A stretch of 64,000 nucleotides of DNA from Candidatus Culexmicrobium cathedralense. Its GTDB lineage: Archaea; Thermoproteota; Methanomethylicia; Culexarchaeales; Culexmicrobiaceae. The position numbers were made by a program, and so were the translations under genes. The stretch spans positions 512,001 to 576,000 of the forward strand of contig JANZKC010000001.1 in the NCBI GenBank assembly GCA_025061115.1. Reading direction: 5' to 3'. This document shows, piece after piece, positions 1-64,000 of the stretch. The notes below the pieces were generated by a model, which was not told the DNA's origin, did no database searches, and worked only from the letters and a program-made list of their open reading frames with translations. Numbering within the stretch: position 1 is the first letter of the stretch; every line of letters begins with the position of its first letter.

Positions 1-315
1 GTCAGTATAGGCTGGATCCCATTTCACTGTCATATTATACTTTGTACTAGTAGTATCTAGAAGTCCAGGAAGAGTTACATTCAGCCAACCTTTCTCGTTA
101 GTCCTACCCGTGAATAGTATATAATGCTCATCCGCTTCGCCCGTTATATTCCAAACTTCCACGTATGCATTTTCAAGGGGTTTACCTGCTTGGTCAACGA
201 AACACAATGCTAATAGCACTTCTTCGTCTTGTGCCTTCACAGTTGCAGCTGGTAATACGATTAGTATGCATGCTATTATGAGGAGGGCGGCGGTGTATTT
301 TATGGCTTTATTCAA
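1..315 (-). CDS. Secreted/cell-surface protein, N-terminal part (runs off the window start)
   Basis: Not in the ORF track. Open frame from TTG at 315, after a GGAGG SD, to position 1: MNKAIKYTAALLIIACILIVLPAATVKA|QDEEVLLALCFVDQAGKPLENAYVEVWN...GRTNEKGWLNVTL. It has a Sec signal peptide, a D-x-x-G-x-P-L-x-x-A-x-V / T-N-x-x-G beta-sandwich pattern (carboxypeptidase-regulatory-like) and three N-x-T sequons. Confidence 0.8.
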   Translation of the reverse strand, partial: MNKAIKYTAALLIIACILIVLPAATVKAQDEEVLLALCFVDQAGKPLENAYVEVWNITGEADEHYILFTGRTNEKGWLNVTLPGLLDTTSTKYNMTVKWDPAYTD

Positions 316-397
316 TCCTCTTCTTCCTCCCGAATGGCATTTCATCTCATGCTGTTGTTTTACCTTTATACAGTAGGGAACTTTTAAGATTTATGAG

Positions 398-415
398 GTT
401 CTAGATTTCTAGAAC
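398..415. promoter_or_regulatory. Perfect 8-2-8 inverted repeat, candidate transcription-factor operator
   Basis: GTTCTAGA-TT-TCTAGAAC in the AT-rich divergent promoter region between the surface-protein gene and cofE. Confidence 0.4.
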
Positions 416-533
416 TTTTGTTAAGGATGTTCAAATAAATTAGAATTTAGTTAATTGCGGTTAATTTCCATTGCTTTAATGCTTTTCTTTGCCAAGTGAT
501 TGCGGCACGAAATATTAATTTAATAATTCTGCG

Positions 534-1376
534 TTGCCATCTAACTTGGTGACGGTGTTGGCTAGGGTTGTTGAAGTTATTGGGCTTCAGACCATTCCCG
601 ACGTGAAGGCTGGTGATGACGTTGCTAAGTTCATTGTTGAGGCTGCCGAGCGTGAGGGCGTTGGCATTAAGGATGGCGATATAATTGTGGTTACTCATAA
701 GATTATTAGTAAGGCTAATGGGCTTATAGTTGATCTCAGCACCGTTGAGCCTTCCCCGAGGGCTGTGGAGATTGCTGAGAGGACTGGTAAGGATCCGCGA
801 TTTGTTGAGTTGATTTTGAGGGAGGCCAAGCGCATACTCGCAGTTAAGCCGCCGTATATCATTACTGAAACGCGGTTTGGTCATATTTGTCTCAACGCAG
901 GCATTGACAGGTCGAATGTTTGTGGTAGGGAGGACATCTGCGCTTTGCTACCTAGGGACCCTGATGCTGAGGCGGCTAAGATTAGGGAGAAGATCATGAA
1001 GTTAACTGGAAAGAAGGTTGCTGTGATAATTAGTGACACCTATAGCAGGCCTCATCGATATGCTCAAATTGACATGGCCATCGGCGTGGCTGGGATGAAG
1101 CCAGTTAGGGATTATAAGCGTAAAGTAGATGCTTACGGCTACACGCTTAGGTTTAAGATGCAGGCTGTGGCGGATGAGCTTGCAGCTGCCGCAGAGCTTG
1201 TAATTGGGCAGACTACTGAGAAAATTCCAGTTGCAATCATTAGAGGCTACGAGTATGAGATGGATGAGGAGGGCTGCGCTAAGAGGATGAGCTTAATTAA
1301 GCTTGGATTTAGAGACATCTTTGAGGGAGTAAAGTTAATACCTGAAACGCCGGGTTTAGCGAGGAGAGCGCAGTAG
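534..1376 (+). CDS. cofE: Coenzyme F420-0:L-glutamate ligase
   Basis: Motifs GDD..., DGDIIVVTHKIISKANG, NAGIDRSN, LLPRDPD, IISDT, DAYG..L and AVADELAAAA. Confidence 0.9.
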   Translation: MPSNLVTVLARVVEVIGLQTIPDVKAGDDVAKFIVEAAEREGVGIKDGDIIVVTHKIISKANGLIVDLSTVEPSPRAVEIAERTGKDPRFVELILREAKRILAVKPPYIITETRFGHICLNAGIDRSNVCGREDICALLPRDPDAEAAKIREKIMKLTGKKVAVIISDTYSRPHRYAQIDMAIGVAGMKPVRDYKRKVDAYGYTLRFKMQAVADELAAAAELVIGQTTEKIPVAIIRGYEYEMDEEGCAKRMSLIKLGFRDIFEGVKLIPETPGLARRAQ

Positions 1377-1395
1377 TTTAATTTGAGGTGCAACC

Positions 1396-3294
1396 TTGTA
1401 CAGCATGGATCCAGTGGACGTTCTCATAGTTGCCGAGAAGCCTTCGGTTGCAGAGGCATTTGCAAAAGCGCTTGCTGGCAGAAATTACGTTGAAAGCCGC
1501 ATTAAGGGCATAAAGGTATTTAGATTTAAGCTTAATGGCAAGCGGTGGGCTTCCATAGGACTTAAGGGGCACCTATTCAACTTCGATTTTGAAAAGCAGT
1601 TTAATTCTTGGAGGCGCGTGGACCCAAAAGTGCTTTTCTTCACCAATCCAATTAGGGTGGTGGAGCCCACATCGAGAAGATATCTTGAAGCTTTGAAGGA
1701 AATTGCTAGGCATGCTGAGCTAATTTACCTAGCGCTCGACGCAGACACTGAGGGAGAGAGCATAGCATTTGAAGTTATGGATGTTGTGAGGTCGGTAAAT
1801 CCATATGCTGAATTCAAGCGGCTATGGTTTAACTCGACAGTTCCCGAGGAACTTAGGAGAGCCATTAGCAACCCTCAATCGCCGAACAGGCTTTTAGCTG
1901 AAAAGTGCTTTGCCAGAATGATCGTTGATCTGACGATTGGAGCAGCATTCACTAGATTCATAACAAGAGCAGTTGAAAAGAAAAGTCCAAGAGCACTTCC
2001 ATTCGGGCACTTCCTAAGCTACGGGCCATGCCAAAGCCCCACGCTATTCCTCGTAGTTCAGAGAGCGTGGGAAAGGGAGAAGTTTAAGCCGGAAAAGTTC
2101 TACGTGATCAAAGCTAAAGTCGAAATTTACGGAGCAATCTTCGAAGCAGAGCACGCTAAAGGTCAAATTAAGAGTAAAAGCGAAGCTGACGCAATATACT
2201 CTAAAATTAAAGGTGCGAAATACGCGACAGTAGAGAAGTTCAGGGCTACTAGGAGGGAGAAGAAGCCTCCAATACCACTAACAACCCTGGAACTTGAAAG
2301 CAGAGCAAGCAAATATCTAAACATTAGAGCGAAGCAAGCTCTAGATGTAGCTGAAGAGCTTTACAGGCATGGATACATAAGCTACCCGAGAACTGAAACC
2401 GAAATCTACAGCCCAAAGCTAAACTTGAAGGGCAAGGTTGAAATGCTCGCCAAGCACCCAATCTACGGAGATTACGCTCAAAAAATACTCAATGAAGGAA
2501 AAATTCGGCCAACGCGTGGAACTAGAGATGATAAGGCACATCCTCCAATCCACCCAACAAGAGCGGCTGGGAAGGACGAGATCGTCAGGAGATTTGGAAG
2601 CCGAGGCTGGAGAATTTACGACTTAATTGTAAGGCACTTTCTAGCCACGCTAAGCAGCCCTGCAACCATAGAGAGCAGAAGGGCGGACCTAAACATTAAT
2701 GGAGAGAAGTTCATCATCAGAGGATTAACAGTAGCTGATGAAGGCTACCTCAAAATATATCCGTTCGAAAAGCCCAAGGAAGACTACCTACCAGAGCTTG
2801 AAAAAGGAAATGAGCTGAAGGTAATTAGCATTGAAGTTAAAGAGGGAGAAACAAGTCCACCGCCATTCCTGTCAGAGGCGGAGCTTCTAAAGCTCATGGA
2901 TAAGTACGGAATAGGCACAGATGCAACCAAGCAAGACCACATACACACGAACATAAAGCGAGGATACTTCTACATTGAAAAAAAGAGATGCATACCCACA
3001 CCACTCGGAAAAACGCTGATCGAAGCACTATACAAAACGGTTCCTGAAGTCGTTAAACCCGAAGTCAGAGGATTCATGGAGAAAATGTTCAGTGAAATAG
3101 CATTAGGTAAGAGAAGCATGAACGAAGTCGTTGAAAGTGCAAGAAAATACTTTCTAGAAAAATATGAAATATTGAGGGAGCACGAAGGCGAATTAGCACT
3201 TAAAGTCACTCCATCAATAAGCGAAAGCATAGCAATAGCTCGCAAAAGCATAAGACGCGGAAGAAGGAGATGGAGAAGGCGTAGGAGAAAGTAA
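1396..3294 (+). CDS. topA: Type IA DNA topoisomerase (TopA / archaeal Topo III)
   Basis: Toprim AEKPSVA and DADTEGE, SYGPCQSPTL, active-site GYISYPRTE, AHPPIHPT, GIGTDAT; basic C-terminal tail. Confidence 0.95.
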   Translation: MYSMDPVDVLIVAEKPSVAEAFAKALAGRNYVESRIKGIKVFRFKLNGKRWASIGLKGHLFNFDFEKQFNSWRRVDPKVLFFTNPIRVVEPTSRRYLEALKEIARHAELIYLALDADTEGESIAFEVMDVVRSVNPYAEFKRLWFNSTVPEELRRAISNPQSPNRLLAEKCFARMIVDLTIGAAFTRFITRAVEKKSPRALPFGHFLSYGPCQSPTLFLVVQRAWEREKFKPEKFYVIKAKVEIYGAIFEAEHAKGQIKSKSEADAIYSKIKGAKYATVEKFRATRREKKPPIPLTTLELESRASKYLNIRAKQALDVAEELYRHGYISYPRTETEIYSPKLNLKGKVEMLAKHPIYGDYAQKILNEGKIRPTRGTRDDKAHPPIHPTRAAGKDEIVRRFGSRGWRIYDLIVRHFLATLSSPATIESRRADLNINGEKFIIRGLTVADEGYLKIYPFEKPKEDYLPELEKGNELKVISIEVKEGETSPPPFLSEAELLKLMDKYGIGTDATKQDHIHTNIKRGYFYIEKKRCIPTPLGKTLIEALYKTVPEVVKPEVRGFMEKMFSEIALGKRSMNEVVESARKYFLEKYEILREHEGELALKVTPSISESIAIARKSIRRGRRRWRRRRRK

Positions 3295-3358
3295 CTCGCT
3301 TATTAAGTTGATAGCACTTTCCAAAATAACAATACGTTAGAGTTAAATAATTCTCAAA

Positions 3359-4687
3359 TTGAAATTTTCAAGGCAAGTCCAAGCGCATTGGAGGTGGTTC
3401 AACTCGCCAGAATATGATGCTGTGATAGTCGGCGCAGGCATCTTAGGATTATCAACCGCATATCACATTAAGAGAAGGCTTCCCGAAGGAAAAATCCTTG
3501 TTATAGACAAGCTAAGCGGCCCAGGCCGTGGAAATACTGCTAAAAGTGCCGGAATGTTTAGGTGCTTCTTCTACTCTCGAACCAACTTCTACCTAGCCGA
3601 CTCATCAATAGAATTTTATAGGCACGTCCAGGAAAGCGGGTTCAACCTAGGATTAAAATGGATAGGGTACCTCTGGCTTTTCAGCGAAGATCAGTTCAAA
3701 AAGCTAAAGCCAATTTTAAGTGAAATGGAAAAGCGAGGAGCAGAATATAGAATTTACAGCAGAGAAGAGCTGGAAAACAAGCTTGAATTAAACGTCAAAG
3801 CAGCTGAAACTGAAGAAGGAAAGTTCATGAACCTAGAGAACGTAGAGTTAGGGCTGTTCGTACCTAAAGCTGGAAAAATCGACGTTGACAGGCTGGTGGA
3901 ATATTATGAAACCGAATTTAAGCGAATGGGCGGAGAAGTGCGCTATGGAGTAACCGCTGAAGAGATAGTTGTAGAGCCGAAAGTTAAGCTAGAAATTCCA
4001 GGTGAACCGCACTTCTGGCAGGAATGCAGGGTTGTGGGAGTTAAAGCGAATGGAAAGCTAATTAGAGCTAAGAAAACCATAGTTGCAGCAGGGGTGTGGG
4101 CAAGCAAGCTCCTCAACCCAATAGGAGTAGATTCATACTCAAAGCCCAAGAAAAGGCAAATTTTCGTGATAAAAGCCGATCGAGAAGAACTTAAAAAGCT
4201 AATTCGCAGCAAGGGATTCAACAAGTACAACTCAATGCCATTCACAATACTACCCAACCCAAGGGTCTTCATTAAGCCCGACCTTGACGAAGAAACCTTC
4301 TGGCTAGGCTATGCCGACGACTTCAACAGGCCATTCAAATTAGAGGAGGACCCGCAGCCAGAGGATAACTACTACAGATACGGCATTTACCCAGTTCTAA
4401 CAGCCTACTTCCCCCAATTCACTGGAACCCAGCTAATCAACGCTTGGGCCGGCCAATACGCAATAAACACCCTAGACCACCAGCCAGTAGTATTCGAGGA
4501 AAACAGCTTAATCGTCGTCGGAGCAGCTAGTGGAAGCGGAATAATGAAGGCAGACGCCATAGGAAGAATAGCAGCGGCAGTTTACTTCGAAGAAGAGGAA
4601 GCCGAGCTGTATGGAGAGAGGTGGTTCAAGGTAAGCGACCTAGGAATAAAGGAGAGGCAAATCGAAGTAGAGAAATTCGTGATTTAA
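3359..4687 (+). CDS. FAD-dependent oxidoreductase, DAO family (sarcosine oxidase beta / proline dehydrogenase small subunit-like); start uncertain
   Basis: Dinucleotide-binding YDAVIVGAGILGLSTAY, GNTAKSAG, VAAGVWA, WAGQY and SGSGIMKA. Confidence 0.85.
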   Translation: MKFSRQVQAHWRWFNSPEYDAVIVGAGILGLSTAYHIKRRLPEGKILVIDKLSGPGRGNTAKSAGMFRCFFYSRTNFYLADSSIEFYRHVQESGFNLGLKWIGYLWLFSEDQFKKLKPILSEMEKRGAEYRIYSREELENKLELNVKAAETEEGKFMNLENVELGLFVPKAGKIDVDRLVEYYETEFKRMGGEVRYGVTAEEIVVEPKVKLEIPGEPHFWQECRVVGVKANGKLIRAKKTIVAAGVWASKLLNPIGVDSYSKPKKRQIFVIKADREELKKLIRSKGFNKYNSMPFTILPNPRVFIKPDLDEETFWLGYADDFNRPFKLEEDPQPEDNYYRYGIYPVLTAYFPQFTGTQLINAWAGQYAINTLDHQPVVFEENSLIVVGAASGSGIMKADAIGRIAAAVYFEEEEAELYGERWFKVSDLGIKERQIEVEKFVI

Positions 4688-4692
4688 ATTCA

Positions 4693-4749
4693 GCCTCAGG
4701 AGACCGTCGTGTCTTCACAGCTCAAGTAGTCTCTTCCATCATCATCGGC
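4693..4749 (-). ncRNA. Box C/D guide sRNA
   Basis: Minus strand reads GCCG-ATGATGA(C)-TGGAAGAGACTAC-TTGA(D')-GCT-GTGAAGA(C')-CACGACGGTCTC-CTGA(D)-GGC. It has a terminal GCC/GGC stem and a TATA-like element about 25 nt upstream. The D guide is complementary to the conserved 23S sequence AGACCGUCGUG. Confidence 0.9.
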
Positions 4750-4804
4750 AACATAAATATTGCAAAGCACGGTAATAACTTTAGCTGAGAAAGAGGGTTA
4801 GACG

Positions 4805-5254
4805 TTGTCTAATAATAGTGTCAACATTATTATTAGGTTAATTAAGGAGGCCTACGAGGCCCTCTTCGAAGCCTGGGAGGCCCTAAGAAGAGGCGAAAAT
4901 CAAAAAGCAGTTAGAATGTCCATAAAGACAATTGAAAAATCAGTTAACGCCGTCAAAATAACGCTAAGAGGGGTCCTCGGGGCAAGCGGAAACCTGATGG
5001 AAAGCGCGGACACCATAATAAAAGCTATGGAAGGAATTAAGAGCTTGGAAAAAAGGAGGTTAGCGAGAGTACACCTGATAGAGGCTTTATGGTTAAACCC
5101 CAAGGTAATTCAAATTTGTGAACAAGGCATGTATGACCTCAAGCCTAAAAACATCTTGAAGGAATTGGAAGCTAGAGCTGCTGTTGAACATGCATCAGAA
5201 GTATATTACTGGGCCGACTCAGTAACTTTCAAGCTGGTTAGGAAGAAAACTTGA
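4805..5254 (+). CDS. HEPN-like alpha-helical protein (stand-alone)
   Basis: N-terminal pattern A...L..A...L..G....AV..S...IEK.V.A and C-terminal EA..AV..A..V resemble the HEPN fold. No clear RxxxxH/Y motif. Confidence 0.5.
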   Translation: MSNNSVNIIIRLIKEAYEALFEAWEALRRGENQKAVRMSIKTIEKSVNAVKITLRGVLGASGNLMESADTIIKAMEGIKSLEKRRLARVHLIEALWLNPKVIQICEQGMYDLKPKNILKELEARAAVEHASEVYYWADSVTFKLVRKKT

Positions 5255-5259
5255 AAGTG

Positions 5260-8013
5260 TCATCGACGCTGTTTCCTTGTGAAGGGAAGCGGCCTCATGA
5301 AAATCTCTGGCAGCACAAACCACGCTCCACTGGCGAGCAGTATGCATAGCGCCCAATCGTAGAGGGTTAATGGAACGGTGTCAAAGATCAGCTGCATGGG
5401 TGGGGCGTAAACTAGCATTATGGTTAACAGTATACCTACAACGTCCGCAATAACCAGTGCCTTATTTGTCAGGAAGCCTATACGGTACACCGAGTGCTTT
5501 TCAGACCTACAGTTGAAAACAACGAAAAGCTCAAAGAGCACTGCCTGGACAAAGGCAAGAGTCCTAGCCTCAACTACGCTATCCTTAAGCAAGTACATTC
5601 CAAGAAGGTAAGCTGCCATGGTGCCAACGAATTGAAGCAAAGCTGAAACCAATATGAACAGCTCCATTCCGCTCAAGATTCCCTCTCTAGGGCTTCTCGG
5701 AGGGCGCTCCATTATGTCCTCGTCAGGCGGATCTACGCCCAATGCTACGGCTGGACCCCCATCAGTAACAAGGTTTAGCCATAAAATCTGGAGAGGAAGC
5801 AAGGCAGGCGGCAAACCAGCAAGTATGCATGTGGTTATTACAGCTATCTCATCGAAGTTGCATGCCAATAGGAATCTTACGAACTTCCTAATATTATCGT
5901 AAATTGCCCTCCCATCCCTCACAGCCCTCACTATCGTTGCAAAATTGTCGTCAGCCAAAATCATGTCAGAGGCTTCCTTGGCTACATCCGTACCCTTAAT
6001 GCCCATAGCAACTCCAATGTCAGCCAGCTTGAGGGCTGGAGCATCATTAACTCCATCGCCGGTCATCGCAACTACGTGGCCTCTCCTCTTAAGAGCTCTA
6101 ACAATTCTAACTTTATGCTCCGGCGAAACCCTCGCGAAAATCGGCACCTTCTCAACATTTTCAGTCAATTCCTCATCCGACATTTTATCGAGGTCAGCTC
6201 CAGTTAAGACCTTGAAGTTATCGCCCTCAACCAAGCCGATCTCCTTAGCAACTGCAATTGCAGTAAGCTTATGATCTCCAGTTATCATCACAACTCTTAT
6301 TCCGGCTTTCCTGCACTGCTTAATAGCATCCTTAACCTCATCCCTTGGAGGGTCGATCATTCCAGCTAAGCCCACGAAAACAAGCTCGGTTTCAACCTGA
6401 TCCGACTCAATAAACTCGAATTGAGCTGGAAGCTCCCTATAAGCCATCGCTAAAACTCTCAATGCGCCCTCAGCCATCTCCCTAAAGATTCTCAGAATCC
6501 TCTCCTTATCAGCGTCGGTTATAGGCCTAACGGAGCCATTTTCAAAAATGAATTTCGACCTTTCAAGTATAACTTCAGGCGCTCCCTTAACGTAAGCTAT
6601 GAGCTTGCCATCCCTACTTTCATGGATAGTAGTCATCCTCTTCCTGCTCGACTCGAAGGGAATTTCATGTCTTTTAGGGTATTCTTTCAATAGCCTGTGC
6701 TTCCAAAGCCCAGCCTTGGCTGCAGCAACCACAAGCGCGCCCTCAGTTGGATCTCCGAGAACCTTCCACTCCCCATTCTCCTTAACCAGATCAGCGTGAC
6801 TGCAAAGAAGCCCAATTCTAAGCAGAAGCTCCAAATGCGGATCTTCAAGCGGATTCACATTTACTCCATCAACGAGAAATTCGCCCTCAACTTGATATCC
6901 AGCCCCAGTAACCTCAACGAGCTTACCATTAACGTAAATTTTCCTTACAGTCATTTCATTCTTAGTCATCGTTCCAGTCTTATCAGCGCAAATAACGGTT
7001 GTGCAGCCTAGAGTTTCAACTGAGGCCAGCCTCCTAACAATGGCATTCCTCTTAGCCATGTCCTTAACTCCAAGAGCAAGCGTGATTGTAACTACTGCAG
7101 GCAAGCCCTCTGGAACAGCCGAAACAGCCAATCCAACGGAGGTCATAAACATTAGAATGGGGTCGACCCGCCTGAATAAGCCTAAAGCGAAAGTGACGAT
7201 GCACAAAATGATGATTAAAGCTCCAATGCGCTTTCCAAATTGATTCAACTTGCGCATTAAGGGAGTTTCTTCCTTCTCAACCTCCTGAACCATAGCTGCA
7301 ATCTTACCCATCTCAGTGTTCATTCCAGTTGAAACCACAACGGCCTCGCCATAGCCGGTTGACACCAAGGTGCCCATAAACACCATGTTCTTCCTATCAG
7401 CCACCGGAGTGTCGTCAGGAAGTATGATTGCAGCGTTCTTCCTAACTGGCACGGACTCGCCGGTCAGCATTGCTTCATCAACCTTCAAGTCAGTGCAAGT
7501 AATCAGCCTTGCATCGGCAGGCACTCTATCTCCAGGCTCAAGCACAATTACATCTCCAGGAACAAGCTCCCTTGCAAGCACAGTGAACTCACGTCCACCC
7601 CTTCGAACTCTAGCCCTTGGAGCAGCCAACTTCTTAAGCGCCTCAAGCGCTCGCTCAGCCCTATACTCCTGAATAAACCCCAAAACGGCATTCAAGATCA
7701 CAATGGCCATTATCGCCATGGAGTCAACGTGCTCTCCAATTGCAGCCGAAATAATTGAAGCAACGATCAGTAGTGCAACCAGGAAGTTCTTAAACTGATC
7801 AATGAAAAGTCTAATAGGAGATACCCTGGCCCTTTCGACGAGCTCATTGAAGCCGTATTTCTCAAGCCTAGATTTAGCTTCAACGTCACTTAACCCTTCA
7901 GCAGTTGTACTAAGTGCCCTAAACACTTCATCAATGCTCATTGAATGCCAAGGCTTACCTTTAGCCACAATATTTCCCCGCCGCAACTCGCCTACAACAG
8001 GCTCAAACTTCAT
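5260..8013 (-). CDS. Cation-transporting P-type ATPase, type IIA (Ca2+/SERCA-like)
   Basis: TGES, PEGLP, phosphorylation site DKTGT, KGAPE, MIDPPR, TGDGVND, QILWLNLVTDG; multiple transmembrane segments. Confidence 0.95.
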   Translation of the reverse strand: MKFEPVVGELRRGNIVAKGKPWHSMSIDEVFRALSTTAEGLSDVEAKSRLEKYGFNELVERARVSPIRLFIDQFKNFLVALLIVASIISAAIGEHVDSMAIMAIVILNAVLGFIQEYRAERALEALKKLAAPRARVRRGGREFTVLARELVPGDVIVLEPGDRVPADARLITCTDLKVDEAMLTGESVPVRKNAAIILPDDTPVADRKNMVFMGTLVSTGYGEAVVVSTGMNTEMGKIAAMVQEVEKEETPLMRKLNQFGKRIGALIIILCIVTFALGLFRRVDPILMFMTSVGLAVSAVPEGLPAVVTITLALGVKDMAKRNAIVRRLASVETLGCTTVICADKTGTMTKNEMTVRKIYVNGKLVEVTGAGYQVEGEFLVDGVNVNPLEDPHLELLLRIGLLCSHADLVKENGEWKVLGDPTEGALVVAAAKAGLWKHRLLKEYPKRHEIPFESSRKRMTTIHESRDGKLIAYVKGAPEVILERSKFIFENGSVRPITDADKERILRIFREMAEGALRVLAMAYRELPAQFEFIESDQVETELVFVGLAGMIDPPRDEVKDAIKQCRKAGIRVVMITGDHKLTAIAVAKEIGLVEGDNFKVLTGADLDKMSDEELTENVEKVPIFARVSPEHKVRIVRALKRRGHVVAMTGDGVNDAPALKLADIGVAMGIKGTDVAKEASDMILADDNFATIVRAVRDGRAIYDNIRKFVRFLLACNFDEIAVITTCILAGLPPALLPLQILWLNLVTDGGPAVALGVDPPDEDIMERPPRSPREGILSGMELFILVSALLQFVGTMAAYLLGMYLLKDSVVEARTLAFVQAVLFELFVVFNCRSEKHSVYRIGFLTNKALVIADVVGILLTIMLVYAPPMQLIFDTVPLTLYDWALCILLASGAWFVLPEIFMRPLPFTRKQRR

Positions 8014-8130
8014 TATTAAAGTAATCTATTTAATGTTTCACTCACTCTTAAAAGCTGAAGCACCTAAAACCTTTTCGAATTGATTTAATAGCCTGAAAAA
8101 CGAAAGTAAATTGAAGCGGGGAGAGCCACA

Positions 8131-8982
8131 ATGCCAATAGAGCTTAAGGAGGGTGAACAACTAGTAGAGGAAATAAAGCCCCATCCGCTGGCATTCATCG
8201 ACCTGTACTTGATATTCATATATCTCCTCGCAATAAGCGTAGCATTCCACATCTATGGAGATGAGATTGCGAGGGCAGCTGCCAGCATGCCAATAATAGG
8301 TTTGCTTGTGCAAGTAGAAGAGTATTTAACCCTAACTTCATGGGCGCTATGCATAGTAATTCCGTTCCTAGCAGTATCAATATTAAAGGTTAGGTGGAGA
8401 TGGCTGTTTTTCAGCTTAATTATCGTAGCTCTAGGTGTAGCCATGAAGTTTAAGCTAAACCTGCCAGAGTACACCTCAACCGCACTCTTCGGAATAGCCG
8501 GACTATCACTAATTAACGCGTACAGAAAGGGGCACACCTACTACATTACAAATCAGAGAATAGTGACAGAGCTCAAATTCATAAAGCACAAGCAGAGAGA
8601 AATAAGCTACAGCAGGCTGACGGACATAATAGTGGCAAAAGGAGTTATAGGCAGAATATTCAACGTTGGAACCATAATACCCATAACTCCATCTGGAATG
8701 GGGCTTGGAGAAGACTTCGCTTTAGCCGGCGTAGGAATGCCAGGAAAAGCGGCCGCAGGAGTGACGATTGGAGTTGCTGGAGGAAAGGCCGTGAAAGTAC
8801 CCAGAGGCAGAAGTCCATACGTGCTATTTGGAGTGAAGAACCCCCTTAGAATCAAAGAATTAATTTCAAAATATGCTTGGGAGCGCGAAGAATCAACCAT
8901 CCTGAGGAAAATATCTGAAGACATAGAAAAGCTGGTGGAGAAAGTCGATAAGGAAAGTGGAAGCGTAGATGAAAACGCTTAA
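8131..8982 (+). CDS. Membrane protein with bacterial PH (bPH_2-like) domain
   Basis: Several hydrophobic helices followed by YYITNQRIV...I.Y..L.DI...G..GRIFNVGTI. Confidence 0.7.
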   Translation: MPIELKEGEQLVEEIKPHPLAFIDLYLIFIYLLAISVAFHIYGDEIARAAASMPIIGLLVQVEEYLTLTSWALCIVIPFLAVSILKVRWRWLFFSLIIVALGVAMKFKLNLPEYTSTALFGIAGLSLINAYRKGHTYYITNQRIVTELKFIKHKQREISYSRLTDIIVAKGVIGRIFNVGTIIPITPSGMGLGEDFALAGVGMPGKAAAGVTIGVAGGKAVKVPRGRSPYVLFGVKNPLRIKELISKYAWEREESTILRKISEDIEKLVEKVDKESGSVDENA

Positions 8983-9163
8983 AAACCAACCATAACCGAA
9001 TGCCGCCAAAGCTCTTCCAGTTACCATTTTACCCACTGATCGCCATAAAGGAATGGGTGTTAAGCATCCAAGTCATTTCGAAATCACCCTCTCAAGACTA
9101 ATTAAATGAGGGGGAAGCGCAGCTTGATAGTACCCCTTAAAAGGTCATTCAACCATAGCTGAC

Positions 9164-9598
9164 ATGGGTGAAAGCATGGTTGCAATATCCCAAACTGGTA
9201 GGTTTATCGTTGCTAGATTGCCGAAAGATGGAGACCTAATGGAGGAAATATTGAAAGTAGCAAAAGAACTCGACATTTCAGGAGGATGCCTAATGATAAT
9301 AGGAGCCCTCTCAAAAGCAGTGTTCGGCATATACACCGGGAAGGAGTACAAGAAGATCGAGCTTCAAGGCCCGCTCGAAATACTATCATGCATAGGAAAC
9401 ATCGCAGAGGCCGATGGAGAGAAGGTGGTGCACGCCCACATAACAGTGTCAGACTCCCAAGGCAGGGCATTTGGAGGACACCTACTAAAGGGATGCATAA
9501 TCCACCCAACCGCAGAGCTAGTGATCATTGAAGGAGAAAACTTGAAGCTCAAAAGAAAACTGGATCCAGAAACTGGATTAAAGCTCCTATCAACTTAA
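9164..9598 (+). CDS. PPC (DUF296) domain putative DNA-binding protein
   Basis: RL..DGDL..I, IGAL, EILSCIGNI, HAHITVSD and GGHL. Alternative start at ATG 9176. Confidence 0.9.
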   Translation: MGESMVAISQTGRFIVARLPKDGDLMEEILKVAKELDISGGCLMIIGALSKAVFGIYTGKEYKKIELQGPLEILSCIGNIAEADGEKVVHAHITVSDSQGRAFGGHLLKGCIIHPTAELVIIEGENLKLKRKLDPETGLKLLST

Positions 9599-10107
9599 CT
9601 GCTCCCCTTAAAAGTCGACAAGGCGCCGAGAAGGAACATCACGATAGTCTTGGGATAGCCAGTCCTATCGATCAAATCATCAACATCAAGTTCAGGGCTT
9701 TCCCTGAGCAACTCAACTATCCTAACAGCCATGTCGCAGAACGCATCCAAAGCCCTACTTGAATATTGCTTAGCGAAGCTTAGAGCGGAAATAGCAGCAT
9801 CAGGTAAACTTTCAGAGGAGCTAACTCCATCAACTGAAATTACGCCTTGAGAATCAAATCTAATCGCCTTAAACCTCTTACTTTCCATCCAATCTCCCCT
9901 CTCCACTTCGATGAGAACCATGAACTTTCCGCGATAGTTGCGAAGCATGTACTTCTTGGCAGCGCCGAAAAGCGAAACTCTTCTTAACGCGCCATTAACC
10001 CTCTTCACCAGCAGAACCTCACCATCATCAACATTGTAGGCGAGAAAGTACCCCTCATCAAGAAACTTAAAGAGGTCGGCAAGCGTACTTATGGATTCAC
10101 ACGACAA
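9595..10107 (-). CDS. Hypothetical protein, possible C-terminal HTH
   Basis: The 170-aa ORF fills the gap between neighbours. C-terminal IVELLRESPELDVDDLIDRTGYPKTIV resembles a winged HTH. Confidence 0.6.
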   Translation of the reverse strand: MSCESISTLADLFKFLDEGYFLAYNVDDGEVLLVKRVNGALRRVSLFGAAKKYMLRNYRGKFMVLIEVERGDWMESKRFKAIRFDSQGVISVDGVSSSESLPDAAISALSFAKQYSSRALDAFCDMAVRIVELLRESPELDVDDLIDRTGYPKTIVMFLLGALSTFKGSS

Positions 10108-10229
10108 GCTACAGCCCTCACAGGAAAATCAGAAGCACCAACTTAAAAATAGCTCGGATTAAGCGAAAAAGAAATAATCATTGGCTTTCAACCTAATGGC
10201 AGACTTACGCTTTACTGCGGTGGACGGAA

Positions 10230-11231
10230 ATGGGAAAGACATGCTACTACTCATTTTCCTCAAATTTACTTCCAAGCCTCTTCAACCTACTATCAGAAGA
10301 ATATACCATCATAGGGCCGGTGGAGAAAAACGGCAAAACAATATTCAGCCAAGTTGAAAGCTACAAGCAAGTTAAGCTGAACTACATTAGAACAATACTT
10401 CCACCCAAAAAGTATCTTCAGCCTCCCCGCGAAGAGCTCATGCGCTTTAGATACGGGGAAAGTCAAGTCGAAGTCATTGAAGAGGCGCCTCAAGGCAAAA
10501 TGGCGTTTTTCTGCCTTCACCCATGCGATGCAAATGCCCTAATAGTCCTAGACAGAATATACGGCGAGGACTTTCAAGACGATTACTACTTCAAGAGGAG
10601 GAAAAACTCATTCATAGTCGTGCTTGACTGCGCAGAAGGCGACGAATACTGCTTCTGCGAAAGCGTTGGGGCAGATAAGCCATGGGAGGGCTCATATGAC
10701 CTATACATCACCCCAATAGAGCTCGACAAAGCAGCCATAAAAGCAGGTTCAAGAAAGGGGTTAGAAATCATAAGAAAGCTGGGCCTAAAGAAAACCGAGC
10801 CGCCAAAAGTAACTGGCAAGAAAAACCTCCAAAAGCTATCAGCCAAAGACATTGAGGCTCTCGAAGAAAAAATCGACAGTCCAGCGTGGAAGAACGAAGC
10901 AAAGCCATGCCTATCCTGCGGAACGTGCACCCAAGTTTGCCCAACATGCGCGTGCTTCGACGTAATGGACATGTTTACAACTCCCCTCAAGAACGGCGTG
11001 CGATTTAGAACTTGGGATTCATGCATCTACTCCGAATTCACCAGAATAGCTGGAGGAGTAGTCTTCAGAAAAAATAAAGTTGACAGGTTCAAGCATCGCT
11101 ACTACCATAAATTCGTCTTCATCAAGAAAAAACACGGATTTTATGGGTGCGTCGGCTGCGGCAGATGCATTGAAGAATGCGTCAGAAAAATAAATCCAGT
11201 CGAGGTGATCAGGAGAATTGCAAAAAGCTAG
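10230..11231 (+). CDS. hydB: Group 3b [NiFe]-hydrogenase (sulfhydrogenase) beta subunit, Fe-S
   Basis: HPCD, YCFC, CLSCGTCTQVCPTCAC, RTWDSC and CVGCGRCIEEC. First gene of a four-gene overlapping operon. Confidence 0.88.
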   Translation: MGKTCYYSFSSNLLPSLFNLLSEEYTIIGPVEKNGKTIFSQVESYKQVKLNYIRTILPPKKYLQPPREELMRFRYGESQVEVIEEAPQGKMAFFCLHPCDANALIVLDRIYGEDFQDDYYFKRRKNSFIVVLDCAEGDEYCFCESVGADKPWEGSYDLYITPIELDKAAIKAGSRKGLEIIRKLGLKKTEPPKVTGKKNLQKLSAKDIEALEEKIDSPAWKNEAKPCLSCGTCTQVCPTCACFDVMDMFTTPLKNGVRFRTWDSCIYSEFTRIAGGVVFRKNKVDRFKHRYYHKFVFIKKKHGFYGCVGCGRCIEECVRKINPVEVIRRIAKS

Positions 11232-12054
11232 GGCAAGGAGCCTATACACCCCACGCCCGGCAAGAATAGCTGAAATAATCGACGAAGCCCCGGGGATAAA
11301 GACCTTCAAATTAGAATTCACTGACAATCTCCACGAAAAATTCGAGTACACTCCTGGGCAGTTCATTCAGCTTTCAGTCTACGGATTCGGCGAAGCCCCA
11401 TTCGCAATATCATCGCCTACAAGCTTAACCGAAGCAATAGAAGTTACAGTGAAAGCCGTTGGAAGAGTAACTAGAGCCCTATTCAACCTGGATGTTGGAA
11501 GCCCAGTCGGCGTGAGAGGACCATATGGAAATGGATTTCCAATAAAACTGCTTGAGGGAAGAAACGTAATTCTCGTAGGAGGAGGAACAGGGCTGAGCCC
11601 CCTAAGACCCCTAATATGGCATCTATGCAGCAATAGAAGCAAATTCGAAAGGGTAGTTCTCCTATACGGAGCGAGAAGCCCAAAAGACCTGCTATTCCGA
11701 AGAGAGTATGGCGAGTGGGATAAAAGCATCGAAATTCACTTGACGGTTGATTTCGCAGATGAAGCATGGGGAGGCAGCGTAGGGGTGGTAACCGACCTAA
11801 TAGACATCGTGAAAATACCAGTAAAAAACGCAATAGCAATTGTGTGCGGCCCGCCAATCATGATGAAATTCACAGCTCTAAAGCTAATGAAACTTGGATT
11901 TAAAAAACATCAAATATATGTCAGCTTGGAAAGGCAAATGAAGTGCGGAGTCGGCAAGTGCGGGCACTGCATGCTCTCAAATGGAAAGTACGTCTGCATT
12001 GATGGCCCAGTCTTCAGGCTCGATGAAATACCATTCAAGGAGGTTGAAAGTTGA
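11218..12054 (+). CDS. hydG: Group 3b hydrogenase gamma subunit (FAD/NAD(P)-binding, 2Fe-2S)
   Basis: PGQF, GEAPFAISS, RGPYGNGFP, GGGTGLSP, CGPPIMM and ERQMKCGVGKCGHC...CIDGPVF. Confidence 0.9.
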   Translation: MQKARARSLYTPRPARIAEIIDEAPGIKTFKLEFTDNLHEKFEYTPGQFIQLSVYGFGEAPFAISSPTSLTEAIEVTVKAVGRVTRALFNLDVGSPVGVRGPYGNGFPIKLLEGRNVILVGGGTGLSPLRPLIWHLCSNRSKFERVVLLYGARSPKDLLFRREYGEWDKSIEIHLTVDFADEAWGGSVGVVTDLIDIVKIPVKNAIAIVCGPPIMMKFTALKLMKLGFKKHQIYVSLERQMKCGVGKCGHCMLSNGKYVCIDGPVFRLDEIPFKEVES

Positions 12055-12812
12055 AGGGCAAAGTGAAAATTAACTTCTACAGCTTAGCTGGCTGCGAGGG
12101 ATGCGCAACCCAACTAATAAACTTGATTTTCAAAAGACCTGACATACTACAATACATCGACTTCAAGCACTTCAGGCTAATAGGAGTAAGGGAGTCAAGA
12201 GCATGCGACATAGCCCTAGTAGATGGCTCCATAACAAATCGCAACGACGAAAAGAGAATCATGGATATTCGAAGAAAAGCAAGGACTCTAATCGCAGTGG
12301 GCACGTGCGCAGTGCTGGGAGGCGTTCAAACGGCAATTAATGAATTAAATGTAGATGAAGCTCTCAGCAAAACCTACAGGAAAATTCCTAAAGCGGTAAA
12401 AATAAACAAAGTTAAGCCCCTAAGGGAAGTAGTCGAAGTCGACTACGAAATTCCAGGATGCCCCCCTGAAGTTGAAGAACTGGAAAAACTGCTAATAGAA
12501 CTAATATCTGGAGCAGCCTTCAAGCTAAGCGAGAAATCCGTGTGCTTCGAGTGCAAATTGAGAGAGACCCCCTGCCTCCTCGATAAAGGGATAATGTGCC
12601 TTGGACCAATAACTAAAGGTGGATGTAATGCTAAGTGCCCAGCACTTGGAGCTCCATGTCGAGGCTGCAGGGGATTATTTGAAGACAGCGAAATTGAAGA
12701 ACTCATACGCACAGCCATAGAGAAGGGAATTAAACCCTCCGAAATCGAAGGCAAACTTTCAATCTTCATGATTAAGGAGGCTAAAAGGCTTGATAAGGCA
12801 ATTGAAAGGTAA
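12051..12812 (+). CDS. hydD: Group 3b hydrogenase delta (small) subunit
   Basis: GCEGC, DGS, GTCA, PGCPP and VCFEC...CL...CLGPIT..GC...CP.....CRGCRG. Confidence 0.9.
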   Translation: MKGKVKINFYSLAGCEGCATQLINLIFKRPDILQYIDFKHFRLIGVRESRACDIALVDGSITNRNDEKRIMDIRRKARTLIAVGTCAVLGGVQTAINELNVDEALSKTYRKIPKAVKINKVKPLREVVEVDYEIPGCPPEVEELEKLLIELISGAAFKLSEKSVCFECKLRETPCLLDKGIMCLGPITKGGCNAKCPALGAPCRGCRGLFEDSEIEELIRTAIEKGIKPSEIEGKLSIFMIKEAKRLDKAIER

Positions 12813-14058
12813 GGAGATCCTAAGAATAGAGGGTCATGGAGAATTAGTTGTAAAGATAAGCGAAGAAGGCATCGAGAAGGTGGAGTTCAGGGTACTTGAG
12901 CCCTCAAGGCTATTCGAAGCATTCATGGTAAACAAGCCAGCCAAGGAAGCGCCATACATTTGCAGCAGAATCTGCGGCCTATGCGGCTACTCCCACGCAA
13001 TGTGCTCAGCCAAAGCAATTGAAAACGCACTAAACATGGAAGTTCCAGAGGAAGCTTCAGCTCTAAGAGAAGCAATAATGATGCTAAGCACTGCAGACAG
13101 CCACCTACTACACGTATTCGCATTATCCCTACCGGACTTCATCAAGGTAAAAACCTTCATTGAAGCTGCATCAAAGCTTCCAAGGCAATTTAAGGAGGCA
13201 TTCGAAATCAAAAATGCGATCTGCCGCACCCTAGCGAGAATATGCGGCAGCTCAATTCACCCAGTAAACGTAGTTCCAGGCGGATTTACATCTAAAATTG
13301 AAAGAAAAACTCTAATTGAAATTTCAAGGGAACTTGAAAGGGAAGCATCAAAAGCAAAGCAACTAGCAGAAGAAGTAATTGCACTATTACTCCCAAAAGA
13401 GCAGCTCGAAAGGAAAGGCGATTATGGAGCGCTCAGCGGCTACAACTACCCATTCTACATTGGAGAAAGCGCAGTAATAGGCGGAGAAGAAATTCCAGCA
13501 CCTAAATTCAAGGAGAATGTCCGAGAAATAGAAGTTGACTACTCAACAAGCAAGAAAGCACTATTCAAAGGCAAAAACTACATGGTCGGAGCGCTTGCAA
13601 GACTAAACACGCACTACAGCCAACTAAGCGAAAATGCAAGGGAAATCGCAGACCAGCTGGAATTGAAAATCCCAACTACAAATCCATACTTAATACCAGC
13701 AGCGCAGCTCATTGAAGTCGTAAACTGCCTCGAAAAAGCATCCGAAACCATGGAGAAGCTGCCACCCATAAAACCAGCTGAAAAACTAAGCGAAAAATCA
13801 GGAATGGGAAGCGCAATCGTTGAAGCTCCAAGAGGGCTACTATACCATGAATATAGGATTGAAAGCGGAAAATTGGCGGAGGCCGACATAATAACTCCAA
13901 CCGTACAAAACATCCCAGATATGGAGGAGGCCGTCAAGCAAGTAGCTGAAAAGTTCATAAACTGCAGCCTAAACAGCATCAAGGAGAAGTGCGAAGCAGT
14001 TTTAAGGTGCTACGACCCCTGCCTATCATGCTCCACCCACGTCATTAAGTTAAAGTGA
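12790..14058 (+). CDS. hydA: Group 3b [NiFe]-hydrogenase alpha (large) subunit
   Basis: RIEGHG, L1 motif RICGLCGYSH, EAPRG.LYH, L2 motif YDPCLSCSTH plus a short C-terminal extension VIKLK. Confidence 0.92.
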   Translation: MIRQLKGKEILRIEGHGELVVKISEEGIEKVEFRVLEPSRLFEAFMVNKPAKEAPYICSRICGLCGYSHAMCSAKAIENALNMEVPEEASALREAIMMLSTADSHLLHVFALSLPDFIKVKTFIEAASKLPRQFKEAFEIKNAICRTLARICGSSIHPVNVVPGGFTSKIERKTLIEISRELEREASKAKQLAEEVIALLLPKEQLERKGDYGALSGYNYPFYIGESAVIGGEEIPAPKFKENVREIEVDYSTSKKALFKGKNYMVGALARLNTHYSQLSENAREIADQLELKIPTTNPYLIPAAQLIEVVNCLEKASETMEKLPPIKPAEKLSEKSGMGSAIVEAPRGLLYHEYRIESGKLAEADIITPTVQNIPDMEEAVKQVAEKFINCSLNSIKEKCEAVLRCYDPCLSCSTHVIKLK

Positions 14059-14098
14059 AAGTAAGTTAAATTAGCTTCAAATCACCTAAGTTAATTGA

Positions 14099-14152
14099 CC
14101 GATGAAGAGTACTTCCGGCGCGGAGAGGTGAAGAAAACTTACCCGGCTGAGG
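14099..14152 (+). ncRNA. Box C/D guide sRNA
   Basis: CCG-ATGAAGA(C)-GTACTTCCGGCG-CGGA(D')-GAG-GTGAAGA(C')-AAACTTACCCGG-CTGA(D)-GG. It has two 12-nt guides and lies between convergent genes. The D guide is complementary to 23S helix-71 sequence CCGGGUAAGUU. Confidence 0.85.
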
Positions 14153-15148
14153 CTAATCCCCCAAAAACTTCGCTTCAACGCCCAATTTTTTCCTAACCCA
14201 ATCCGCAAATGGCTTAGCAAAATACCCAACCGCATATACAGCACTAGGCTTGGACTCCTCAATGTAACTAACGAGCTGAGGGAAGTCCGCATGGCTGCTA
14301 AGCGGGAAAGTTGCATCAAAGTTCTTGAATGGATATAGGAGCGCCCAGCCAGTCGATATAGCTTTAAGCATGTCATACTTCTCCGCAATTCTAAGTGTAG
14401 CCTTACTTGAAACGACTGCTGGAAGCGCATGGCTTTTAAGAGCTTCAAGCCCCTCCCCAGACGACATGCCAATACAGTTGAAATTGAAGCCGAATTCCCT
14501 GTAAACCCTATTTACCCTCTCAATTTGATCGTCAACTAGAACTTCAACATCAAGCCAGCTATTCATCAATGCAATGAGCTCCTGCGCCTTACCAATGGGG
14601 TATGCGAGGAAAGCTGGAGCCAAACCGGACTTTAACGAAGACTCGACGAAGTCAGCAATTTCCATATAAACCTCATGCCTATCTGGAAAAGCCATTTTCG
14701 GATGCCCATAGGTTGCATCTATGATTAGCTCCTCACACTCCAAAGGCTTAGCAGGCTTAGTTATTAGAGTCTCCTCCAAATTCAAGTCACCAGTATAAAC
14801 CATCGTCGAAGACCTATGCTTGAAGAGAAATTGAGAAGACCCCAAAATATGGCCTGAATCATAAACTTCAACATCCAAATTGCCGATAGAGAAGCGCTGA
14901 GAATCAAGAAACGCAGGAAAAACGTTGGCCAGCTTCCTACCGCTCTGAGCCTCATAAAGCCTAATGGTCAAGTAGGAGGCAATTTTAGGCTTTCTCGACC
15001 TAAAGCCGGCAATGTGATCTCCATGCGCATGACTTATCAGAATGAAGTCGCCCTCAGCAGACCGGGACATGGGGTCAAGTGAGAATGAGAAGTCCTCAAG
15101 TATGAGGAGGATTCCCCTGAACCAGAATAAGCTCCAAGGCCTACGCAT
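14153..15148 (-). CDS. MBL-fold (beta-CASP-like) nuclease
   Basis: SHAHGDH, SGHILGS, YTGD, DATYG, YPIGKAQE and SSHADF. Confidence 0.88.
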   Translation of the reverse strand: MRRPWSLFWFRGILLILEDFSFSLDPMSRSAEGDFILISHAHGDHIAGFRSRKPKIASYLTIRLYEAQSGRKLANVFPAFLDSQRFSIGNLDVEVYDSGHILGSSQFLFKHRSSTMVYTGDLNLEETLITKPAKPLECEELIIDATYGHPKMAFPDRHEVYMEIADFVESSLKSGLAPAFLAYPIGKAQELIALMNSWLDVEVLVDDQIERVNRVYREFGFNFNCIGMSSGEGLEALKSHALPAVVSSKATLRIAEKYDMLKAISTGWALLYPFKNFDATFPLSSHADFPQLVSYIEESKPSAVYAVGYFAKPFADWVRKKLGVEAKFLGD

Positions 15149-15190
15149 AACTGCACATAACTAGTTGTAAAGGTAAAATATGCTTTTCAG

Positions 15191-15559
15191 CTACTTCCCC
15201 TTAAACAAGTCGCTGAGAGGCTTGCGCTCCCCCTTCTTCTCATAGTAAATTCTGATTGGCATGCGAACAGGAAGACCAAGATCCAGAAACAGCCTATAAA
15301 GCGCATATCCATCAATAGGCTCCTTGATCCTCCCCTCCTCAACAAACCTCGCTAAAGCTTCAACTACCTTCCTAGTAGCCTCAGGATACTGCGCCTCAGC
15401 AGCCTTCAGGACATCCCTAGCCCTTCCAACAAGCATTTTGCTCAAAATTTCCATCGGATCTCTCCGCTTCTGCTCACTCCTCTTGGAAGCCATTAACCTA
15501 CGTAGCCTAGCTAGCTTTCTCAACTTGAGCAGCTCTAGCTCCAAGTCCTCGTCGACCAT
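15191..15559 (-). CDS. PDCD5-related dsDNA-binding protein
   Basis: DEDLELELLKLRKLARLRR N-terminus, L..RA..VL..A..QYP and I..PID...L..LF. Confidence 0.7.
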   Translation of the reverse strand: MVDEDLELELLKLRKLARLRRLMASKRSEQKRRDPMEILSKMLVGRARDVLKAAEAQYPEATRKVVEALARFVEEGRIKEPIDGYALYRLFLDLGLPVRMPIRIYYEKKGERKPLSDLFKGK

Positions 15560-15588
15560 TCACTTACACCCGAAGTTTAATTGCAGCA

Positions 15589-16320
15589 CTAGCCCATATT
15601 CTTATCGTTCATGAATAGCGCTTTAATGCCCAAAGCCAGTGCAACCCTAGGAATAAGCGTTGGAACCCAGTACTTGGATTTGAGGAAAGCAGCATCCCTC
15701 ATGGAGAAGCCTATGCAGTCCATCACAACCAAGCTGACGTTTTCACCCTTAAACTTCAATGCAATTTCCTCTAAAACGCTAAACCTTTCACTCTCTGAAA
15801 TGTAGGGCGAAACGCTTTCAACCACGATTTTCCCGCACTTCACCCTAGACCACTTGGCATACCCCATCTTGACTTGAAGGCTGGATGGCATTATGACTCC
15901 GAGAACTTGATCAGCTGAAATCGACGACTCAACCAAACCCCTCAATATTGGCTCAGGCCTTACTAGCGGAACTTTAACCTTAAATGGTGGAAAAGTCCCT
16001 GAGCAGAGCAAGCCAATAGCATTGACGCCCAAGTCCTCCAAAAATCCAATCTTACCCTGCAGAAGCGGAATCAACCTATCCTTTGAAATCCTGACCTCCC
16101 TACCATCCCTAAGCCTGCTCACGTAAACCGTCTCACCAGCTTTGGGCGCAAGATCACCTATTTCCTCGGCAGTTAGGTCGTCGAGAGCCCCAGCCTCAAC
16201 AACTTGAAAATCCCTGCCGAGAATTGCCATTATCTCCGGAACAACATCAACCCTTGGAGATTGCCCAATAGTTAGCATTCCAACTCTCCAGACCATGCCC
16301 ACCACACACCTAACTAGCAC
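15589..16320 (-). CDS. AroM family protein
   Basis: TIGQSPRVD, EAGALD, SRLRDG, LLCSGTFP, SPY and VMDCIGF. Confidence 0.88.
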   Translation of the reverse strand: MLVRCVVGMVWRVGMLTIGQSPRVDVVPEIMAILGRDFQVVEAGALDDLTAEEIGDLAPKAGETVYVSRLRDGREVRISKDRLIPLLQGKIGFLEDLGVNAIGLLCSGTFPPFKVKVPLVRPEPILRGLVESSISADQVLGVIMPSSLQVKMGYAKWSRVKCGKIVVESVSPYISESERFSVLEEIALKFKGENVSLVVMDCIGFSMRDAAFLKSKYWVPTLIPRVALALGIKALFMNDKNMG

Positions 16321-16425
16321 AACTCAACAAGATAACGGTTTTCCAAATTCATACTAATTCCGAAAAACTCGAATCAAATTCTTTATCTGCGCAGAGCACA
16401 TAACTTGACGTGAGGGCTGAACACC

Positions 16426-18393
16426 ATGAGAAAGCTAAAAGTTGAAGATTTCTCCAAAATAGTCCACGTAGCAGATCCCCAACTATCCCCAGATGGCAAA
16501 AAACTTGCACTTGTCACCGTAAGGCCAATGCTGGAGGAAAACAGGTACCAATACGAAATACTGGTTTATGACGTGGATACCGGCGATGCCCTTTACTCAA
16601 TATCCTCAAAGGAAGGCGACCAAACGCCAAAGTGGAGCCCAAGCGGCAAAAAGCTGCTATTCACATCCAGAAGGGGATTTAAGGAGGAGGATAAGGGCAA
16701 CGCAATATACCTTTCAGTACTAGCTGGGGAGCCAAGGCTAATTGCAAAGAAGAAGGAGGGATTCAGCCAAGCACGATTCCTCAATGAAAGCGAATTAATA
16801 GCCATATCCCCAACGCCAGTAAGGAAGATTGACGAAGACGGCGACTACGTCGAAATACGGGACATTCAGCCATGGTTCGACGGCTTAGGGTTCATCGACG
16901 AATATAGGAGGCAAGTCTACCTAATAGACGTGGAGTCAGGCCTATACAGACAGTTAACCACAAGCGAAAATGATGTCATATACGCTGCACCTTCAAATTC
17001 AGGCGATAAAATAGCATACATTAAAAGGGTTGACAAGAGAAAACCCATGATCACAGAAGTAAGAGTACTAGACATCAAGACAGGCGAGGACTTCCAAATC
17101 GTCGAGCCCAAATACAGCTTCATGAGCGTCGAGTGGAGCCCAAACGATGAATACCTAGCACTTCACGGAAACGACATGAAAAGAGGGCTTGCAAGCCACA
17201 ATCACATATGGATCACCTCAAGCACCACCCCAGCCAAGCCAGTAAACTTGACTGAAAAACTCAATAGAAACACGAGGCCAGCAATATCATGCGACATGCT
17301 CGGACCCTACAGAGCCTACTCCCCGCCTCAATGGCTAGAAGACGCCATTTACTTCATAGTTAACGATGGAGGGCGAGGCTGCCTGTGGAAAGTAGATTTA
17401 AGCGGCGAGCTCGAATGCATCTTGAAAGGCGAGTACGCAATATACAACTTCAGCATAGCAAGAAAAAGCAATAGAATAGCGCTACTAAAGGTCGACGCTG
17501 AAACTCCGCCTGAAATCTACATCCACGAAAAGGGAAGCTTAAGGAAATTTACGCACTTCAACGACTGGCTTAAAAATGAAGTCAAGTTCTCCCAGCCCCA
17601 CCACATGAAAGTTAAAGTCAGCGACGGAGCTGAAGTGGACGCCTGGTACTTGGAGCCAGTGGAGAAGAAGAAAGGCGAAAAGCACCCTGTAGTCGTATTC
17701 ATTCACGGCGGACCAAAGGCAGCATATGGGCCAGTGCTAAACTTCATGCACCAACTAATGGCTGCAAATGGATACTACGTGCTCTACTCAAACCCGAGAG
17801 GAAGCGACGGCTACACCGAAGAATTCGCAGACATACGAGGACATTACGGCGAAAGAGACTACAAGGACATAATGGAAGTCGTCGAATCATTCCTTAAAAG
17901 CGTTGAAGATGCAGATCCAGGAAGGCTTGGAGTAACGGGAATAAGCTACGGCGGATTCATGACAAACTGGATCGTAACTCAAACCGACAAGTTCAGAGCA
18001 GCAGTATCCGAAAATGGAATAGCCGACTGGATAACGGACTTCTGGGCAAGCGACATAGGATACTACTTCGACCCAGACCAAATAGGCGGCACCCCAATGG
18101 AAAACATAGACGGCTACATTAGGCAAAGCCCAGTATACCATGTTAAAAACGTTAAGACCCCAATCCTCCTAATCCACAGCATGGAGGACTACAGGTGCTT
18201 CATAGATCAGTCAACAGCCTTCCACATTGCTTTAAAGCTCTACGGCAAAGAATCTAGACTCATAGTATTCAAGAAGGGAAGCCACGGGCACAGCATCCTT
18301 GCAAAACCCAGACACAGGAAGAAGAGATATGAAATAGTATTGAAGTACTTCGATGAAAAGCTAGGCAAAAGCCGGAGGGAAAACTCAAAATAA
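16426..18393 (+). CDS. S9 family acylaminoacyl-peptidase
   Basis: SPDG/WSP beta-propeller repeats, IHGGP, NPRGSDGY, catalytic GISYGG, D in HSMEDYRC and H in GSHGH. Confidence 0.93.
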   Translation: MRKLKVEDFSKIVHVADPQLSPDGKKLALVTVRPMLEENRYQYEILVYDVDTGDALYSISSKEGDQTPKWSPSGKKLLFTSRRGFKEEDKGNAIYLSVLAGEPRLIAKKKEGFSQARFLNESELIAISPTPVRKIDEDGDYVEIRDIQPWFDGLGFIDEYRRQVYLIDVESGLYRQLTTSENDVIYAAPSNSGDKIAYIKRVDKRKPMITEVRVLDIKTGEDFQIVEPKYSFMSVEWSPNDEYLALHGNDMKRGLASHNHIWITSSTTPAKPVNLTEKLNRNTRPAISCDMLGPYRAYSPPQWLEDAIYFIVNDGGRGCLWKVDLSGELECILKGEYAIYNFSIARKSNRIALLKVDAETPPEIYIHEKGSLRKFTHFNDWLKNEVKFSQPHHMKVKVSDGAEVDAWYLEPVEKKKGEKHPVVVFIHGGPKAAYGPVLNFMHQLMAANGYYVLYSNPRGSDGYTEEFADIRGHYGERDYKDIMEVVESFLKSVEDADPGRLGVTGISYGGFMTNWIVTQTDKFRAAVSENGIADWITDFWASDIGYYFDPDQIGGTPMENIDGYIRQSPVYHVKNVKTPILLIHSMEDYRCFIDQSTAFHIALKLYGKESRLIVFKKGSHGHSILAKPRHRKKRYEIVLKYFDEKLGKSRRENSK

Positions 18394-18532
18394 CAACATG
18401 CAGCGAAGCTCAACCCAATTCCAAGCGGCACCGAGGTAAAAGCGAGAGAAATAGGTTCAACAGCCCAGTAACCATAGCTCCGAAACCCAGTAAAACTTAT
18501 TAGTCCTAAATCGGGTTTAACAGCTGAGAGCC

Positions 18533-18700
18533 TTGACGATTAAAATATATTGTGAACGATGCGGATTCACGTTCTACCGAGGCGATGAACTAACAAACCC
18601 TCAAGACATTATAAGAAGATATGGCGGGAGATGCCCACGCTGCTATAAGCCATTAAAGCTAGTTCCAAGCAAGGTGGCCATAAAAACATCAGAAGACTAG
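18533..18700 (+). CDS. Small zinc-ribbon protein (55 aa), below the ORF-track cutoff
   Basis: TTG start: MTIKIYCERCGFTFYRGDELTNPQDIIRRYGGRCPRCYKPLKLVPSKVAIKTSED*. It carries CxxC and CPxC knuckles, has BRE/TATA-like AAAACTTATTA upstream, and its stop overlaps the convergent gene's stop. Confidence 0.85.
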   Translation: MTIKIYCERCGFTFYRGDELTNPQDIIRRYGGRCPRCYKPLKLVPSKVAIKTSED

Positions 18701-19905
18701 CCGGGGCCAATGTGCCCACGGCGGGTTTGAGCAATCACAAAGCGAAGCCCAGCATCTTCAAGCAATTTCTTTGCCCTTTTCATCTCTGCGAAGCTCGGCC
18801 ACGCAATATCCCTCCTCCTAAACTCAGGCCTGTAATCTAAGAGGCAAACTTGAACTCCCGGATCCATCCTGGATATCTCAACTCCAATGCTGAAGAGCTC
18901 ATCATCAGTCATCCAGGCCGGATTATAAGGTATGCCAATCCCCAAAAACACGCGATCCGAATACTCATCCAATATGTACTTCACTGCACTCCAGGCAGTC
19001 TTCAAGTAATACTCAGCTAAACGCCTATCCTCAATTCCAGTTACATTCATGAAAGTCTCCAACCTCAACGCCTTCAAGTCAGCCCCAATATCAGTAACTC
19101 CGAATTCAATCAAATCATCAACATAATCCCTAGTCAATAGGGATGTATTAGTATCCAAGTGAAGTCTAGCCTTTTCATCCGGATTCAACTGCTTAAGCTC
19201 CTTGAAAAACTCCAGCAGCCACCTCCTATTCAAAGTGGGCTCACCACCCGATATCGCCATCCTATCAACACCAAAAGTTCTCCTAAGCATGGAGAGCTTT
19301 TCAGCAGCCTCCCTCGGTGAAAGAGGACTGAAGTTATTCCCATAAGTTATAACCCAATTTTGACATTGAGGGCAGCGGAAATTGCAGCCGTGAGCAAAGC
19401 AGGCGACTTCAATATAGCTCCCCCTAACCTTCAAGTGCCAAGGAGTGCCAACGCCGCCAACCGAATGAGGGGTAAATCCGGAAACTATCCTCACAGGCTC
19501 AAAAAAGCCCTCCAAATCCACCTTCAATCCATCTCTAACAGGCGTGGTGCATAACTGCCTTGGAAACCCATTTACTAGAGCAGCACAAGCATAGCAGCCG
19601 CCAGTCTCACATGGAGCATAAATATCACCTCCACCAGGCAATTTAGAAAAGCTATAGCCCAACAGCTGGAGAGCCAGCTTCAACGTGATCCTCTCTGGAA
19701 CCTGAAACTTCTCGCCATTAACAACTATGGTAACATTCCGCCTCTCCGAAAAATCCCTAACCCGCATAATAGCCTCATTAGGGCAGCCTAAAAGGCAAAC
19801 TTGACAGTCCACGCATTGATCTCTTCCGGGGCAGTCGATATGCCAAGTGCAGAAGCCGCAGCTTTCACACCTATCATAATTCACTACGCACTTGTAAAAC
19901 TCCAA
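18697..19905 (-). CDS. Radical SAM protein (PFL-activase-like) with N-terminal 4Fe-4S ferredoxin and 2Fe-2S-like domains
   Basis: CESCGFC...CP...CVDCQVCLLGCP, then CETGGCYAC...C, radical SAM GCNFRCPQCQN, SGGEPT and LDTN. Confidence 0.88.
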   Translation of the reverse strand: MEFYKCVVNYDRCESCGFCTWHIDCPGRDQCVDCQVCLLGCPNEAIMRVRDFSERRNVTIVVNGEKFQVPERITLKLALQLLGYSFSKLPGGGDIYAPCETGGCYACAALVNGFPRQLCTTPVRDGLKVDLEGFFEPVRIVSGFTPHSVGGVGTPWHLKVRGSYIEVACFAHGCNFRCPQCQNWVITYGNNFSPLSPREAAEKLSMLRRTFGVDRMAISGGEPTLNRRWLLEFFKELKQLNPDEKARLHLDTNTSLLTRDYVDDLIEFGVTDIGADLKALRLETFMNVTGIEDRRLAEYYLKTAWSAVKYILDEYSDRVFLGIGIPYNPAWMTDDELFSIGVEISRMDPGVQVCLLDYRPEFRRRDIAWPSFAEMKRAKKLLEDAGLRFVIAQTRRGHIGPG

Positions 19906-20005
19906 TCCAGCTCACCTAAACTCAATAATAATGTCCGCTTGCAGACCAATGAACTTGACGGCGGGACCTTTATAAATAAGTAAAAAGGGTAAGAGCCATG
20001 AGATT

Positions 20006-23000
20006 ATGAGAGAAAGGCTACATGCAGTGTTCAAGGAAGGATGCCCAAACTGCGGGGGAGAAATAGCAGATATAAGGCTTAAAAACAAGCTGCCATGCAG
20101 GTTTTGCATCCCCCTACCCGACGACGGGTTGATAGAAAAAATATCCAAGTTAAATGAAGTTGAAAGGCTCAAGTTCATCTTGAACCTACTTAAAAAGTTC
20201 AAGACCCTAAAGAATTATGGAAGCCTAGCTGCGCTGGAGGAGGAAGTTGCATCAGTAAATGAGCTATTTGAAAGGGCAACTGGAAGTAGGCTTTGGAGCG
20301 CGCAGAGAACGTGGTGTAGGAGAGCTTTAAGCGGGAAAAGCTTCGCGATAATCGCACCCACGGGCATGGGGAAAACCGTATTTGGAATAATTCTCTCAAT
20401 CTACTTCGCTTCGAAAGGGAAGAAGGCCTACATCCTCCTCCCCACATCGCTACTAGCCTACCAAGTTTCCTCCAAAGTTAAGAACTTCATAGAAAAATTA
20501 AAGTTAAACATCAAGGCGGTGGAGTACCACTCAATACTAACTAGAAGCAAAGCTAGAAAAGCACTTGAAGAAATAGCTGAAGGAGATTACGACATATTAA
20601 TAACAACCTCATACTTCCTGCCAAGGCACTTCGAAAAAATATCCAAGCAAAAATTCGACTTGATATTCGTAGACGACGTAGACTCGTTCATGAGAACATC
20701 AAAAAACGTCGACAAAGTCCTAGTTCTCCTAGGATTAAAGCAAGAAATCATAGAGCTTGGATTTCAAGCAATGAACTTGAGATCAAAGCTCAGAAAGCTT
20801 CTTAGAATGAGAAGAGCTCGCCAGGAAGACCTTAACCTGGTAAGGGAAGAGCTAATTAAAGTTGAAAATGAAATTGAAGATTACAAGAAAAATGAAAAAA
20901 TCGGATTACTCATAGTTTCAGGAGCATCCATAAGGACTAGAAGAACCAAGCGAGTCAAGCTGTTCAAGGAACTGCTCGGATTCGAGCTAGGAGGAAAAGC
21001 TGAAGGAATTAGGAACATAATTGACATGCACGTTAAGGCGGAAAGAGTCTTAGACAAAGTAGTGGAGCTAGTGAAAGAGCTCGGCGGAGGAGGACTAGTA
21101 TTTGTGCCAATGGACAAGGGAGCAGCCTACGTCAAAAGGGTGGCTGAAGCACTTGAAGCACAAGGCGTGAAGGCAGCCACCTATGAGAGAGCCAGAGGCA
21201 AAATCCTAGAAAGGTACAGGGCCGGAGAGTACGATGTGCTTGTCGGAATAGCGTCCTATAGAAGTCCACTGGCAAGAGGAATAGACCTACCTGAAAGAGT
21301 GAGATATGCAATTTTCGCCGGAGTGCCGAAGATAAAGATAAGCCTAGACATAGATGAGTTTAGGCCGTCAAAGGCAATAATACTTCTAGCAAATTTAAGG
21401 GACTTCGTTGAAACGCAAAGGGAAGTAGACTCAATAGACAAGTACATCGCAGATCTAAGAAGATTTTCAGGAATGCTGAGAAGAGATGAAATTGAAAAGA
21501 TAGTGGAGAGCATAAAGGCAGGCGAAAAGCTAGAAGGATTCCTTGGAAGAGTTCAGCAGCTATTCATGGAGGTCATAAGGTTCCTGCGAAGCTTATTAAG
21601 CAGAGATGACATTAGGAGGAAAATAAGGGAAAGCCCATACTTAACAATGGAAGGCGAATCAAAGCCAGTAATAGTCGTGCCAGATGCAGTTGGATTCCTG
21701 CAAGCTTCAGGTAGAACTTCAAGAATGTATGCAGGAGGAGTCTCCAAGGGGCTAGCGATAATAGTCATAGACAACGAAAAGGCGTTCAACGGGCTAGTAA
21801 GGGAGCTTAAATGGTACGTAGAGGACGTGAAGTTCACGGAGCTAACTCCAGAAAAACTCAGAAAGGCAATTCGCAAAGTCGATGAGGATAGGGAGATAAT
21901 AAGAAAGCTCCGCGAAGGCAGAGTACTGCCAGAATTCAAAGACGTTGTCAAGACAGCGCTACTAGTAGTAGAATCCCCAAGCAAAGCCCGAACAATAGCA
22001 AGATTCTTCGGAAAGCCATTTAAGAGGGAAATCAATGGAGTAACGATCTTCGAAATAAGCACTGGAGACTACATACTAAGCATAACTGCAAGCAAGGGCC
22101 ACATCTTCGACCTCGTAACCAAGGAGGGATTCCACGGAGTAAAACCAATAAATGGAACATTCATCCCAGTATACTCAACCATCAAGAGATGCAAGTTATG
22201 CAACGAGCAGTTCTCAGACCCAATCGATAAGTGCCCATTCTGCGGAGGACCGCTAGAAGACAAGGGCAAAGTAGTTCAAGTCCTAAGGGACATAGCCAGA
22301 GAGGTTGACATGCTCCTAATAGGAACGGATGCTGACGCTGAAGGAGAAAAAATTGGGTGGGACATAGCTCAAGCACTATCCCCATACACTGGAGAAATCA
22401 AGAGAATAGAGTTCCACGAAGTAACTAGAAGAGCGCTAATTGAAGCGCTTAGAAAACCAAGAGACATCAACATAAGGCTAGTTGAAGCACAAATACTGAG
22501 GAGAATAGAAGACAGGTGGATAGGATTCGAGCTAAGCGGAAAAGTTCAGGGCAAATTCAAGAGAAGAGACCTTTCGGCAGGAAGAGTGCAAACACCAGTG
22601 CTAGGATGGATAGTGGAGAGAACCGAAAAGTCCAAAAAAAGCCTAATGGAGCACCTCGAAATCACCCTGGAAAACGGGCTTAAGGTAACCCACATCATCC
22701 CAAAAATGAGGAAAAAGGAGCTAAACAAGCTAATCGAAAAAATTCGGAAATCCACATGTAAAGTGCTGAGCGTCAAACGCGAAGAAGTGGAAGTAAATCC
22801 CCCACCACCATTCTCGACAGATGAAATGCTCAGGGAAGCATCGAGAAGACTGAGGTTAGGAGTTAAGGAAGCCATGGCCCTAGCTCAAGACCTATTCGAA
22901 GTAGGCCTCATAACGTACCACAGAACCGACAGCATCAGAGTATCGGGAATAGGAATGAAGATAGCTAAAGACTACATAACCGACAAGTGGGGAGAAAAAT

Positions 23001-23695
23001 ACGCAAAGCCAAGAGCGTGGGGAAAGGAAGGAGCGCACGAGTGCATTAGGCCTACAAGGCCCATAGACGCTGGAAGACTCAAAAACCTAATAGCCCTAGG
23101 AATAATTAGGCTAGCTAAGAGACTCACCCCCAAGCACCTCGCCCTATACAATCTAATATTCAACAGATTCATAGCCAGCCAAATGGCCCCAGCAAAGATG
23201 GTTAAGCAAGAAGCTGAAATCAAGATCTTAAACTGGAAATTGAAGTCCGAGGGGTACACTAAGGTGATAGAGGCAGGATTCACTCTAATTCGGCCACCCC
23301 AGCTAATTCCAGAGCTAAAGCCAAGCAAGCTGAAAGTGGATAAAGTTAGGCACTGGAGAGCTCCAACACTACCTCTATTCACGGAGGGCGAAGTGATCAA
23401 GCTAATGAAGGATAGAGGCATTGGAAGGCCCTCAACGTACGCTAAAATACTCTCAACCCTACTGGAGAGGAGATACGTGATATTAACGCCGAGAAGAAAG
23501 CTCGTTGCAACCAAGCTTGGAAAAACAGTTTACGAATACCTGAAAAGATCATTCGAGAAGTATGTCTCGGAGGACACGACGAGGAAGCTTGAAAGAATGA
23601 TGGACGAAGTGGAGCATGGAGAAATAGATTACATGAAAGTACTGAAGGAGCTACACAGCGAAATCAAGCAAATAGCCATATCAACGCACGACTAG
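20006..23695 (+). CDS. rgy: Reverse gyrase
   Basis: N-terminal Zn finger CPNCGG...C..C, APTGMGKT, DDVD, QASGRTSR, VESPSKA, second Zn finger, SAGRVQTP, ITYHRTDS and GIGRPSTY. Confidence 0.97.
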   Translation: MRERLHAVFKEGCPNCGGEIADIRLKNKLPCRFCIPLPDDGLIEKISKLNEVERLKFILNLLKKFKTLKNYGSLAALEEEVASVNELFERATGSRLWSAQRTWCRRALSGKSFAIIAPTGMGKTVFGIILSIYFASKGKKAYILLPTSLLAYQVSSKVKNFIEKLKLNIKAVEYHSILTRSKARKALEEIAEGDYDILITTSYFLPRHFEKISKQKFDLIFVDDVDSFMRTSKNVDKVLVLLGLKQEIIELGFQAMNLRSKLRKLLRMRRARQEDLNLVREELIKVENEIEDYKKNEKIGLLIVSGASIRTRRTKRVKLFKELLGFELGGKAEGIRNIIDMHVKAERVLDKVVELVKELGGGGLVFVPMDKGAAYVKRVAEALEAQGVKAATYERARGKILERYRAGEYDVLVGIASYRSPLARGIDLPERVRYAIFAGVPKIKISLDIDEFRPSKAIILLANLRDFVETQREVDSIDKYIADLRRFSGMLRRDEIEKIVESIKAGEKLEGFLGRVQQLFMEVIRFLRSLLSRDDIRRKIRESPYLTMEGESKPVIVVPDAVGFLQASGRTSRMYAGGVSKGLAIIVIDNEKAFNGLVRELKWYVEDVKFTELTPEKLRKAIRKVDEDREIIRKLREGRVLPEFKDVVKTALLVVESPSKARTIARFFGKPFKREINGVTIFEISTGDYILSITASKGHIFDLVTKEGFHGVKPINGTFIPVYSTIKRCKLCNEQFSDPIDKCPFCGGPLEDKGKVVQVLRDIAREVDMLLIGTDADAEGEKIGWDIAQALSPYTGEIKRIEFHEVTRRALIEALRKPRDINIRLVEAQILRRIEDRWIGFELSGKVQGKFKRRDLSAGRVQTPVLGWIVERTEKSKKSLMEHLEITLENGLKVTHIIPKMRKKELNKLIEKIRKSTCKVLSVKREEVEVNPPPPFSTDEMLREASRRLRLGVKEAMALAQDLFEVGLITYHRTDSIRVSGIGMKIAKDYITDKWGEKYAKPRAWGKEGAHECIRPTRPIDAGRLKNLIALGIIRLAKRLTPKHLALYNLIFNRFIASQMAPAKMVKQEAEIKILNWKLKSEGYTKVIEAGFTLIRPPQLIPELKPSKLKVDKVRHWRAPTLPLFTEGEVIKLMKDRGIGRPSTYAKILSTLLERRYVILTPRRKLVATKLGKTVYEYLKRSFEKYVSEDTTRKLERMMDEVEHGEIDYMKVLKELHSEIKQIAISTHD

Positions 23696-24501
23696 CGCTT
23701 ACCGCCTAGAAATCTAGTTAACTTGTAGTCCTTAGACCTGGATTCAACAACCTTCGCGCAAATTTTAGGGTCAAGCCTCTTAAACTCCAATCCAAGAGAC
23801 TTAAGCATAGCCAAAACCCCTCTATGAAGGCCTGGAGCAGTCAGAATCCCCCTAACCTCCCTAAACGGGCTCCTCCTCCTAATCTCCTCAACATACCTGG
23901 CAAGCTGGATAACTGCATCCTTATCTGCAGGCCTGCGCTTCAACTCGACGACGACAAATCTGCCAGCGGAATCTATGCCGTACAGGTCTATGAAGCCCGG
24001 CTCAACAGGCTTCTCATAACTTATAACCTTAAATCCCTCCTCAAGCAAGCTCGGCTTAAGCACGATCGCCCTCTGCATATCATGCTCAGAAGCGTAAAGA
24101 GCAAATTCACCCTCATCAACCAAATCCAAAGCCGACGAGAAGTATACGGCTTTAAAGAAGACGTCAACCACCTCGTGCGGGCTCTTTCTAACAGCTCTAA
24201 TTCTCAACAATCCATCCTTGGTCAAGTCTACGTGAAAAATGCAGCCTGGAGGCTGCCAATTAACGGGGCTCACATCCCAAGGCCTGTGAACTTGAATCGA
24301 CCCATCAACCTTCAAGATAACTATCCTTTCACCAAAATCCAAGGTCGAGGAGGCTCTACCCTTATAATCAACTCGGCACAACCCCACAATTAAAGCAACC
24401 TTCCTACGCTCAATAGCACTCCTAATGAAAACGACGGCTTCACCCAAGGGCGGGTCGATAATAACCTCAGCAGGGCTCCTCTTGCTCGGCAATTCAATCA
24501 C
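23692..24501 (-). CDS. nucS: Endonuclease NucS/EndoMS
   Basis: C.VDY.GRA.S.L, K.DGS..VH, PVNWQPPG, IDLYG.D, VVVELKR and QLARYV. Confidence 0.93.
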   Translation of the reverse strand: MIELPSKRSPAEVIIDPPLGEAVVFIRSAIERRKVALIVGLCRVDYKGRASSTLDFGERIVILKVDGSIQVHRPWDVSPVNWQPPGCIFHVDLTKDGLLRIRAVRKSPHEVVDVFFKAVYFSSALDLVDEGEFALYASEHDMQRAIVLKPSLLEEGFKVISYEKPVEPGFIDLYGIDSAGRFVVVELKRRPADKDAVIQLARYVEEIRRRSPFREVRGILTAPGLHRGVLAMLKSLGLEFKRLDPKICAKVVESRSKDYKLTRFLGGKR

Positions 24502-24549
24502 GACTAAATATCTAGATCATAGAAATTTAAAGGTGGAGGCTGCCAATCG

Positions 24550-25146
24550 ATGATTAAAAGGCAGGTAAAAGTCAAGTACGACACGACCGCCCCATCCTAC
24601 GACGAGCTATACGGCGAAGAGCAGAAGAGAAAGTACAATGCTATTTTCAAGGAATTCGGCAGCATAAAGGGCAAGAAGGTGCTGGATGCTGGCTGCGGAA
24701 CAGGCATCCTAATGGAGCAAATATCCCCTAAGTGCAATTACGTAGTTGGAGTCGACATATCCAGTGGAATGCTCAAAATAGCTAAAAGGAAATTAAAGGG
24801 AAAAGCAAATGCGTCACTAATATTAGCGGATGTAGAGAACCTTCCAGTCAAAAGACGGCAATTCGACCTCGCACTAGCAATAACACTAATACAGAACACT
24901 CCAAACCCCCAAAGGGCCCTAAAGGAACTGAGGGAAGCCCTAAGTGAGAATGGAACGCTAATATTCACTGGCATGAAAAAGCTCTTCACACCAAACAGCC
25001 TAAAAAAGCTCGCAGCTCAATCTCAGCTCAAAATAATGAAGCTGATAAATGAAAAGGGAGTTGCAGATGTAATCTGCATATGCAAAAGCACTTCAGGCGA
25101 GGTTGAAAGCCACATTAGCCTAGAAGCCCACTTAAATCACCATTAG
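24550..25146 (+). CDS. Class I SAM-dependent methyltransferase
   Basis: VLDAGCGTG, GVDIS..ML and ADVENLP. Confidence 0.9.
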   Translation: MIKRQVKVKYDTTAPSYDELYGEEQKRKYNAIFKEFGSIKGKKVLDAGCGTGILMEQISPKCNYVVGVDISSGMLKIAKRKLKGKANASLILADVENLPVKRRQFDLALAITLIQNTPNPQRALKELREALSENGTLIFTGMKKLFTPNSLKKLAAQSQLKIMKLINEKGVADVICICKSTSGEVESHISLEAHLNHH

Positions 25147-26280
25147 CTCTATCGGGTACTCATCCAACACTTCAGCACCATCATCCGTCACCACCACATC
25201 ACGCTCAACTCTAACTCCACCAACCTCTGGAACGTATATTCCCGGCTCAACAGTAACGACCATCCCAGGCTTAAGCACAGTTTTATCAGTCGAAGACAAC
25301 CTGGGAGATTCATGAACGCTCAGCCCAATCCCATGGCCAGTTGAGTGGATGAAGTATTCCCCGAATCCAGCATCAACAATAACTTTCCTGGCAGCCCTAT
25401 CAACTTCGGCACAAGAGACCCCAGGCCTAATCGATGAAATTGCAGCTTCAAGCGCTTCAACGACCACCTCATACATTCTCAGCTGCTTACTTGAGGGGTA
25501 GCCTACAACCGCCACTCGAGTCAAGTCGCCATAATACCAATTGCAAGCCGCTACGAAATCGAGCACCACAAGCTCTCCACGGCCAATCGCCTTGGAGGAC
25601 GCCCTGCCATGAGGCAAGGCCGATCGAAATCCCGAAGCCACAATCGGCATCTTAAAAACTCCAGTACCTCCGGAGGCAATCATAACTTTGAGAGCCTCAG
25701 CAGCAACCTCCACTTCAGTAACTCCAGCTTTAATCACGTCAGCTGCAGCACTAAAAGCCCTGGAAATTATCTTCGTAGCTCTCCTAATATTCTCAACTTC
25801 AAGCTCATCCTTCACTTGCCTAAACCCCAACACTAAACCTGAAACATCCCTAAACTCGGCCTCAGGCAGCTTCCTAAAAAGCCTCTCAGAAAAGCTCCTA
25901 GACAAGTGATCAGCTTCAAAGCCTATGACTGACGATGAAAAGCCATGCTCAGAAATTACTTGACATACCGCATCGAGGAGGCTTGAGCTCCTAAAAACCT
26001 GCGGCGGCGGATTAGAAACATCGTACGGCAGGTACGCTAAAACCTCATCAGACCAAGTCTCAGCTTTCGCTCGCTCATACTCCAGAAATGAACACACGGT
26101 TACAACTTTCCCCTCGGAAGTCAGAAGCGCAGCTGCGTAGTCTATTAGGTTTCCAGCTACGTAGCATAGATTTTCATTCGAAAAGAAGACTGCAACATCA
26201 ACACCGAAGTCCTTCATCGCATTTGCCAAGCGCTTAATTCTCGCAGGCTTCTCCACCCAAATCACCGCGAACAGTATCAA
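25132..26280 (-). CDS. Xaa-Pro aminopeptidase/prolidase (M24B)
   Basis: PHG, LDF...Y.GDLTR, HSTGHGIGLSVHE, TVEPGIY and GGVRVE. The true start is probably a few codons downstream. Confidence 0.9.
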   Translation of the reverse strand: MILFAVIWVEKPARIKRLANAMKDFGVDVAVFFSNENLCYVAGNLIDYAAALLTSEGKVVTVCSFLEYERAKAETWSDEVLAYLPYDVSNPPPQVFRSSSLLDAVCQVISEHGFSSSVIGFEADHLSRSFSERLFRKLPEAEFRDVSGLVLGFRQVKDELEVENIRRATKIISRAFSAAADVIKAGVTEVEVAAEALKVMIASGGTGVFKMPIVASGFRSALPHGRASSKAIGRGELVVLDFVAACNWYYGDLTRVAVVGYPSSKQLRMYEVVVEALEAAISSIRPGVSCAEVDRAARKVIVDAGFGEYFIHSTGHGIGLSVHESPRLSSTDKTVLKPGMVVTVEPGIYVPEVGGVRVERDVVVTDDGAEVLDEYPIELMVI

Positions 26281-26282
26281 GC

Positions 26283-27125
26283 TTAAGCTAGTAAATTCTT
26301 TTGCGCCCGAAATTCAACTTCAAATACTTGGAAGCCCAAAGAAAGAAGCTCACTGACGATCACATCGTGCTCAGCATCAACTGAAATGTAGATTTCCTTT
26401 AAGCCATGTTTCTTAGATTCATCTCTCAAAGCGCCGACCAACTCGCGCGCGGCCAAAGCATCATTAACATCTCTCACCGCCGCATAATCAACGTAAAGGT
26501 CACCCTCATCAACGCTGTATTCTAAGTAGCAGGCAATTCCATCATCATCGTAAATGGAAAGAGGCTTACCTCCAACCTCTCCATTCAATTTGCTGTCAAA
26601 CTGCCACGTCAACTCATTCCACCAAACCAGCGGCTTTAACTCGCCAATAAGCCTCGAATCACCCCCACATACGCGCCTGAAGCTTGATGCTTGAACGCAA
26701 ACCCTTAACCTACTAACTTCAGCCTTCAAGTTAAAAGTAAAATTAGTAACGGTGTAGCCTCTCTTCAAGTAGAAGTTCAAGGCGCCAACATCCCCTGACT
26801 TAACGCTAAGCTCAACAACCTTAGCGCCTCGCTTCAACAGCTCCTGCTCAGCACTCTTCAGCAAAGCCGACCCAACACCTCTACCTCTAAATGCAGGGTG
26901 AACAGCCAACTCATCAATGTATCCAGTGGACGAGGCGCAGGAATACGCTATTACGTAGCCAGCAACTTCATTTTCAACTTTCGCAATGAGAACTAACGCT
27001 CCTGGCTGCTTCCTCCTATTAAGCTGCACCAGCCTTCGATACCACTGCTCGCCCTCTTCATCAATAAATGGCGCTGACCTCCTCTGAATTTCCAGCAGAT
27101 AAGGAACTTCACTGGGCTCTGCCAA
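26283..27125 (-). CDS. GNAT family acetyltransferase (tandem domain)
   Basis: IDELAVHPAFRGRGVGSALL and ALNFYLKRGY, followed by a degenerate second GNAT-like half. Confidence 0.85.
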   Translation of the reverse strand: MAEPSEVPYLLEIQRRSAPFIDEEGEQWYRRLVQLNRRKQPGALVLIAKVENEVAGYVIAYSCASSTGYIDELAVHPAFRGRGVGSALLKSAEQELLKRGAKVVELSVKSGDVGALNFYLKRGYTVTNFTFNLKAEVSRLRVCVQASSFRRVCGGDSRLIGELKPLVWWNELTWQFDSKLNGEVGGKPLSIYDDDGIACYLEYSVDEGDLYVDYAAVRDVNDALAARELVGALRDESKKHGLKEIYISVDAEHDVIVSELLSLGFQVFEVEFRAQKNLLA

Positions 27126-27363
27126 TCCAATTAAAATGCGCTTAAAACCACCATTAAATTGCGTTAGTCAAGAAATCATAGCTCCCGCCAGCATTTAACC
27201 CGCTAAATCGACACCTAAGCTAGACTGATAGTCCAGACGGCAGTATTTAAGTGCTGCGCTCATCATCCAAACTCCAGAAAGTTAGAAGCCGCAAGTAAAT
27301 GGAAAATTATAAATAATCATGCGCTAAGCTAATTGACGAGTTAAGCAAAAGCGAGGGAAAAGC

Positions 27364-27600
27364 TTGAGAAGCCAGCTACCCCTAAGACTGTTGAACCGCG
27401 CTGTAAATAGCAGGGTTCACGTAAAATTGAAGAGCGGGCACGAATATGCGGGAATTCTAGAAAGGTGCGATAACTGCATGAACCTAATATTAGTAGAGGC
27501 AGAGGAACTCAACAACGGAGACCCAGTTGCAAGATACGGAAAAATATTGATTAGAGGAAACAACATCCTCTACATAAGGCTTGAAATGCCCATAGTTTAA
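27364..27600 (+). CDS. Sm-like archaeal protein (Lsm/SmAP)
   Basis: Sm1 VKLKSG.EY.G.L..CD..MNL.L and Sm2 ILIRGNNILYI. Confidence 0.93.
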   Translation: MRSQLPLRLLNRAVNSRVHVKLKSGHEYAGILERCDNCMNLILVEAEELNNGDPVARYGKILIRGNNILYIRLEMPIV

Positions 27601-27610
27601 GCCTACCGAC

Positions 27611-28039
27611 CTACAGAGCCTCAGCCACCTCAGTTATAATTCCCTCAATCGGAAGCCCATACTTGCTAAGCTTATTCTCAACCACAGGTCTCACTACATC
27701 ATAGTAATTACTGTAAACGCACCACAACTCCACTCTATCCAACTTCTGGCAGCCAACAAGGTACTTTACCCGCTCCCCTAAAACATCACTCTCAATCTCC
27801 ACCACGCCGTCCTCAGGAAAACCCTCAGGCTTAAACTCGTAAATGTCACATGAAGGGTACTCGTCGCTCTCGGAGGAGTACTCGTATATGACAAGGCCAT
27901 CGGTAAATCTCACAGTCACAGTTCTATTGTAAAAATCGACTATGAACCATATTGCATCAGGCTTAAACCTTTCAAGCATCTCCTCACACTTACTCCAACT
28001 AGCAATCGACGCAAGCAGCATATACATCTCCCATAACAT
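27611..28039 (-). CDS. Hypothetical acidic protein
   Basis: 142-aa ORF with upstream AGGT; no recognisable motif. Confidence 0.6.
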   Translation of the reverse strand: MLWEMYMLLASIASWSKCEEMLERFKPDAIWFIVDFYNRTVTVRFTDGLVIYEYSSESDEYPSCDIYEFKPEGFPEDGVVEIESDVLGERVKYLVGCQKLDRVELWCVYSNYYDVVRPVVENKLSKYGLPIEGIITEVAEAL

Positions 28040-28143
28040 TTACTTACCTAATTCAAACTTAAAACAATTGGCATTCAAGCGAATGACAAACCTTAAATTC
28101 ATAACTTATAAGGTTAAGCTTCAGAAAAGTAGGTGTGCAAAAA

Positions 28144-29364
28144 ATGGACAAAAAAGGGCGCATAAATATCGAATTGCTATGTCAAAAGCCAGTTGAGGAG
28201 CTTAATACGGAAATCGTTGAGAGGAAGGGGCTTGGACATCCCGACTACATTGCAGATGCATCGGCTGAAAGCGTAAGCTTAGCTCTCTCACAATACTACT
28301 TAAAGGAGTTTGGAACGATACTCCACCACAATGTCGATAAGGGATTGGTGGTAGGGGGGAGAGCAAGCCCATCATTTGGGGGAGGCTACGTCGAGGAACC
28401 AATATACGTGATAATTGCCGGCAGAGCGGCAAACGAAGTAATCAAGGAAAAGGAGATAACGAGGATACCTGTAGGATGCATTGCAGTAAACGCCATTAGG
28501 CAATTCATCAAGGAAAACTTTAGATTCCTCGATCCAGACGAGCACATGATAATAGACTACAAGATAAGGCCAGGGTCAGTGGATTTAGTGAGCATTTTCC
28601 AGTTTGGCAGAAAAATGCCATTAGCCAACGACACCTCCTTCGGCGTATGCTTCGCCCCACTAACCCAAACGGAAAGACTCGTTCTCGAAACCGAGAAGTA
28701 TCTAAATTCGAAGGAGCTGAAGAAGGAGCTGCCGGAGGTAGGCGAAGACATAAAGGTCATGGGCCTCCGAAGGGATAAGGAGATAGAGCTAACAATAGCT
28801 GCAGCCATGATAAGCAAGTTAATTCCAGACTTGGATCACTACATGAGCGTGAAGGAAGAAGTGAAAAGGAGAATTGAGGACTTAGCTGCAAAAATCACCG
28901 ACTACCCAGTTAACGTTAAAGTTAATGCAGCCGACAAGCCCGATAAAGGCATCATCTACATAACCGTAACCGGAACTTCAGCTGAAAGTGGAGATGACGG
29001 AAACACAGGCAGAGGAAACAGGGTTAATGGCCTAATAACTCCATGCAGGCCGATGTCCATGGAGGCAACCGCAGGCAAAAACCCAGTCAGCCATGTAGGC
29101 AAAATATACAACGTAATGGCCAAAATCCTAGCCAACAAAATATACGAAGAAGTCAATGGAATCAAGGAAGTATACGTGAAAATTTTGGGGCAAATAGGCA
29201 GGCCAATAGATGACCCCCTACACGTAGATGTGCAAATGATACTCCAACCCGGGTACAGCTTATCATCAGTGAGGGGAGATGTGGAAGGCATAGTGGATGA
29301 AGAAATGGCCAACGTAACTAAAATCACAGAGCTAGTACTCCAGCGCAAAGTCGAGATCTTTTAG
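28144..29364 (+). CDS. mat: Archaeal S-adenosylmethionine synthetase
   Basis: [46 protein letters not shown] and [13 protein letters not shown]. Confidence 0.96.
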
Positions 29365-31407
29365 CGACTCCAAGCGCTCCCTCCGATACTCTTCGAAAAG
29401 GGACTTGATTCTAGATGTCTCTCTATCCTCAGCCATGCGCATCAACCTAGCCTTAATTTCACTAGCCAACTTATCCAGCAAAATCCTGTCAGCCAACGGG
29501 TGCTCATCAATCCAAGTCAATTCAACTTCATCAGCGGAAATGAAAGGAATGACATTTTCCTCTAAAAGGTTTAGGACGTGAGCAGGCGGCCGCCTACTTC
29601 CAACAATGCACTTGACGCCAATCTTGGATAGCTCCTTTACAGCTTCAGGGTCGGCTAAGCTCAAATCATGAACGTATATGGCATCGCCCTTACGCACGTT
29701 AAGGCACTTCAAGCTCTTCAAAGCATCGTCCTTGGATAAGTTCCTGAAGGGCTTAAGGGGAATAAGCTCCCCCCTCAGCAACTTATTGAAAGCACCCCTC
29801 CACTCACTTAACTTTCTCTCCAATTCATCACGCTTCCTGCCAACTTCATTAAGCATGGAAGTAAGCTGGCTTATCCTCGACTCCAAAGCAGCAACTTCTC
29901 TCTCCTTCTTAATCTTCATCGTCATCTCAACTTGAAGCAACTCAATTGTCCGCTCCAACTCCCTAACCTTCTTCTCAAGCTCCTCTATCCTAGACGCCAA
30001 TTGCTCCCTCTGAGCAAGAAGAGCTTTAACTCTCCTCCTTTCAGCCTTCAACTTCTCCTTCAATTCTCGAACTTCATCCCTCTCAACGGGTTGCTTAACC
30101 TCAACCTTAGGTGGCGGCGGCTCCTCCACCTTAGGCGTAAGCTTCTCAATTGCATCCCTAATGCTATAACCCTTAATGATCAAAGCCCTAAGCTCCTTCG
30201 AGGAAACAGCAGCGCCAGCCTCACGGGCATGAGCTTCAGCCTGCTCAAACTTATTCCGAAAGTTCATGAAGGCCTTCAATGCAGCAGCCAACGCATCCCT
30301 CTTATGGGAGTCAAGCGACCCCCTAACATCCAGCTTAAACTCGTCAAAGTAGCGCTTTATGATCTCCTGCTTCTCAGACACAGTCAAACTTTGAGGAGGA
30401 TAGAAAGTTGGAGCGCGCAGCATCGACGCCAACTTCTCAACAAAGGAAGGAGGAGGATTCACATCCGTAGCTATAAGTATTGGGTGCCCATGCTCCATTA
30501 ACGCGCTTATCAGCTGACTCCTACTCAAATGCCGCTTACTCATGAGCAAAACTAGGCGGCCAAACAAGTTAATAGCAGCAACTCCAGTAACAACTCCCGG
30601 GTCAACCCCTACGATCAAGTAATCCCTAGCCGAGGAACCCAATGGCTCCTCGCCGCTAATTGGCGCGAAGGTCAACTTGCGGGACGGCTCCCGCTTAACT
30701 AAAACTCTCACGTCGCTGCTCTTCATGGACTTAACTACACCCTTAAGCTCATCCCTAGGCGCATAAACGATGAATAAGCAGCTGTCAAAGCCGTGCTTAC
30801 CCTTTCTAACAAACAAGTCATAGTCAAATCCATGCGAGTCCAAGGACTCCTTAATCTCCCTAGCAACCCTCAAAACAGAAGTCCTAATTTTACGCTCAAA
30901 TCGATCCTCACTCATCCCACCCTCCCCTGGAACTCTCCGCCTACACACAACAATTCTCGTCTCACCTTTAACCAGGCAAGCAACATAGCCAACGCCTCGA
31001 AGCGCAAGCCTAGCAGACAACTCAGCAGCTTTAACTGGAGAAAGCTTGCCTCCGGCGAACAAGCCATGAGCGCGTGCAAGGTATTTGAGAGGCTTAAATC
31101 CATATAGAGGGGAGCCAGTTACTTGAACAAGCTTAACTTCAGCAGGTAATAAAGAGAGGAACTTCACCAACTTACTAGGAGATGAAGCAAGCTCAAAGAC
31201 ATTATCAACTGCAAGAATTTTAGGCTTAAACTTCCACACAAGCTTAACTAGCCTCCGCCTACTAACATCTTCATGCCTCTCAACTACCTCACCATCACCT
31301 CTAATAACCACCACAGCGTACCTAGGCTGCCTTAAACCTGAAGGCGAACACATTGCCATTAAGTCTATACCCATAACTAAATCTTGATCACTAGCCAACA
31401 GAGACAC
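29332..31407 (-). CDS. DUF460 domain protein (RNase H-like fold plus coiled coil)
   Basis: [37 protein letters not shown] and H.RDALAAA, then a long coiled coil. Confidence 0.85.
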
Positions 31408-31445
31408 CGCTAAAAATAATTGCAGCGGATTTACTTAAAGTTGGC

Positions 31446-32318
31446 TCAACCAGTTACAGCCGACAAAGCTTCCCTGAAGTCAACTTCAATTCGAAATCTC
31501 CGCTTAAAAAACCTAACAATGTTCTTTACGTCCCGCTCCAAAAGCATGTACGCGCTTGGGTGAGAAGCATAGACGAATTGAGGCCAATCAATTATGAGAG
31601 GCTCAATTTCAGGAGTGACAATCACGTTGTACTCACTTAAATCTCCATGGACAATTCCAGCCTCCCTAAAGCTTCTCCTAATGTCAGCCAAAACCTCCTC
31701 AAGAAAACCTTCAGGATCCGGCAGGACGTCGCAAACGTAGAGGGGGTCGCCGTCTATGAAGCTCATAACCACCACATGCCTATTCCACGCAATTGGCTTG
31801 GGAACTCGAACCCCCCTAGAATAGAGGACTACTAGCGCTTCATACTCCCTCTTAGCAGCCATCTTAGCTTGAATAAGCCATGAAGCCTTATCGCGATCAG
31901 CGATGTAAGTCCTAACCCTTCTAGTCTTTCTAAAACTAACCCTGCCAAGCCTATGAAACTTGACTGCAACCCTCTCCCCAGCAGGAGTAATCGCGTCATA
32001 AACGTCCGCTTCCTTGCCAACCCCTAAAGGCTTACCAATGGCCTCCAAAAAACCCGAATTCACAAGGTACCTTAAGGCTAAGCAGTCATAACCCCAAGTG
32101 GTTAACGAATAACCCTCATAAGCTCCAACACCCCTCCTCACAAGCCCCAGCTTGAAAAGCCTCCCCAAAATCCTAGAAGTCAACGACAAGTCAAGCTTAA
32201 TCTTCCTCGAAATGTAATCTATCGGCACAAACTCGAAGTGAGGCATCCCCAACTCAACTGCCCTCAAAACCTTAAAGTCAGCGCGCCTAAGCATTTTAAA
32301 CGCTTGAACGGGCAGCAT
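31446..32318 (-). CDS. rio2: RIO2 serine/threonine kinase
   Basis: N-terminal wHTH (DFKVLRAVELGM..FEFVP), GVGKEADVY, KFHRLGRVSF, HGDLSEYN and IDWPQ. Start moved to ATG 32318. Confidence 0.93.
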   Translation of the reverse strand: MLPVQAFKMLRRADFKVLRAVELGMPHFEFVPIDYISRKIKLDLSLTSRILGRLFKLGLVRRGVGAYEGYSLTTWGYDCLALRYLVNSGFLEAIGKPLGVGKEADVYDAITPAGERVAVKFHRLGRVSFRKTRRVRTYIADRDKASWLIQAKMAAKREYEALVVLYSRGVRVPKPIAWNRHVVVMSFIDGDPLYVCDVLPDPEGFLEEVLADIRRSFREAGIVHGDLSEYNVIVTPEIEPLIIDWPQFVYASHPSAYMLLERDVKNIVRFFKRRFRIEVDFREALSAVTG

Positions 32319-32567
32319 GGCGACCAAGCAGAAAATAACGCATGAACTAATAAATATTATAGTGCAAAGCAAAAGCAATAAAACCACCAAAGCATAGAGT
32401 GAAAAACATTTAAAACTTTAAATAATATCAAGCAATAAAGCAGCGAAAAATGAAAATAAAACCTAACTGCTAGAAATAGATGAGCAAATAGTTCAAAGCA
32501 TGCAATAACTTTAAATACTTTAATGAGAAGGATTATAAGGAACAAATGTCAGGTGGAGGTGAGGTTA

Positions 32568-32867
32568 GTGTCTTCCGAAATTTACGAAGAAAATGGCGTC
32601 TTGATAGTTAAAGGCAAGGATGTAGTTAACGTAGCTTCAGCACTATCTTCAGAAACTCGATTGAAAATACTAGAGTTCCTAAGAGGAAAGGAGGCCGACA
32701 TAGGGCAAGTTGCAGACTTCATCAAGCAAAGCAAGGCCAATGCAAGCGCCCAAATGCGAATACTCGAAAAGTACCACCTAGTCAAAACCATGTACAAGCC
32801 TGGAATAAGAGGAGTCAAGAAGGTCTGCACGACAGACATTAAAGAAGTGAGATTAATTTTAGAGTAA
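32568..32867 (+). CDS. ArsR-family HTH transcriptional regulator
   Basis: ALSSETRLKIL..L and SKANASAQMRILE...LV. GTG start follows a GGAGGTGAGG SD. Confidence 0.85.
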   Translation: MSSEIYEENGVLIVKGKDVVNVASALSSETRLKILEFLRGKEADIGQVADFIKQSKANASAQMRILEKYHLVKTMYKPGIRGVKKVCTTDIKEVRLILE

Positions 32868-32896
32868 GCAGCAAACTTGAAATGGCTAATTTTAAC

Positions 32897-32916
32897 ATTA
32901 ACTAATTTTAGTTAAT
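32897..32916. repeat. Perfect 9-2-9 inverted repeat between convergent genes
   Basis: ATTAACTAA-TT-TTAGTTAAT. Confidence 0.5.
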
Positions 32917-33048
32917 TTCAATTAACCGTCAAGCCCCTTATTCTAATATTCTAAGCAAATTGCAACCGCATCATTCAACGCAAACTAGAAGAAGAGCATT
33001 AACTTGGGATTTGTGAAATATAGGCATAGCAATCAAGTTCTCCGATTG

Positions 33049-34693
33049 CTACTTGCGCCTAGCCAAGCTATATTCCAATGCAGCCTTCACAAATCCCAAG
33101 TACGGCGGCGAAGGTCTTCCCGGCCTGGACTTGAACTCTGGATGCGCCTGAGACCCTAGGAAGAAGGGGTGGTCCGGCAATTCTATGAACTCTATCCTCC
33201 TTCCATCAGGGCTCCTCCCGGAAAATACGAGTCCATGGCGCTGAAGGACATCCCAGTAGGCTGGATTAACTTCGTATCTATGCCTATGACGCTCATAAAC
33301 AATGGTCTTGCCATACAGCTTGTGCGCAAGCGTTCCAGGCTCCAAAACTATTGGGTGAGCCCCCAGCCGCATGGTCCCTCCCTTCATATCAATCTTCCTC
33401 TGCTCCGGCAGGAGATCTATAACTGGATTAGGAGTGTTAGGCGCATTCTCAGTGCTATTGGCATCCTTCAATCCAACGACATTTCTAGCAAACTCTATAA
33501 CTGCCATTTGAAAGCCAAAGCAAATACCCAGAAATGGCATTCCATTTTCCCTAGCAAACTTAACAGCTAGAATTTTCCCCTCAGTACCCCTAGGCCCAAA
33601 GCCTGGCGGAACTAGAACGCCATCATATCCGCGGAGCATTTCAAGCTCTTCAGGAGATTCCTCAAAGACCTCAGTTTCTATCCAATCTATTTTAACTCTA
33701 GTTTTAAGAGCAGCTCCAGCATGCTTTAAGGCTTCATTAATGCTGATGTACGCGTCAGCAAGCTTAGCATATTTACCGCACATTGCAATCTTCACTTCGT
33801 GCTCAAAGTTCTCAAAGGATGCCACCACGCTCTTCCACTTGCTCCAATCAGGCGAATTCAACTTCAACCTCAATCTCTTGCAAATGTAATCTCCCATGCC
33901 CTGCTGATCGAGTATCAGCGGAACCTTGTAAACGCAGTCTACAGTGTAGGACGAGAAAACCGCTTCCTGAGAAACGCTCCCGTAAAGAGCAATTTTACGC
34001 TTAGCTGAAGGCTCGAGGGGCACGCTGCACCTTGCAACTATGATGTCCGGCTGAATACCTATCCTCCTAAGCTCATTAACGCTGTGCTGGCAGGGCTTAG
34101 TCTTCTGCTCTCCAGTTACATCTAATATCGGAACTAATGCGACGTGAACGAACAGCGTGTTCTCGTAACCCTCCTCAAGCCTCATCTGCCTAATAGCCTC
34201 CAGAAAAGGCAAGCCCTCAATGTCACCTACAGTGCCTCCAACCTCAACCAGAACGATGTCAACATTGCTTCGCTTAGCTGCAAGCCTAATTCTCCTCTTA
34301 ATCTCATCAGTTATGTGAGGAACCACTTGGACGCATGCACCCAAATAGTCGCCTCTACGCTCCCTTTCAATCACGGTCAAGTAGATCTGCCCAGTCGTGA
34401 TGTTATTGTCCTTGGGCAAGTTCACGTCCAGGAATCGCTCGTAATGTCCCAGGTCCAAGTCTATCTCTCCGCCATCTTCGGTTACGAAAACTTCCCCATG
34501 CATGTATGGATTCATGGTTCCAGCATCAACGTTCAAGTACGGATCTATCTTGACGGCGGTTACGCTATAACCTCTAACCTGAAGCATCTTGCCAATTGAC
34601 GCTGCAACGACGCCTCTAGGGGGGAGCTCAAAGCAAGCTCCCTTTCCCCACGCTTGAAAGCACGCCGCCAGTTATGAAGATGTACTTGGTCAA
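33049..34693 (-). CDS. pyrG: CTP synthase, split by a 28-nt intron-like insertion: join(34693..34644, 34615..33049), 538 aa
   Basis: TTG at 34693, after a GGGGTGGTGA SD, gives [17 protein letters not shown]. Removing 34616-34643 continues the frame as [15 protein letters not shown]...[15 protein letters not shown], with [22 protein letters not shown] and HPE downstream. Confidence 0.95.
34616..34643 (-). other. Putative bulge-helix-bulge (BHB) pre-mRNA intron in pyrG
   Basis: The pre-mRNA reads GCGU-GGGG-AA^A-GGGAGCUU-GCUUU-GAGCUCCC-CCCU-AG^A-GGCGUC. This gives a 4-bp central helix GGGG/CCCU, two 3-nt bulges and an 8-bp intron stem. Cutting after nt 2 of each bulge restores GTG GGG AAA GGC GTC. 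Confidence 0.88.
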
Positions 34694-34754
34694 TTCACCA
34701 CCCCTCTACTAAACGAGTTATAATTTGAGATGGGAGCATAAATAAGTCACCGCC

Positions 34755-35570
34755 CTAAGCGAAAGCCTCAGGCGGCAATTCAGCTATTGGAGGAAGCCTC
34801 CGCTTATGCTCAGAAAATTCAATCATGGACTTAACCCTCAACACGTAATTCAACGGCAAATTCAACTCGGCAGACACTTCACTTGGAGGCATCTTCCTAT
34901 CTACAAGAAGGTGGAGTATTGGATCAATTACATCGTACGTGAGTCCAAGCTCCTCCTCAGCCAGGTGCCCCCTCCAAAGTCTAGGGCTGCTGGGCTTCTT
35001 GATTATGCTCTCGGGAATCCCCAAGTATTCGCCCAGCCTTCTAACTTGGGTCTTATATAAGCCTCCAATGGGAAGAATGTCAACTCCACCATCACCATAC
35101 TTGGTGAAGTACCCCAAGAGAAGCTCGCTCCTATCTCCAGTTCCAATCACAAGCCTACCCTCAAGATTAGCATAATAATATAGAAGGCACATCCTTATTC
35201 TAGCCCTCAAATTTCCAACCGGAACTTTAGCATCAAACCTGAAATTAGGAATTGAACTTGAAAAGGCTTCGAGAATGCTTGAAATATCTATTAAAGTATG
35301 CTTAACTCCAAGCCTTTCAGCAACTAGCAGAGCATCATCAACATCCTGCTTAGGAGTCACTTCAGGGTCAGGTAATATCAATGCGAGAACTCGATCAGGG
35401 CCAAGCGCTTCAACGCACAAATATGCAGTGACCGTCGAGTCCAAGCCTCCACTTAGACCTATGACCGCGCCTCTTATTGGAGGCTTAACGTGCTGCCTAA
35501 TAAAACTTGAAACTGCGTCAACCACGACTTCTGCATTAATTTCCAGCATGCGCGCAGCCCGACCAAACAT
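34755..35570 (-). CDS. nadE: NH3-dependent NAD+ synthetase
   Basis: GLSGGLDS, GNLRARIRM, GYFTKYGDGG, LYKTQV and K.SSP.LW. Confidence 0.95.
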   Translation of the reverse strand: MFGRAARMLEINAEVVVDAVSSFIRQHVKPPIRGAVIGLSGGLDSTVTAYLCVEALGPDRVLALILPDPEVTPKQDVDDALLVAERLGVKHTLIDISSILEAFSSSIPNFRFDAKVPVGNLRARIRMCLLYYYANLEGRLVIGTGDRSELLLGYFTKYGDGGVDILPIGGLYKTQVRRLGEYLGIPESIIKKPSSPRLWRGHLAEEELGLTYDVIDPILHLLVDRKMPPSEVSAELNLPLNYVLRVKSMIEFSEHKRRLPPIAELPPEAFA

Positions 35571-35612
35571 CTGCAGTAAACTTAAATTAAATCCTTCGAA
35601 GCCATAGGCAAG

Positions 35613-36350
35613 TTAAGCTAAAAAGCGGGTCAGCTTAAGTTGACCTGACCCGTCCAAGGGAAGATCAAATACAACGATGCGATTAACAGCTGGGAGAGAA
35701 ACGTTAAAAATTGTGGTGCCCTTAAGCTGAGCCTTCCACACCCTCGACTTGTGCGCATGCCCATGAACTACAACCGTAGGAGACCTCAAAGCTATAACCC
35801 TCTCCAACCTCCTACACCCCATTTCAGGCCAAATAGCAGCAGGCTCTCCTACAAGCGTCCTATAAGTAGGGGCGTAGTGAATGAGGAGAATAGTGAAGTC
35901 GCAGCCTACAAGCTCCTTGAGAAGCTGATCTATGACCTCCACCCTCCTAGAGTATATTTCTTCGATGTTACTGATGTTCCTCAACTGCCACCTCGTAGGT
36001 CTATCAAGGCTGCCTCTACTGCCAACCAAACCCACGGAGTAACCTTTAACATTCAGCTTCAACAACTCATCATTAAGCCAATTAACCTCTCCCCCATACT
36101 CCTCCCTGAGCCTCGGAATGCACTCATCATACTCTTCATTGCCAAAGCAAGCAATTATCGGCCCATCATAAACGGAGCGAACGGCGCTTAAAACCCTTCT
36201 AAACTCCCGCACATTACCCCTAAAAATCATGTCTCCCGCAAATAGAAACAAATTCAAATCCCTTGGAACTCTGGAAAGCGCATCGGCAAACTTAGATAGG
36301 TACTTAGGTGAATGGACGTCGGCTGTTGCAGCGATCCTAATGCTGCCCAA
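35613..36350 (-). CDS. Calcineurin-like metallophosphoesterase
   Basis: ADVH, AGD, FGNEE, HYAP and VHGHAH. Confidence 0.88.
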   Translation of the reverse strand: MGSIRIAATADVHSPKYLSKFADALSRVPRDLNLFLFAGDMIFRGNVREFRRVLSAVRSVYDGPIIACFGNEEYDECIPRLREEYGGEVNWLNDELLKLNVKGYSVGLVGSRGSLDRPTRWQLRNISNIEEIYSRRVEVIDQLLKELVGCDFTILLIHYAPTYRTLVGEPAAIWPEMGCRRLERVIALRSPTVVVHGHAHKSRVWKAQLKGTTIFNVSLPAVNRIVVFDLPLDGSGQLKLTRFLA

Positions 36351-36355
36351 TGCAC

Positions 36356-37090
36356 TTAACCTTTCCCAGGTTCACTCTTCAAGTACTTTTCCAGCGGCTC
36401 GCCGATCACAATTCCCTTGCCTGGAACAATGTCGAATGTGTATATCGTCATGTCCACTGGAGACCACCTCATCTTCCTCACAAATATCGTTCTAACGAAC
36501 CTGCCGCCGACTCTCTGAAGGCCCAGAACTATTATTCCAGAAGCCAAGAACTCTTCAACGCCGTACCTGCTAAGGGAAGTTGAGCCCGTTGGAATGTCAC
36601 ACGTAACAACAGTTGTGCAGCCGAGCTGCTCCTCCAAATATGAAACTATTTCCCTAACGTACTCCCTAACCCACAGCAGATCTCCAACGCCCTGAGCTAA
36701 AGCTGAAATTGGATCCAAGACAAGCCTGCTGACGGGGATGTTCCTCGTATACCTTGCAATGACGTTAACAAAGGTCTTAGACTCCTTTCCATGCTTTAAG
36801 TCCTCAGTTCTCAACCTGATTTCAAATGGAATTAGGCGGCCCTCCTTCATGTACTGGTTTAAATCCCACCCCATGCTAGCTACTCCTGTCAGAACGTTGT
36901 GAATTCGGTCGTCGAAAGAAACGTATACGCAGTGCTCGCCATTCTTCAATCCGTGGAGAAGATACTGAATTGACATTATGGTTTTTCCAGCTCCAGTTTC
37001 GCCTGCAATCAAGTAAGTTCTACCCTTTATGAAGCCGCCCCCAATCATCTCGTCAAGCTTAGGAATACCGGTTGAAATTCTATCCAGCAC
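36356..37090 (-). CDS. KaiC-like (RecA superfamily) single-domain ATPase
   Basis: RISTGIPKLDEMIGGG, Walker A GETGAGKT, Walker B LVLDPIS and RTIFVRKMR. Start inferred at GTG 37090. Confidence 0.88.
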   Translation of the reverse strand: MLDRISTGIPKLDEMIGGGFIKGRTYLIAGETGAGKTIMSIQYLLHGLKNGEHCVYVSFDDRIHNVLTGVASMGWDLNQYMKEGRLIPFEIRLRTEDLKHGKESKTFVNVIARYTRNIPVSRLVLDPISALAQGVGDLLWVREYVREIVSYLEEQLGCTTVVTCDIPTGSTSLSRYGVEEFLASGIIVLGLQRVGGRFVRTIFVRKMRWSPVDMTIYTFDIVPGKGIVIGEPLEKYLKSEPGKG

Positions 37091-37166
37091 AGCGACTCCC
37101 CTGCCCAAGCCACTTACAAGCAAATATACTACAATAAAAATTTAACCGTTTACGTTCAATGTTAAT

Positions 37167-37231
37167 TGGCGGATGAAGAACACCAAAAAGTTGAGCAAAG
37201 GCAATGATACGCGACGGGCGAACTGACGCCA
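37167..37231 (+). ncRNA. Box C/D guide sRNA, predicted guide for 16S Cm1402 (E. coli numbering)
   Basis: TGGCG-G-ATGAAGA(C)-ACACCAAAAAG-TTGA(D')-GCAAAGGCA-ATGATAC(C')-GCGACGGGCGAA-CTGA(D)-CGCCA. It has a 5-bp terminal stem and a TATA-like AAAATTTAAC upstream. The D guide is complementary to 16S CGCCCGUCGC. Confidence 0.88.
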
Positions 37232-37299
37232 CAAAAATCAACGTGCACCAGCGACAGAACAGTTTAAAAGTAGAAGCGCAAATTAAGGAAGGGAGCCTC

Positions 37300-37728
37300 A
37301 TGGAAAGAATCGAGGAACTTAAGAAGAGAGGCGAACTTATAGTAGAAGCGCCAATTGAAATTCTCCGAGAAGCAGCTAGGATAACCCTTGGAGTAGGAGT
37401 TAAGGAGTGCAGGGAAGACGATAACATAGTATTCACCTATGAAAGCCCTGTATGCCCGCCCAGAATAATTGCAAAGGAAATTGAGCCGGGAAAATACCAC
37501 ATATTATCATCAAATAAGTGCTCAATCCCAGACTGCCCATACTGGGAGAGATGCGCGAAACTAAGCACCGAAAGACTGAGAATATACGAAATAGCCCTTA
37601 ACAAGCTGCTTGGAAAGGGTAAGATTCTCAAGGCAAGGTACGAGTGGCTGCCAGAGAGAGTTAAAGAGGAGGAGCTAGAAAAGCTCATTGACAGGCTAAT
37701 TAGCAGACCCAAACCAGAAGAAATGTAA
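37300..37728 (+). CDS. Hypothetical Cys-containing protein (142 aa)
   Basis: ATG 37300 follows a GGGAG SD and TATA TTTAAAAG at about 37263. The longer ORF from 37204 overlaps the sRNA. Motifs C...CPP...KCSIPDCPYWERC. Confidence 0.7.
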   Translation: MERIEELKKRGELIVEAPIEILREAARITLGVGVKECREDDNIVFTYESPVCPPRIIAKEIEPGKYHILSSNKCSIPDCPYWERCAKLSTERLRIYEIALNKLLGKGKILKARYEWLPERVKEEELEKLIDRLISRPKPEEM

Positions 37729-37742
37729 GTGGAGGGAGCAGG

Positions 37743-38762
37743 ATGCCCTGCATGGTCATTGTCGGAGGATTCTTCGGAGACGAAGGAAAAGGCAAAATAG
37801 TATCCTACCTAGCACTCAAAGACCAAGTAGACTTGGCAGTTAGAACAGGCTCAGTAAATGCAGGGCACACCGTAAAGTGGAACGGCAAAAAGTACAAGCT
37901 AAGAATAGTTCCAAGCGCATTCGTCCATGAAAAATGCAAATTACTGATAGGCGCAGGAGCAAACATAAACGTCTCAATATTCCTCAAGGAAGTTGAGGAA
38001 ACCAAGTGCAAAGGCAGAATAGGAGTAGACTTCCAATCATCGATAATCGAGGAAAAGCACATAGCTGAAGATAGGGGAAATGAATACCTAGCCAAGAAGA
38101 TAGGCACAACCGGGCAGGGAGTAGGGCCTGCAATAGCAGAAAGAGTTAGGCGAAAAGCCAAGCTAGCCAGGGACGTTCCAGAGCTCAAGCAGTACCTAAC
38201 CGACGTGGCATTAGAAGTCAACAAAGCCCTAGATAGAGGAGAAAAAGTCATTCTAGAAGGAACTCAAGGCACATTCCTATCCCTATACCACGGCACATAC
38301 CCGTACGTAACTGGAAGAGACACCACCGCATCAGCAGTTTGCAGCGAAGTTGGAGTAGGCCCAACCAAAGTGGACGAAGTACTCATAGTATTCAAGGCTT
38401 ACGTTTCAAGAGTAGGGGAAGGACCGCTCCCAGGAGAGCTAAGCCCAGAAGAAGCAGATAGAAGAGGCTGGACTGAAATAGCGACGGTCACAGGCAGGCG
38501 AAGAAGAGTAGCTCCATTCAACTTCGAGCTAGCTAGGAGAGCAGTAATGCTAAATGGAGCAACTCAAATAGCCATAACCAAGCTCGACATACTATTCCCA
38601 AGCTGCGCAAAGGCAAGAAACTTCGACAACCTCAGCGAGGAGGCAAAGAAGTTCATAAGCAAAATAGAAGATGAACTGGGAGTACCAGTAACATTGATAG
38701 GAACTGGAGAGGGAGTATACGACGTAATCGACCTAAGAGGAAGAAAGCTGGAAAAAACATGA
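37743..38762 (+). CDS. purA: Adenylosuccinate synthetase (short archaeal form)
   Basis: [42 protein letters not shown] and TKLD. Confidence 0.96.
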
Positions 38763-39196
38763 AGCGAGCATATCCAAGCCAGCCAATAGTTGGAGTTGGA
38801 GCAGTAATCATAGACAATGAAAAAAGAATACTGCTAGTTAGAAGAGCAGCTCCGCCGGGAAGAGGCCTCTGGGCCATTCCAGGAGGAATTGTTAAGCTGG
38901 GAGAAAAACTGAAGGAAGCCGTTAAAAGGGAAGTCAAGGAGGAAACAGGCTTAGAAGTTGAGGTCGGAGACCTAGAAGACGTATTTGAAGTAATTATAAG
39001 AGATGAAGCTGGAAAAATAAAGTACCACTACGTAATAGTTGACTATCAGGCGAGGGTTTCAGGAGGAAAATTAAGGGCATCAACAGACGCGCTGGAAGTA
39101 AAGTGGTTCTCAGCCGAAGAAATTAAAAAGGTAAGGACGACGAAGGCCACCGGAAAACTTCTCGAAAAGCTGATTTCAACTGGAAAGATAGGGTGA
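38759..39196 (+). CDS. NUDIX hydrolase (ADP-ribose pyrophosphatase-like)
   Basis: Nudix box PGG.V..GE....[12 protein letters not shown]. Confidence 0.92.
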
Positions 39197-39206
39197 GAGG
39201 AGCAGG

Positions 39207-41771
39207 CTAACCACTGCACCGGCCATGCAGGCTGTAGAGGGAGTTGAATAGCAGTTTAAATGTGCCGTGAGTTTGAGCTCTAAATTGAGGCCTAAACGCC
39301 ATTAGCACTATCCTCCCATCGCCATACCTAGCTGAAATCATAGCCGGCTTCCTGCCCAAGTACTTCTCTCCAATAAGCCAGCCGCTCTGCATTATGTCCC
39401 TCTCCGGGTAGGATAGCACCACCTCGTAGAGCTCGTTATTGTAGTTCGGCAGTATCTGCAGAACTGGACTGAAGTGAAATAGCACATATGCCTTCCTCGG
39501 CATTCCATATCCCAATGGGTGATTCACATCGACATTAACCTTCAGCATTGAGCCTGGGCAGAAGAACTCCTTAGGCTCAAGATCCAACGACAAGTCCTTA
39601 ATTGGCAGCTTGAAGGCGCTTATCACAAACTCGCAAGACCTATTGAAAGCCACGATCACTCCGCCGCCCTTGACGAATTCCTTCAACTTTTCAACGCCCT
39701 CCTTTCCAAGCCCACTCCTGTACTCTGGAGGAATTGGAGGAAGGACGAATGGTCGCTTAAGCCTTTTAGTGAGCTCCTCCTCAATATTCTCCCCAGTTAT
39801 TAGGCATGGATAGTCGTTCGCGAAAATTAGAAGGTCAACCTTCTCCGAAAGCTTGCCATCAAGTATGTCCTTATCCATGATCACCTTGTAGGGGAAGCCG
39901 TACTGCTCAAGAAGCCACCTAGTCCACCCCTCATCCATGTTGCCGCCATAGTACCTCTGATAGATCCCTATTCTCAGCAGCTTCAACTCCACAAATTCAG
40001 CTTCAAGCTCCTCATCAACGCAAATGAAATCGACGTGAAACCTGTCGCTTGCCTCCTGCAGCTTACTAGCAATTCCATCCTGATTTGGAATGAAGAATGA
40101 GCCTGCTGGAAGCTGAACTCCATTAAAGTTTAGAGGCTCAGTCAGCCTATAAACCTTGAATCCAGAAGCGAGAAGCAAGTTTACCGCTGCATAGCTGTCG
40201 TTGTACCTGCAGCTAAGCAAGTAGCCAACCTTCGACTCAGCAACTTTAAACTTCGGATACTCAACTTCAACTACCTTCTCAAATTCACCGTCAAACCTCT
40301 CATCCACAGCTTCCACCTTAACGCCCATGTAGTCCGGCAGGGTGTACGACGCCACGTCATAGGGCTTAATTGGAGTGCCATCCCTAGCTCTAGTCCACTC
40401 ATTATCAGGGTAAATAGTCCTTTGCAAAATGTACTTGACGAAGGCTCTAGCTGGCTGAGCTAAGAAAATCACGTACGTTCCAGCTGGGAAAACCTTATCT
40501 CCAACCTTAAACTCCCTCTTAGCCCTATGAACCTCAACGTCCAATCTTAAGAAAACTTCAATTAGCTTAAGAGCAGTAAGCGGGTCATGCTGATCCAGCG
40601 GAATTATGAAGGCGTAAGGCGGCTCTCTCAATCCCCTCTCAATATTCCTCATAGCCTTGACGTACATGTTCCTCAAAAGGACCTCCCTAAGCTTAGCCGC
40701 AAGCTCAAGGGCAGCCAAGTTGGAGATCTTCTGCTGCCTAACTATGTCCCTTAACCTCCACCAGCCTCCAGGCCATGGATTTGGAAAGCTCATTTGAGGC
40801 CTATCAGCAGCTCTACCCCTATGGCCAGTCAACTGATGAGGGTGAATGTAAATTGGAGTAGCAATCTTCACGGTGGCAGACTCGGTGAGCATCCCCACGA
40901 TATTGAGGAAGTTAGCCAAGTTCAAGAACGAGGCAGTCCACTCAGCCGTAAACGGCGGGCCGCCCTCAACCCCCTTAACTCCCTCCTCCTCAAGCCTAAC
41001 AGCCATGTAACCTCCAAACATCTGATGCTCTCTCCAGAGAAGGGGATCAATTTCAGGGCTTATGGGGTCATACCATGGAGGAATGTAGAGCCTAGCGCCA
41101 TAGCTCCCCATGTGATGGTTATCTATGTAGGCTTGAGGCTTCCAATCCCTATAAACAACCTTAGCAAACATTTGAGACTCCCTTTGAGTGAGCATGTAAG
41201 CATCCCTATTATTGTCGTGGCCGCAGTACTTGTGATATAGCCAAGGAGGAGGAGAGCCCTCATACTCAGTTCCAAGCCACTTGTTATACCAGTCCACAAC
41301 CATGATTTGGCCGTCCGGGTTGAAGCATGGAAAAAGCAGAACTATCACATTATCTAAAATCTCCTTAACTCGGCCATCATCACTAGTTGCCAGCTCGTAC
41401 GCAAGCTCAACAGCCATTTGAGTGCCGCCAACCTCGGTGGCGTGCAAGCTATTCGTTATAGCTACGACGGCTTTACCCTCCCTAACCAGCCTATCAACCT
41501 CTTCCCTAGACAAGCCCCTTGGATTAGCTAGCCTGCGCGAAATCTCCCTGTACTTTTCAAGGTTAGCCAAGTTGCTTGGGGAGGAAATGTAGGCCAAGAT
41601 GAACGGATTGCCCTCAGTGGTTTTACCTAGCTCCACGACCTTCACTCTATCGGACTTTTCATCCAGCAACTTGAAGTACTCGACTATTTTATCCCACCTA
41701 GCCAGCTTCCTATCCTCACCCATCTCAAAGCCGAAGAACTCTTTAGGAGAAGGAATGCCTTTGAGTGGCAT
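39207..41771 (-). CDS. M14 zinc carboxypeptidase-family protein with C-terminal GATase-like domain; no signal peptide
   Basis: LGKTTEG, HATE (HxxE), NPDG, DNNRD, DNHHMG; C-terminal DEGWTRWLLEQY and FRPQFRAQTHGTFKLLFN. Confidence 0.85.
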   Translation of the reverse strand: MPLKGIPSPKEFFGFEMGEDRKLARWDKIVEYFKLLDEKSDRVKVVELGKTTEGNPFILAYISSPSNLANLEKYREISRRLANPRGLSREEVDRLVREGKAVVAITNSLHATEVGGTQMAVELAYELATSDDGRVKEILDNVIVLLFPCFNPDGQIMVVDWYNKWLGTEYEGSPPPWLYHKYCGHDNNRDAYMLTQRESQMFAKVVYRDWKPQAYIDNHHMGSYGARLYIPPWYDPISPEIDPLLWREHQMFGGYMAVRLEEEGVKGVEGGPPFTAEWTASFLNLANFLNIVGMLTESATVKIATPIYIHPHQLTGHRGRAADRPQMSFPNPWPGGWWRLRDIVRQQKISNLAALELAAKLREVLLRNMYVKAMRNIERGLREPPYAFIIPLDQHDPLTALKLIEVFLRLDVEVHRAKREFKVGDKVFPAGTYVIFLAQPARAFVKYILQRTIYPDNEWTRARDGTPIKPYDVASYTLPDYMGVKVEAVDERFDGEFEKVVEVEYPKFKVAESKVGYLLSCRYNDSYAAVNLLLASGFKVYRLTEPLNFNGVQLPAGSFFIPNQDGIASKLQEASDRFHVDFICVDEELEAEFVELKLLRIGIYQRYYGGNMDEGWTRWLLEQYGFPYKVIMDKDILDGKLSEKVDLLIFANDYPCLITGENIEEELTKRLKRPFVLPPIPPEYRSGLGKEGVEKLKEFVKGGGVIVAFNRSCEFVISAFKLPIKDLSLDLEPKEFFCPGSMLKVNVDVNHPLGYGMPRKAYVLFHFSPVLQILPNYNNELYEVVLSYPERDIMQSGWLIGEKYLGRKPAMISARYGDGRIVLMAFRPQFRAQTHGTFKLLFNSLYSLHGRCSG

Positions 41772-41879
41772 AGAAACACCGGAAAAGATTATTGAACAAC
41801 ATGCTGATTTAACGTTTTCGCGCTGGAAACCGTAATTATGAAGTTAGAATACTTCATTAACTGGTAAACGTAATTTCAT

Positions 41880-43265
41880 GTGAGGAGACCAGGCGTGGAG
41901 GAACTTGAAGGGTACAGGGGGAAGTCGCTGAAAGCAATATTGGAGGCAGGAGCAAGCATTGGAGATAGAATTCGCATTACAAGCGGAGGATTAACCTACG
42001 AAGGAATACTCATGCCCAGAGCTGGAGTATGCGACGACAAGCACATAGTCATAAAGCTGGACAACGGGTACAACATAGGCGTCCGAGTAACACCTGAAAT
42101 GAAAATCCAAGTAATTGAAAAGGCAGAGAGGCGGGAAGCTAAAATGGAAGCGGCCGAGGGGAAATCCATCCGCAAGGGGGATCTGCCCTCAGTATCAATA
42201 ATAAGCACTGGAGGAACAATAGCAAGCAGAGTTGACTACAAAACCGGAGCAGTCTACCCAGCACTGACAGCTGAAGACCTCTACAGCGCAGTTCCTGAGC
42301 TCGGAGAAGTAGCAAACATACGCGCCCAAGTCCTCTTCAGCATCTTCAGCGAAAACATGACTTGCGAGCACTGGACCAAAATAGCGGAAACAGTGGCAAA
42401 GCACATTGAGGAAGGCTTCGACGGCATAGTTATAGCCCACGGAACCGACACGATGGGATACACCGCTGCAGCCTTGAGCTTCGCCCTACAAAAACTGCCA
42501 GTCCCAGTAATCCTAGTGGGGTCCCAGCGCTCGTCGGACAGGCCATCGTCAGATGCAGCCATCAACCTAACATGCGCAGTAATAGCCGCCGGCAAAGCTC
42601 CATTCGCAGAAGTCTCAGTTGTAATGCATGGAAGCTCCAGCGACAAATTCTGCCTAGCCCACAGAGGAACGAAAGTTAGAAAGTGCCACACAAGCAGGAG
42701 AGATGCATTCCAATCAATCAACGACAAGCCAATAGCCATGATCAAGCCATCAGGGGAAATCACAATGCTAACCGAAAACTACAATCCAAGGCGTGAAGAC
42801 AACGCAGTGGAAGTCAAAGCCAAGTTCGACCCAAAAGTAGCCCTAGTAAAAGCATATCCGGGAATGGCTGGAGAAATAATAGACTTCCTAGTCGACAAGA
42901 AGTACCACGGCATAGTAATTGAAGGCACAGGGCTAGGCCACGCACCCTACAGCGCCTTTCCAGCAATTAAAAGAGCAATCGAAAATGGAGTGGCAGTAGT
43001 AATGACTTCACAGTGCATTTGGGGAAGAATAAACATGAACGTCTACAGGACTGGAGTTGAGCTACTTAACATGGGAGTAATTCCAGGGGAAGACATGCTG
43101 CCCGAAACCGCCCTAGTCAAGCTGATGTGGACGCTTGCACAAACAAGAGAGCTCAGCGAAGTTAGAAGAATCATGCTCACAAACATTGCTGGCGAAATAA
43201 ATCCAAGAACAACCCACCTCCAATTCATAGCAAATCCATATGAAAATGCAGGGTGGTCAAAGTGA
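41880..43265 (+). CDS. gatD: Glu-tRNA(Gln) amidotransferase subunit D
   Basis: KLDNGYNIG, TGGTIASRVDY, HGTDTM, SQRSSDRPSSD, KCHTSRRDAF and GTGLGH. Confidence 0.96.
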   Translation: MRRPGVEELEGYRGKSLKAILEAGASIGDRIRITSGGLTYEGILMPRAGVCDDKHIVIKLDNGYNIGVRVTPEMKIQVIEKAERREAKMEAAEGKSIRKGDLPSVSIISTGGTIASRVDYKTGAVYPALTAEDLYSAVPELGEVANIRAQVLFSIFSENMTCEHWTKIAETVAKHIEEGFDGIVIAHGTDTMGYTAAALSFALQKLPVPVILVGSQRSSDRPSSDAAINLTCAVIAAGKAPFAEVSVVMHGSSSDKFCLAHRGTKVRKCHTSRRDAFQSINDKPIAMIKPSGEITMLTENYNPRREDNAVEVKAKFDPKVALVKAYPGMAGEIIDFLVDKKYHGIVIEGTGLGHAPYSAFPAIKRAIENGVAVVMTSQCIWGRINMNVYRTGVELLNMGVIPGEDMLPETALVKLMWTLAQTRELSEVRRIMLTNIAGEINPRTTHLQFIANPYENAGWSK

Positions 43266-45187
43266 AGAAGCGGGAAGCACCGCTAAACTACGAAGAACTG
43301 GGACTAAAAGTGGGACTGGAAATACACCAGCAATTAGACACGAAGCACAAGCTCTTCTGCAACTGCCCCACCATACTAAGGGAAGACGAGCCCGACGTAA
43401 TTATAGTTAGGAGGCTAAGGCCAACCCAAAGCGAGCTGGGAGAAGTAGATCCAGCAGCCCTATTCGAATTCAAAAGAGGAAGAATGTACGTTTACGAATC
43501 ATATGAAGACACCATATGCTTGGTGGAGCACGACGAAGAGCCCCCGCACGACCTAAATCCAGAAGCTCTTGAAATAGCTCTCGAAATAGCCCTCATGCTA
43601 AATGCAAAGCCAGTAGACGAAGTCCACGTAATGAGGAAAATAGTCATCGACGGGTCAAACACAACTGGATTCCAGCGAACAGCCATAATTGCAATGGAAG
43701 GATACGTCGAGGACGTCGACGGCAGAATAGGAATAAAAACTATATGTCTCGAAGAGGAAGCTGCAAGAAAAATTAGGGAGGAAGGCAACAAGGTATACTA
43801 TAGGCTGGACAGGCTTGGAATACCCCTAATAGAAATAGCAACAGCTCCAGAAATAAGAAGCCCAGAGCAAGCGAGAAGAGTAGCCCTGAAAATAGGGCAG
43901 CTAATGAGAGCCACAGGGAGAGTTAAGAGGGGTCTAGGAACAATAAGGCAAGACCTAAACGTGTCAATAAGAGGAGGAGCAAGAATCGAAATCAAGGGAG
44001 TTCAAGACCTAAACCTAATACCAAAAATAATCGAACTCGAAGTCGAAAGGCAACTAAACCTAATAAAAATTAGAGATGAACTGGCTGCCAGAGGCCTTAA
44101 GGAGGAAGACCTGAAGTACGAGTTCCACGAAGTCACCCACATATTCAAGGAAACGAAGTCAAAGCTAATTAGAAAAATGCTAAGCAGAGGAGCAGTAGTA
44201 TTAGCAGTTAAGCTCCCCAAATTCGCAGGGCTGCTCGGAACCGAAATTCAGCCCAACAGAAGACTTGCAACCGAAATGGCTGATAGAGCCAAGTTCTGGG
44301 GAGGCGTGGGAGGAATAATTCATACAGACGAGCTGCCGAAGTACGGAATCACCATCAAAGAAGTTGAAGAATTGAAAAAGGCCGTATCAGCCTCAAACGA
44401 AGATGCAGTAGTAATAGTAGTGGACGAAAGAGGGAAATGCGAAGAAGCACTAAAAGCAGTAGTTGACAGAGCCAGAGAAGCCCTCAAAGGAGTTCCAGAA
44501 GAAACCAGAGCTGCAAATCCAGATGGAACCACAAGGTACAGCAGGCCCATGCCCGGAGCAGCGAGAATGTACCCGGAAACCGACGTAAGGCCAATACCAA
44601 TAACCAGGGAGCTAATAGAAGCACTAAGAAAGAAGCTTCCGGAGCCCATCGAAGTTAAAGTAGCCAAGCTCGTAAAGAAATATGGGATAAGCAGAAAGCT
44701 TGCTGAAGAGCTGGCCGACTCATCAAACATAGAGCTATTCGAAAAAATAGTTAAGGAAACCAATGCACCGCCAAAGCTCGTGGCATCAGCGCTCGAGTAC
44801 ACGTTGAAAACCCTGAAGCACGAGCACGTGCCAATAGAGAACATTACAGACACCCACTTAACCCAAGTATTCAGCCTCATAGCAGAAGGAAGGCTAGCAA
44901 AGGAAGCACTGCCCGAAGTATTGAGGTGGATAGCCGAAAACCCAACGAGAAGCGCTGAAGAAGCAATTAAAGAGCTGGGAGTAGAGCTAATACCACTGGA
45001 AAAGCTCGAAAAAATCATTGAAGAAAAAATCTCAGAAAACTACCAGCTAATCAGGGAAAGAGGCCTAAAAGCCATGTCCCCAATAATGGGCGAAGTCATG
45101 CGGGAAGTCAGAGGGAAAGCGGATGGAAAAGTCGTAAGCCAAATTGTAAGGCGAAAAATCCTGGAAATCATGGGAAAGCTAGCCTGA
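43253..45187 (+). CDS. gatE: Glu-tRNA(Gln) amidotransferase subunit E
   Basis: GLKVGLEIHQQL, IDGSNTTGFQRT, RGLGTIRQDLNVSI and PGAARMYPETD. Confidence 0.97.
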   Translation: MVKVKKREAPLNYEELGLKVGLEIHQQLDTKHKLFCNCPTILREDEPDVIIVRRLRPTQSELGEVDPAALFEFKRGRMYVYESYEDTICLVEHDEEPPHDLNPEALEIALEIALMLNAKPVDEVHVMRKIVIDGSNTTGFQRTAIIAMEGYVEDVDGRIGIKTICLEEEAARKIREEGNKVYYRLDRLGIPLIEIATAPEIRSPEQARRVALKIGQLMRATGRVKRGLGTIRQDLNVSIRGGARIEIKGVQDLNLIPKIIELEVERQLNLIKIRDELAARGLKEEDLKYEFHEVTHIFKETKSKLIRKMLSRGAVVLAVKLPKFAGLLGTEIQPNRRLATEMADRAKFWGGVGGIIHTDELPKYGITIKEVEELKKAVSASNEDAVVIVVDERGKCEEALKAVVDRAREALKGVPEETRAANPDGTTRYSRPMPGAARMYPETDVRPIPITRELIEALRKKLPEPIEVKVAKLVKKYGISRKLAEELADSSNIELFEKIVKETNAPPKLVASALEYTLKTLKHEHVPIENITDTHLTQVFSLIAEGRLAKEALPEVLRWIAENPTRSAEEAIKELGVELIPLEKLEKIIEEKISENYQLIRERGLKAMSPIMGEVMREVRGKADGKVVSQIVRRKILEIMGKLA

Positions 45188-46264
45188 AAGCTCCTTAAGC
45201 TTATCCGGCAAGTACTTCCTCACAATGTAGGATAGGCCATAGCGGCTGAAGCTCTGCTGCTCAGCCTTCCTCCTAATCTTAATGAACTCATTGATCTCCC
45301 TCATCCAAAACGGATCCTGATACCTCGGATCCCTCTGCAGAAGCATAAGCCTATTCAAGTCCTCAGATGTCATGGGCTCAGTAGGCAGCTTATACCTAGT
45401 TATATCAGTAGCCCAAACTCCAAGCCACTTAGCATCAGGAGTCGTAAGCTCAGTTAAGTGAGCTGCATTAGCAGACCCGGAGATAATGACCATCGCAATG
45501 TGCATCCCCCAAACATCAGCGTCAGTTAAAATGTACACTGGAAGTCCAAGCTCAACGTTCAACCTCCTCAAAAAGCGCCTAGTAGCCCTCGGAGCCTGCC
45601 CAGCAGTATGAACGAGAACAGCGTTAAAGGTCTTGTGAACCTTCTCGGCAATAAACCTTGTGAATAGGCCGCCAGTCTCAATTGCAATAACCTTGTCAGC
45701 ATTGCACTCAACAAACTCTGCAGAAAGAAGCGAAGGCCCGATCATCATGCCGTCAGGGTGGGAAGCCAAGTTAACCCGCTTCCCATAGTAGTCCGGGTCG
45801 GGAGTAGTATACTCGATAGTCAAGTCCCCGAAAACGGCGCTCCTCTCCTCGGGAAAGATCATGAAGTCCTCCCTAGGAACGCCCAAAATGGTTTCCAGGT
45901 CAGCGACGATCTCATTGGACTCCTGCTGGCTCTTGAAATTTATTCCGAAAGCCTCAGAATTGTAGTACAAGTCCCTAAGGGTTGTTGGCTGATTAGCCAA
46001 CATCGACTTGTAGGCGAAAAATGCAACCCAAATCAGCTGAGTCAAAGACTTGATTTGCCGGATGTTGGCTGCACTCCTAGTGATAACTTGGTCGCCGAGA
46101 ACGAACTGCCGCAATCTAGGGTCGTAAATTATGTTGCTCGTAGTCCTACTTCGAATTCTAACCCTAGGAAACTCTCCTCTCTCAAGCTGCTCGTAAATGC
46201 TAACGCCAAACTCCCTCAGCCTAGCTAAAATGTGCCTCTTATGCTCCATGGCCCTGCTACTCAC
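45179..46264 (-). CDS. top6A: DNA topoisomerase VI subunit A
   Basis: Catalytic TLRDLYY, Q.ES..I..DLE, AIETGG, GQAPRATR, TDADVWG and KAEQQ. Start is GTG 46264 or ATG 46249. Confidence 0.94.
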   Translation of the reverse strand: MSSRAMEHKRHILARLREFGVSIYEQLERGEFPRVRIRSRTTSNIIYDPRLRQFVLGDQVITRSAANIRQIKSLTQLIWVAFFAYKSMLANQPTTLRDLYYNSEAFGINFKSQQESNEIVADLETILGVPREDFMIFPEERSAVFGDLTIEYTTPDPDYYGKRVNLASHPDGMMIGPSLLSAEFVECNADKVIAIETGGLFTRFIAEKVHKTFNAVLVHTAGQAPRATRRFLRRLNVELGLPVYILTDADVWGMHIAMVIISGSANAAHLTELTTPDAKWLGVWATDITRYKLPTEPMTSEDLNRLMLLQRDPRYQDPFWMREINEFIKIRRKAEQQSFSRYGLSYIVRKYLPDKLKELSG

Positions 46265-47770
46265 GCCTACGCCACCCCCTAAGCAGCCGAGAAACATCTG
46301 GAGGCTGAGGCCTACCTGCAAGCTCAGCTGCAAATTCAGCAATCTTAGGTAGATAGCGCTCTAAAATGTTAATCTTCCTCCTAATCGCAGCCTTCCTCTC
46401 CTTCCTAGCCAAGTAAGCCCTAAGCTTCCTGGCGCAGGCCTTCAAAGCCCACTCAATTTCATAGGCTATTTCAGGCCTATCAGCAATAAACTCCTTTCCA
46501 ACAGTCTTGTAGGGCACCTTAGTCGACACTATGTGGACGAAGAAGGCTATCGGCATGCTCAAGTCTATCTTATACCTAGCCCACTTAATCGACTTGATGA
46601 CCTTCATCGCAACGTCGCTGTGCGCATCGTAGAGCAACGGTATCTTATTAGCATACCTGTACAAGTTTATCTCGCCAGGCTTTGGAGGAGATATGCTGGC
46701 GCCATAAGCTATCGCAGCCTCAACAATGAATGGGTGGCCAGCGTAAGCTGAAGGCTTCCGCTGAACCGCGACAACGAATTCTGGGTTAAGCTCCTTCATT
46801 ATACCCTTCTCTAGAAGCTTAGGCCCAATCGGAGATAGGCAAGAAGCATCTGGTGGCAGAAAGTCGTTGAACTTACGCATGGCACTAACGATGCGGACAA
46901 TCTCATCCGACTTCAAGCTTCTAGGATCCCTATCCGGATTAATTTTCGCAAACTTCAAGAACTTGATTGCAGTTCTCCTTCCAACCCTGTGAAAGCTATT
47001 CGCAATGAATTCAACGAGATTCTTAGCGCGAGTCCGCCTGATCAGCCGCTTCAAAAGCTCAACGTCAACTCCATGAGGGTGAGGGCGAACCTCCTGAGGA
47101 GGCTTAGGCATCTCAGTCGTAACCCTCTGAAACTTGTAAAGAATGCCGTCGGGATCTATGAAGCTTATGTTAGCGTATGGCAATATTATGGCGGTCTGCC
47201 TAAAGTACTCCAAAATTCTTGGCTTAGCCCTAGAGTAGTCGCCCTCAAACGTAAATTCAATCACGGTTCCATGCCAGTAGGTGGGATTAGGCAAAGCCTT
47301 GATTCCGCCTCTACGAAGTATGGGCTTATTATGCTGAATGTCTATCATGAGCTCGCAGAAGTACTTGGTTGGCCCGCCGGTGCTCGTCAAAATCCTAACT
47401 GGACTGTGAGTTGTGATCTGCCCATAAAGTATGGCCATCTTGCCTCCTAACCCGAAAGTCCCTCTAGTCTGCCTCAAAATGTACTTCGACCCGAAGAGAA
47501 CCCTTCCAAAGGCAGATGCAATGTACTCCTTTGGAACTCCGCAGCCATTATCCTCAACTCTAATTCGGTAGACGTTGCCCCTGCCCTCCGACATCAACCT
47601 CACGTAAATGTCGGGCAGAATTCCATGAGTTTCACAGGCGTCCAATGCATTCTCAACTAGCTCTCGAACAATGGTGTATGTAGCTCTAACTGGATTGTCG
47701 AAGCCCGCTATGTCCCTATTCCTGTAAAAAAATCCGCTGGACTAATTGCTTTATACACTTCTTGAGTCAA
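46257..47770 (-). CDS. top6B: DNA topoisomerase VI subunit B, with an apparent -1 frameshift at the T7 run 47726-47732
   Basis: TTG 47770 gives MTQEVYKAISPADFF. The -1 frame continues YRNRDIAGFDNP...VRELVENALDACE, followed by GHKL motifs VEDNGCG, GSKY and QTRGTFGLG, and RYANKIPL. Confidence 0.9.
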
Positions 47771-47818
47771 ACTTAACACCGCTCACATATAAGATGATAA
47801 AGCTATTTAACTTCACGC

Positions 47819-48400
47819 TCAGTACTTCCTCCAGAGAAGAAACTCCTTCCGCTTCAACCTCCTCCTCTCCCTGTGAAGATAGCTGTAAACAGTCCTATGC
47901 TGCGCTCCACTAGCAAGCATCTCAACGGCACGTCTTGCAATCCTCACCCCATCATAGTCCCCCACGATGGCAACGGTGCTCCCATAAACGGAAATGTACG
48001 TGCCAGTATGCTCCTCAATTATCTTCCTAGTCTTCCCCTTCTCACCAATAATTCTACCCTTAATTCTGGTTAGAGCATTTTTCGAGCTGCCGACGAACTG
48101 AGTTAAATCAATGATATCCAATATCTGATCCTCATCCAGAAGCCTAAACGCCCTCTCAGGGCTGAAGCCATGAGCAATAGCTAAAATCACGTTTTTCGCC
48201 TTCAAGAGGTCCTCATACGTAGCCTTGGAGGGGTCGAGCTCAAGCATGACCGAGCCCGAGGAAGTATCAACATAAACCTCAATTCCAGTTTTATCCTCAA
48301 CTTCCCTCCTAACAGCTCCGCCATTACCAATAATAACGCCAATCCTATCCAAAGGCACGTTAACGTAATCCCTAACTATTGGGGCTCCCCCTTCACCCAA
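47819..48400 (-). CDS. KH-domain rRNA-processing protein (Dim2/Pno1)
   Basis: RIGVIIG..G, AI.HGFSPE.A, RIKGRIIGEKGKTR and GAQHRTVY. Confidence 0.92.
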   Translation of the reverse strand: MGEGGAPIVRDYVNVPLDRIGVIIGNGGAVRREVEDKTGIEVYVDTSSGSVMLELDPSKATYEDLLKAKNVILAIAHGFSPERAFRLLDEDQILDIIDLTQFVGSSKNALTRIKGRIIGEKGKTRKIIEEHTGTYISVYGSTVAIVGDYDGVRIARRAVEMLASGAQHRTVYSYLHRERRRLKRKEFLLWRKY

Positions 48401-49170
48401 CGCAAAGCCTCCTCCAAGCTTGGAACATCCAAACCAACTTTAATGAAGAAATTCAATAAGTTTTCCAGATCCCTAACTAAAAACTCCTCCGCCATGGGGT
48501 GGTCGAGCAGCACTCCCTGCCCAATATCAATGAACACGGGCCTATCATTCCACACCATTATGTTGTACTCGCTCAAGTCGGCGTGAACGAGCTTCGCCTT
48601 AACGTAGAGGAGCCTAACGAACTCGAAAACCTCACTGAAGAAGGACTTCAAATCAGCAGGCAGGTAGTCCTTCAGGAGGGGGGCTGGAGCCCCATTCTCA
48701 CCAATAAACTCCATAACCAAAATATTCTTATTAACCGCATAGGGCTTGGGAACCCTAACTCCAGCCTCATAAGCTCTCTTCAAGTTCCTAAACTCCTTCC
48801 TAGCCCAGGCATAAATTAAGGAGCGAGTATCTCTCCTAACTCCCACGAACCTGGGGTCACCCTCAATGTAGAGCGACATACTCCTCCTAAACTCGGCAGT
48901 TGAAGTCAAGTAGATCTTAACTGCAACGTCCTCGCCATCAGCATTTTTAGCCCAGTAAACCCTAGCCTCCTTACCTGCATTGACAACCCCATACATGACG
49001 TCTATGAAGCCCCTATTGATGAGATCATACAAGCCCATCAGGGTGGACCTGTCGAAAACCTCCTCAACAGTCTCATAGAGATCCTTATCTTTAATCCGCT
49101 TAAGCCTCCTCCTCTCTATTCGCTCAAAAACGATGCGCTCAGTCTCTTTATTCTCCTCACTATTAGCCAT
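48376..49170 (-). CDS. rio1: RIO1 serine/threonine kinase
   Basis: EVFD..T, GKEA.VY, AVKIY, YIEGDPRF, WARKEFRNL, HADLSEYNI and IDIGQ. Confidence 0.94.
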   Translation of the reverse strand: MANSEENKETERIVFERIERRRLKRIKDKDLYETVEEVFDRSTLMGLYDLINRGFIDVMYGVVNAGKEARVYWAKNADGEDVAVKIYLTSTAEFRRSMSLYIEGDPRFVGVRRDTRSLIYAWARKEFRNLKRAYEAGVRVPKPYAVNKNILVMEFIGENGAPAPLLKDYLPADLKSFFSEVFEFVRLLYVKAKLVHADLSEYNIMVWNDRPVFIDIGQGVLLDHPMAEEFLVRDLENLLNFFIKVGLDVPSLEEALRWVKGEPQ

Positions 49171-49191
49171 AACTTAGCTCTCCAAGCTCCC

Positions 49192-49530
49192 TCAATACTC
49201 AATCTCCAACTCCTCAGGCATGTGGCCGGCCTCCCTAAGCCTATAAACTTCATCCCTAGTATAACGCCACACTATATCCCCTCTAGACTCGAACTGGAAG
49301 TCCCATGGAACAACGAGAACTATGTCCCCCTCCCTCATCCACATCCTCTTCCTATACCTGCCTGGAATCCTACATACTCTAACGTAGCCATCTGCGCACT
49401 TGACCTTAGCTCTATCAAACCCTAAAAGCTGAATTATCACTCCTACAATTTCACCCTCAGCTGGAATTCTAAGCTCAGCCTTCTCCTCATACCGCCCCTT
49501 CTTCCTTCTGCGCCCCAAAATATTCACCAT
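49192..49530 (-). CDS. eif1a: Translation initiation factor aIF-1A
   Basis: V.C.DG..R.CRIPGR..KRMW.REGD.VLV.PWDFQ and GDIVWRY. Confidence 0.95.
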   Translation of the reverse strand: MVNILGRRRKKGRYEEKAELRIPAEGEIVGVIIQLLGFDRAKVKCADGYVRVCRIPGRYRKRMWMREGDIVLVVPWDFQFESRGDIVWRYTRDEVYRLREAGHMPEELEIEY

Positions 49531-49577
49531 CCACCACTAGCAATAAAGCAGCCAATTATTTAAGCTAATCTAAGCTG

Positions 49578-50651
49578 CTAAGCAAAACCGACAATGTAGA
49601 TTTTCCCATTCAGCTTTATAAATCGAACTTCACTCCCCAACTTAACCTCAAGCTCCTCAGGCCTCTCAACCTCATAGACCTCATAGGAAGACAAGTCCAT
49701 CAACTGAACGGTATCCCCATAAGCCGAAAGCACAACTGCAGTTGGAAGCTCATCCATTGAAGCGATCTTCTCAACCTCACCAGACCAAACGGCCTTATAG
49801 CTTATCGAGCAGCGCCTCCAACTCCTCAAATCCAGACCGAAAAACCTTCCACCCCTAAAACCCTCAAAGCGCATAATTGAGCTCCCAACCCTAATTACGT
49901 CGCCGAAAGTGAAAGGAGGAAGCCTAACCGAAATCGTCAATCTGGAAAGCCGCTTACCAGTAGACTTCTCAACTCCAATCACCTTAAAGGTCTCCTTAAG
50001 CATAGCTCCAGTTTCATCCTTAATTCTGGAAGCAATTAGCTTAGCAATTCTAGTGCTTGCAAACTTGAAGTCGAAACCCCCGGTAACCCTCTTAGCTTCA
50101 ACGATGTAAGCGCTCCTATCGCTCTCAATCTCCCTTGAAACCAGATTTTCAACCAACCTACATATCAGAGTTACTTCATTCCTAGTCAACTGGCGATCTT
50201 CAGCTCTAACCTGAACCGTAGCCACATAGTATTTTGAAGCCATCTTAATGCAAATGGGGCAGCTCACCCGCTTAACTTCAACCTCAACCACCGCCTCCTC
50301 CTCATACTCGGGAATGGAGGGGTGAACGCTTCCAGAAGCAATAATTCTAACCACAACCCTGCCCTTACCTCTAAACTCCTCGGGGACGACCTTAAAGCTG
50401 CCTCGGCCAGCTAACTTAACGCTCCTCTTAACAGCCTCCGCGGAAGCTTCAAAAGCTGGATTACCTGTCCTGCACTTAACCCACCGGCCATTAACCCTAT
50501 AGGCGCCGCATGAACTGCAAACCTCAACTTCAAGTCGACTTGGAGCGCGAATCAACTTGTGGCGAGCCCTATAGCAGGACCAGCACAAATTATCTATTAA
50601 AGGCTCATCCTCGGACTCGAATTTGCCGCAAATAGCGCAAAATCTCCTCAC
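49578..50651 (-). CDS. nmd3: NMD3 family ribosome biogenesis protein
   Basis: FCAICG, LCWSC, VCSSCGA, CPIC, YY.ATVQVR and C-terminal eIF5A-like OB domain (VQLMDLSSYE). Confidence 0.9.
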   Translation of the reverse strand: MRRFCAICGKFESEDEPLIDNLCWSCYRARHKLIRAPSRLEVEVCSSCGAYRVNGRWVKCRTGNPAFEASAEAVKRSVKLAGRGSFKVVPEEFRGKGRVVVRIIASGSVHPSIPEYEEEAVVEVEVKRVSCPICIKMASKYYVATVQVRAEDRQLTRNEVTLICRLVENLVSREIESDRSAYIVEAKRVTGGFDFKFASTRIAKLIASRIKDETGAMLKETFKVIGVEKSTGKRLSRLTISVRLPPFTFGDVIRVGSSIMRFEGFRGGRFFGLDLRSWRRCSISYKAVWSGEVEKIASMDELPTAVVLSAYGDTVQLMDLSSYEVYEVERPEELEVKLGSEVRFIKLNGKIYIVGFA

Positions 50652-50673
50652 AACTTACACCCATCAAACCTGG

Positions 50674-51015
50674 CTAAATGATCTTCACGAACTGAGCATG
50701 AGGCTGACCCTCAATCCAAATAACTGCATCTTCATGAATTATCCCCTCCCTAATAGCGCTAGCCACAATCTCCTTGCCGACAATATTCCCTATCGAAGCG
50801 GACTTGAGCGCGACAATTGCTTCCTCGAGCGTGACAAGCCTTCCGCCATAAAAGCTCTCCTTAATCTCAATTTTAATCCTACCCTCCCTAAATGTCCTAC
50901 CAAGAATATCTGCATCGCAAACTGCGACCAGAATATCCTTGCCCCTAGACCAGATGTTCATGTAGAAAAGCTTTTCACCGTTGCTACAGCAATCCCTGCT
51001 CACATCATACACCAA
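50674..51015 (-). CDS. DUF424 family protein
   Basis: LVAVCD.DILG..F, ESFYGG, NIVG..IV..AI and I.G.PHAQ. Confidence 0.88.
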   Translation of the reverse strand: MVYDVSRDCCSNGEKLFYMNIWSRGKDILVAVCDADILGRTFREGRIKIEIKESFYGGRLVTLEEAIVALKSASIGNIVGKEIVASAIREGIIHEDAVIWIEGQPHAQFVKII

Positions 51016-51047
51016 TCAAAAATACATTTCAACACTTATTTAGCTTC

Positions 51048-51476
51048 CTAAATCCCCCTAACCGAAATGCTCGTTCTAGCTCCACATGCAGTGCAAACGA
51101 GAATGAACACCCTCCTCTCCTTGGTGACGTAGGTGTCCGGAGCCCCGCAAATCGGGCAAATCACGAAAAGCTTAGCATACCTCTCAACGACGTTGTTGAT
51201 GGTTGACCTCGAAAACCTGCCTTGAAGGAGAAGCCGCGAATCCTCAATCTCCCCAGCCGTACCAATCTCCCTCAAAATGAAGCGGGCAACCTGCTTCGGC
51301 TCCCTATTCAGGACGTCGCAAATATCCTTAAAATTGTGAATTATCGTCCTATTCCCAACTATGGAAACCAATGCTGATGGAATCTCAAATCTCTCAGCCT
51401 TAGTCACCGTCTTAGGAACCATAGACAATGCCCTTTCCAGAAGCTCCTCATAAGTCCATTCGCTTACGCTCTTCAA
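51048..51476 (-). CDS. eif2b: Translation initiation factor aIF-2 beta
   Basis: YEELLERA, RFEIP, GNRTII.NF, EIGTAG and CPICGAPDT...C.ACGA. Confidence 0.95.
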   Translation of the reverse strand: MKSVSEWTYEELLERALSMVPKTVTKAERFEIPSALVSIVGNRTIIHNFKDICDVLNREPKQVARFILREIGTAGEIEDSRLLLQGRFSRSTINNVVERYAKLFVICPICGAPDTYVTKERRVFILVCTACGARTSISVRGI

Positions 51477-51568
51477 GGTAAATCCTCCACCGCCATATCG
51501 CCATCCGCAAACATAAAGTTTTCTCCACCCTCAACCTATTAAATCGAAATCATTAAAGTTAATTATCG

Positions 51569-52936
51569 GTGATCCAGTTGGAGTACATCATCATGGCGAA
51601 GTCAGCGGTAACCATGAGCGAGCTAGGAGTAATCAGGGATGCAGCCATAGTGGTCGAGGAAGGCGAAGTAATTGAAGTTGGAAGGCAAAGCCAGTTGAAG
51701 TCCAAGTACCCAAGGTACGAGAAGGTGGACGCATCAAACTGCGTTGTAATTCCAGGCCTAATAAACGCCCACACCCACATGGCCATGAGCCTGCTGAGAG
51801 GATACGCGGACGACCTAATGCTACACGAATGGCTTGAAAAGTGGATCTGGCCCCTCGAAAGCAAGATGAGCAGCCGAGACATATACGTAGGAGCCCTACT
51901 AGCATCAGTTGAAGCAGTCAAAATGGGGACAACAACGGTCAACACCATGTACCACTACAACCCAGACTACAACGAGGCGAAGGCAATCCTGGAAGTGGGA
52001 TTAAGGGGAGTAGTATCCCACGTCTGCTTCAGCTGGAGGAAGGAAGAAGACTTCAAGCAGCTAAACCACCTAACCAAGCACTGGCACGGCAAAGGCAGCT
52101 GGAAAATTAGAGCTGCAATATCACCCCACGCACCATACACGGTCGACCCGAAATACATGATAGAACTTAGGGAGTACGCCGACGAGCTCAACAAGGACGC
52201 CCAAAAGGACTACGAGAAAATCATAGTTCACATACACCTAGCAGAAACCAAAAATGAAGCTGAACTAGTCAAGCAAAAATTCAAAGTAAATGTCAGCGAA
52301 GGAGTCGTCAAGTACCTATACGACTTGAAGGTTCTCAAGGAAGACGTAGTTGCAGCCCACTGCACTTGGCTCACAGACAAGGACATCCAAGCCCTGAAAA
52401 AGGCCAATGTAAAGGCAGTGCACAACCCAGCAAGCAACCTCAAGCTAGCATCCGGAATAAGTCCAGTGCACAAACTGCTCAGCGAAGGAATCACAGTTGC
52501 CCTTGGAACCGACAGCGCATGCTCAAGCAACTCGCTCGACATGTTTGAAGCAGTGAAGCTCGCAGCCCTCCTACATAAGGGAGCAACCCTAAACCCAACC
52601 GTCGTGCCAGCTGAAACAGCACTAAAAATGGCTACAGTAAATGGAGCTAAAGCGCTGAGCTGGAGCAGCCAAATAGGCACGATCAAGCCCGGAGTGAAAG
52701 CGGACCTCGTAATCATAGACTTCAACAAGCCGCACCTAAAGCCCCTATTCAACGAGTTAAGCCACCTAGTCTACGCAGTTAAAAGCCTGGACGTTAGAGA
52801 CGTAATGGTCAACGGAGAATTCATCGTCGAAAACGGCAAGGTGAAAACCGTCGATGAAAACTGGGTCATGAAGGAAGCTGAAAAAGTTAAAGAAAGCCTA
52901 CTTGAAAGATTACGTGGGGAAGCGCGTGAAGTTTAA
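51569..52936 (+). CDS. mtaD: Amidohydrolase, 5'-methylthioadenosine/SAH deaminase (MtaD/DadD-like)
   Basis: [21 protein letters not shown]...[28 protein letters not shown] and LGTD. Confidence 0.82.
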
Positions 52937-54167
52937 AGTTAAAGACTTAAAGTTGGCGGAGCAGGGAAGAAGGCAAATAGAGTGGGCAGAATCGAAAATG
53001 CCAGTTCTAATGAAAATTAGGGAGAGATTCAAATCCGAAAAGCCGCTGGAAGGCATGAAGGTAAGCGCTTGCCTCCACGTAACCAAGGAAACAGCAGTTC
53101 TAATGAAAACGCTAATCGCAGGAGGAGCTGAAGTAGCGCTAAGCGCATCCAACCCACTCTCAACCCAAGATGAAGTGGCAGCAGCACTCGTCGAAGAGGG
53201 AATAAGCGTATACGCGTGGAGAGGCCAAAGCGAAGAAGACTACTTCAACTGCATAGGGCTCTCGCTAAAGCACAAGCCAGACATAACAATGGATGATGGA
53301 GGAGACCTAACCGTCAAAGCGCACATGGACGGATACGCCGAAGAAGTCATTGGAGGAACCGAGGAAACGACCACAGGAGTATTAAGGCTGAAAGCCATGG
53401 AGAAGCAGGGAGTTCTAAAGTACCCAATAATCGCAGTCAACGACGCGCACACCAAATACCTATTCGACAACAGGCATGGAACTGGGCAAAGCACGATCGA
53501 CGGAATAATGAGGGCGACAAACGTGCTACTAGCAGGAAAAAACGTGGTAGTAGCAGGCTACGGCTGGTGCGGAAAGGGAATAGCGATGAGAGCCAAAGGA
53601 ATGGGCGCAAATGTAATAGTAACCGAGGTAAACCCGCTAAGAGCGCTAGAGGCAGTGATGGATGGCTTCAGGGTCATGCCCATGGAAAAGGCAGCCGAAG
53701 TAGGAGACATATTCATAACCGCAACAGGAAACATCAACGTCATAAGAGGAGAGCACATGATAAAAATGAAAAGCGGAGCAATACTCGCAAATAGCGGCCA
53801 CTTCAACGTCGAAATAAACCTAAAAGACCTTGAGAGCCTAGCCACCTCCAAGAGGAAAATAAGGCCCAACGTCGATGAATACACCCTCAAAAACGGAAGA
53901 AAACTATACCTACTATGCGAAGGAAGGCTTGTAAACCTAGCAGCTGCAGAGGGACACCCAAGCGAAGTAATGGACATGTCATTCTCAAACCAAGCACTAT
54001 CAGTCGAATACCTAGCGAGAAAAGGCAAAGAGCTAAAGCCAGCAGTCTACAAGGTTCCAGAATTCATAGATGTCGAGGTAGCGAGACTAAAGCTGAAAAG
54101 CCTAGGAATAGAAATAGACAAGCTAACAAAAGAGCAGGAAGAGTACATACAGAAATGGCAGCTCTAA
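52926..54167 (+). CDS. ahcY: Adenosylhomocysteinase
   Basis: [44 protein letters not shown] and GRLVNL...GHP. GTG start overlaps mtaD. Confidence 0.96.
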
Positions 54168-54203
54168 TTAGGAAAATTTATTGACAAGTAGTTAAAGATA
54201 AGC

Positions 54204-55181
54204 ATGGGGGTGCTACTAATAGAAATCTCTAAGAAAGCGAAGAGACTAACAGACCTGCCAGGAGTAGGGCCGGCAACCGCGGAAAAGCTCATCAACGCAG
54301 GATTCAGCTCCCTTGAATCCATAGCCATCGCAACTCCAAGCGAGCTCGCAGCAGCCACAGGCGTGTCCGAAAAGGCGGCGCAAAAAATAATAATTGCAGC
54401 AAGGGCAGCCCTCGACATCGGATTCAAAACAGCAGACATAATCTACGAGCAGCGATTAAAGGTCAGCAGAATAACAACTGGAAGCAGAAGCCTAGACAAG
54501 CTACTAGGAGGAGGAGTTGAAACCCAAACAATAACCGAAGTATTCGGAGAATTCGGAAGCGGAAAAACCCAGCTAGCACATCAGCTGTCAGTAAACGTGC
54601 AACTGCCAATCGAGGCCGGAGGATTAAATGGGAAGGCACTCTACATAGACTGCGAAGGAACCTTCAGGCCCGAAAGAATAGTCACAATGGCAAACGCCCT
54701 AGGACTAGACCCAAAAGAAACGCTGAAAAACATCATATTCGCAAGAGCGTACAACTCAGACCACCAAATGCTAATCGCGGAGCAGGCAAAGGAAATAATT
54801 GAAGATGAAAACATAAAGCTAATAGTAGTAGACAGCGTAACAGGCCACTTCAGGGCAGAATACCCAGGGAGGGAAAGCCTAGCTGAAAGGCAGCAAAAAC
54901 TTAACAGGCACCTACACACCCTGGCAAGGCTAGCGGACGTATACAACATAGCAGTCTTCATAACCAACCAGGTAATGTCAAGGCCAGACGCATTCTTCGG
55001 AGATCCAACAACGGCGGTTGGAGGCCACGTACTATTCCACGTGCCAGGAGCAAGAATATACTTGAGGAAAGCCAAGGGCAATAGGAGAATAGCGAGGCTA
55101 GTTGACAGCCCATACCTACCTGAAGGAGAAGCGATATTCGCGATAACCGAGGAAGGAATAAGAGACGCAGAGGGAAGCTAG
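54204..55181 (+). CDS. radA: DNA repair and recombination protein RadA
   Basis: N-terminal HhH (LPGVGPATA), [38 protein letters not shown] and DSPYLPE. Confidence 0.97.
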
Positions 55182-55241
55182 AAGCCAGCCACTGCTAAAG
55201 AATTTAAATCCACAAAACAAAGTAAGCTAAGGGGCTCGAAG

Positions 55242-56375
55242 CTGATTAGGAAAACCCATCTCCACGACCACTTCGTAGCTAAAGGAGCAAAAATGGTTGA
55301 CTTCGCAGGCTGGCACATGCCACTATGGTTTGAAAGCATAATAAAGGAGCACCTAGCAGTTAGGAATGCCGTAGGAATTTTCGACGTAACCCACATGGGG
55401 AGAATGCTCATAACCGGAAAAGACTCATGCAGCTTTCTCCAGTACGTAACAACCAACAACGTCGAAAAGCTCAAGGTCAAAAGGCTTCACTACTCAACAA
55501 TCTGCAATCCAAGCGGAGGAATAAAGGACGACATAATGCTCCTAAGACTAGAGGAGGAGAAGTACCTTCTCATATGCAACGCCTCAAATAGAGAGAAGAT
55601 ATTCAACTGGCTTAAACAGCACGCCGAAAAATATCAAGTTCAAGTGGAAAACATCTCAGACGAAGTCCCCATGTTCGCGCTTCAAGGACCCCTAGCCGAG
55701 AAAACCCTTCAAAAGCTAGTTGAAGCGGATTTAAGCAAGCTCAAGCACTGGAGATTAACCAAGGCGAAAATCCTAGGAGTAGAAGCAGTAATCAGCAGGT
55801 CAGGCTACACGGGCGAAGACGGCTTCGAAATAACCCTGTGGAGAATACCCCTAAGCGAAGCCCAAAAGGCAGTTGAAGTTTACGAGGCAATACTCGAAGC
55901 CGGAAAGGAATATGGAATAGCGGAATGCGGGCTAGGAGCAAGAGATACATTAAGGCTGGAAGCAGGACTAGTCCTCTACGGAAACGACATCGACGAAGCC
56001 ACAACACCACTAGAGGCAAAGCTGGAATGGGTGGTAAAGTTCGAAAAGGGAGAATTCATAGGAAGAGAAGCACTCATGAAGCAAGCGGAGGAAGGACTAA
56101 AGAGAATTAGAGTCGGACTAAAAATGATTGATAGAGGAATACCTAGGCAGCACTACGAAATATACAGCGGAGAAGAAAAAATCGGAACAATAACCAGCGG
56201 AACGTACTCGCCACTGCTAAAGGTTGGAATAGCCATGGGCTACGTGAAACCACAATATGCAGAGCCAAAAACGCAAGTCGAAGTCGTTATTAGGGGGAAA
56301 AGAGCAAAAGCAGAAATAGTAGATTGGCCATTCTACGACCCCACAGCTTACGGAAGAAGGAGGGTGAAAAAATGA
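55242..56375 (+). CDS. gcvT: Glycine cleavage system T protein; probable non-canonical CTG/ATT start
   Basis: In-frame upstream IRKTHLHDHF...GAKMVDFAGW, FDVTHMG, SRSGYTGEDGFE, GLGARDTLRLEAG and TSGTYSP. Confidence 0.93.
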   Translation: MIRKTHLHDHFVAKGAKMVDFAGWHMPLWFESIIKEHLAVRNAVGIFDVTHMGRMLITGKDSCSFLQYVTTNNVEKLKVKRLHYSTICNPSGGIKDDIMLLRLEEEKYLLICNASNREKIFNWLKQHAEKYQVQVENISDEVPMFALQGPLAEKTLQKLVEADLSKLKHWRLTKAKILGVEAVISRSGYTGEDGFEITLWRIPLSEAQKAVEVYEAILEAGKEYGIAECGLGARDTLRLEAGLVLYGNDIDEATTPLEAKLEWVVKFEKGEFIGREALMKQAEEGLKRIRVGLKMIDRGIPRQHYEIYSGEEKIGTITSGTYSPLLKVGIAMGYVKPQYAEPKTQVEVVIRGKRAKAEIVDWPFYDPTAYGRRRVKK

Positions 56376-56785
56376 AGGTAAACGACTATGAAGTTAGGGA
56401 GGAGCTGTACTACACCAAAGAGCATGAGTGGGCTAAAATTGAAGGAGAACTCGTCCGAATAGGAATAACGGACTACGCGCAGAAGCAGCTGAGAGACATA
56501 GTTTACGTCGAACTTCCCGAAGTAGGCAAGAAGATAAGCAAAATGGGCGTCCTCGGAACAGTCGAGTCGGTAAAGGCGGTATCAGAGGTTTACAGCCCAC
56601 TAAGCGGAGAAGTTGTCGAGGTAAATGAGGAGCTGGAAAACAGCCCAGAGCTAATAAATCAAGACCCCTACGGGGAAGGGTGGATAGCAGTACTAAAGCC
56701 AAGCAACCTTGAAGAAGAGCTCAAGGACCTCATGAAAGCCGATGAATATGCAGAATACTTGAAAAAGGAAGTTGAAGAGCATTAA
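56372..56785 (+). CDS. gcvH: Glycine cleavage system H protein
   Basis: YTKEHEW, GITDYAQ, lipoyl-lysine ESVKA and N.DPYGEGW. ATGA overlap with gcvT. Confidence 0.95.
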   Translation: MKVNDYEVREELYYTKEHEWAKIEGELVRIGITDYAQKQLRDIVYVELPEVGKKISKMGVLGTVESVKAVSEVYSPLSGEVVEVNEELENSPELINQDPYGEGWIAVLKPSNLEEELKDLMKADEYAEYLKKEVEEH

Positions 56786-57897
56786 GCAACTCTAACTATT
56801 TTTTCCTCACCATAATCGGTTATAACCCTCATATATCCCCTCAAAAGCTCATCCACCTCGGGATCCCCAGTATCAACCCTAAGGCAAGGTATGGTTGAAA
56901 GCTTATAGTGCGTAGCAACCACAACGATGTTTCTACGCCCAACTCTCCTAATAACTTCAGGGCTAATCTGCTGATTCCCCCTACCGAAGATGAAGCCCTG
57001 ACTCCCAATAGGCGTAACCACAATGACGCTTCGCCTACCCTCAATTTCGCTCAGAATTCTCCTCTCATCAACGTCAAGAGCTAAAAGCCTCCTGCCATGA
57101 AGAACGTCGACTCCAAGGAGAGTTTTAGGCAAGCCGAGGACGTCGGCAATCGCCTTAACAGTGGTTCCAGGACCCAAAATGTAGATTACATCATCCTCCA
57201 TTCGCTCCACAAAGTACCTCGCAATCGCCAATTGATTTTCCCGCTCATCCTCAGTTTGGGGGCTGGGAGACTTAGCGCTTTGAATGTAGTTTGGCTCATA
57301 TGGAACAAGCAAGTAGCCGTAAAGCCTAGCTGAAAGGCGGCCCTCCCTAAAAGCCTCCTCATCAACATCCATGACCTCAGCCTCCCTCAGAGGAAGATTT
57401 CCGGCCAAAAATTCGGCTACAACCTTAGCTGCAACCGCAGGATTAATGGCAAAAACTGCGGAGTGCATTTTAACTCCAGTAGGAACGCCCAAAACTGGAA
57501 CCTTCAAGTCCACCGACTCGCAGACATCCCGAGCAGTTCCATCGCCACCGCAAAAAACGATTAGGTCAACGCCGAGCTCAGCCATCTGGGCAGCAGCACG
57601 CCTGGTATCCTCCGCAGAGGTTCGATCGCCAATCTCCCCAACAACTACTGGATCGAAGCCGCACTCCCTAGCTTCAAACTCACCCATCTCCCTAGGGTAA
57701 GTTATCAAGGTGCACTGGACCCCAAGCCTCCTCAGCTCCCTAAGCATCTGCTTAGCTCTCTCAGGAGCAACCGGCTTCGCCCCAAGCCTAATCGCTAATT
57801 TAAGAATCTCCTCACCGTCAGTCCCCTTTAAGCCAACTCTACCGCCCATTCCAGCTATGGGGTTAACTATGAAGCCAAGCCTCTTCATATCAACCAC
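56782..57897 (-). CDS. ATP-NAD kinase family protein (AcoX-like)
   Basis: NPIAGMGGRVGLKGTDG, GGDGTARD, PTGVKMHS and QGFIFGRGNQQIS. Confidence 0.85.
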   Translation of the reverse strand: MVDMKRLGFIVNPIAGMGGRVGLKGTDGEEILKLAIRLGAKPVAPERAKQMLRELRRLGVQCTLITYPREMGEFEARECGFDPVVVGEIGDRTSAEDTRRAAAQMAELGVDLIVFCGGDGTARDVCESVDLKVPVLGVPTGVKMHSAVFAINPAVAAKVVAEFLAGNLPLREAEVMDVDEEAFREGRLSARLYGYLLVPYEPNYIQSAKSPSPQTEDERENQLAIARYFVERMEDDVIYILGPGTTVKAIADVLGLPKTLLGVDVLHGRRLLALDVDERRILSEIEGRRSVIVVTPIGSQGFIFGRGNQQISPEVIRRVGRRNIVVVATHYKLSTIPCLRVDTGDPEVDELLRGYMRVITDYGEEKIVRVA

Positions 57898-60800
57898 TAA
57901 AGGGGAGTTATGCCCATCCTATACTCTTCGTCATCTATCCTCCAAAGCTTCTCGTACGCAGCCTTGTAGGGCGGCGTCTGCGTGAGAAGAAGCTCCTTAA
58001 CCCTCACTTCCCTCAAGATGTACCACTCCATGGACTTGAGCATCTCCAGAATCCTCCTATTGGAAACCGCCACGTAAGCGTCGATGTAAGCCTCAATTGG
58101 AAGGTCGAGCTCCTTCCTCATTTCCTGCAATCTCCTCACAACCTCCCTAGCCAATCCCTCGGCAATCAGCTCATCGGTCAACTCCACGTTCAAGTAGATG
58201 TCTCCAAAGTTGAATGAGGACCTCACATAGCCCTCTGCAACCTCCTCCCTCACAACGAGGTCCTCAGCAGTCAATCTAATTCGCTCCCCATCAATTTCAA
58301 CTTCATAATAGCCGCTGGAGTCAAGAGCCCTCTTAACCTCAGCAGGATCAACCGACTGGAGAGCTTCCAGCAGCAACTTAAACTTATCCTTAAGCTTCGG
58401 CCCTAAGGAGGCATGGTTCGGACTTACTTGAATCACCTTAAGCTCATCCTCCTCACCTTTAGCGAGAAGCCTAACCTGCTTGACATTTGCTTGCTCGCAA
58501 ATCACTGACTTAAACTCCTCAATTGCACTATCAACTTCAGGCATATCCGAAGCAACCAGCAGCTCCATCAAAGGATATCTGAGCTTTATCCTTGCACTCT
58601 GCCTAGCACTCAGGGCAGCCTCCACAATCGACCTAGCTATACCCATAAGCTTCACAAGCCTCTCATCCACGAGGTCTTCAATAGGCTCAGGCCAGTCGCA
58701 CATGTGAATGCTTTCAGGAAGACCTTCATCTGCAGGCCTGAAAATCCCTTGATAAAGCTTCTCGGTTATGAATGGAATTATTGGAGCAGCCAACTTCAAG
58801 AAAGCGAGAAGCACGTGATAAAGAGTTGCGTAAGCAGCAAACTTCGTTGGATCCTCACTTTCAATCCAAGTTCTCCGCCTAATCAGCTTGATATACCATC
58901 TGCTAACGTCCTCAACTATGAAGTCCCTCAAAGCTCTAGCTGCCTCATGAATGTGAAGACTCTCCATAGCCTCAGTAACCTTCCTAACCAGCAATTGGGT
59001 CTTGCTTAGAAGCCACCTATCCTCAGGCTGAAGGTGCTCCCTAACGTCATTCAAGCTGCACTTAGCAGGAGAGTAGCCGTCCAAGTTCATGTAAAGGCTT
59101 GCAAAGTAGTAGACGCTCCACATTATCTTCAACGCCCTATAGACCTCGCCCAGCTCATCCATGGAGAAGCGCAGGTCCTCCCAAGGAGTGCACTGGAGCT
59201 CATACCACCTGAGAGCATCCCTACTATACCTGCTGAAAACCTCTTCAGGGTAAACAACGTTTCCAAGCGACTTGTGCATTGCCCTGCCATACTGGTCAAG
59301 GGACCAGCCGTGCATTAGCACCTGCTTGTAGGGGGATCTGCCGAATCCAATGTAGCTGCTGACAAGCAGGGTGTAGAACCAACCCCTAGTCTGGTCAGGG
59401 CCCTCAAGGATCAAGTCCGCTGGCCACCACTTCTTAAACTCATCCTCACGCGATGGGAAGCCCAAGCAAGCCCATGAAGCAACGCTTGAATCCATCCAAA
59501 CGTCTAGAATGTCAGGTACCCTACGCATCTCTCCTCCACACTTGCACTTCAAAACAACTTCATCTATCCAAGGCTTATGAAGGTCGAGGACAGGCGGAAG
59601 CCTTACGGCTTTGCTCTTCAACTCCTCTACGGAGCCAATAACCTCCCTACGCCCACACTTCTCGCAGATCCATATTGGGAGTGGGGCACCCCAATACCGC
59701 TGCCTCGAAATAACCCAGTCCCTCACATTTAAGAGCCAATTCCTAAACCTACTCCTTCCAGCCCAGTCGGGAACCCACTTTATCCGCTCATTCTCCTCAA
59801 GAAGCTTCTCCTTTATCTCCGGAACCCTGATAAACCACTGCCTAGTCGCCCTGAGAAGAAGCGGAGTCTTACAGCGCCAGCAATGAGGATACCTATGCCT
59901 AACCTTCCCCCTATAGAGAAGGAGGCCCTTCCTCTCCAAGTCCCTAATTATATCCTCATTAGCATCCCAAATCAGCTTACCAGCATACTTACCTGCTTCA
60001 CCCGTAAACCTCCCAGACTCATCCACGGGAGAAACTACGGGCAAGTTGTACTTCAACCCTACAAGGAAGTCCTCTTCACCATGCCCAGGAGCAGAGTGAA
60101 CGCACCCAGTACCCTCCTCCATCGACACGAACTCCTCACTCAAAACAACCCTATGGGCGCCGCGGATTCTCCTCTGAACATCAACCTCATCGAGGAGCGG
60201 AGGAACGTACTTCAATCCCTCGAGCTTCCTACCTGGAAATCGCTCTAAAATTTCATAGTCCAACCCGACCTCGCTGAAGACGGCCTCACACCTAGGCTCA
60301 GCTAAAATGTAAACTTCATCTCCAACTCTAGCTCTCACATAAGTATGCTCGGGATGAACCATAACAGCAACATTAGCAGGCAAAGTCCATGGAGTCGTAG
60401 TCCAAATTAGGATGAACTCACCATCCCTACCCTCAACCGGAAACTTAACGTATATGGACGGGTCCTCAACCTCACGATACGCGTCGGTCACCTCATATCC
60501 CGAAAGCACAGTTTCACATCGAGGACACCAGTGGAAAACCATGTAGCCAACATCAAGCAACCCCTTCTCCTCAGCCTTCTTAACCACCCACCACTCAGCC
60601 TCGATATACTCCCTAGCTATGGTCATGTAGGGCTTATCCCAATCCATCCAAACTCCCAAATTCTTAAACTGCCTCTCAAGAACCTTCAAGTGCTCAAGAG
60701 CATACTCCCGGCACTCCTCAACGAAGCGCTTAACTCCAAGGGACTCTATATCCTTCTTCGTCCTGAGGCCAAGTTTCCTCTCAACCATAACTTCAATGGG

Positions 60801-61076
60801 TAGGCCATGCATGTCATAGCCAGGCTGATCCCTAACATCATAACCCCTCATCCTATAAAACCTTAGGAAAGCATCCTTCAACACCTTGTTCCAAGCAGTT
60901 CCCACGTGAATTGGATTGGTAACGTACGGCGGCCCATCCAAGAAGTAGAATTTTGGACCATTAGCTCTAAGCCTCTTAACCTTATCATAAATCCTGTTCT
61001 CATCCCACCACTTTAAAACTTCAAGCTCCCCTTCACTGCCAGGATAATCCCTACTTATAGCTCCAACAACACCCAT
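57897..61076 (-). CDS. ileS: Isoleucyl-tRNA synthetase (archaeal/eukaryotic type)
   Basis: DGPPY, HVGT (HIGH), GYDMHGLPIE, WTTTPWTLP, GTGCVH.APGHG, DWVISRQRYWG, EGPDQTRGWFY and AMHKS (KMSKS). ATG 61076 follows GGAGGG. Confidence 0.96.
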   Translation of the reverse strand: MGVVGAISRDYPGSEGELEVLKWWDENRIYDKVKRLRANGPKFYFLDGPPYVTNPIHVGTAWNKVLKDAFLRFYRMRGYDVRDQPGYDMHGLPIEVMVERKLGLRTKKDIESLGVKRFVEECREYALEHLKVLERQFKNLGVWMDWDKPYMTIAREYIEAEWWVVKKAEEKGLLDVGYMVFHWCPRCETVLSGYEVTDAYREVEDPSIYVKFPVEGRDGEFILIWTTTPWTLPANVAVMVHPEHTYVRARVGDEVYILAEPRCEAVFSEVGLDYEILERFPGRKLEGLKYVPPLLDEVDVQRRIRGAHRVVLSEEFVSMEEGTGCVHSAPGHGEEDFLVGLKYNLPVVSPVDESGRFTGEAGKYAGKLIWDANEDIIRDLERKGLLLYRGKVRHRYPHCWRCKTPLLLRATRQWFIRVPEIKEKLLEENERIKWVPDWAGRSRFRNWLLNVRDWVISRQRYWGAPLPIWICEKCGRREVIGSVEELKSKAVRLPPVLDLHKPWIDEVVLKCKCGGEMRRVPDILDVWMDSSVASWACLGFPSREDEFKKWWPADLILEGPDQTRGWFYTLLVSSYIGFGRSPYKQVLMHGWSLDQYGRAMHKSLGNVVYPEEVFSRYSRDALRWYELQCTPWEDLRFSMDELGEVYRALKIMWSVYYFASLYMNLDGYSPAKCSLNDVREHLQPEDRWLLSKTQLLVRKVTEAMESLHIHEAARALRDFIVEDVSRWYIKLIRRRTWIESEDPTKFAAYATLYHVLLAFLKLAAPIIPFITEKLYQGIFRPADEGLPESIHMCDWPEPIEDLVDERLVKLMGIARSIVEAALSARQSARIKLRYPLMELLVASDMPEVDSAIEEFKSVICEQANVKQVRLLAKGEEDELKVIQVSPNHASLGPKLKDKFKLLLEALQSVDPAEVKRALDSSGYYEVEIDGERIRLTAEDLVVREEVAEGYVRSSFNFGDIYLNVELTDELIAEGLAREVVRRLQEMRKELDLPIEAYIDAYVAVSNRRILEMLKSMEWYILREVRVKELLLTQTPPYKAAYEKLWRIDDEEYRMGITPL

Positions 61077-61248
61077 GTCAATTCGCCCTCCAGAAGAAGC
61101 ATTCACTTAAAAACAAGTACCCTAGCAGAAAAGTCCGCGTGTAAAGCCCTAAATTTGGCGCTGATACACTCTCCAGCCTCCTCATCATAGGGGAGAAGCA
61201 ATAATATTTAAAGTTTATTGAACATTAGGGGTAAGGGGAGGAAGCACA

Positions 61249-63270
61249 TTGCGAAAACGATCGAAGATTAGGGGCATCGCCAAGCAGCTGCCCCACCTAA
61301 ATCAAGCAATCAAATTTACTGCGATAATTCTGATCTTCGCCTTAGCTTTGGGAATAAGAATGCTCCCAATGAAGTGGGGATCATGGCTGACAGCCTACGA
61401 CCCCTACTTCCAATATAGAGTTACGGAGTACATAGTTGAAAACGGCTTCCAAGCGTGGTTCTCATGGAAAGATGAAATGAGCTGGTACCCATTCGGCAGA
61501 AACATACCTAAAACCTCATACCCTGGAGTTCCATTCACAGGCGCATTCTTCTACATGCTCGCCAAAACCCTGGGAATCGAAATGTCAGTCATGGAGATAT
61601 GCACCCTTGTACCAGCAATTCTAGGAGCATTGTCAGCAATTATAGCCTACCTAATTGGAAGGGAAATTGAAGGCGAGGCTGTAGGAATATTCTCAGGACT
61701 AATCTTAGCCACCGTGCCAGCATTCATCAGCAGAACTTCAGCAGGATTCTACGACACCGAAAGCGTAGGCTTCTTCGCATACATGCTATCCCTATACTTC
61801 TGGGTGCTAGCCATGAGGAGAGACTCAACGGCGGCAGCGGCAATCTCAGGAGCAGCCCTAGCATACATGGCTGCATCCTGGGGCGGAAGCATCTACCTAC
61901 TAAACCTATACGCGCTCTACGCCATCGTAATGGTGCTCCTAGGAAAGTACTCCAGAAGGCTCCTTAAAACGTACTCAATAGCAGTTGGAGTCAGCCTACT
62001 CCTATCCGCTCAAGTACCTCTATTCACTAGGAAGTACTTGATAAGCTACGCAACGATACTGCCCTTAATCGCGATGGCAATCCTAGCAATCAAGGGAGTT
62101 CTCGAGGAAGCCGACGACAAGAAAGCCAAAATGCTCGGCCTAGCAGCCATAGCAGTCATAGCGCTAATGGGAGTGGCAGCCCTAGAAAGCAGAGGATACA
62201 TTACAGCTCTAACAGGCAGAATACTCTCAGTCATAAATCCATTCGTGAAGGAAGCTCAGCCCCTAGTCGCATCGGTAGCTGAGCATAGGGCGCCAACATG
62301 GGGGCACATATTCCTCCAGTACGGAGCAGTCCTAATTCTAGCTCCATTGGGAATGTACTTCGCACTCAAGAGGGGGAGGGACACCGACATTCTACTAGCT
62401 TTAGGAGCACTGACAAGCGCCTACTTCGCATCCACAATGATAAGGCTCTTAATGCTCGCAGCACCCACATTCAGCATACTTGCAGCCATAGGAGTAGTTA
62501 GAATTCTCAAGCCCCACGCCAATATACTCATAGGCAGAGCAATTCCAGCCAGGAGAGGAAGAAAAGTCACAGTTAGGATTAGTAGGGGTGGAAGCGCGTG
62601 GATCATGGTGCTACTAACCCTAATCCTCATATTCAATACGATTTCATGGAGAGCCACCGCATATACGGCTCCAACCATAGTCACTTGCGGAGGAATACCT
62701 GGAGGAACAGGCTACCAGGACTGGATCGAAGCCCTCATATGGATGAGGGAGAACCTACCCGAAGACGCGGTGGTAGCCTCATGGTGGGACTACGGCTACT
62801 GGATCACAGCCCTCGCAAACAAGACATCGGTAATCGACAACGCCACGCTTAACGCAACCCAAATAGAGAGCATAGCACTAGCATTCATGTCAAATGAAAC
62901 CACAGCCCTCAAAATATTCAAGAAGCTTGGAGCAACCCACGTAGTCGTCTTCGAAGCCTTCGACCCACAAACCGGATTCCTACTCCACGGAAGAGGCTAC
63001 GGAGACTTCGCAAAGTCCTACTGGATGATCAGGATAGCAGATCTAAACGAGTCGGACTACATAAAGTACTACCCAGACAAGGGAATTCGAACTCCCGAAG
63101 GACCTAAGGCAGCCAACGCAACGCTTTACAGAATGCTATTCGCGACAAGAAGACATCTATGGAAAATGTGGGGAATAGACATTCCAGAGCCAGAGCACTT
63201 CGAACTAGTATTCAAGTCAAGCAATGAATTCGTATTCGTCTGGAAAGTCCTCTACGAGGAAGAGGGCTGA
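61249..63270 (+). CDS. aglB: Oligosaccharyltransferase AglB (STT3)
   Basis: YDPYF, SWYPFGR, multiple transmembrane helices, SVAEH, WWDYG, DNAT and DFAKSYWM. Confidence 0.95.
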   Translation: MRKRSKIRGIAKQLPHLNQAIKFTAIILIFALALGIRMLPMKWGSWLTAYDPYFQYRVTEYIVENGFQAWFSWKDEMSWYPFGRNIPKTSYPGVPFTGAFFYMLAKTLGIEMSVMEICTLVPAILGALSAIIAYLIGREIEGEAVGIFSGLILATVPAFISRTSAGFYDTESVGFFAYMLSLYFWVLAMRRDSTAAAAISGAALAYMAASWGGSIYLLNLYALYAIVMVLLGKYSRRLLKTYSIAVGVSLLLSAQVPLFTRKYLISYATILPLIAMAILAIKGVLEEADDKKAKMLGLAAIAVIALMGVAALESRGYITALTGRILSVINPFVKEAQPLVASVAEHRAPTWGHIFLQYGAVLILAPLGMYFALKRGRDTDILLALGALTSAYFASTMIRLLMLAAPTFSILAAIGVVRILKPHANILIGRAIPARRGRKVTVRISRGGSAWIMVLLTLILIFNTISWRATAYTAPTIVTCGGIPGGTGYQDWIEALIWMRENLPEDAVVASWWDYGYWITALANKTSVIDNATLNATQIESIALAFMSNETTALKIFKKLGATHVVVFEAFDPQTGFLLHGRGYGDFAKSYWMIRIADLNESDYIKYYPDKGIRTPEGPKAANATLYRMLFATRRHLWKMWGIDIPEPEHFELVFKSSNEFVFVWKVLYEEEG

Positions 63271-63437
63271 TCCTTCAAGGCAAGCTTTTTCATCAAACGC
63301 CTATAACGCGCATACTTATCATCAGGAGAAAATTTGGCTGGATGAGGTATCCTCAACGAGCCGCCGCAGTATGGGCATGCATCCTTCCTAAGAGTATACC
63401 TTCCGCACTTAGTGCACTTCCTCAAAAGCCAAGGCAA
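63252..63437 (-). CDS. nop10: H/ACA sRNP protein Nop10
   Basis: C..CG.YTL...CP.CG and HPAKFSPDDKY..YR. Confidence 0.95.
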   Translation of the reverse strand: MPWLLRKCTKCGRYTLRKDACPYCGGSLRIPHPAKFSPDDKYARYRRLMKKLALKDQPSSS

Positions 63438-63447
63438 CCTTCAACCC

Positions 63448-64000
63448 TCAAACCCTAGTGAAGCTCCCCTGACCACCAAGCTTCTTGATAGTATTTAAAG
63501 CTGCTTTAACGATTGATTCCATCGCAGCTTCAGCAATCTGATAATTCCTAGCAGTAATATCAATTCTATATCGAGGAGAACCTACAGTGTAGATTCGAAA
63601 TGAAATATCGTACTTCCCGCCGGCCTCAGCAGCCTTCATCAACGCCTCCTTAACCCTCAAAACCCCATCTGGAGCTGCAGAAGTCAACTGGAGGATGCCG
63701 CTGATCTTAACCTCAGGAAGCTCAATGTAAGCCTTAGCCAGCTCAGCTAAAACCTCAGCCCACTTCCCGGGAACCCCAGCTTTAAGTAGAGGCTCAACCC
63801 CCTTCATGGCTGCAGCTTCAAATCCAGCAAAAATCTCCCCAAAGTAGTCCTCCATGGGCCAGCCGGCTTCCTCATAAGCTTCATCAAGCGTCTTTCCAAG
63901 CCTATCAGCAGCCATCTCCAAGAACTTCTCAGCCCTCTGAAGCCTCTTCCACTCCAAAAGCTTCTCCTTCCTCTCCTTGGCAGTAACCCTCCTCAAAGAA
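63448..64000 (-). CDS. eif2a: Translation initiation factor aIF-2 alpha, C-terminal part (N-terminus outside the window)
   Basis: SLRRV...E...KL.EWKR.QRAEK, DGV..VK..L and GSPRYRI. Upstream of nop10, as is typical in archaea. Confidence 0.93.
   Translation of the reverse strand, partial: SLRRVTAKERKEKLLEWKRLQRAEKFLEMAADRLGKTLDEAYEEAGWPMEDYFGEIFAGFEAAAMKGVEPLLKAGVPGKWAEVLAELAKAYIELPEVKISGILQLTSAAPDGVLRVKEALMKAAEAGGKYDISFRIYTVGSPRYRIDITARNYQIAEAAMESIVKAALNTIKKLGGQGSFTRV

Follow-up and report, generated by a model that had tools for sequence, protein, structure and literature searches.

A probable bulge-helix-bulge intron interrupting pyrG, the sole CTP synthase gene of a hydrothermal-vent archaeon

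Introns within archaeal coding sequences have had one documented host gene, cbf5, since 2002, and this was still the position in 2020 as stated in PMC7714728. The relaxed bulge-helix-bulge (BHB) motifs of cbf5 are cleaved by a hetero-oligomeric splicing endonuclease (EndA), according to PMC2738675, and PMC5829648 reports that the (alpha-beta)2 and epsilon2 types of EndA cut non-canonical motifs, with the relaxed motif called HBh' being a recognised substrate class of both.

The locus discussed here lies in a stretch of 64,000 nt (hereafter the window) from a hydrothermal-vent archaeon. The genome's only CTP synthase gene, pyrG, carries in this window a 28-nt insert that splits it after 17 codons. 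Taken together, the sequence comparisons described below indicate that these 28 nt, at 34643..34616 on the minus strand, are very probably an archaeal BHB intron within the coding sequence, and we infer that they are removed by splicing at the RNA level, i.e., by cleavage and ligation, with any circular product that follows. The features of the locus are:

34695..34706, minus strand: purine-rich, putative Shine-Dalgarno-like stretch GAGGGGTGGTGA, read directly, one base before the TTG
34644..34693, minus strand: pyrG exon 1, from the TTG start, 16 codons and the first two nt (AA) of Lys17
34646..34649, minus strand: exonic strand GGGG of the central helix H, in the codons of Val15-Gly16, pairing with CCCU at 34621-34618
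34643..34645, minus strand: 5' bulge AAA, with the predicted cut after its second nt, between 34644 and 34643
34616..34643, minus strand: candidate BHB intron of 28 nt, from direct reading, comparison with orthologues, and contigs of other DNA runs
34622..34642, minus strand: intron stem-loop h', with arms 34642-34635 and 34629-34622 (8 bp, of which the last is U-G) and loop 34634-34630
34618..34621, minus strand: intronic strand CCCU of helix H, from the ViennaRNA fold and the pairing in orthologues
34615..34617, minus strand: 3' bulge AGA, with the predicted cut after its second nt, between 34616 and 34615; the third nt completes Lys17
33049..34615, minus strand: pyrG exon 2, from the last nt of Lys17 to the stop codon, 521 codons and the stop

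In the DNA, pyrG is thus present as two reading frames, with the P-loop divided between exon 1 and exon 2. An earlier sequence-only reading had proposed that the 17 missing N-terminal residues are encoded upstream, from the TTG at 34693 on the minus strand, and the sequence and its frames agree with this, as does the Shine-Dalgarno-like stretch at 34706-34695. The letters of the insert are exactly those that it gave, and the unspliced product is the 21-aa peptide that it described, since the open reading frame (ORF) 34693..34628 (minus strand) ends at a stop within the insert. Downstream of the insert there is an ATG-initiated ORF of 512 amino acids (34587..33049, minus strand), which matches the Pfam families CTP_synth_N (6e-109, only from profile position 25 of 265) and GATase (2e-36). 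When the insert is excised by coordinates, 1617 nt remain, namely 538 codons and a stop; the VGKGVV junction and the full enzyme claimed earlier are reproduced, SSVGK being followed directly by GVVAASIGK, and the P-loop (GKG) is intact. The spliced junction aligns without gaps to the intron-less pyrG of another genome, G013, with 10 of 10 identities on the left and 6 of 10 on the right. The split pyrG with its frame-breaking insert is, accordingly, a confirmed observation.

One way to dispense with splicing is to take the 512-aa ORF as the gene itself, either as a shortened enzyme that starts at Met27 or as one half of a two-piece enzyme, in which case the 21-aa ORF would be irrelevant or regulatory. 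This ORF does have its own ATG and contains most of both Pfam domains, but it lacks the positions 1-24 of the CTP_synth_N profile, which hold the GGxxSSxGKG P-loop, presumably the ATP-binding loop of CTP synthase. Moreover, the missing 17 residues are encoded just upstream with a start and a Shine-Dalgarno-like stretch of their own, and across the ten orthologues they show little or no change, although synonymous sites are saturated; within the class, the exon 1 peptide is conserved in all 39 loci read. Residues 18-26 (GVVAASIGK), which lie upstream of Met27 in the frame of exon 2, are conserved as well, and we consider this explanation extremely improbable.

A second explanation is that the gene is dead or dying, or that the insert is an artefact of assembly or binning, with CTP obtained in some other way. 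The genome is a MAG, 99.99% complete with an estimated contamination of 7.65%, gene callers would give a truncated pyrG, and two other loci in the genome look like plain frameshifts, all of which would fit. Against this, the insert occurs with zero gaps in contigs of three other DNA runs with separate sample and study codes (X2 record 1, X3 record 15, and X8 record 29, the last covering the insert and extending just 3 nt beyond its 3' end; runs X4 and X8 leave parts of the 64,000-nt stretch without cover), and it sits at the same codon in ten species of three families. A single pyrG match was found in the genome and no second copy in the 99.99%-complete MAG; exon 1 and its start codon are conserved, and exon 2, with 65-89% identity to relatives, is intact and free of stops over its 521 codons. 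The gene is under strong purifying selection, with pN of 0.075-0.185 vs pS of 0.69-0.88 and a dN/dS of 0.049 in the only case where it could be computed. The sequence-only reading had called for the 28 nt to be confirmed in DNA, and had named a second intact pyrG beside a decaying copy as what would overturn it; the contigs of other runs contain the insert without indels, and what was found is one selected copy with an intact exon 2. A dead gene or an artefact is largely refuted by these observations, and its probability is as slight as that of the shortened enzyme.

With regard to the RNA, the minimum free energy (MFE) structure that ViennaRNA computes for 75 nt (-32.7 kcal/mol) holds the GGGG/CCCU helix, the AAA bulge, and the 8-bp stem, and the elements lie where the sequence-only reading had placed them. 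This structure lengthens the central helix by one U-A pair, which absorbs the first A of AGA, and pairs the exons in a register different from that of the BHB motif; for these reasons, the 3' bulge is a reading of the sequence and not a feature of the MFE fold. As a single sequence the fold has a z-score of only -1.8, and 8 of 200 shuffled sequences reach a fold no less stable. On either strand, a 3-nt bulge follows H on its 3' side, with the reservation that in the MFE fold the 3' bulge is not a free 3 nt; the 5' bulge is flanked on both sides, by H and by h', and the 3' bulge by H on one side only. Cutting after the second base of each bulge, as had been proposed, gives the exact pyrG junction, with an ungapped alignment across it and an ORF of 538 amino acids.

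The outer exon-exon helix, h, of the canonical hBHBh' motif is missing beside the bulge, a U-G pair being all that can form there, and the distant exon-exon pairs proposed by RNAalifold are broken in 2-3 of 10 sequences. As h is nearly absent, the motif is of the relaxed HBh' type, which is how it had been classed from its weak outer helix, and cleavage at the 3' site therefore depends on an endonuclease that accepts relaxed motifs. Likeness to the crenarchaeal enzymes suggests that the source organism has an endonuclease of this kind.

Comparison with relatives strengthens the case for an intron considerably. The insert is found at the same codon in 10 of the 10 pyrG genes found in the order Culexarchaeales (ten species in families f1-f3), with lengths of 28, 26, 24, 25, 26, 22, 27, 21, 21, and 21 nt. 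Its flanks are invariant (GGGG AAA ... CCCY ARA) and its stem differs in both sequence and length. All ten genes have AAA as the 5' bulge and ARA as the 3' bulge, the latter being AAA in five and AGA in the other five, including the source gene. The 4-bp helix H is paired in every orthologue (40/40 cells); its outer pair is G-U in seven and G-C in three, and the remaining three pairs are G-C throughout. The flanking helix h', 5-9 bp long, covaries across the orthologues, with 5 of its 8 pairs changed on both sides and 97.1% of cells paired, and the whole structure reaches 98.2%, with 5 pairs and 14 cells changed on both sides. This covariation was matched in 0 of 500 shuffles, and registers slid along the alignment give 47-76% paired, figures that overstate independence because the ten intron-bearing genomes are related and that should not be read as a probability. 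The intron and the compensatory changes that the sequence-only reading suggested looking for in relatives are, therefore, both present. In addition, the codons GTG GGG AAA occur in 10/10 intron-bearing vs 0/29 intron-less genes, a synonymous freeze of the exon strand in a gene whose synonymous sites are elsewhere near saturation (pS 0.69-0.88).

Each of the ten inserts stops frame 0, and the P-loop is split, as in a coding-sequence intron that has to be removed for a functional protein to be made. The same stop could in principle be passed by translational recoding, the insert staying in the mRNA, through a programmed frameshift, stop read-through, or a ribosomal hop as in phage T4 gene 60. 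In the source gene no stop blocks the +1 frame within the insert, so that a single +1 shift could link both ORFs, and in five orthologues the AAA of the 3' bulge repeats the preceding Lys codon in the manner of a take-off and landing pair; in the other five, including the source gene, however, the landing triplet is AGA. To reach the downstream frame, a +1 shift would be needed in three genomes, a +2/-1 shift in two, and stop read-through in five, meaning that the mechanism would have to vary among close relatives, and the insert of genome G004 has stops in all three frames. A frameshift would also add 7-9 residues directly behind the GKG P-loop, and recoding leaves unexplained the geometry of a 4-bp helix with 3-nt bulges, the covarying stem, and the like geometry in cbf5, hypD, and other pyrG sites (see below). 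We thus regard recoding as very unlikely.

The genome also encodes the machinery that removal as a BHB intron calls for. It has two genes with PF01974 (EndA), which lie at ~462.9-463.5 kb of contig C1 and ~433.8-434.3 kb of contig C2. The product of one most resembles the catalytic subunits of the heterotetrameric enzymes from A. pernix and P. aerophilum (3p1z_B, 3e-55). The second has Pro at the place of the catalytic His of M. jannaschii EndA (1a79), a member of its catalytic triad. The pair makes up a two-subunit EndA of the alpha-beta type, which would be of the kind that handles relaxed motifs. RtcB is represented by one gene (6e-181), at 508224-509531 of contig C2, and ARAGORN predicts 47 tRNA genes, 22 of them with an intron.

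In the proposed pathway, the exonic GGGG of the pre-mRNA, encoding Val15-Gly16 of the P-loop, would pair with CCCU near the 3' end of the intron to form the 4-bp central helix, and the 8-bp hairpin of the intron would stack on one side of it, leaving the splice sites in the AAA and AGA bulges. The two-subunit endonuclease would cleave each bulge behind its second base. Ligation of the exons by RtcB would then bring back a complete Lys17 codon and an unbroken frame. The 28-nt intron would be released, possibly as a circle, and the spliced mRNA would be translated into the 538-aa enzyme with its GKG P-loop. Among the listed sequencing runs that contain this DNA, none is registered as an RNA run.

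It may be asked whether the insert is removed from the RNA by some other nuclease and ligase, or by a self-cleaving element. The roles of EndA and RtcB at pyrG are predicted from sequence, and the 3' site is without a proper outer helix, which leaves room for such a view; however, the inserts are very small (21-28 nt), and we know of no class of self-splicing ribozyme of this size. In its geometry the site corresponds exactly to EndA substrates, and this geometry yields the published cbf5 boundary. The (alpha-beta)2 and epsilon2 enzymes cut non-canonical motifs (PMC5829648), and hetero-oligomeric EndA is reported to cleave the relaxed cbf5 motifs (PMC2738675). Removal by other enzymes is, like recoding, a reading to which we assign very little probability. 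The interpretation as a BHB intron, first put forward from the sequence, is instead supported by the ten orthologues, the covarying stem, the contigs of other runs, the single selected copy, and the presence of EndA and RtcB.

The bare motif is common, with 15,423 strict instances in the 1.98-Mb genome, and frame restoration alone did not distinguish them from mis-phased controls (e.g., 716 vs 711, 741, and 712). As the equal counts came from hairpins between adjacent genes, homology across the junction was used as the filter instead. A first homology filter gave 252 "spanning" matches, nearly all of them gapped or with identity on one side only; a stricter one, with an ungapped window of 10 residues on each side and at least 50% identity on both, left only three protein-gene junctions in the strict scan. 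A relaxed scan, which accepted an h' of 3 bp or more and lengths of no more than 75 nt, gave 280,925 motifs and 121,022 fused peptides, of which 62 passed a looser filter, and those well matched on both sides were only pyrG, cbf5, hypD, and one tRNA-Gln intron, the last serving as a positive control. The other 58 were judged false by eye. What makes a site significant is the combination of the motif, a conserved protein junction that is restored exactly, and conservation among relatives.

A search for split matches (split HSPs), with 3,456 ORFs of G013 against the source genome, returned 11 candidates, and those in cbf5 and hypD are real. The search of the genome's split genes for frame-restoring BHB motifs, which had been recommended from the sequence, has in this way recovered cbf5 and hypD beside pyrG. 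The rejected candidates were two splits in the ribosomal-protein operon (contig C2, ~243.9 and 244.7 kb), which arose from antisense ORFs and N-terminal length differences of S17 and L24; one at 394.8 kb of C2, again from an antisense ORF; one at ~364.2 kb of C2, a fused vs split ABC ATPase; two at 414.6-415.8 kb of C2, which are one permease with several frameshifts; one at ~37.3 kb of contig C1, a -2 frameshift in a small gene; and two at 21-24 kb of contig C4, within the rRNA operon.

Outside the source genome, a scan of genome contigs for the exact pattern gave 20 matches. Six are archaeal, all duplicates of loci already in the set, and the 14 bacterial ones have no pyrG context and are about as many as chance would give by a hand estimate. 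In a sample of 101 genomes of the phylum, the source genome included, pyrG was found in 99, and a query starting at residue 27 revealed none that is interrupted outside the class. As such a query would not show an N-terminal intron at the position described here (site A), the exact-pattern scan is the sole basis for the absence of that intron elsewhere.

The sequence-only reading had also supposed that the lineage holds further mRNA micro-introns, and this is borne out by introns in cbf5 and hypD of the source genome and by two more in pyrG of a sister family. In cbf5, the same motif and cut rule define a 20-nt intron, at 254526-254545 of contig C2, between the first and second base of the catalytic Asp codon, and its boundary is that published for crenarchaeal cbf5, as given in PMC2738675. 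The TruB_N match in this gene begins just downstream of the intron. The description of the pyrG intron as lying outside cbf5 is right as to its host gene but does not extend to the genome, whose cbf5 has the classical intron too. The hypD intron, at 34688-34713 of contig C2, has an exact junction by the same rule; it is present in 12 of 30 loci, occurring in some close relatives and being cleanly absent in others, and its distribution is patchy inside the order. The two further pyrG sites, B and C, occur in 10/10 genomes of the sister family f7, again with exact junctions by this rule. They lie about 10 codons apart and share the core ACCC-AUA / GGGU-ANA at separate ...CCC-AUA... exon contexts. 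Together with site A, this makes three different positions at which pyrG is interrupted in the class Methanomethylicia (in the GTDB sense).

The core of site A (GGGG AAA / CCCU AGA) is the strand-swapped cbf5 core of the source genome (CCCU AGA / GGGG AAA), and all five sites (pyrG A, B, and C, cbf5, and hypD) split codons of catalytic or ligand-binding motifs. The swapped and shared cores, the patchy presence in hypD, and the choice of codons lead to a tentative reading, less likely than not, that treats the pyrG intron as one of a small group of "exon-anchored" BHB micro-introns in this class. These would be mobile at the RNA level, now or until recently, and would insert where invariant codons happen to supply one strand of the core that the endonuclease prefers. 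They could spread through a reversed EndA/RtcB reaction with subsequent reverse transcription and recombination, and be lost by recombination with cDNA of the spliced mRNA. If this is true, CTP synthase, a hydrogenase maturation protein, and the H/ACA pseudouridine synthase would all have their expression tied to the capacity for tRNA splicing.

As to novelty, the sequence-only reading knew of no described pyrG intron, and our targeted search of open-access papers on pyrG or CTP synthase together with BHB or splicing endonuclease found none either; literature pairing hypD with splicing endonuclease likewise yielded no described hypD intron. The words intron, pyrG, splicing, and pseudogene have no occurrences in the main text of the Culexarchaeia paper (PMC9723716), whose supplements may hold gene tables. 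The class of archaeal coding-sequence introns, long consisting of cbf5 only, would therefore gain new protein genes: pyrG and hypD are added as hosts, and the sites in this single class number five in all, with comparative and structural support and an internal control in cbf5. There is a practical consequence, in that gene callers will give pyrG, hypD, and cbf5 of these lineages as truncated genes or pseudogenes, so that metabolic reconstructions from MAGs would wrongly suggest CTP auxotrophy or absent hydrogenase maturation. These findings also make it possible to test how far endonuclease-type mRNA splicing reaches in archaea, how such introns arise and are lost, why they occupy invariant catalytic motifs, and whether an essential pathway depends on the tRNA-splicing machinery.

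Among the systems with which the pyrG intron can be compared, the BHB introns of archaeal pre-tRNA and pre-rRNA have in common with it the 4-bp central helix, the 3-nt bulges, cuts after the second base, and the use of EndA and RtcB. Unlike pre-tRNA introns, that of pyrG has an mRNA host, no tRNA body to aid recognition, and no outer helix h, and its splicing must keep the reading frame because the host is an mRNA. The splicing of XBP1 and HAC1 mRNA by IRE1/RtcB is eukaryotic, with RtcB as the ligase in metazoans. It is mentioned in a passage of PMC13149111. Here, too, a short frame-changing mRNA intron is excised independently of the spliceosome by an endonuclease that cuts small stem-loops, but the endonuclease is IRE1, the RNA motif is a different one, and the event is a regulated stress switch.

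Within the archaea, Haloferax volcanii has a homodimeric EndA. Its HVO_1309 mRNA (Schwarz et al. 2020, PMC7714728) is, like that of pyrG, a substrate of the splicing endonuclease beyond tRNA and rRNA; the intron, however, lies in the 5' UTR and interrupts no codons, and the host is a euryarchaeon. A close counterpart is the crenarchaeal cbf5 intron (Watanabe et al. 2002; Yokobori et al. 2009, PMC2738675), which is likewise a short BHB-type intron in a coding sequence, splits the codon of an invariant functional residue, has a mostly relaxed motif, occurs in hosts with hetero-oligomeric EndA, and is lineage-specific with gains and losses. Splicing of cbf5 has been shown experimentally, whereas that of pyrG is what we infer. 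The two differ further in that pyrG is a gene of nucleotide synthesis and its intron belongs to Culexarchaeales of the class Methanomethylicia. With pyrG as host, and not the catalytic Asp codon of cbf5 as location, the intron described here stands outside the cbf5 family proper, and pyrG becomes a new host for introns of this type.

The pyrG gene for CTP synthase lies in the window at G000:C1:512001-576000, where G000 is a MAG of 25 contigs, estimated to be 99.99% complete with 7.65% contamination. The locus reads as follows:

34693, minus strand: TTG start codon of pyrG, preceded by a purine-rich SD-like stretch
opening at TTG 34693, minus strand: upstream ORF of 21 aa
34643..34616, minus strand: 28-nt insert between both ORFs
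34587..33049, minus strand: ATG-initiated ORF of 512 aa with Pfam CTP_synth_N and GATase

The first 17 residues of the short ORF are the beginning of the CTP synthase P-loop, while in the long ORF, which also holds the GATase domain, the CTP_synth_N match begins only at profile position 25 of 265. The sequence-only reading had proposed the 28-nt insert, and it is correctly placed: excision by coordinates leaves 1617 nt, i.e., 538 codons plus a stop, with a junction that reads SSVGK/GVVAASIGK (here and below, the slash marks the intron position). A shorter enzyme initiated at Met27 could in principle be made from the long ORF, but it would be without the P-loop, and the conserved upstream exon would remain unexplained. 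As for the neighbors, nadE (NAD synthase, Pfam 2e-81; 34755-35570, minus strand) shares the strand of pyrG, and its 3' end is 62 nt from the pyrG start on the upstream side; downstream, the opposite strand encodes a small HTH protein of the ArsR family (32523-32867, plus strand).

A pyrG match was found in 10 of the 12 genomes of the order Culexarchaeales, G000 counted, the other two being 57% and 45% complete. All ten genes are interrupted at the same codon, by inserts of 28, 26, 24, 25, 26, 22, 27, 21, 21, and 21 nt, and intron sequences identical to those of the order also occur in records of Ca. Culexarchaeum nevadense, Ca. Culexmicrobium thermophilum, and "Methanomethylicia archaeon". Between invariant flanks (GGGG AAA ... 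CCCY ARA), the hairpin varies in sequence, length, and loop. In A1, a MAFFT alignment of the ten intron regions, 98.2% of the cells of the bulge-helix-bulge (BHB) half-structure are paired, and pairing falls to 47-76% when the 3' partners are slid by 1-3 columns. Moreover, both partners have changed in five of the eight stem pairs (14 cells), a level reached by 0 of 500 shuffles, a figure inflated by the kinship of the sequences. The sturdier part of this covariation evidence for selection on the structure consists of the controls in slid registers and of how many different stem sequences occur (GGGAGC, GGGAAC, GGAAGC, GGAGGA, and GGAGG).

Frame 0 is stopped within every one of the ten inserts, and the G004 insert, from one of the relatives, has stops in all three frames. 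A ribosome passing the insert by frameshift or stop read-through is disfavored, since the event needed to reach the downstream frame differs among genomes: a +1 shift in three, a +2/-1 shift in two, and stop read-through in five. The insert needs to be removed, and a single RNA-level excision explains all ten.

The codons of the exon strand and bulge, GTG GGG AAA, occur in 10/10 intron-bearing pyrG genes and in 0/29 intron-less ones of the class Methanomethylicia, which use 17 other synonymous combinations; third positions near these codons vary among the ten. Exon 2 has a pS of 0.69-0.88, with synonymous sites near saturation, and a pN of 0.075-0.185, and its sole computable dN/dS is 0.049. 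Therefore, purifying selection on pyrG is strong, and the helix bases in the exon are maintained at the RNA level.

The insert is also present in DNA from three coded sequencing runs, X2, X3, and X8, which represent different coded samples and studies (X1, the possible source, was left out). Record 1 of X2 (9.3 kb, covering the whole stretch) and record 15 of X3 (34340-35600) contain it without gaps, as does record 29 of X8 (34613-34763), which is not counted as bridging under the 31-nt rule because it extends just 3 nt past the 3' end of the insert. Another contig, X2 record 7 (175 nt, sediment metagenome), matches only exon 1 (34644-34693) with five differences and then diverges, as expected from a relative whose intron differs in sequence. 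That pyrG is a pseudogene or the insert an assembly artefact, two concerns attached to the original proposal, is disfavored by these contigs, by the single pyrG match in G000, and by the purifying selection and conservation across ten species.

The 75-nt stretch around the insert folds with -32.7 kcal/mol, at a z-score of only -1.8, and can form the exon GGGG/intron CCCU helix, the AAA bulge, and the 8-bp intron hairpin. In the MFE structure an extra U-A pair takes up the leading A of the AGA "bulge", and the exon-exon pairing falls in a distant register. Beside the 3' bulge U-G is the sole pair possible, so that the motif has the relaxed HBh' form (H, central helix; h, outer exon-exon helix; h', intron stem), in which a true bulge holds the 5' site and the central helix ends at the 3' site; the class assigned from sequence alone, with its outer helix limited to U-G at the 3' bulge, is thus borne out. 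RNAalifold on A1 also draws distant exon-exon pairs around the intron (columns 9-13/73-77 and 19-21/65-67), with third-codon positions changing on both sides at columns 11/75 and 20/66; these pairs are broken in 2-3 of the ten sequences and may represent either an outer helix that is weak and offset or chance.

With strict settings (a 4-bp H, an h' of 5 bp or more, no more than one G-U pair, an intron up to 160 nt), a scan returns 15,423 BHB motifs in the 1.98-Mb genome, and genome-wide "ORF restoration" by these strict motifs is by itself no better than in mis-phased controls. The motif alone being common and restoration no discriminator, the case rests on the comparative and further evidence. 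In the search for further cases we used as reference G013, a complete genome of a class relative with an uninterrupted pyrG, and accepted motifs in G000 whose excision yields a protein junction aligning without gaps to G013; this census reaches genes with a conserved G013 homologue and introns no longer than 160 nt in the strict and 75 nt in the relaxed version. Three junctions pass the strict version; 62 pass the looser filter of the relaxed one, the convincing ones being the same three and one tRNA-Gln intron. Both new genes, cbf5 and hypD, also emerged from an independent split-HSP search, and two more pyrG sites were found in family f7, in keeping with the earlier guess that the lineage holds further mRNA micro-introns:

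G000:C2:254526-254545, plus strand: cbf5 intron, 20 nt, outside the window (locus L054:1371-1390)
G000:C2:34688-34713, minus strand: hypD intron, 26 nt, outside the window (locus L142:1689-1714)
loci L021, L028, and L056-L063: pyrG introns of family f7 at DPY/IN (19-27 nt) and NPY/MH (30-33 nt)

Two other candidates, a small gene at G000:C1 ~37,335-37,343 (minus strand), frameshifted by -2 within an A-rich run, and a gene resembling a permease at G000:C2:414,600-415,850 (minus strand; several frame changes), fit no BHB motif and look like plain frameshifts, due to either decay or assembly error.

The cbf5 intron lies between the first and second base of the catalytic Asp codon (HGGTL/DPKV), exactly the boundary given for crenarchaeal cbf5 in the available text of PMC2738675, so that a known case validates the cut rule applied to pyrG. 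Among 30 class loci it is present in 22, absent in six (families f5 and f9), and unparsed in two. In hypD (hydrogenase maturation; Pfam HypD 5e-132) the intron sits within the HVCG/THE motif; it occurs in 12 of 30 class loci (4/8 in the order, 8/8 in family f7) and is cleanly absent from 18, including close relatives such as G003 and G006-G008. These introns are 20-28 nt long with covarying stems, and their distribution suggests repeated loss or gain. Both f7 pyrG introns are found in 10/10 genomes of that family, about 10 codons apart and with a common core (ACCC-AUA ... GGGY-ANA), as though insertions of a single intron type had occurred at two similar exon sequences; they are 97.8% and 96.4% paired versus at most 60% and 52% when slid, and covariation is modest. 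The 19 loci read from families f4, f5, and f8 showed an intron at none of the three pyrG sites. Other class pyrG matches are single and without internal stops (G046, flagged "1 TGA", reads uninterrupted), and no interrupted pyrG was found outside the class among 101 phylum genomes, G000 counted, with a query blind to an N-terminal site.

G000 encodes two PF01974 proteins. The first (186 aa) has its best matches in the catalytic subunits of the A. pernix and P. aerophilum heterotetramers (3p1z_B, 3e-55; 2zyz_B, 9e-46), and the second (174 aa) aligns to M. jannaschii EndA with Pro in place of His (KEPA vs KEHS), a His which we take to be catalytic. The pair fits a predicted (alpha-beta)2 EndA. 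One RtcB gene is present, and ARAGORN lists 47 tRNA genes, 22 with an intron; its tRNA-Phe and tRNA-Ser "introns" of 637 and 1895 nt (G000:C2:258860-259571 and C4:125827-127817) are doubtful, reflecting either false joins or very long introns that may contain an ORF. The (alpha-beta)2 type is reported to accept relaxed motifs (available text of PMC5829648 and PMC2738675). Such an enzyme would cut past the second base in both bulges to give 2',3'-cyclic phosphate and 5'-OH ends, RtcB would ligate the exons and restore Lys17 (a phase-2 intron), and the 28-nt intron would be set free and may be circularised. We infer these steps from what is established for EndA and RtcB and from the precedent of cbf5; removal by a different nuclease is another option, and nothing points to one. 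At all five sites the exon strand of the central helix encodes invariant residues, i.e., the P-loop GK, the catalytic Asp region, the HypD Cys-Gly-Thr, and two Pro-Tyr motifs, and it would explain the position of the introns in the most conserved motifs if only there the exon half of the recognition structure is guaranteed.

A literature search, with supplements and subscription journals outside its reach, gave nothing on pyrG or hypD introns, and the words intron, splicing, pyrG, and pseudogene have 0 occurrences in the main text of the Culexarchaeia description (PMC9723716). The pyrG intron is of high interest both to archaeal RNA biology and to the annotation of MAGs. In its available text, a 2009 paper describes introns in other protein genes as merely predicted, citing a rudivirus study and a Sulfolobus-genome book chapter (PMC2738675), and a 2020 paper, in the part available, names cbf5 as the sole such case apart from a Haloferax 5'-UTR intron (PMC7714728). 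The kind of element, a BHB intron within a coding sequence of an archaeon, is already known from cbf5; compared with the pyrG core, that of cbf5 (CCCU-AGA ... GGGG-AAA) has its strands swapped.
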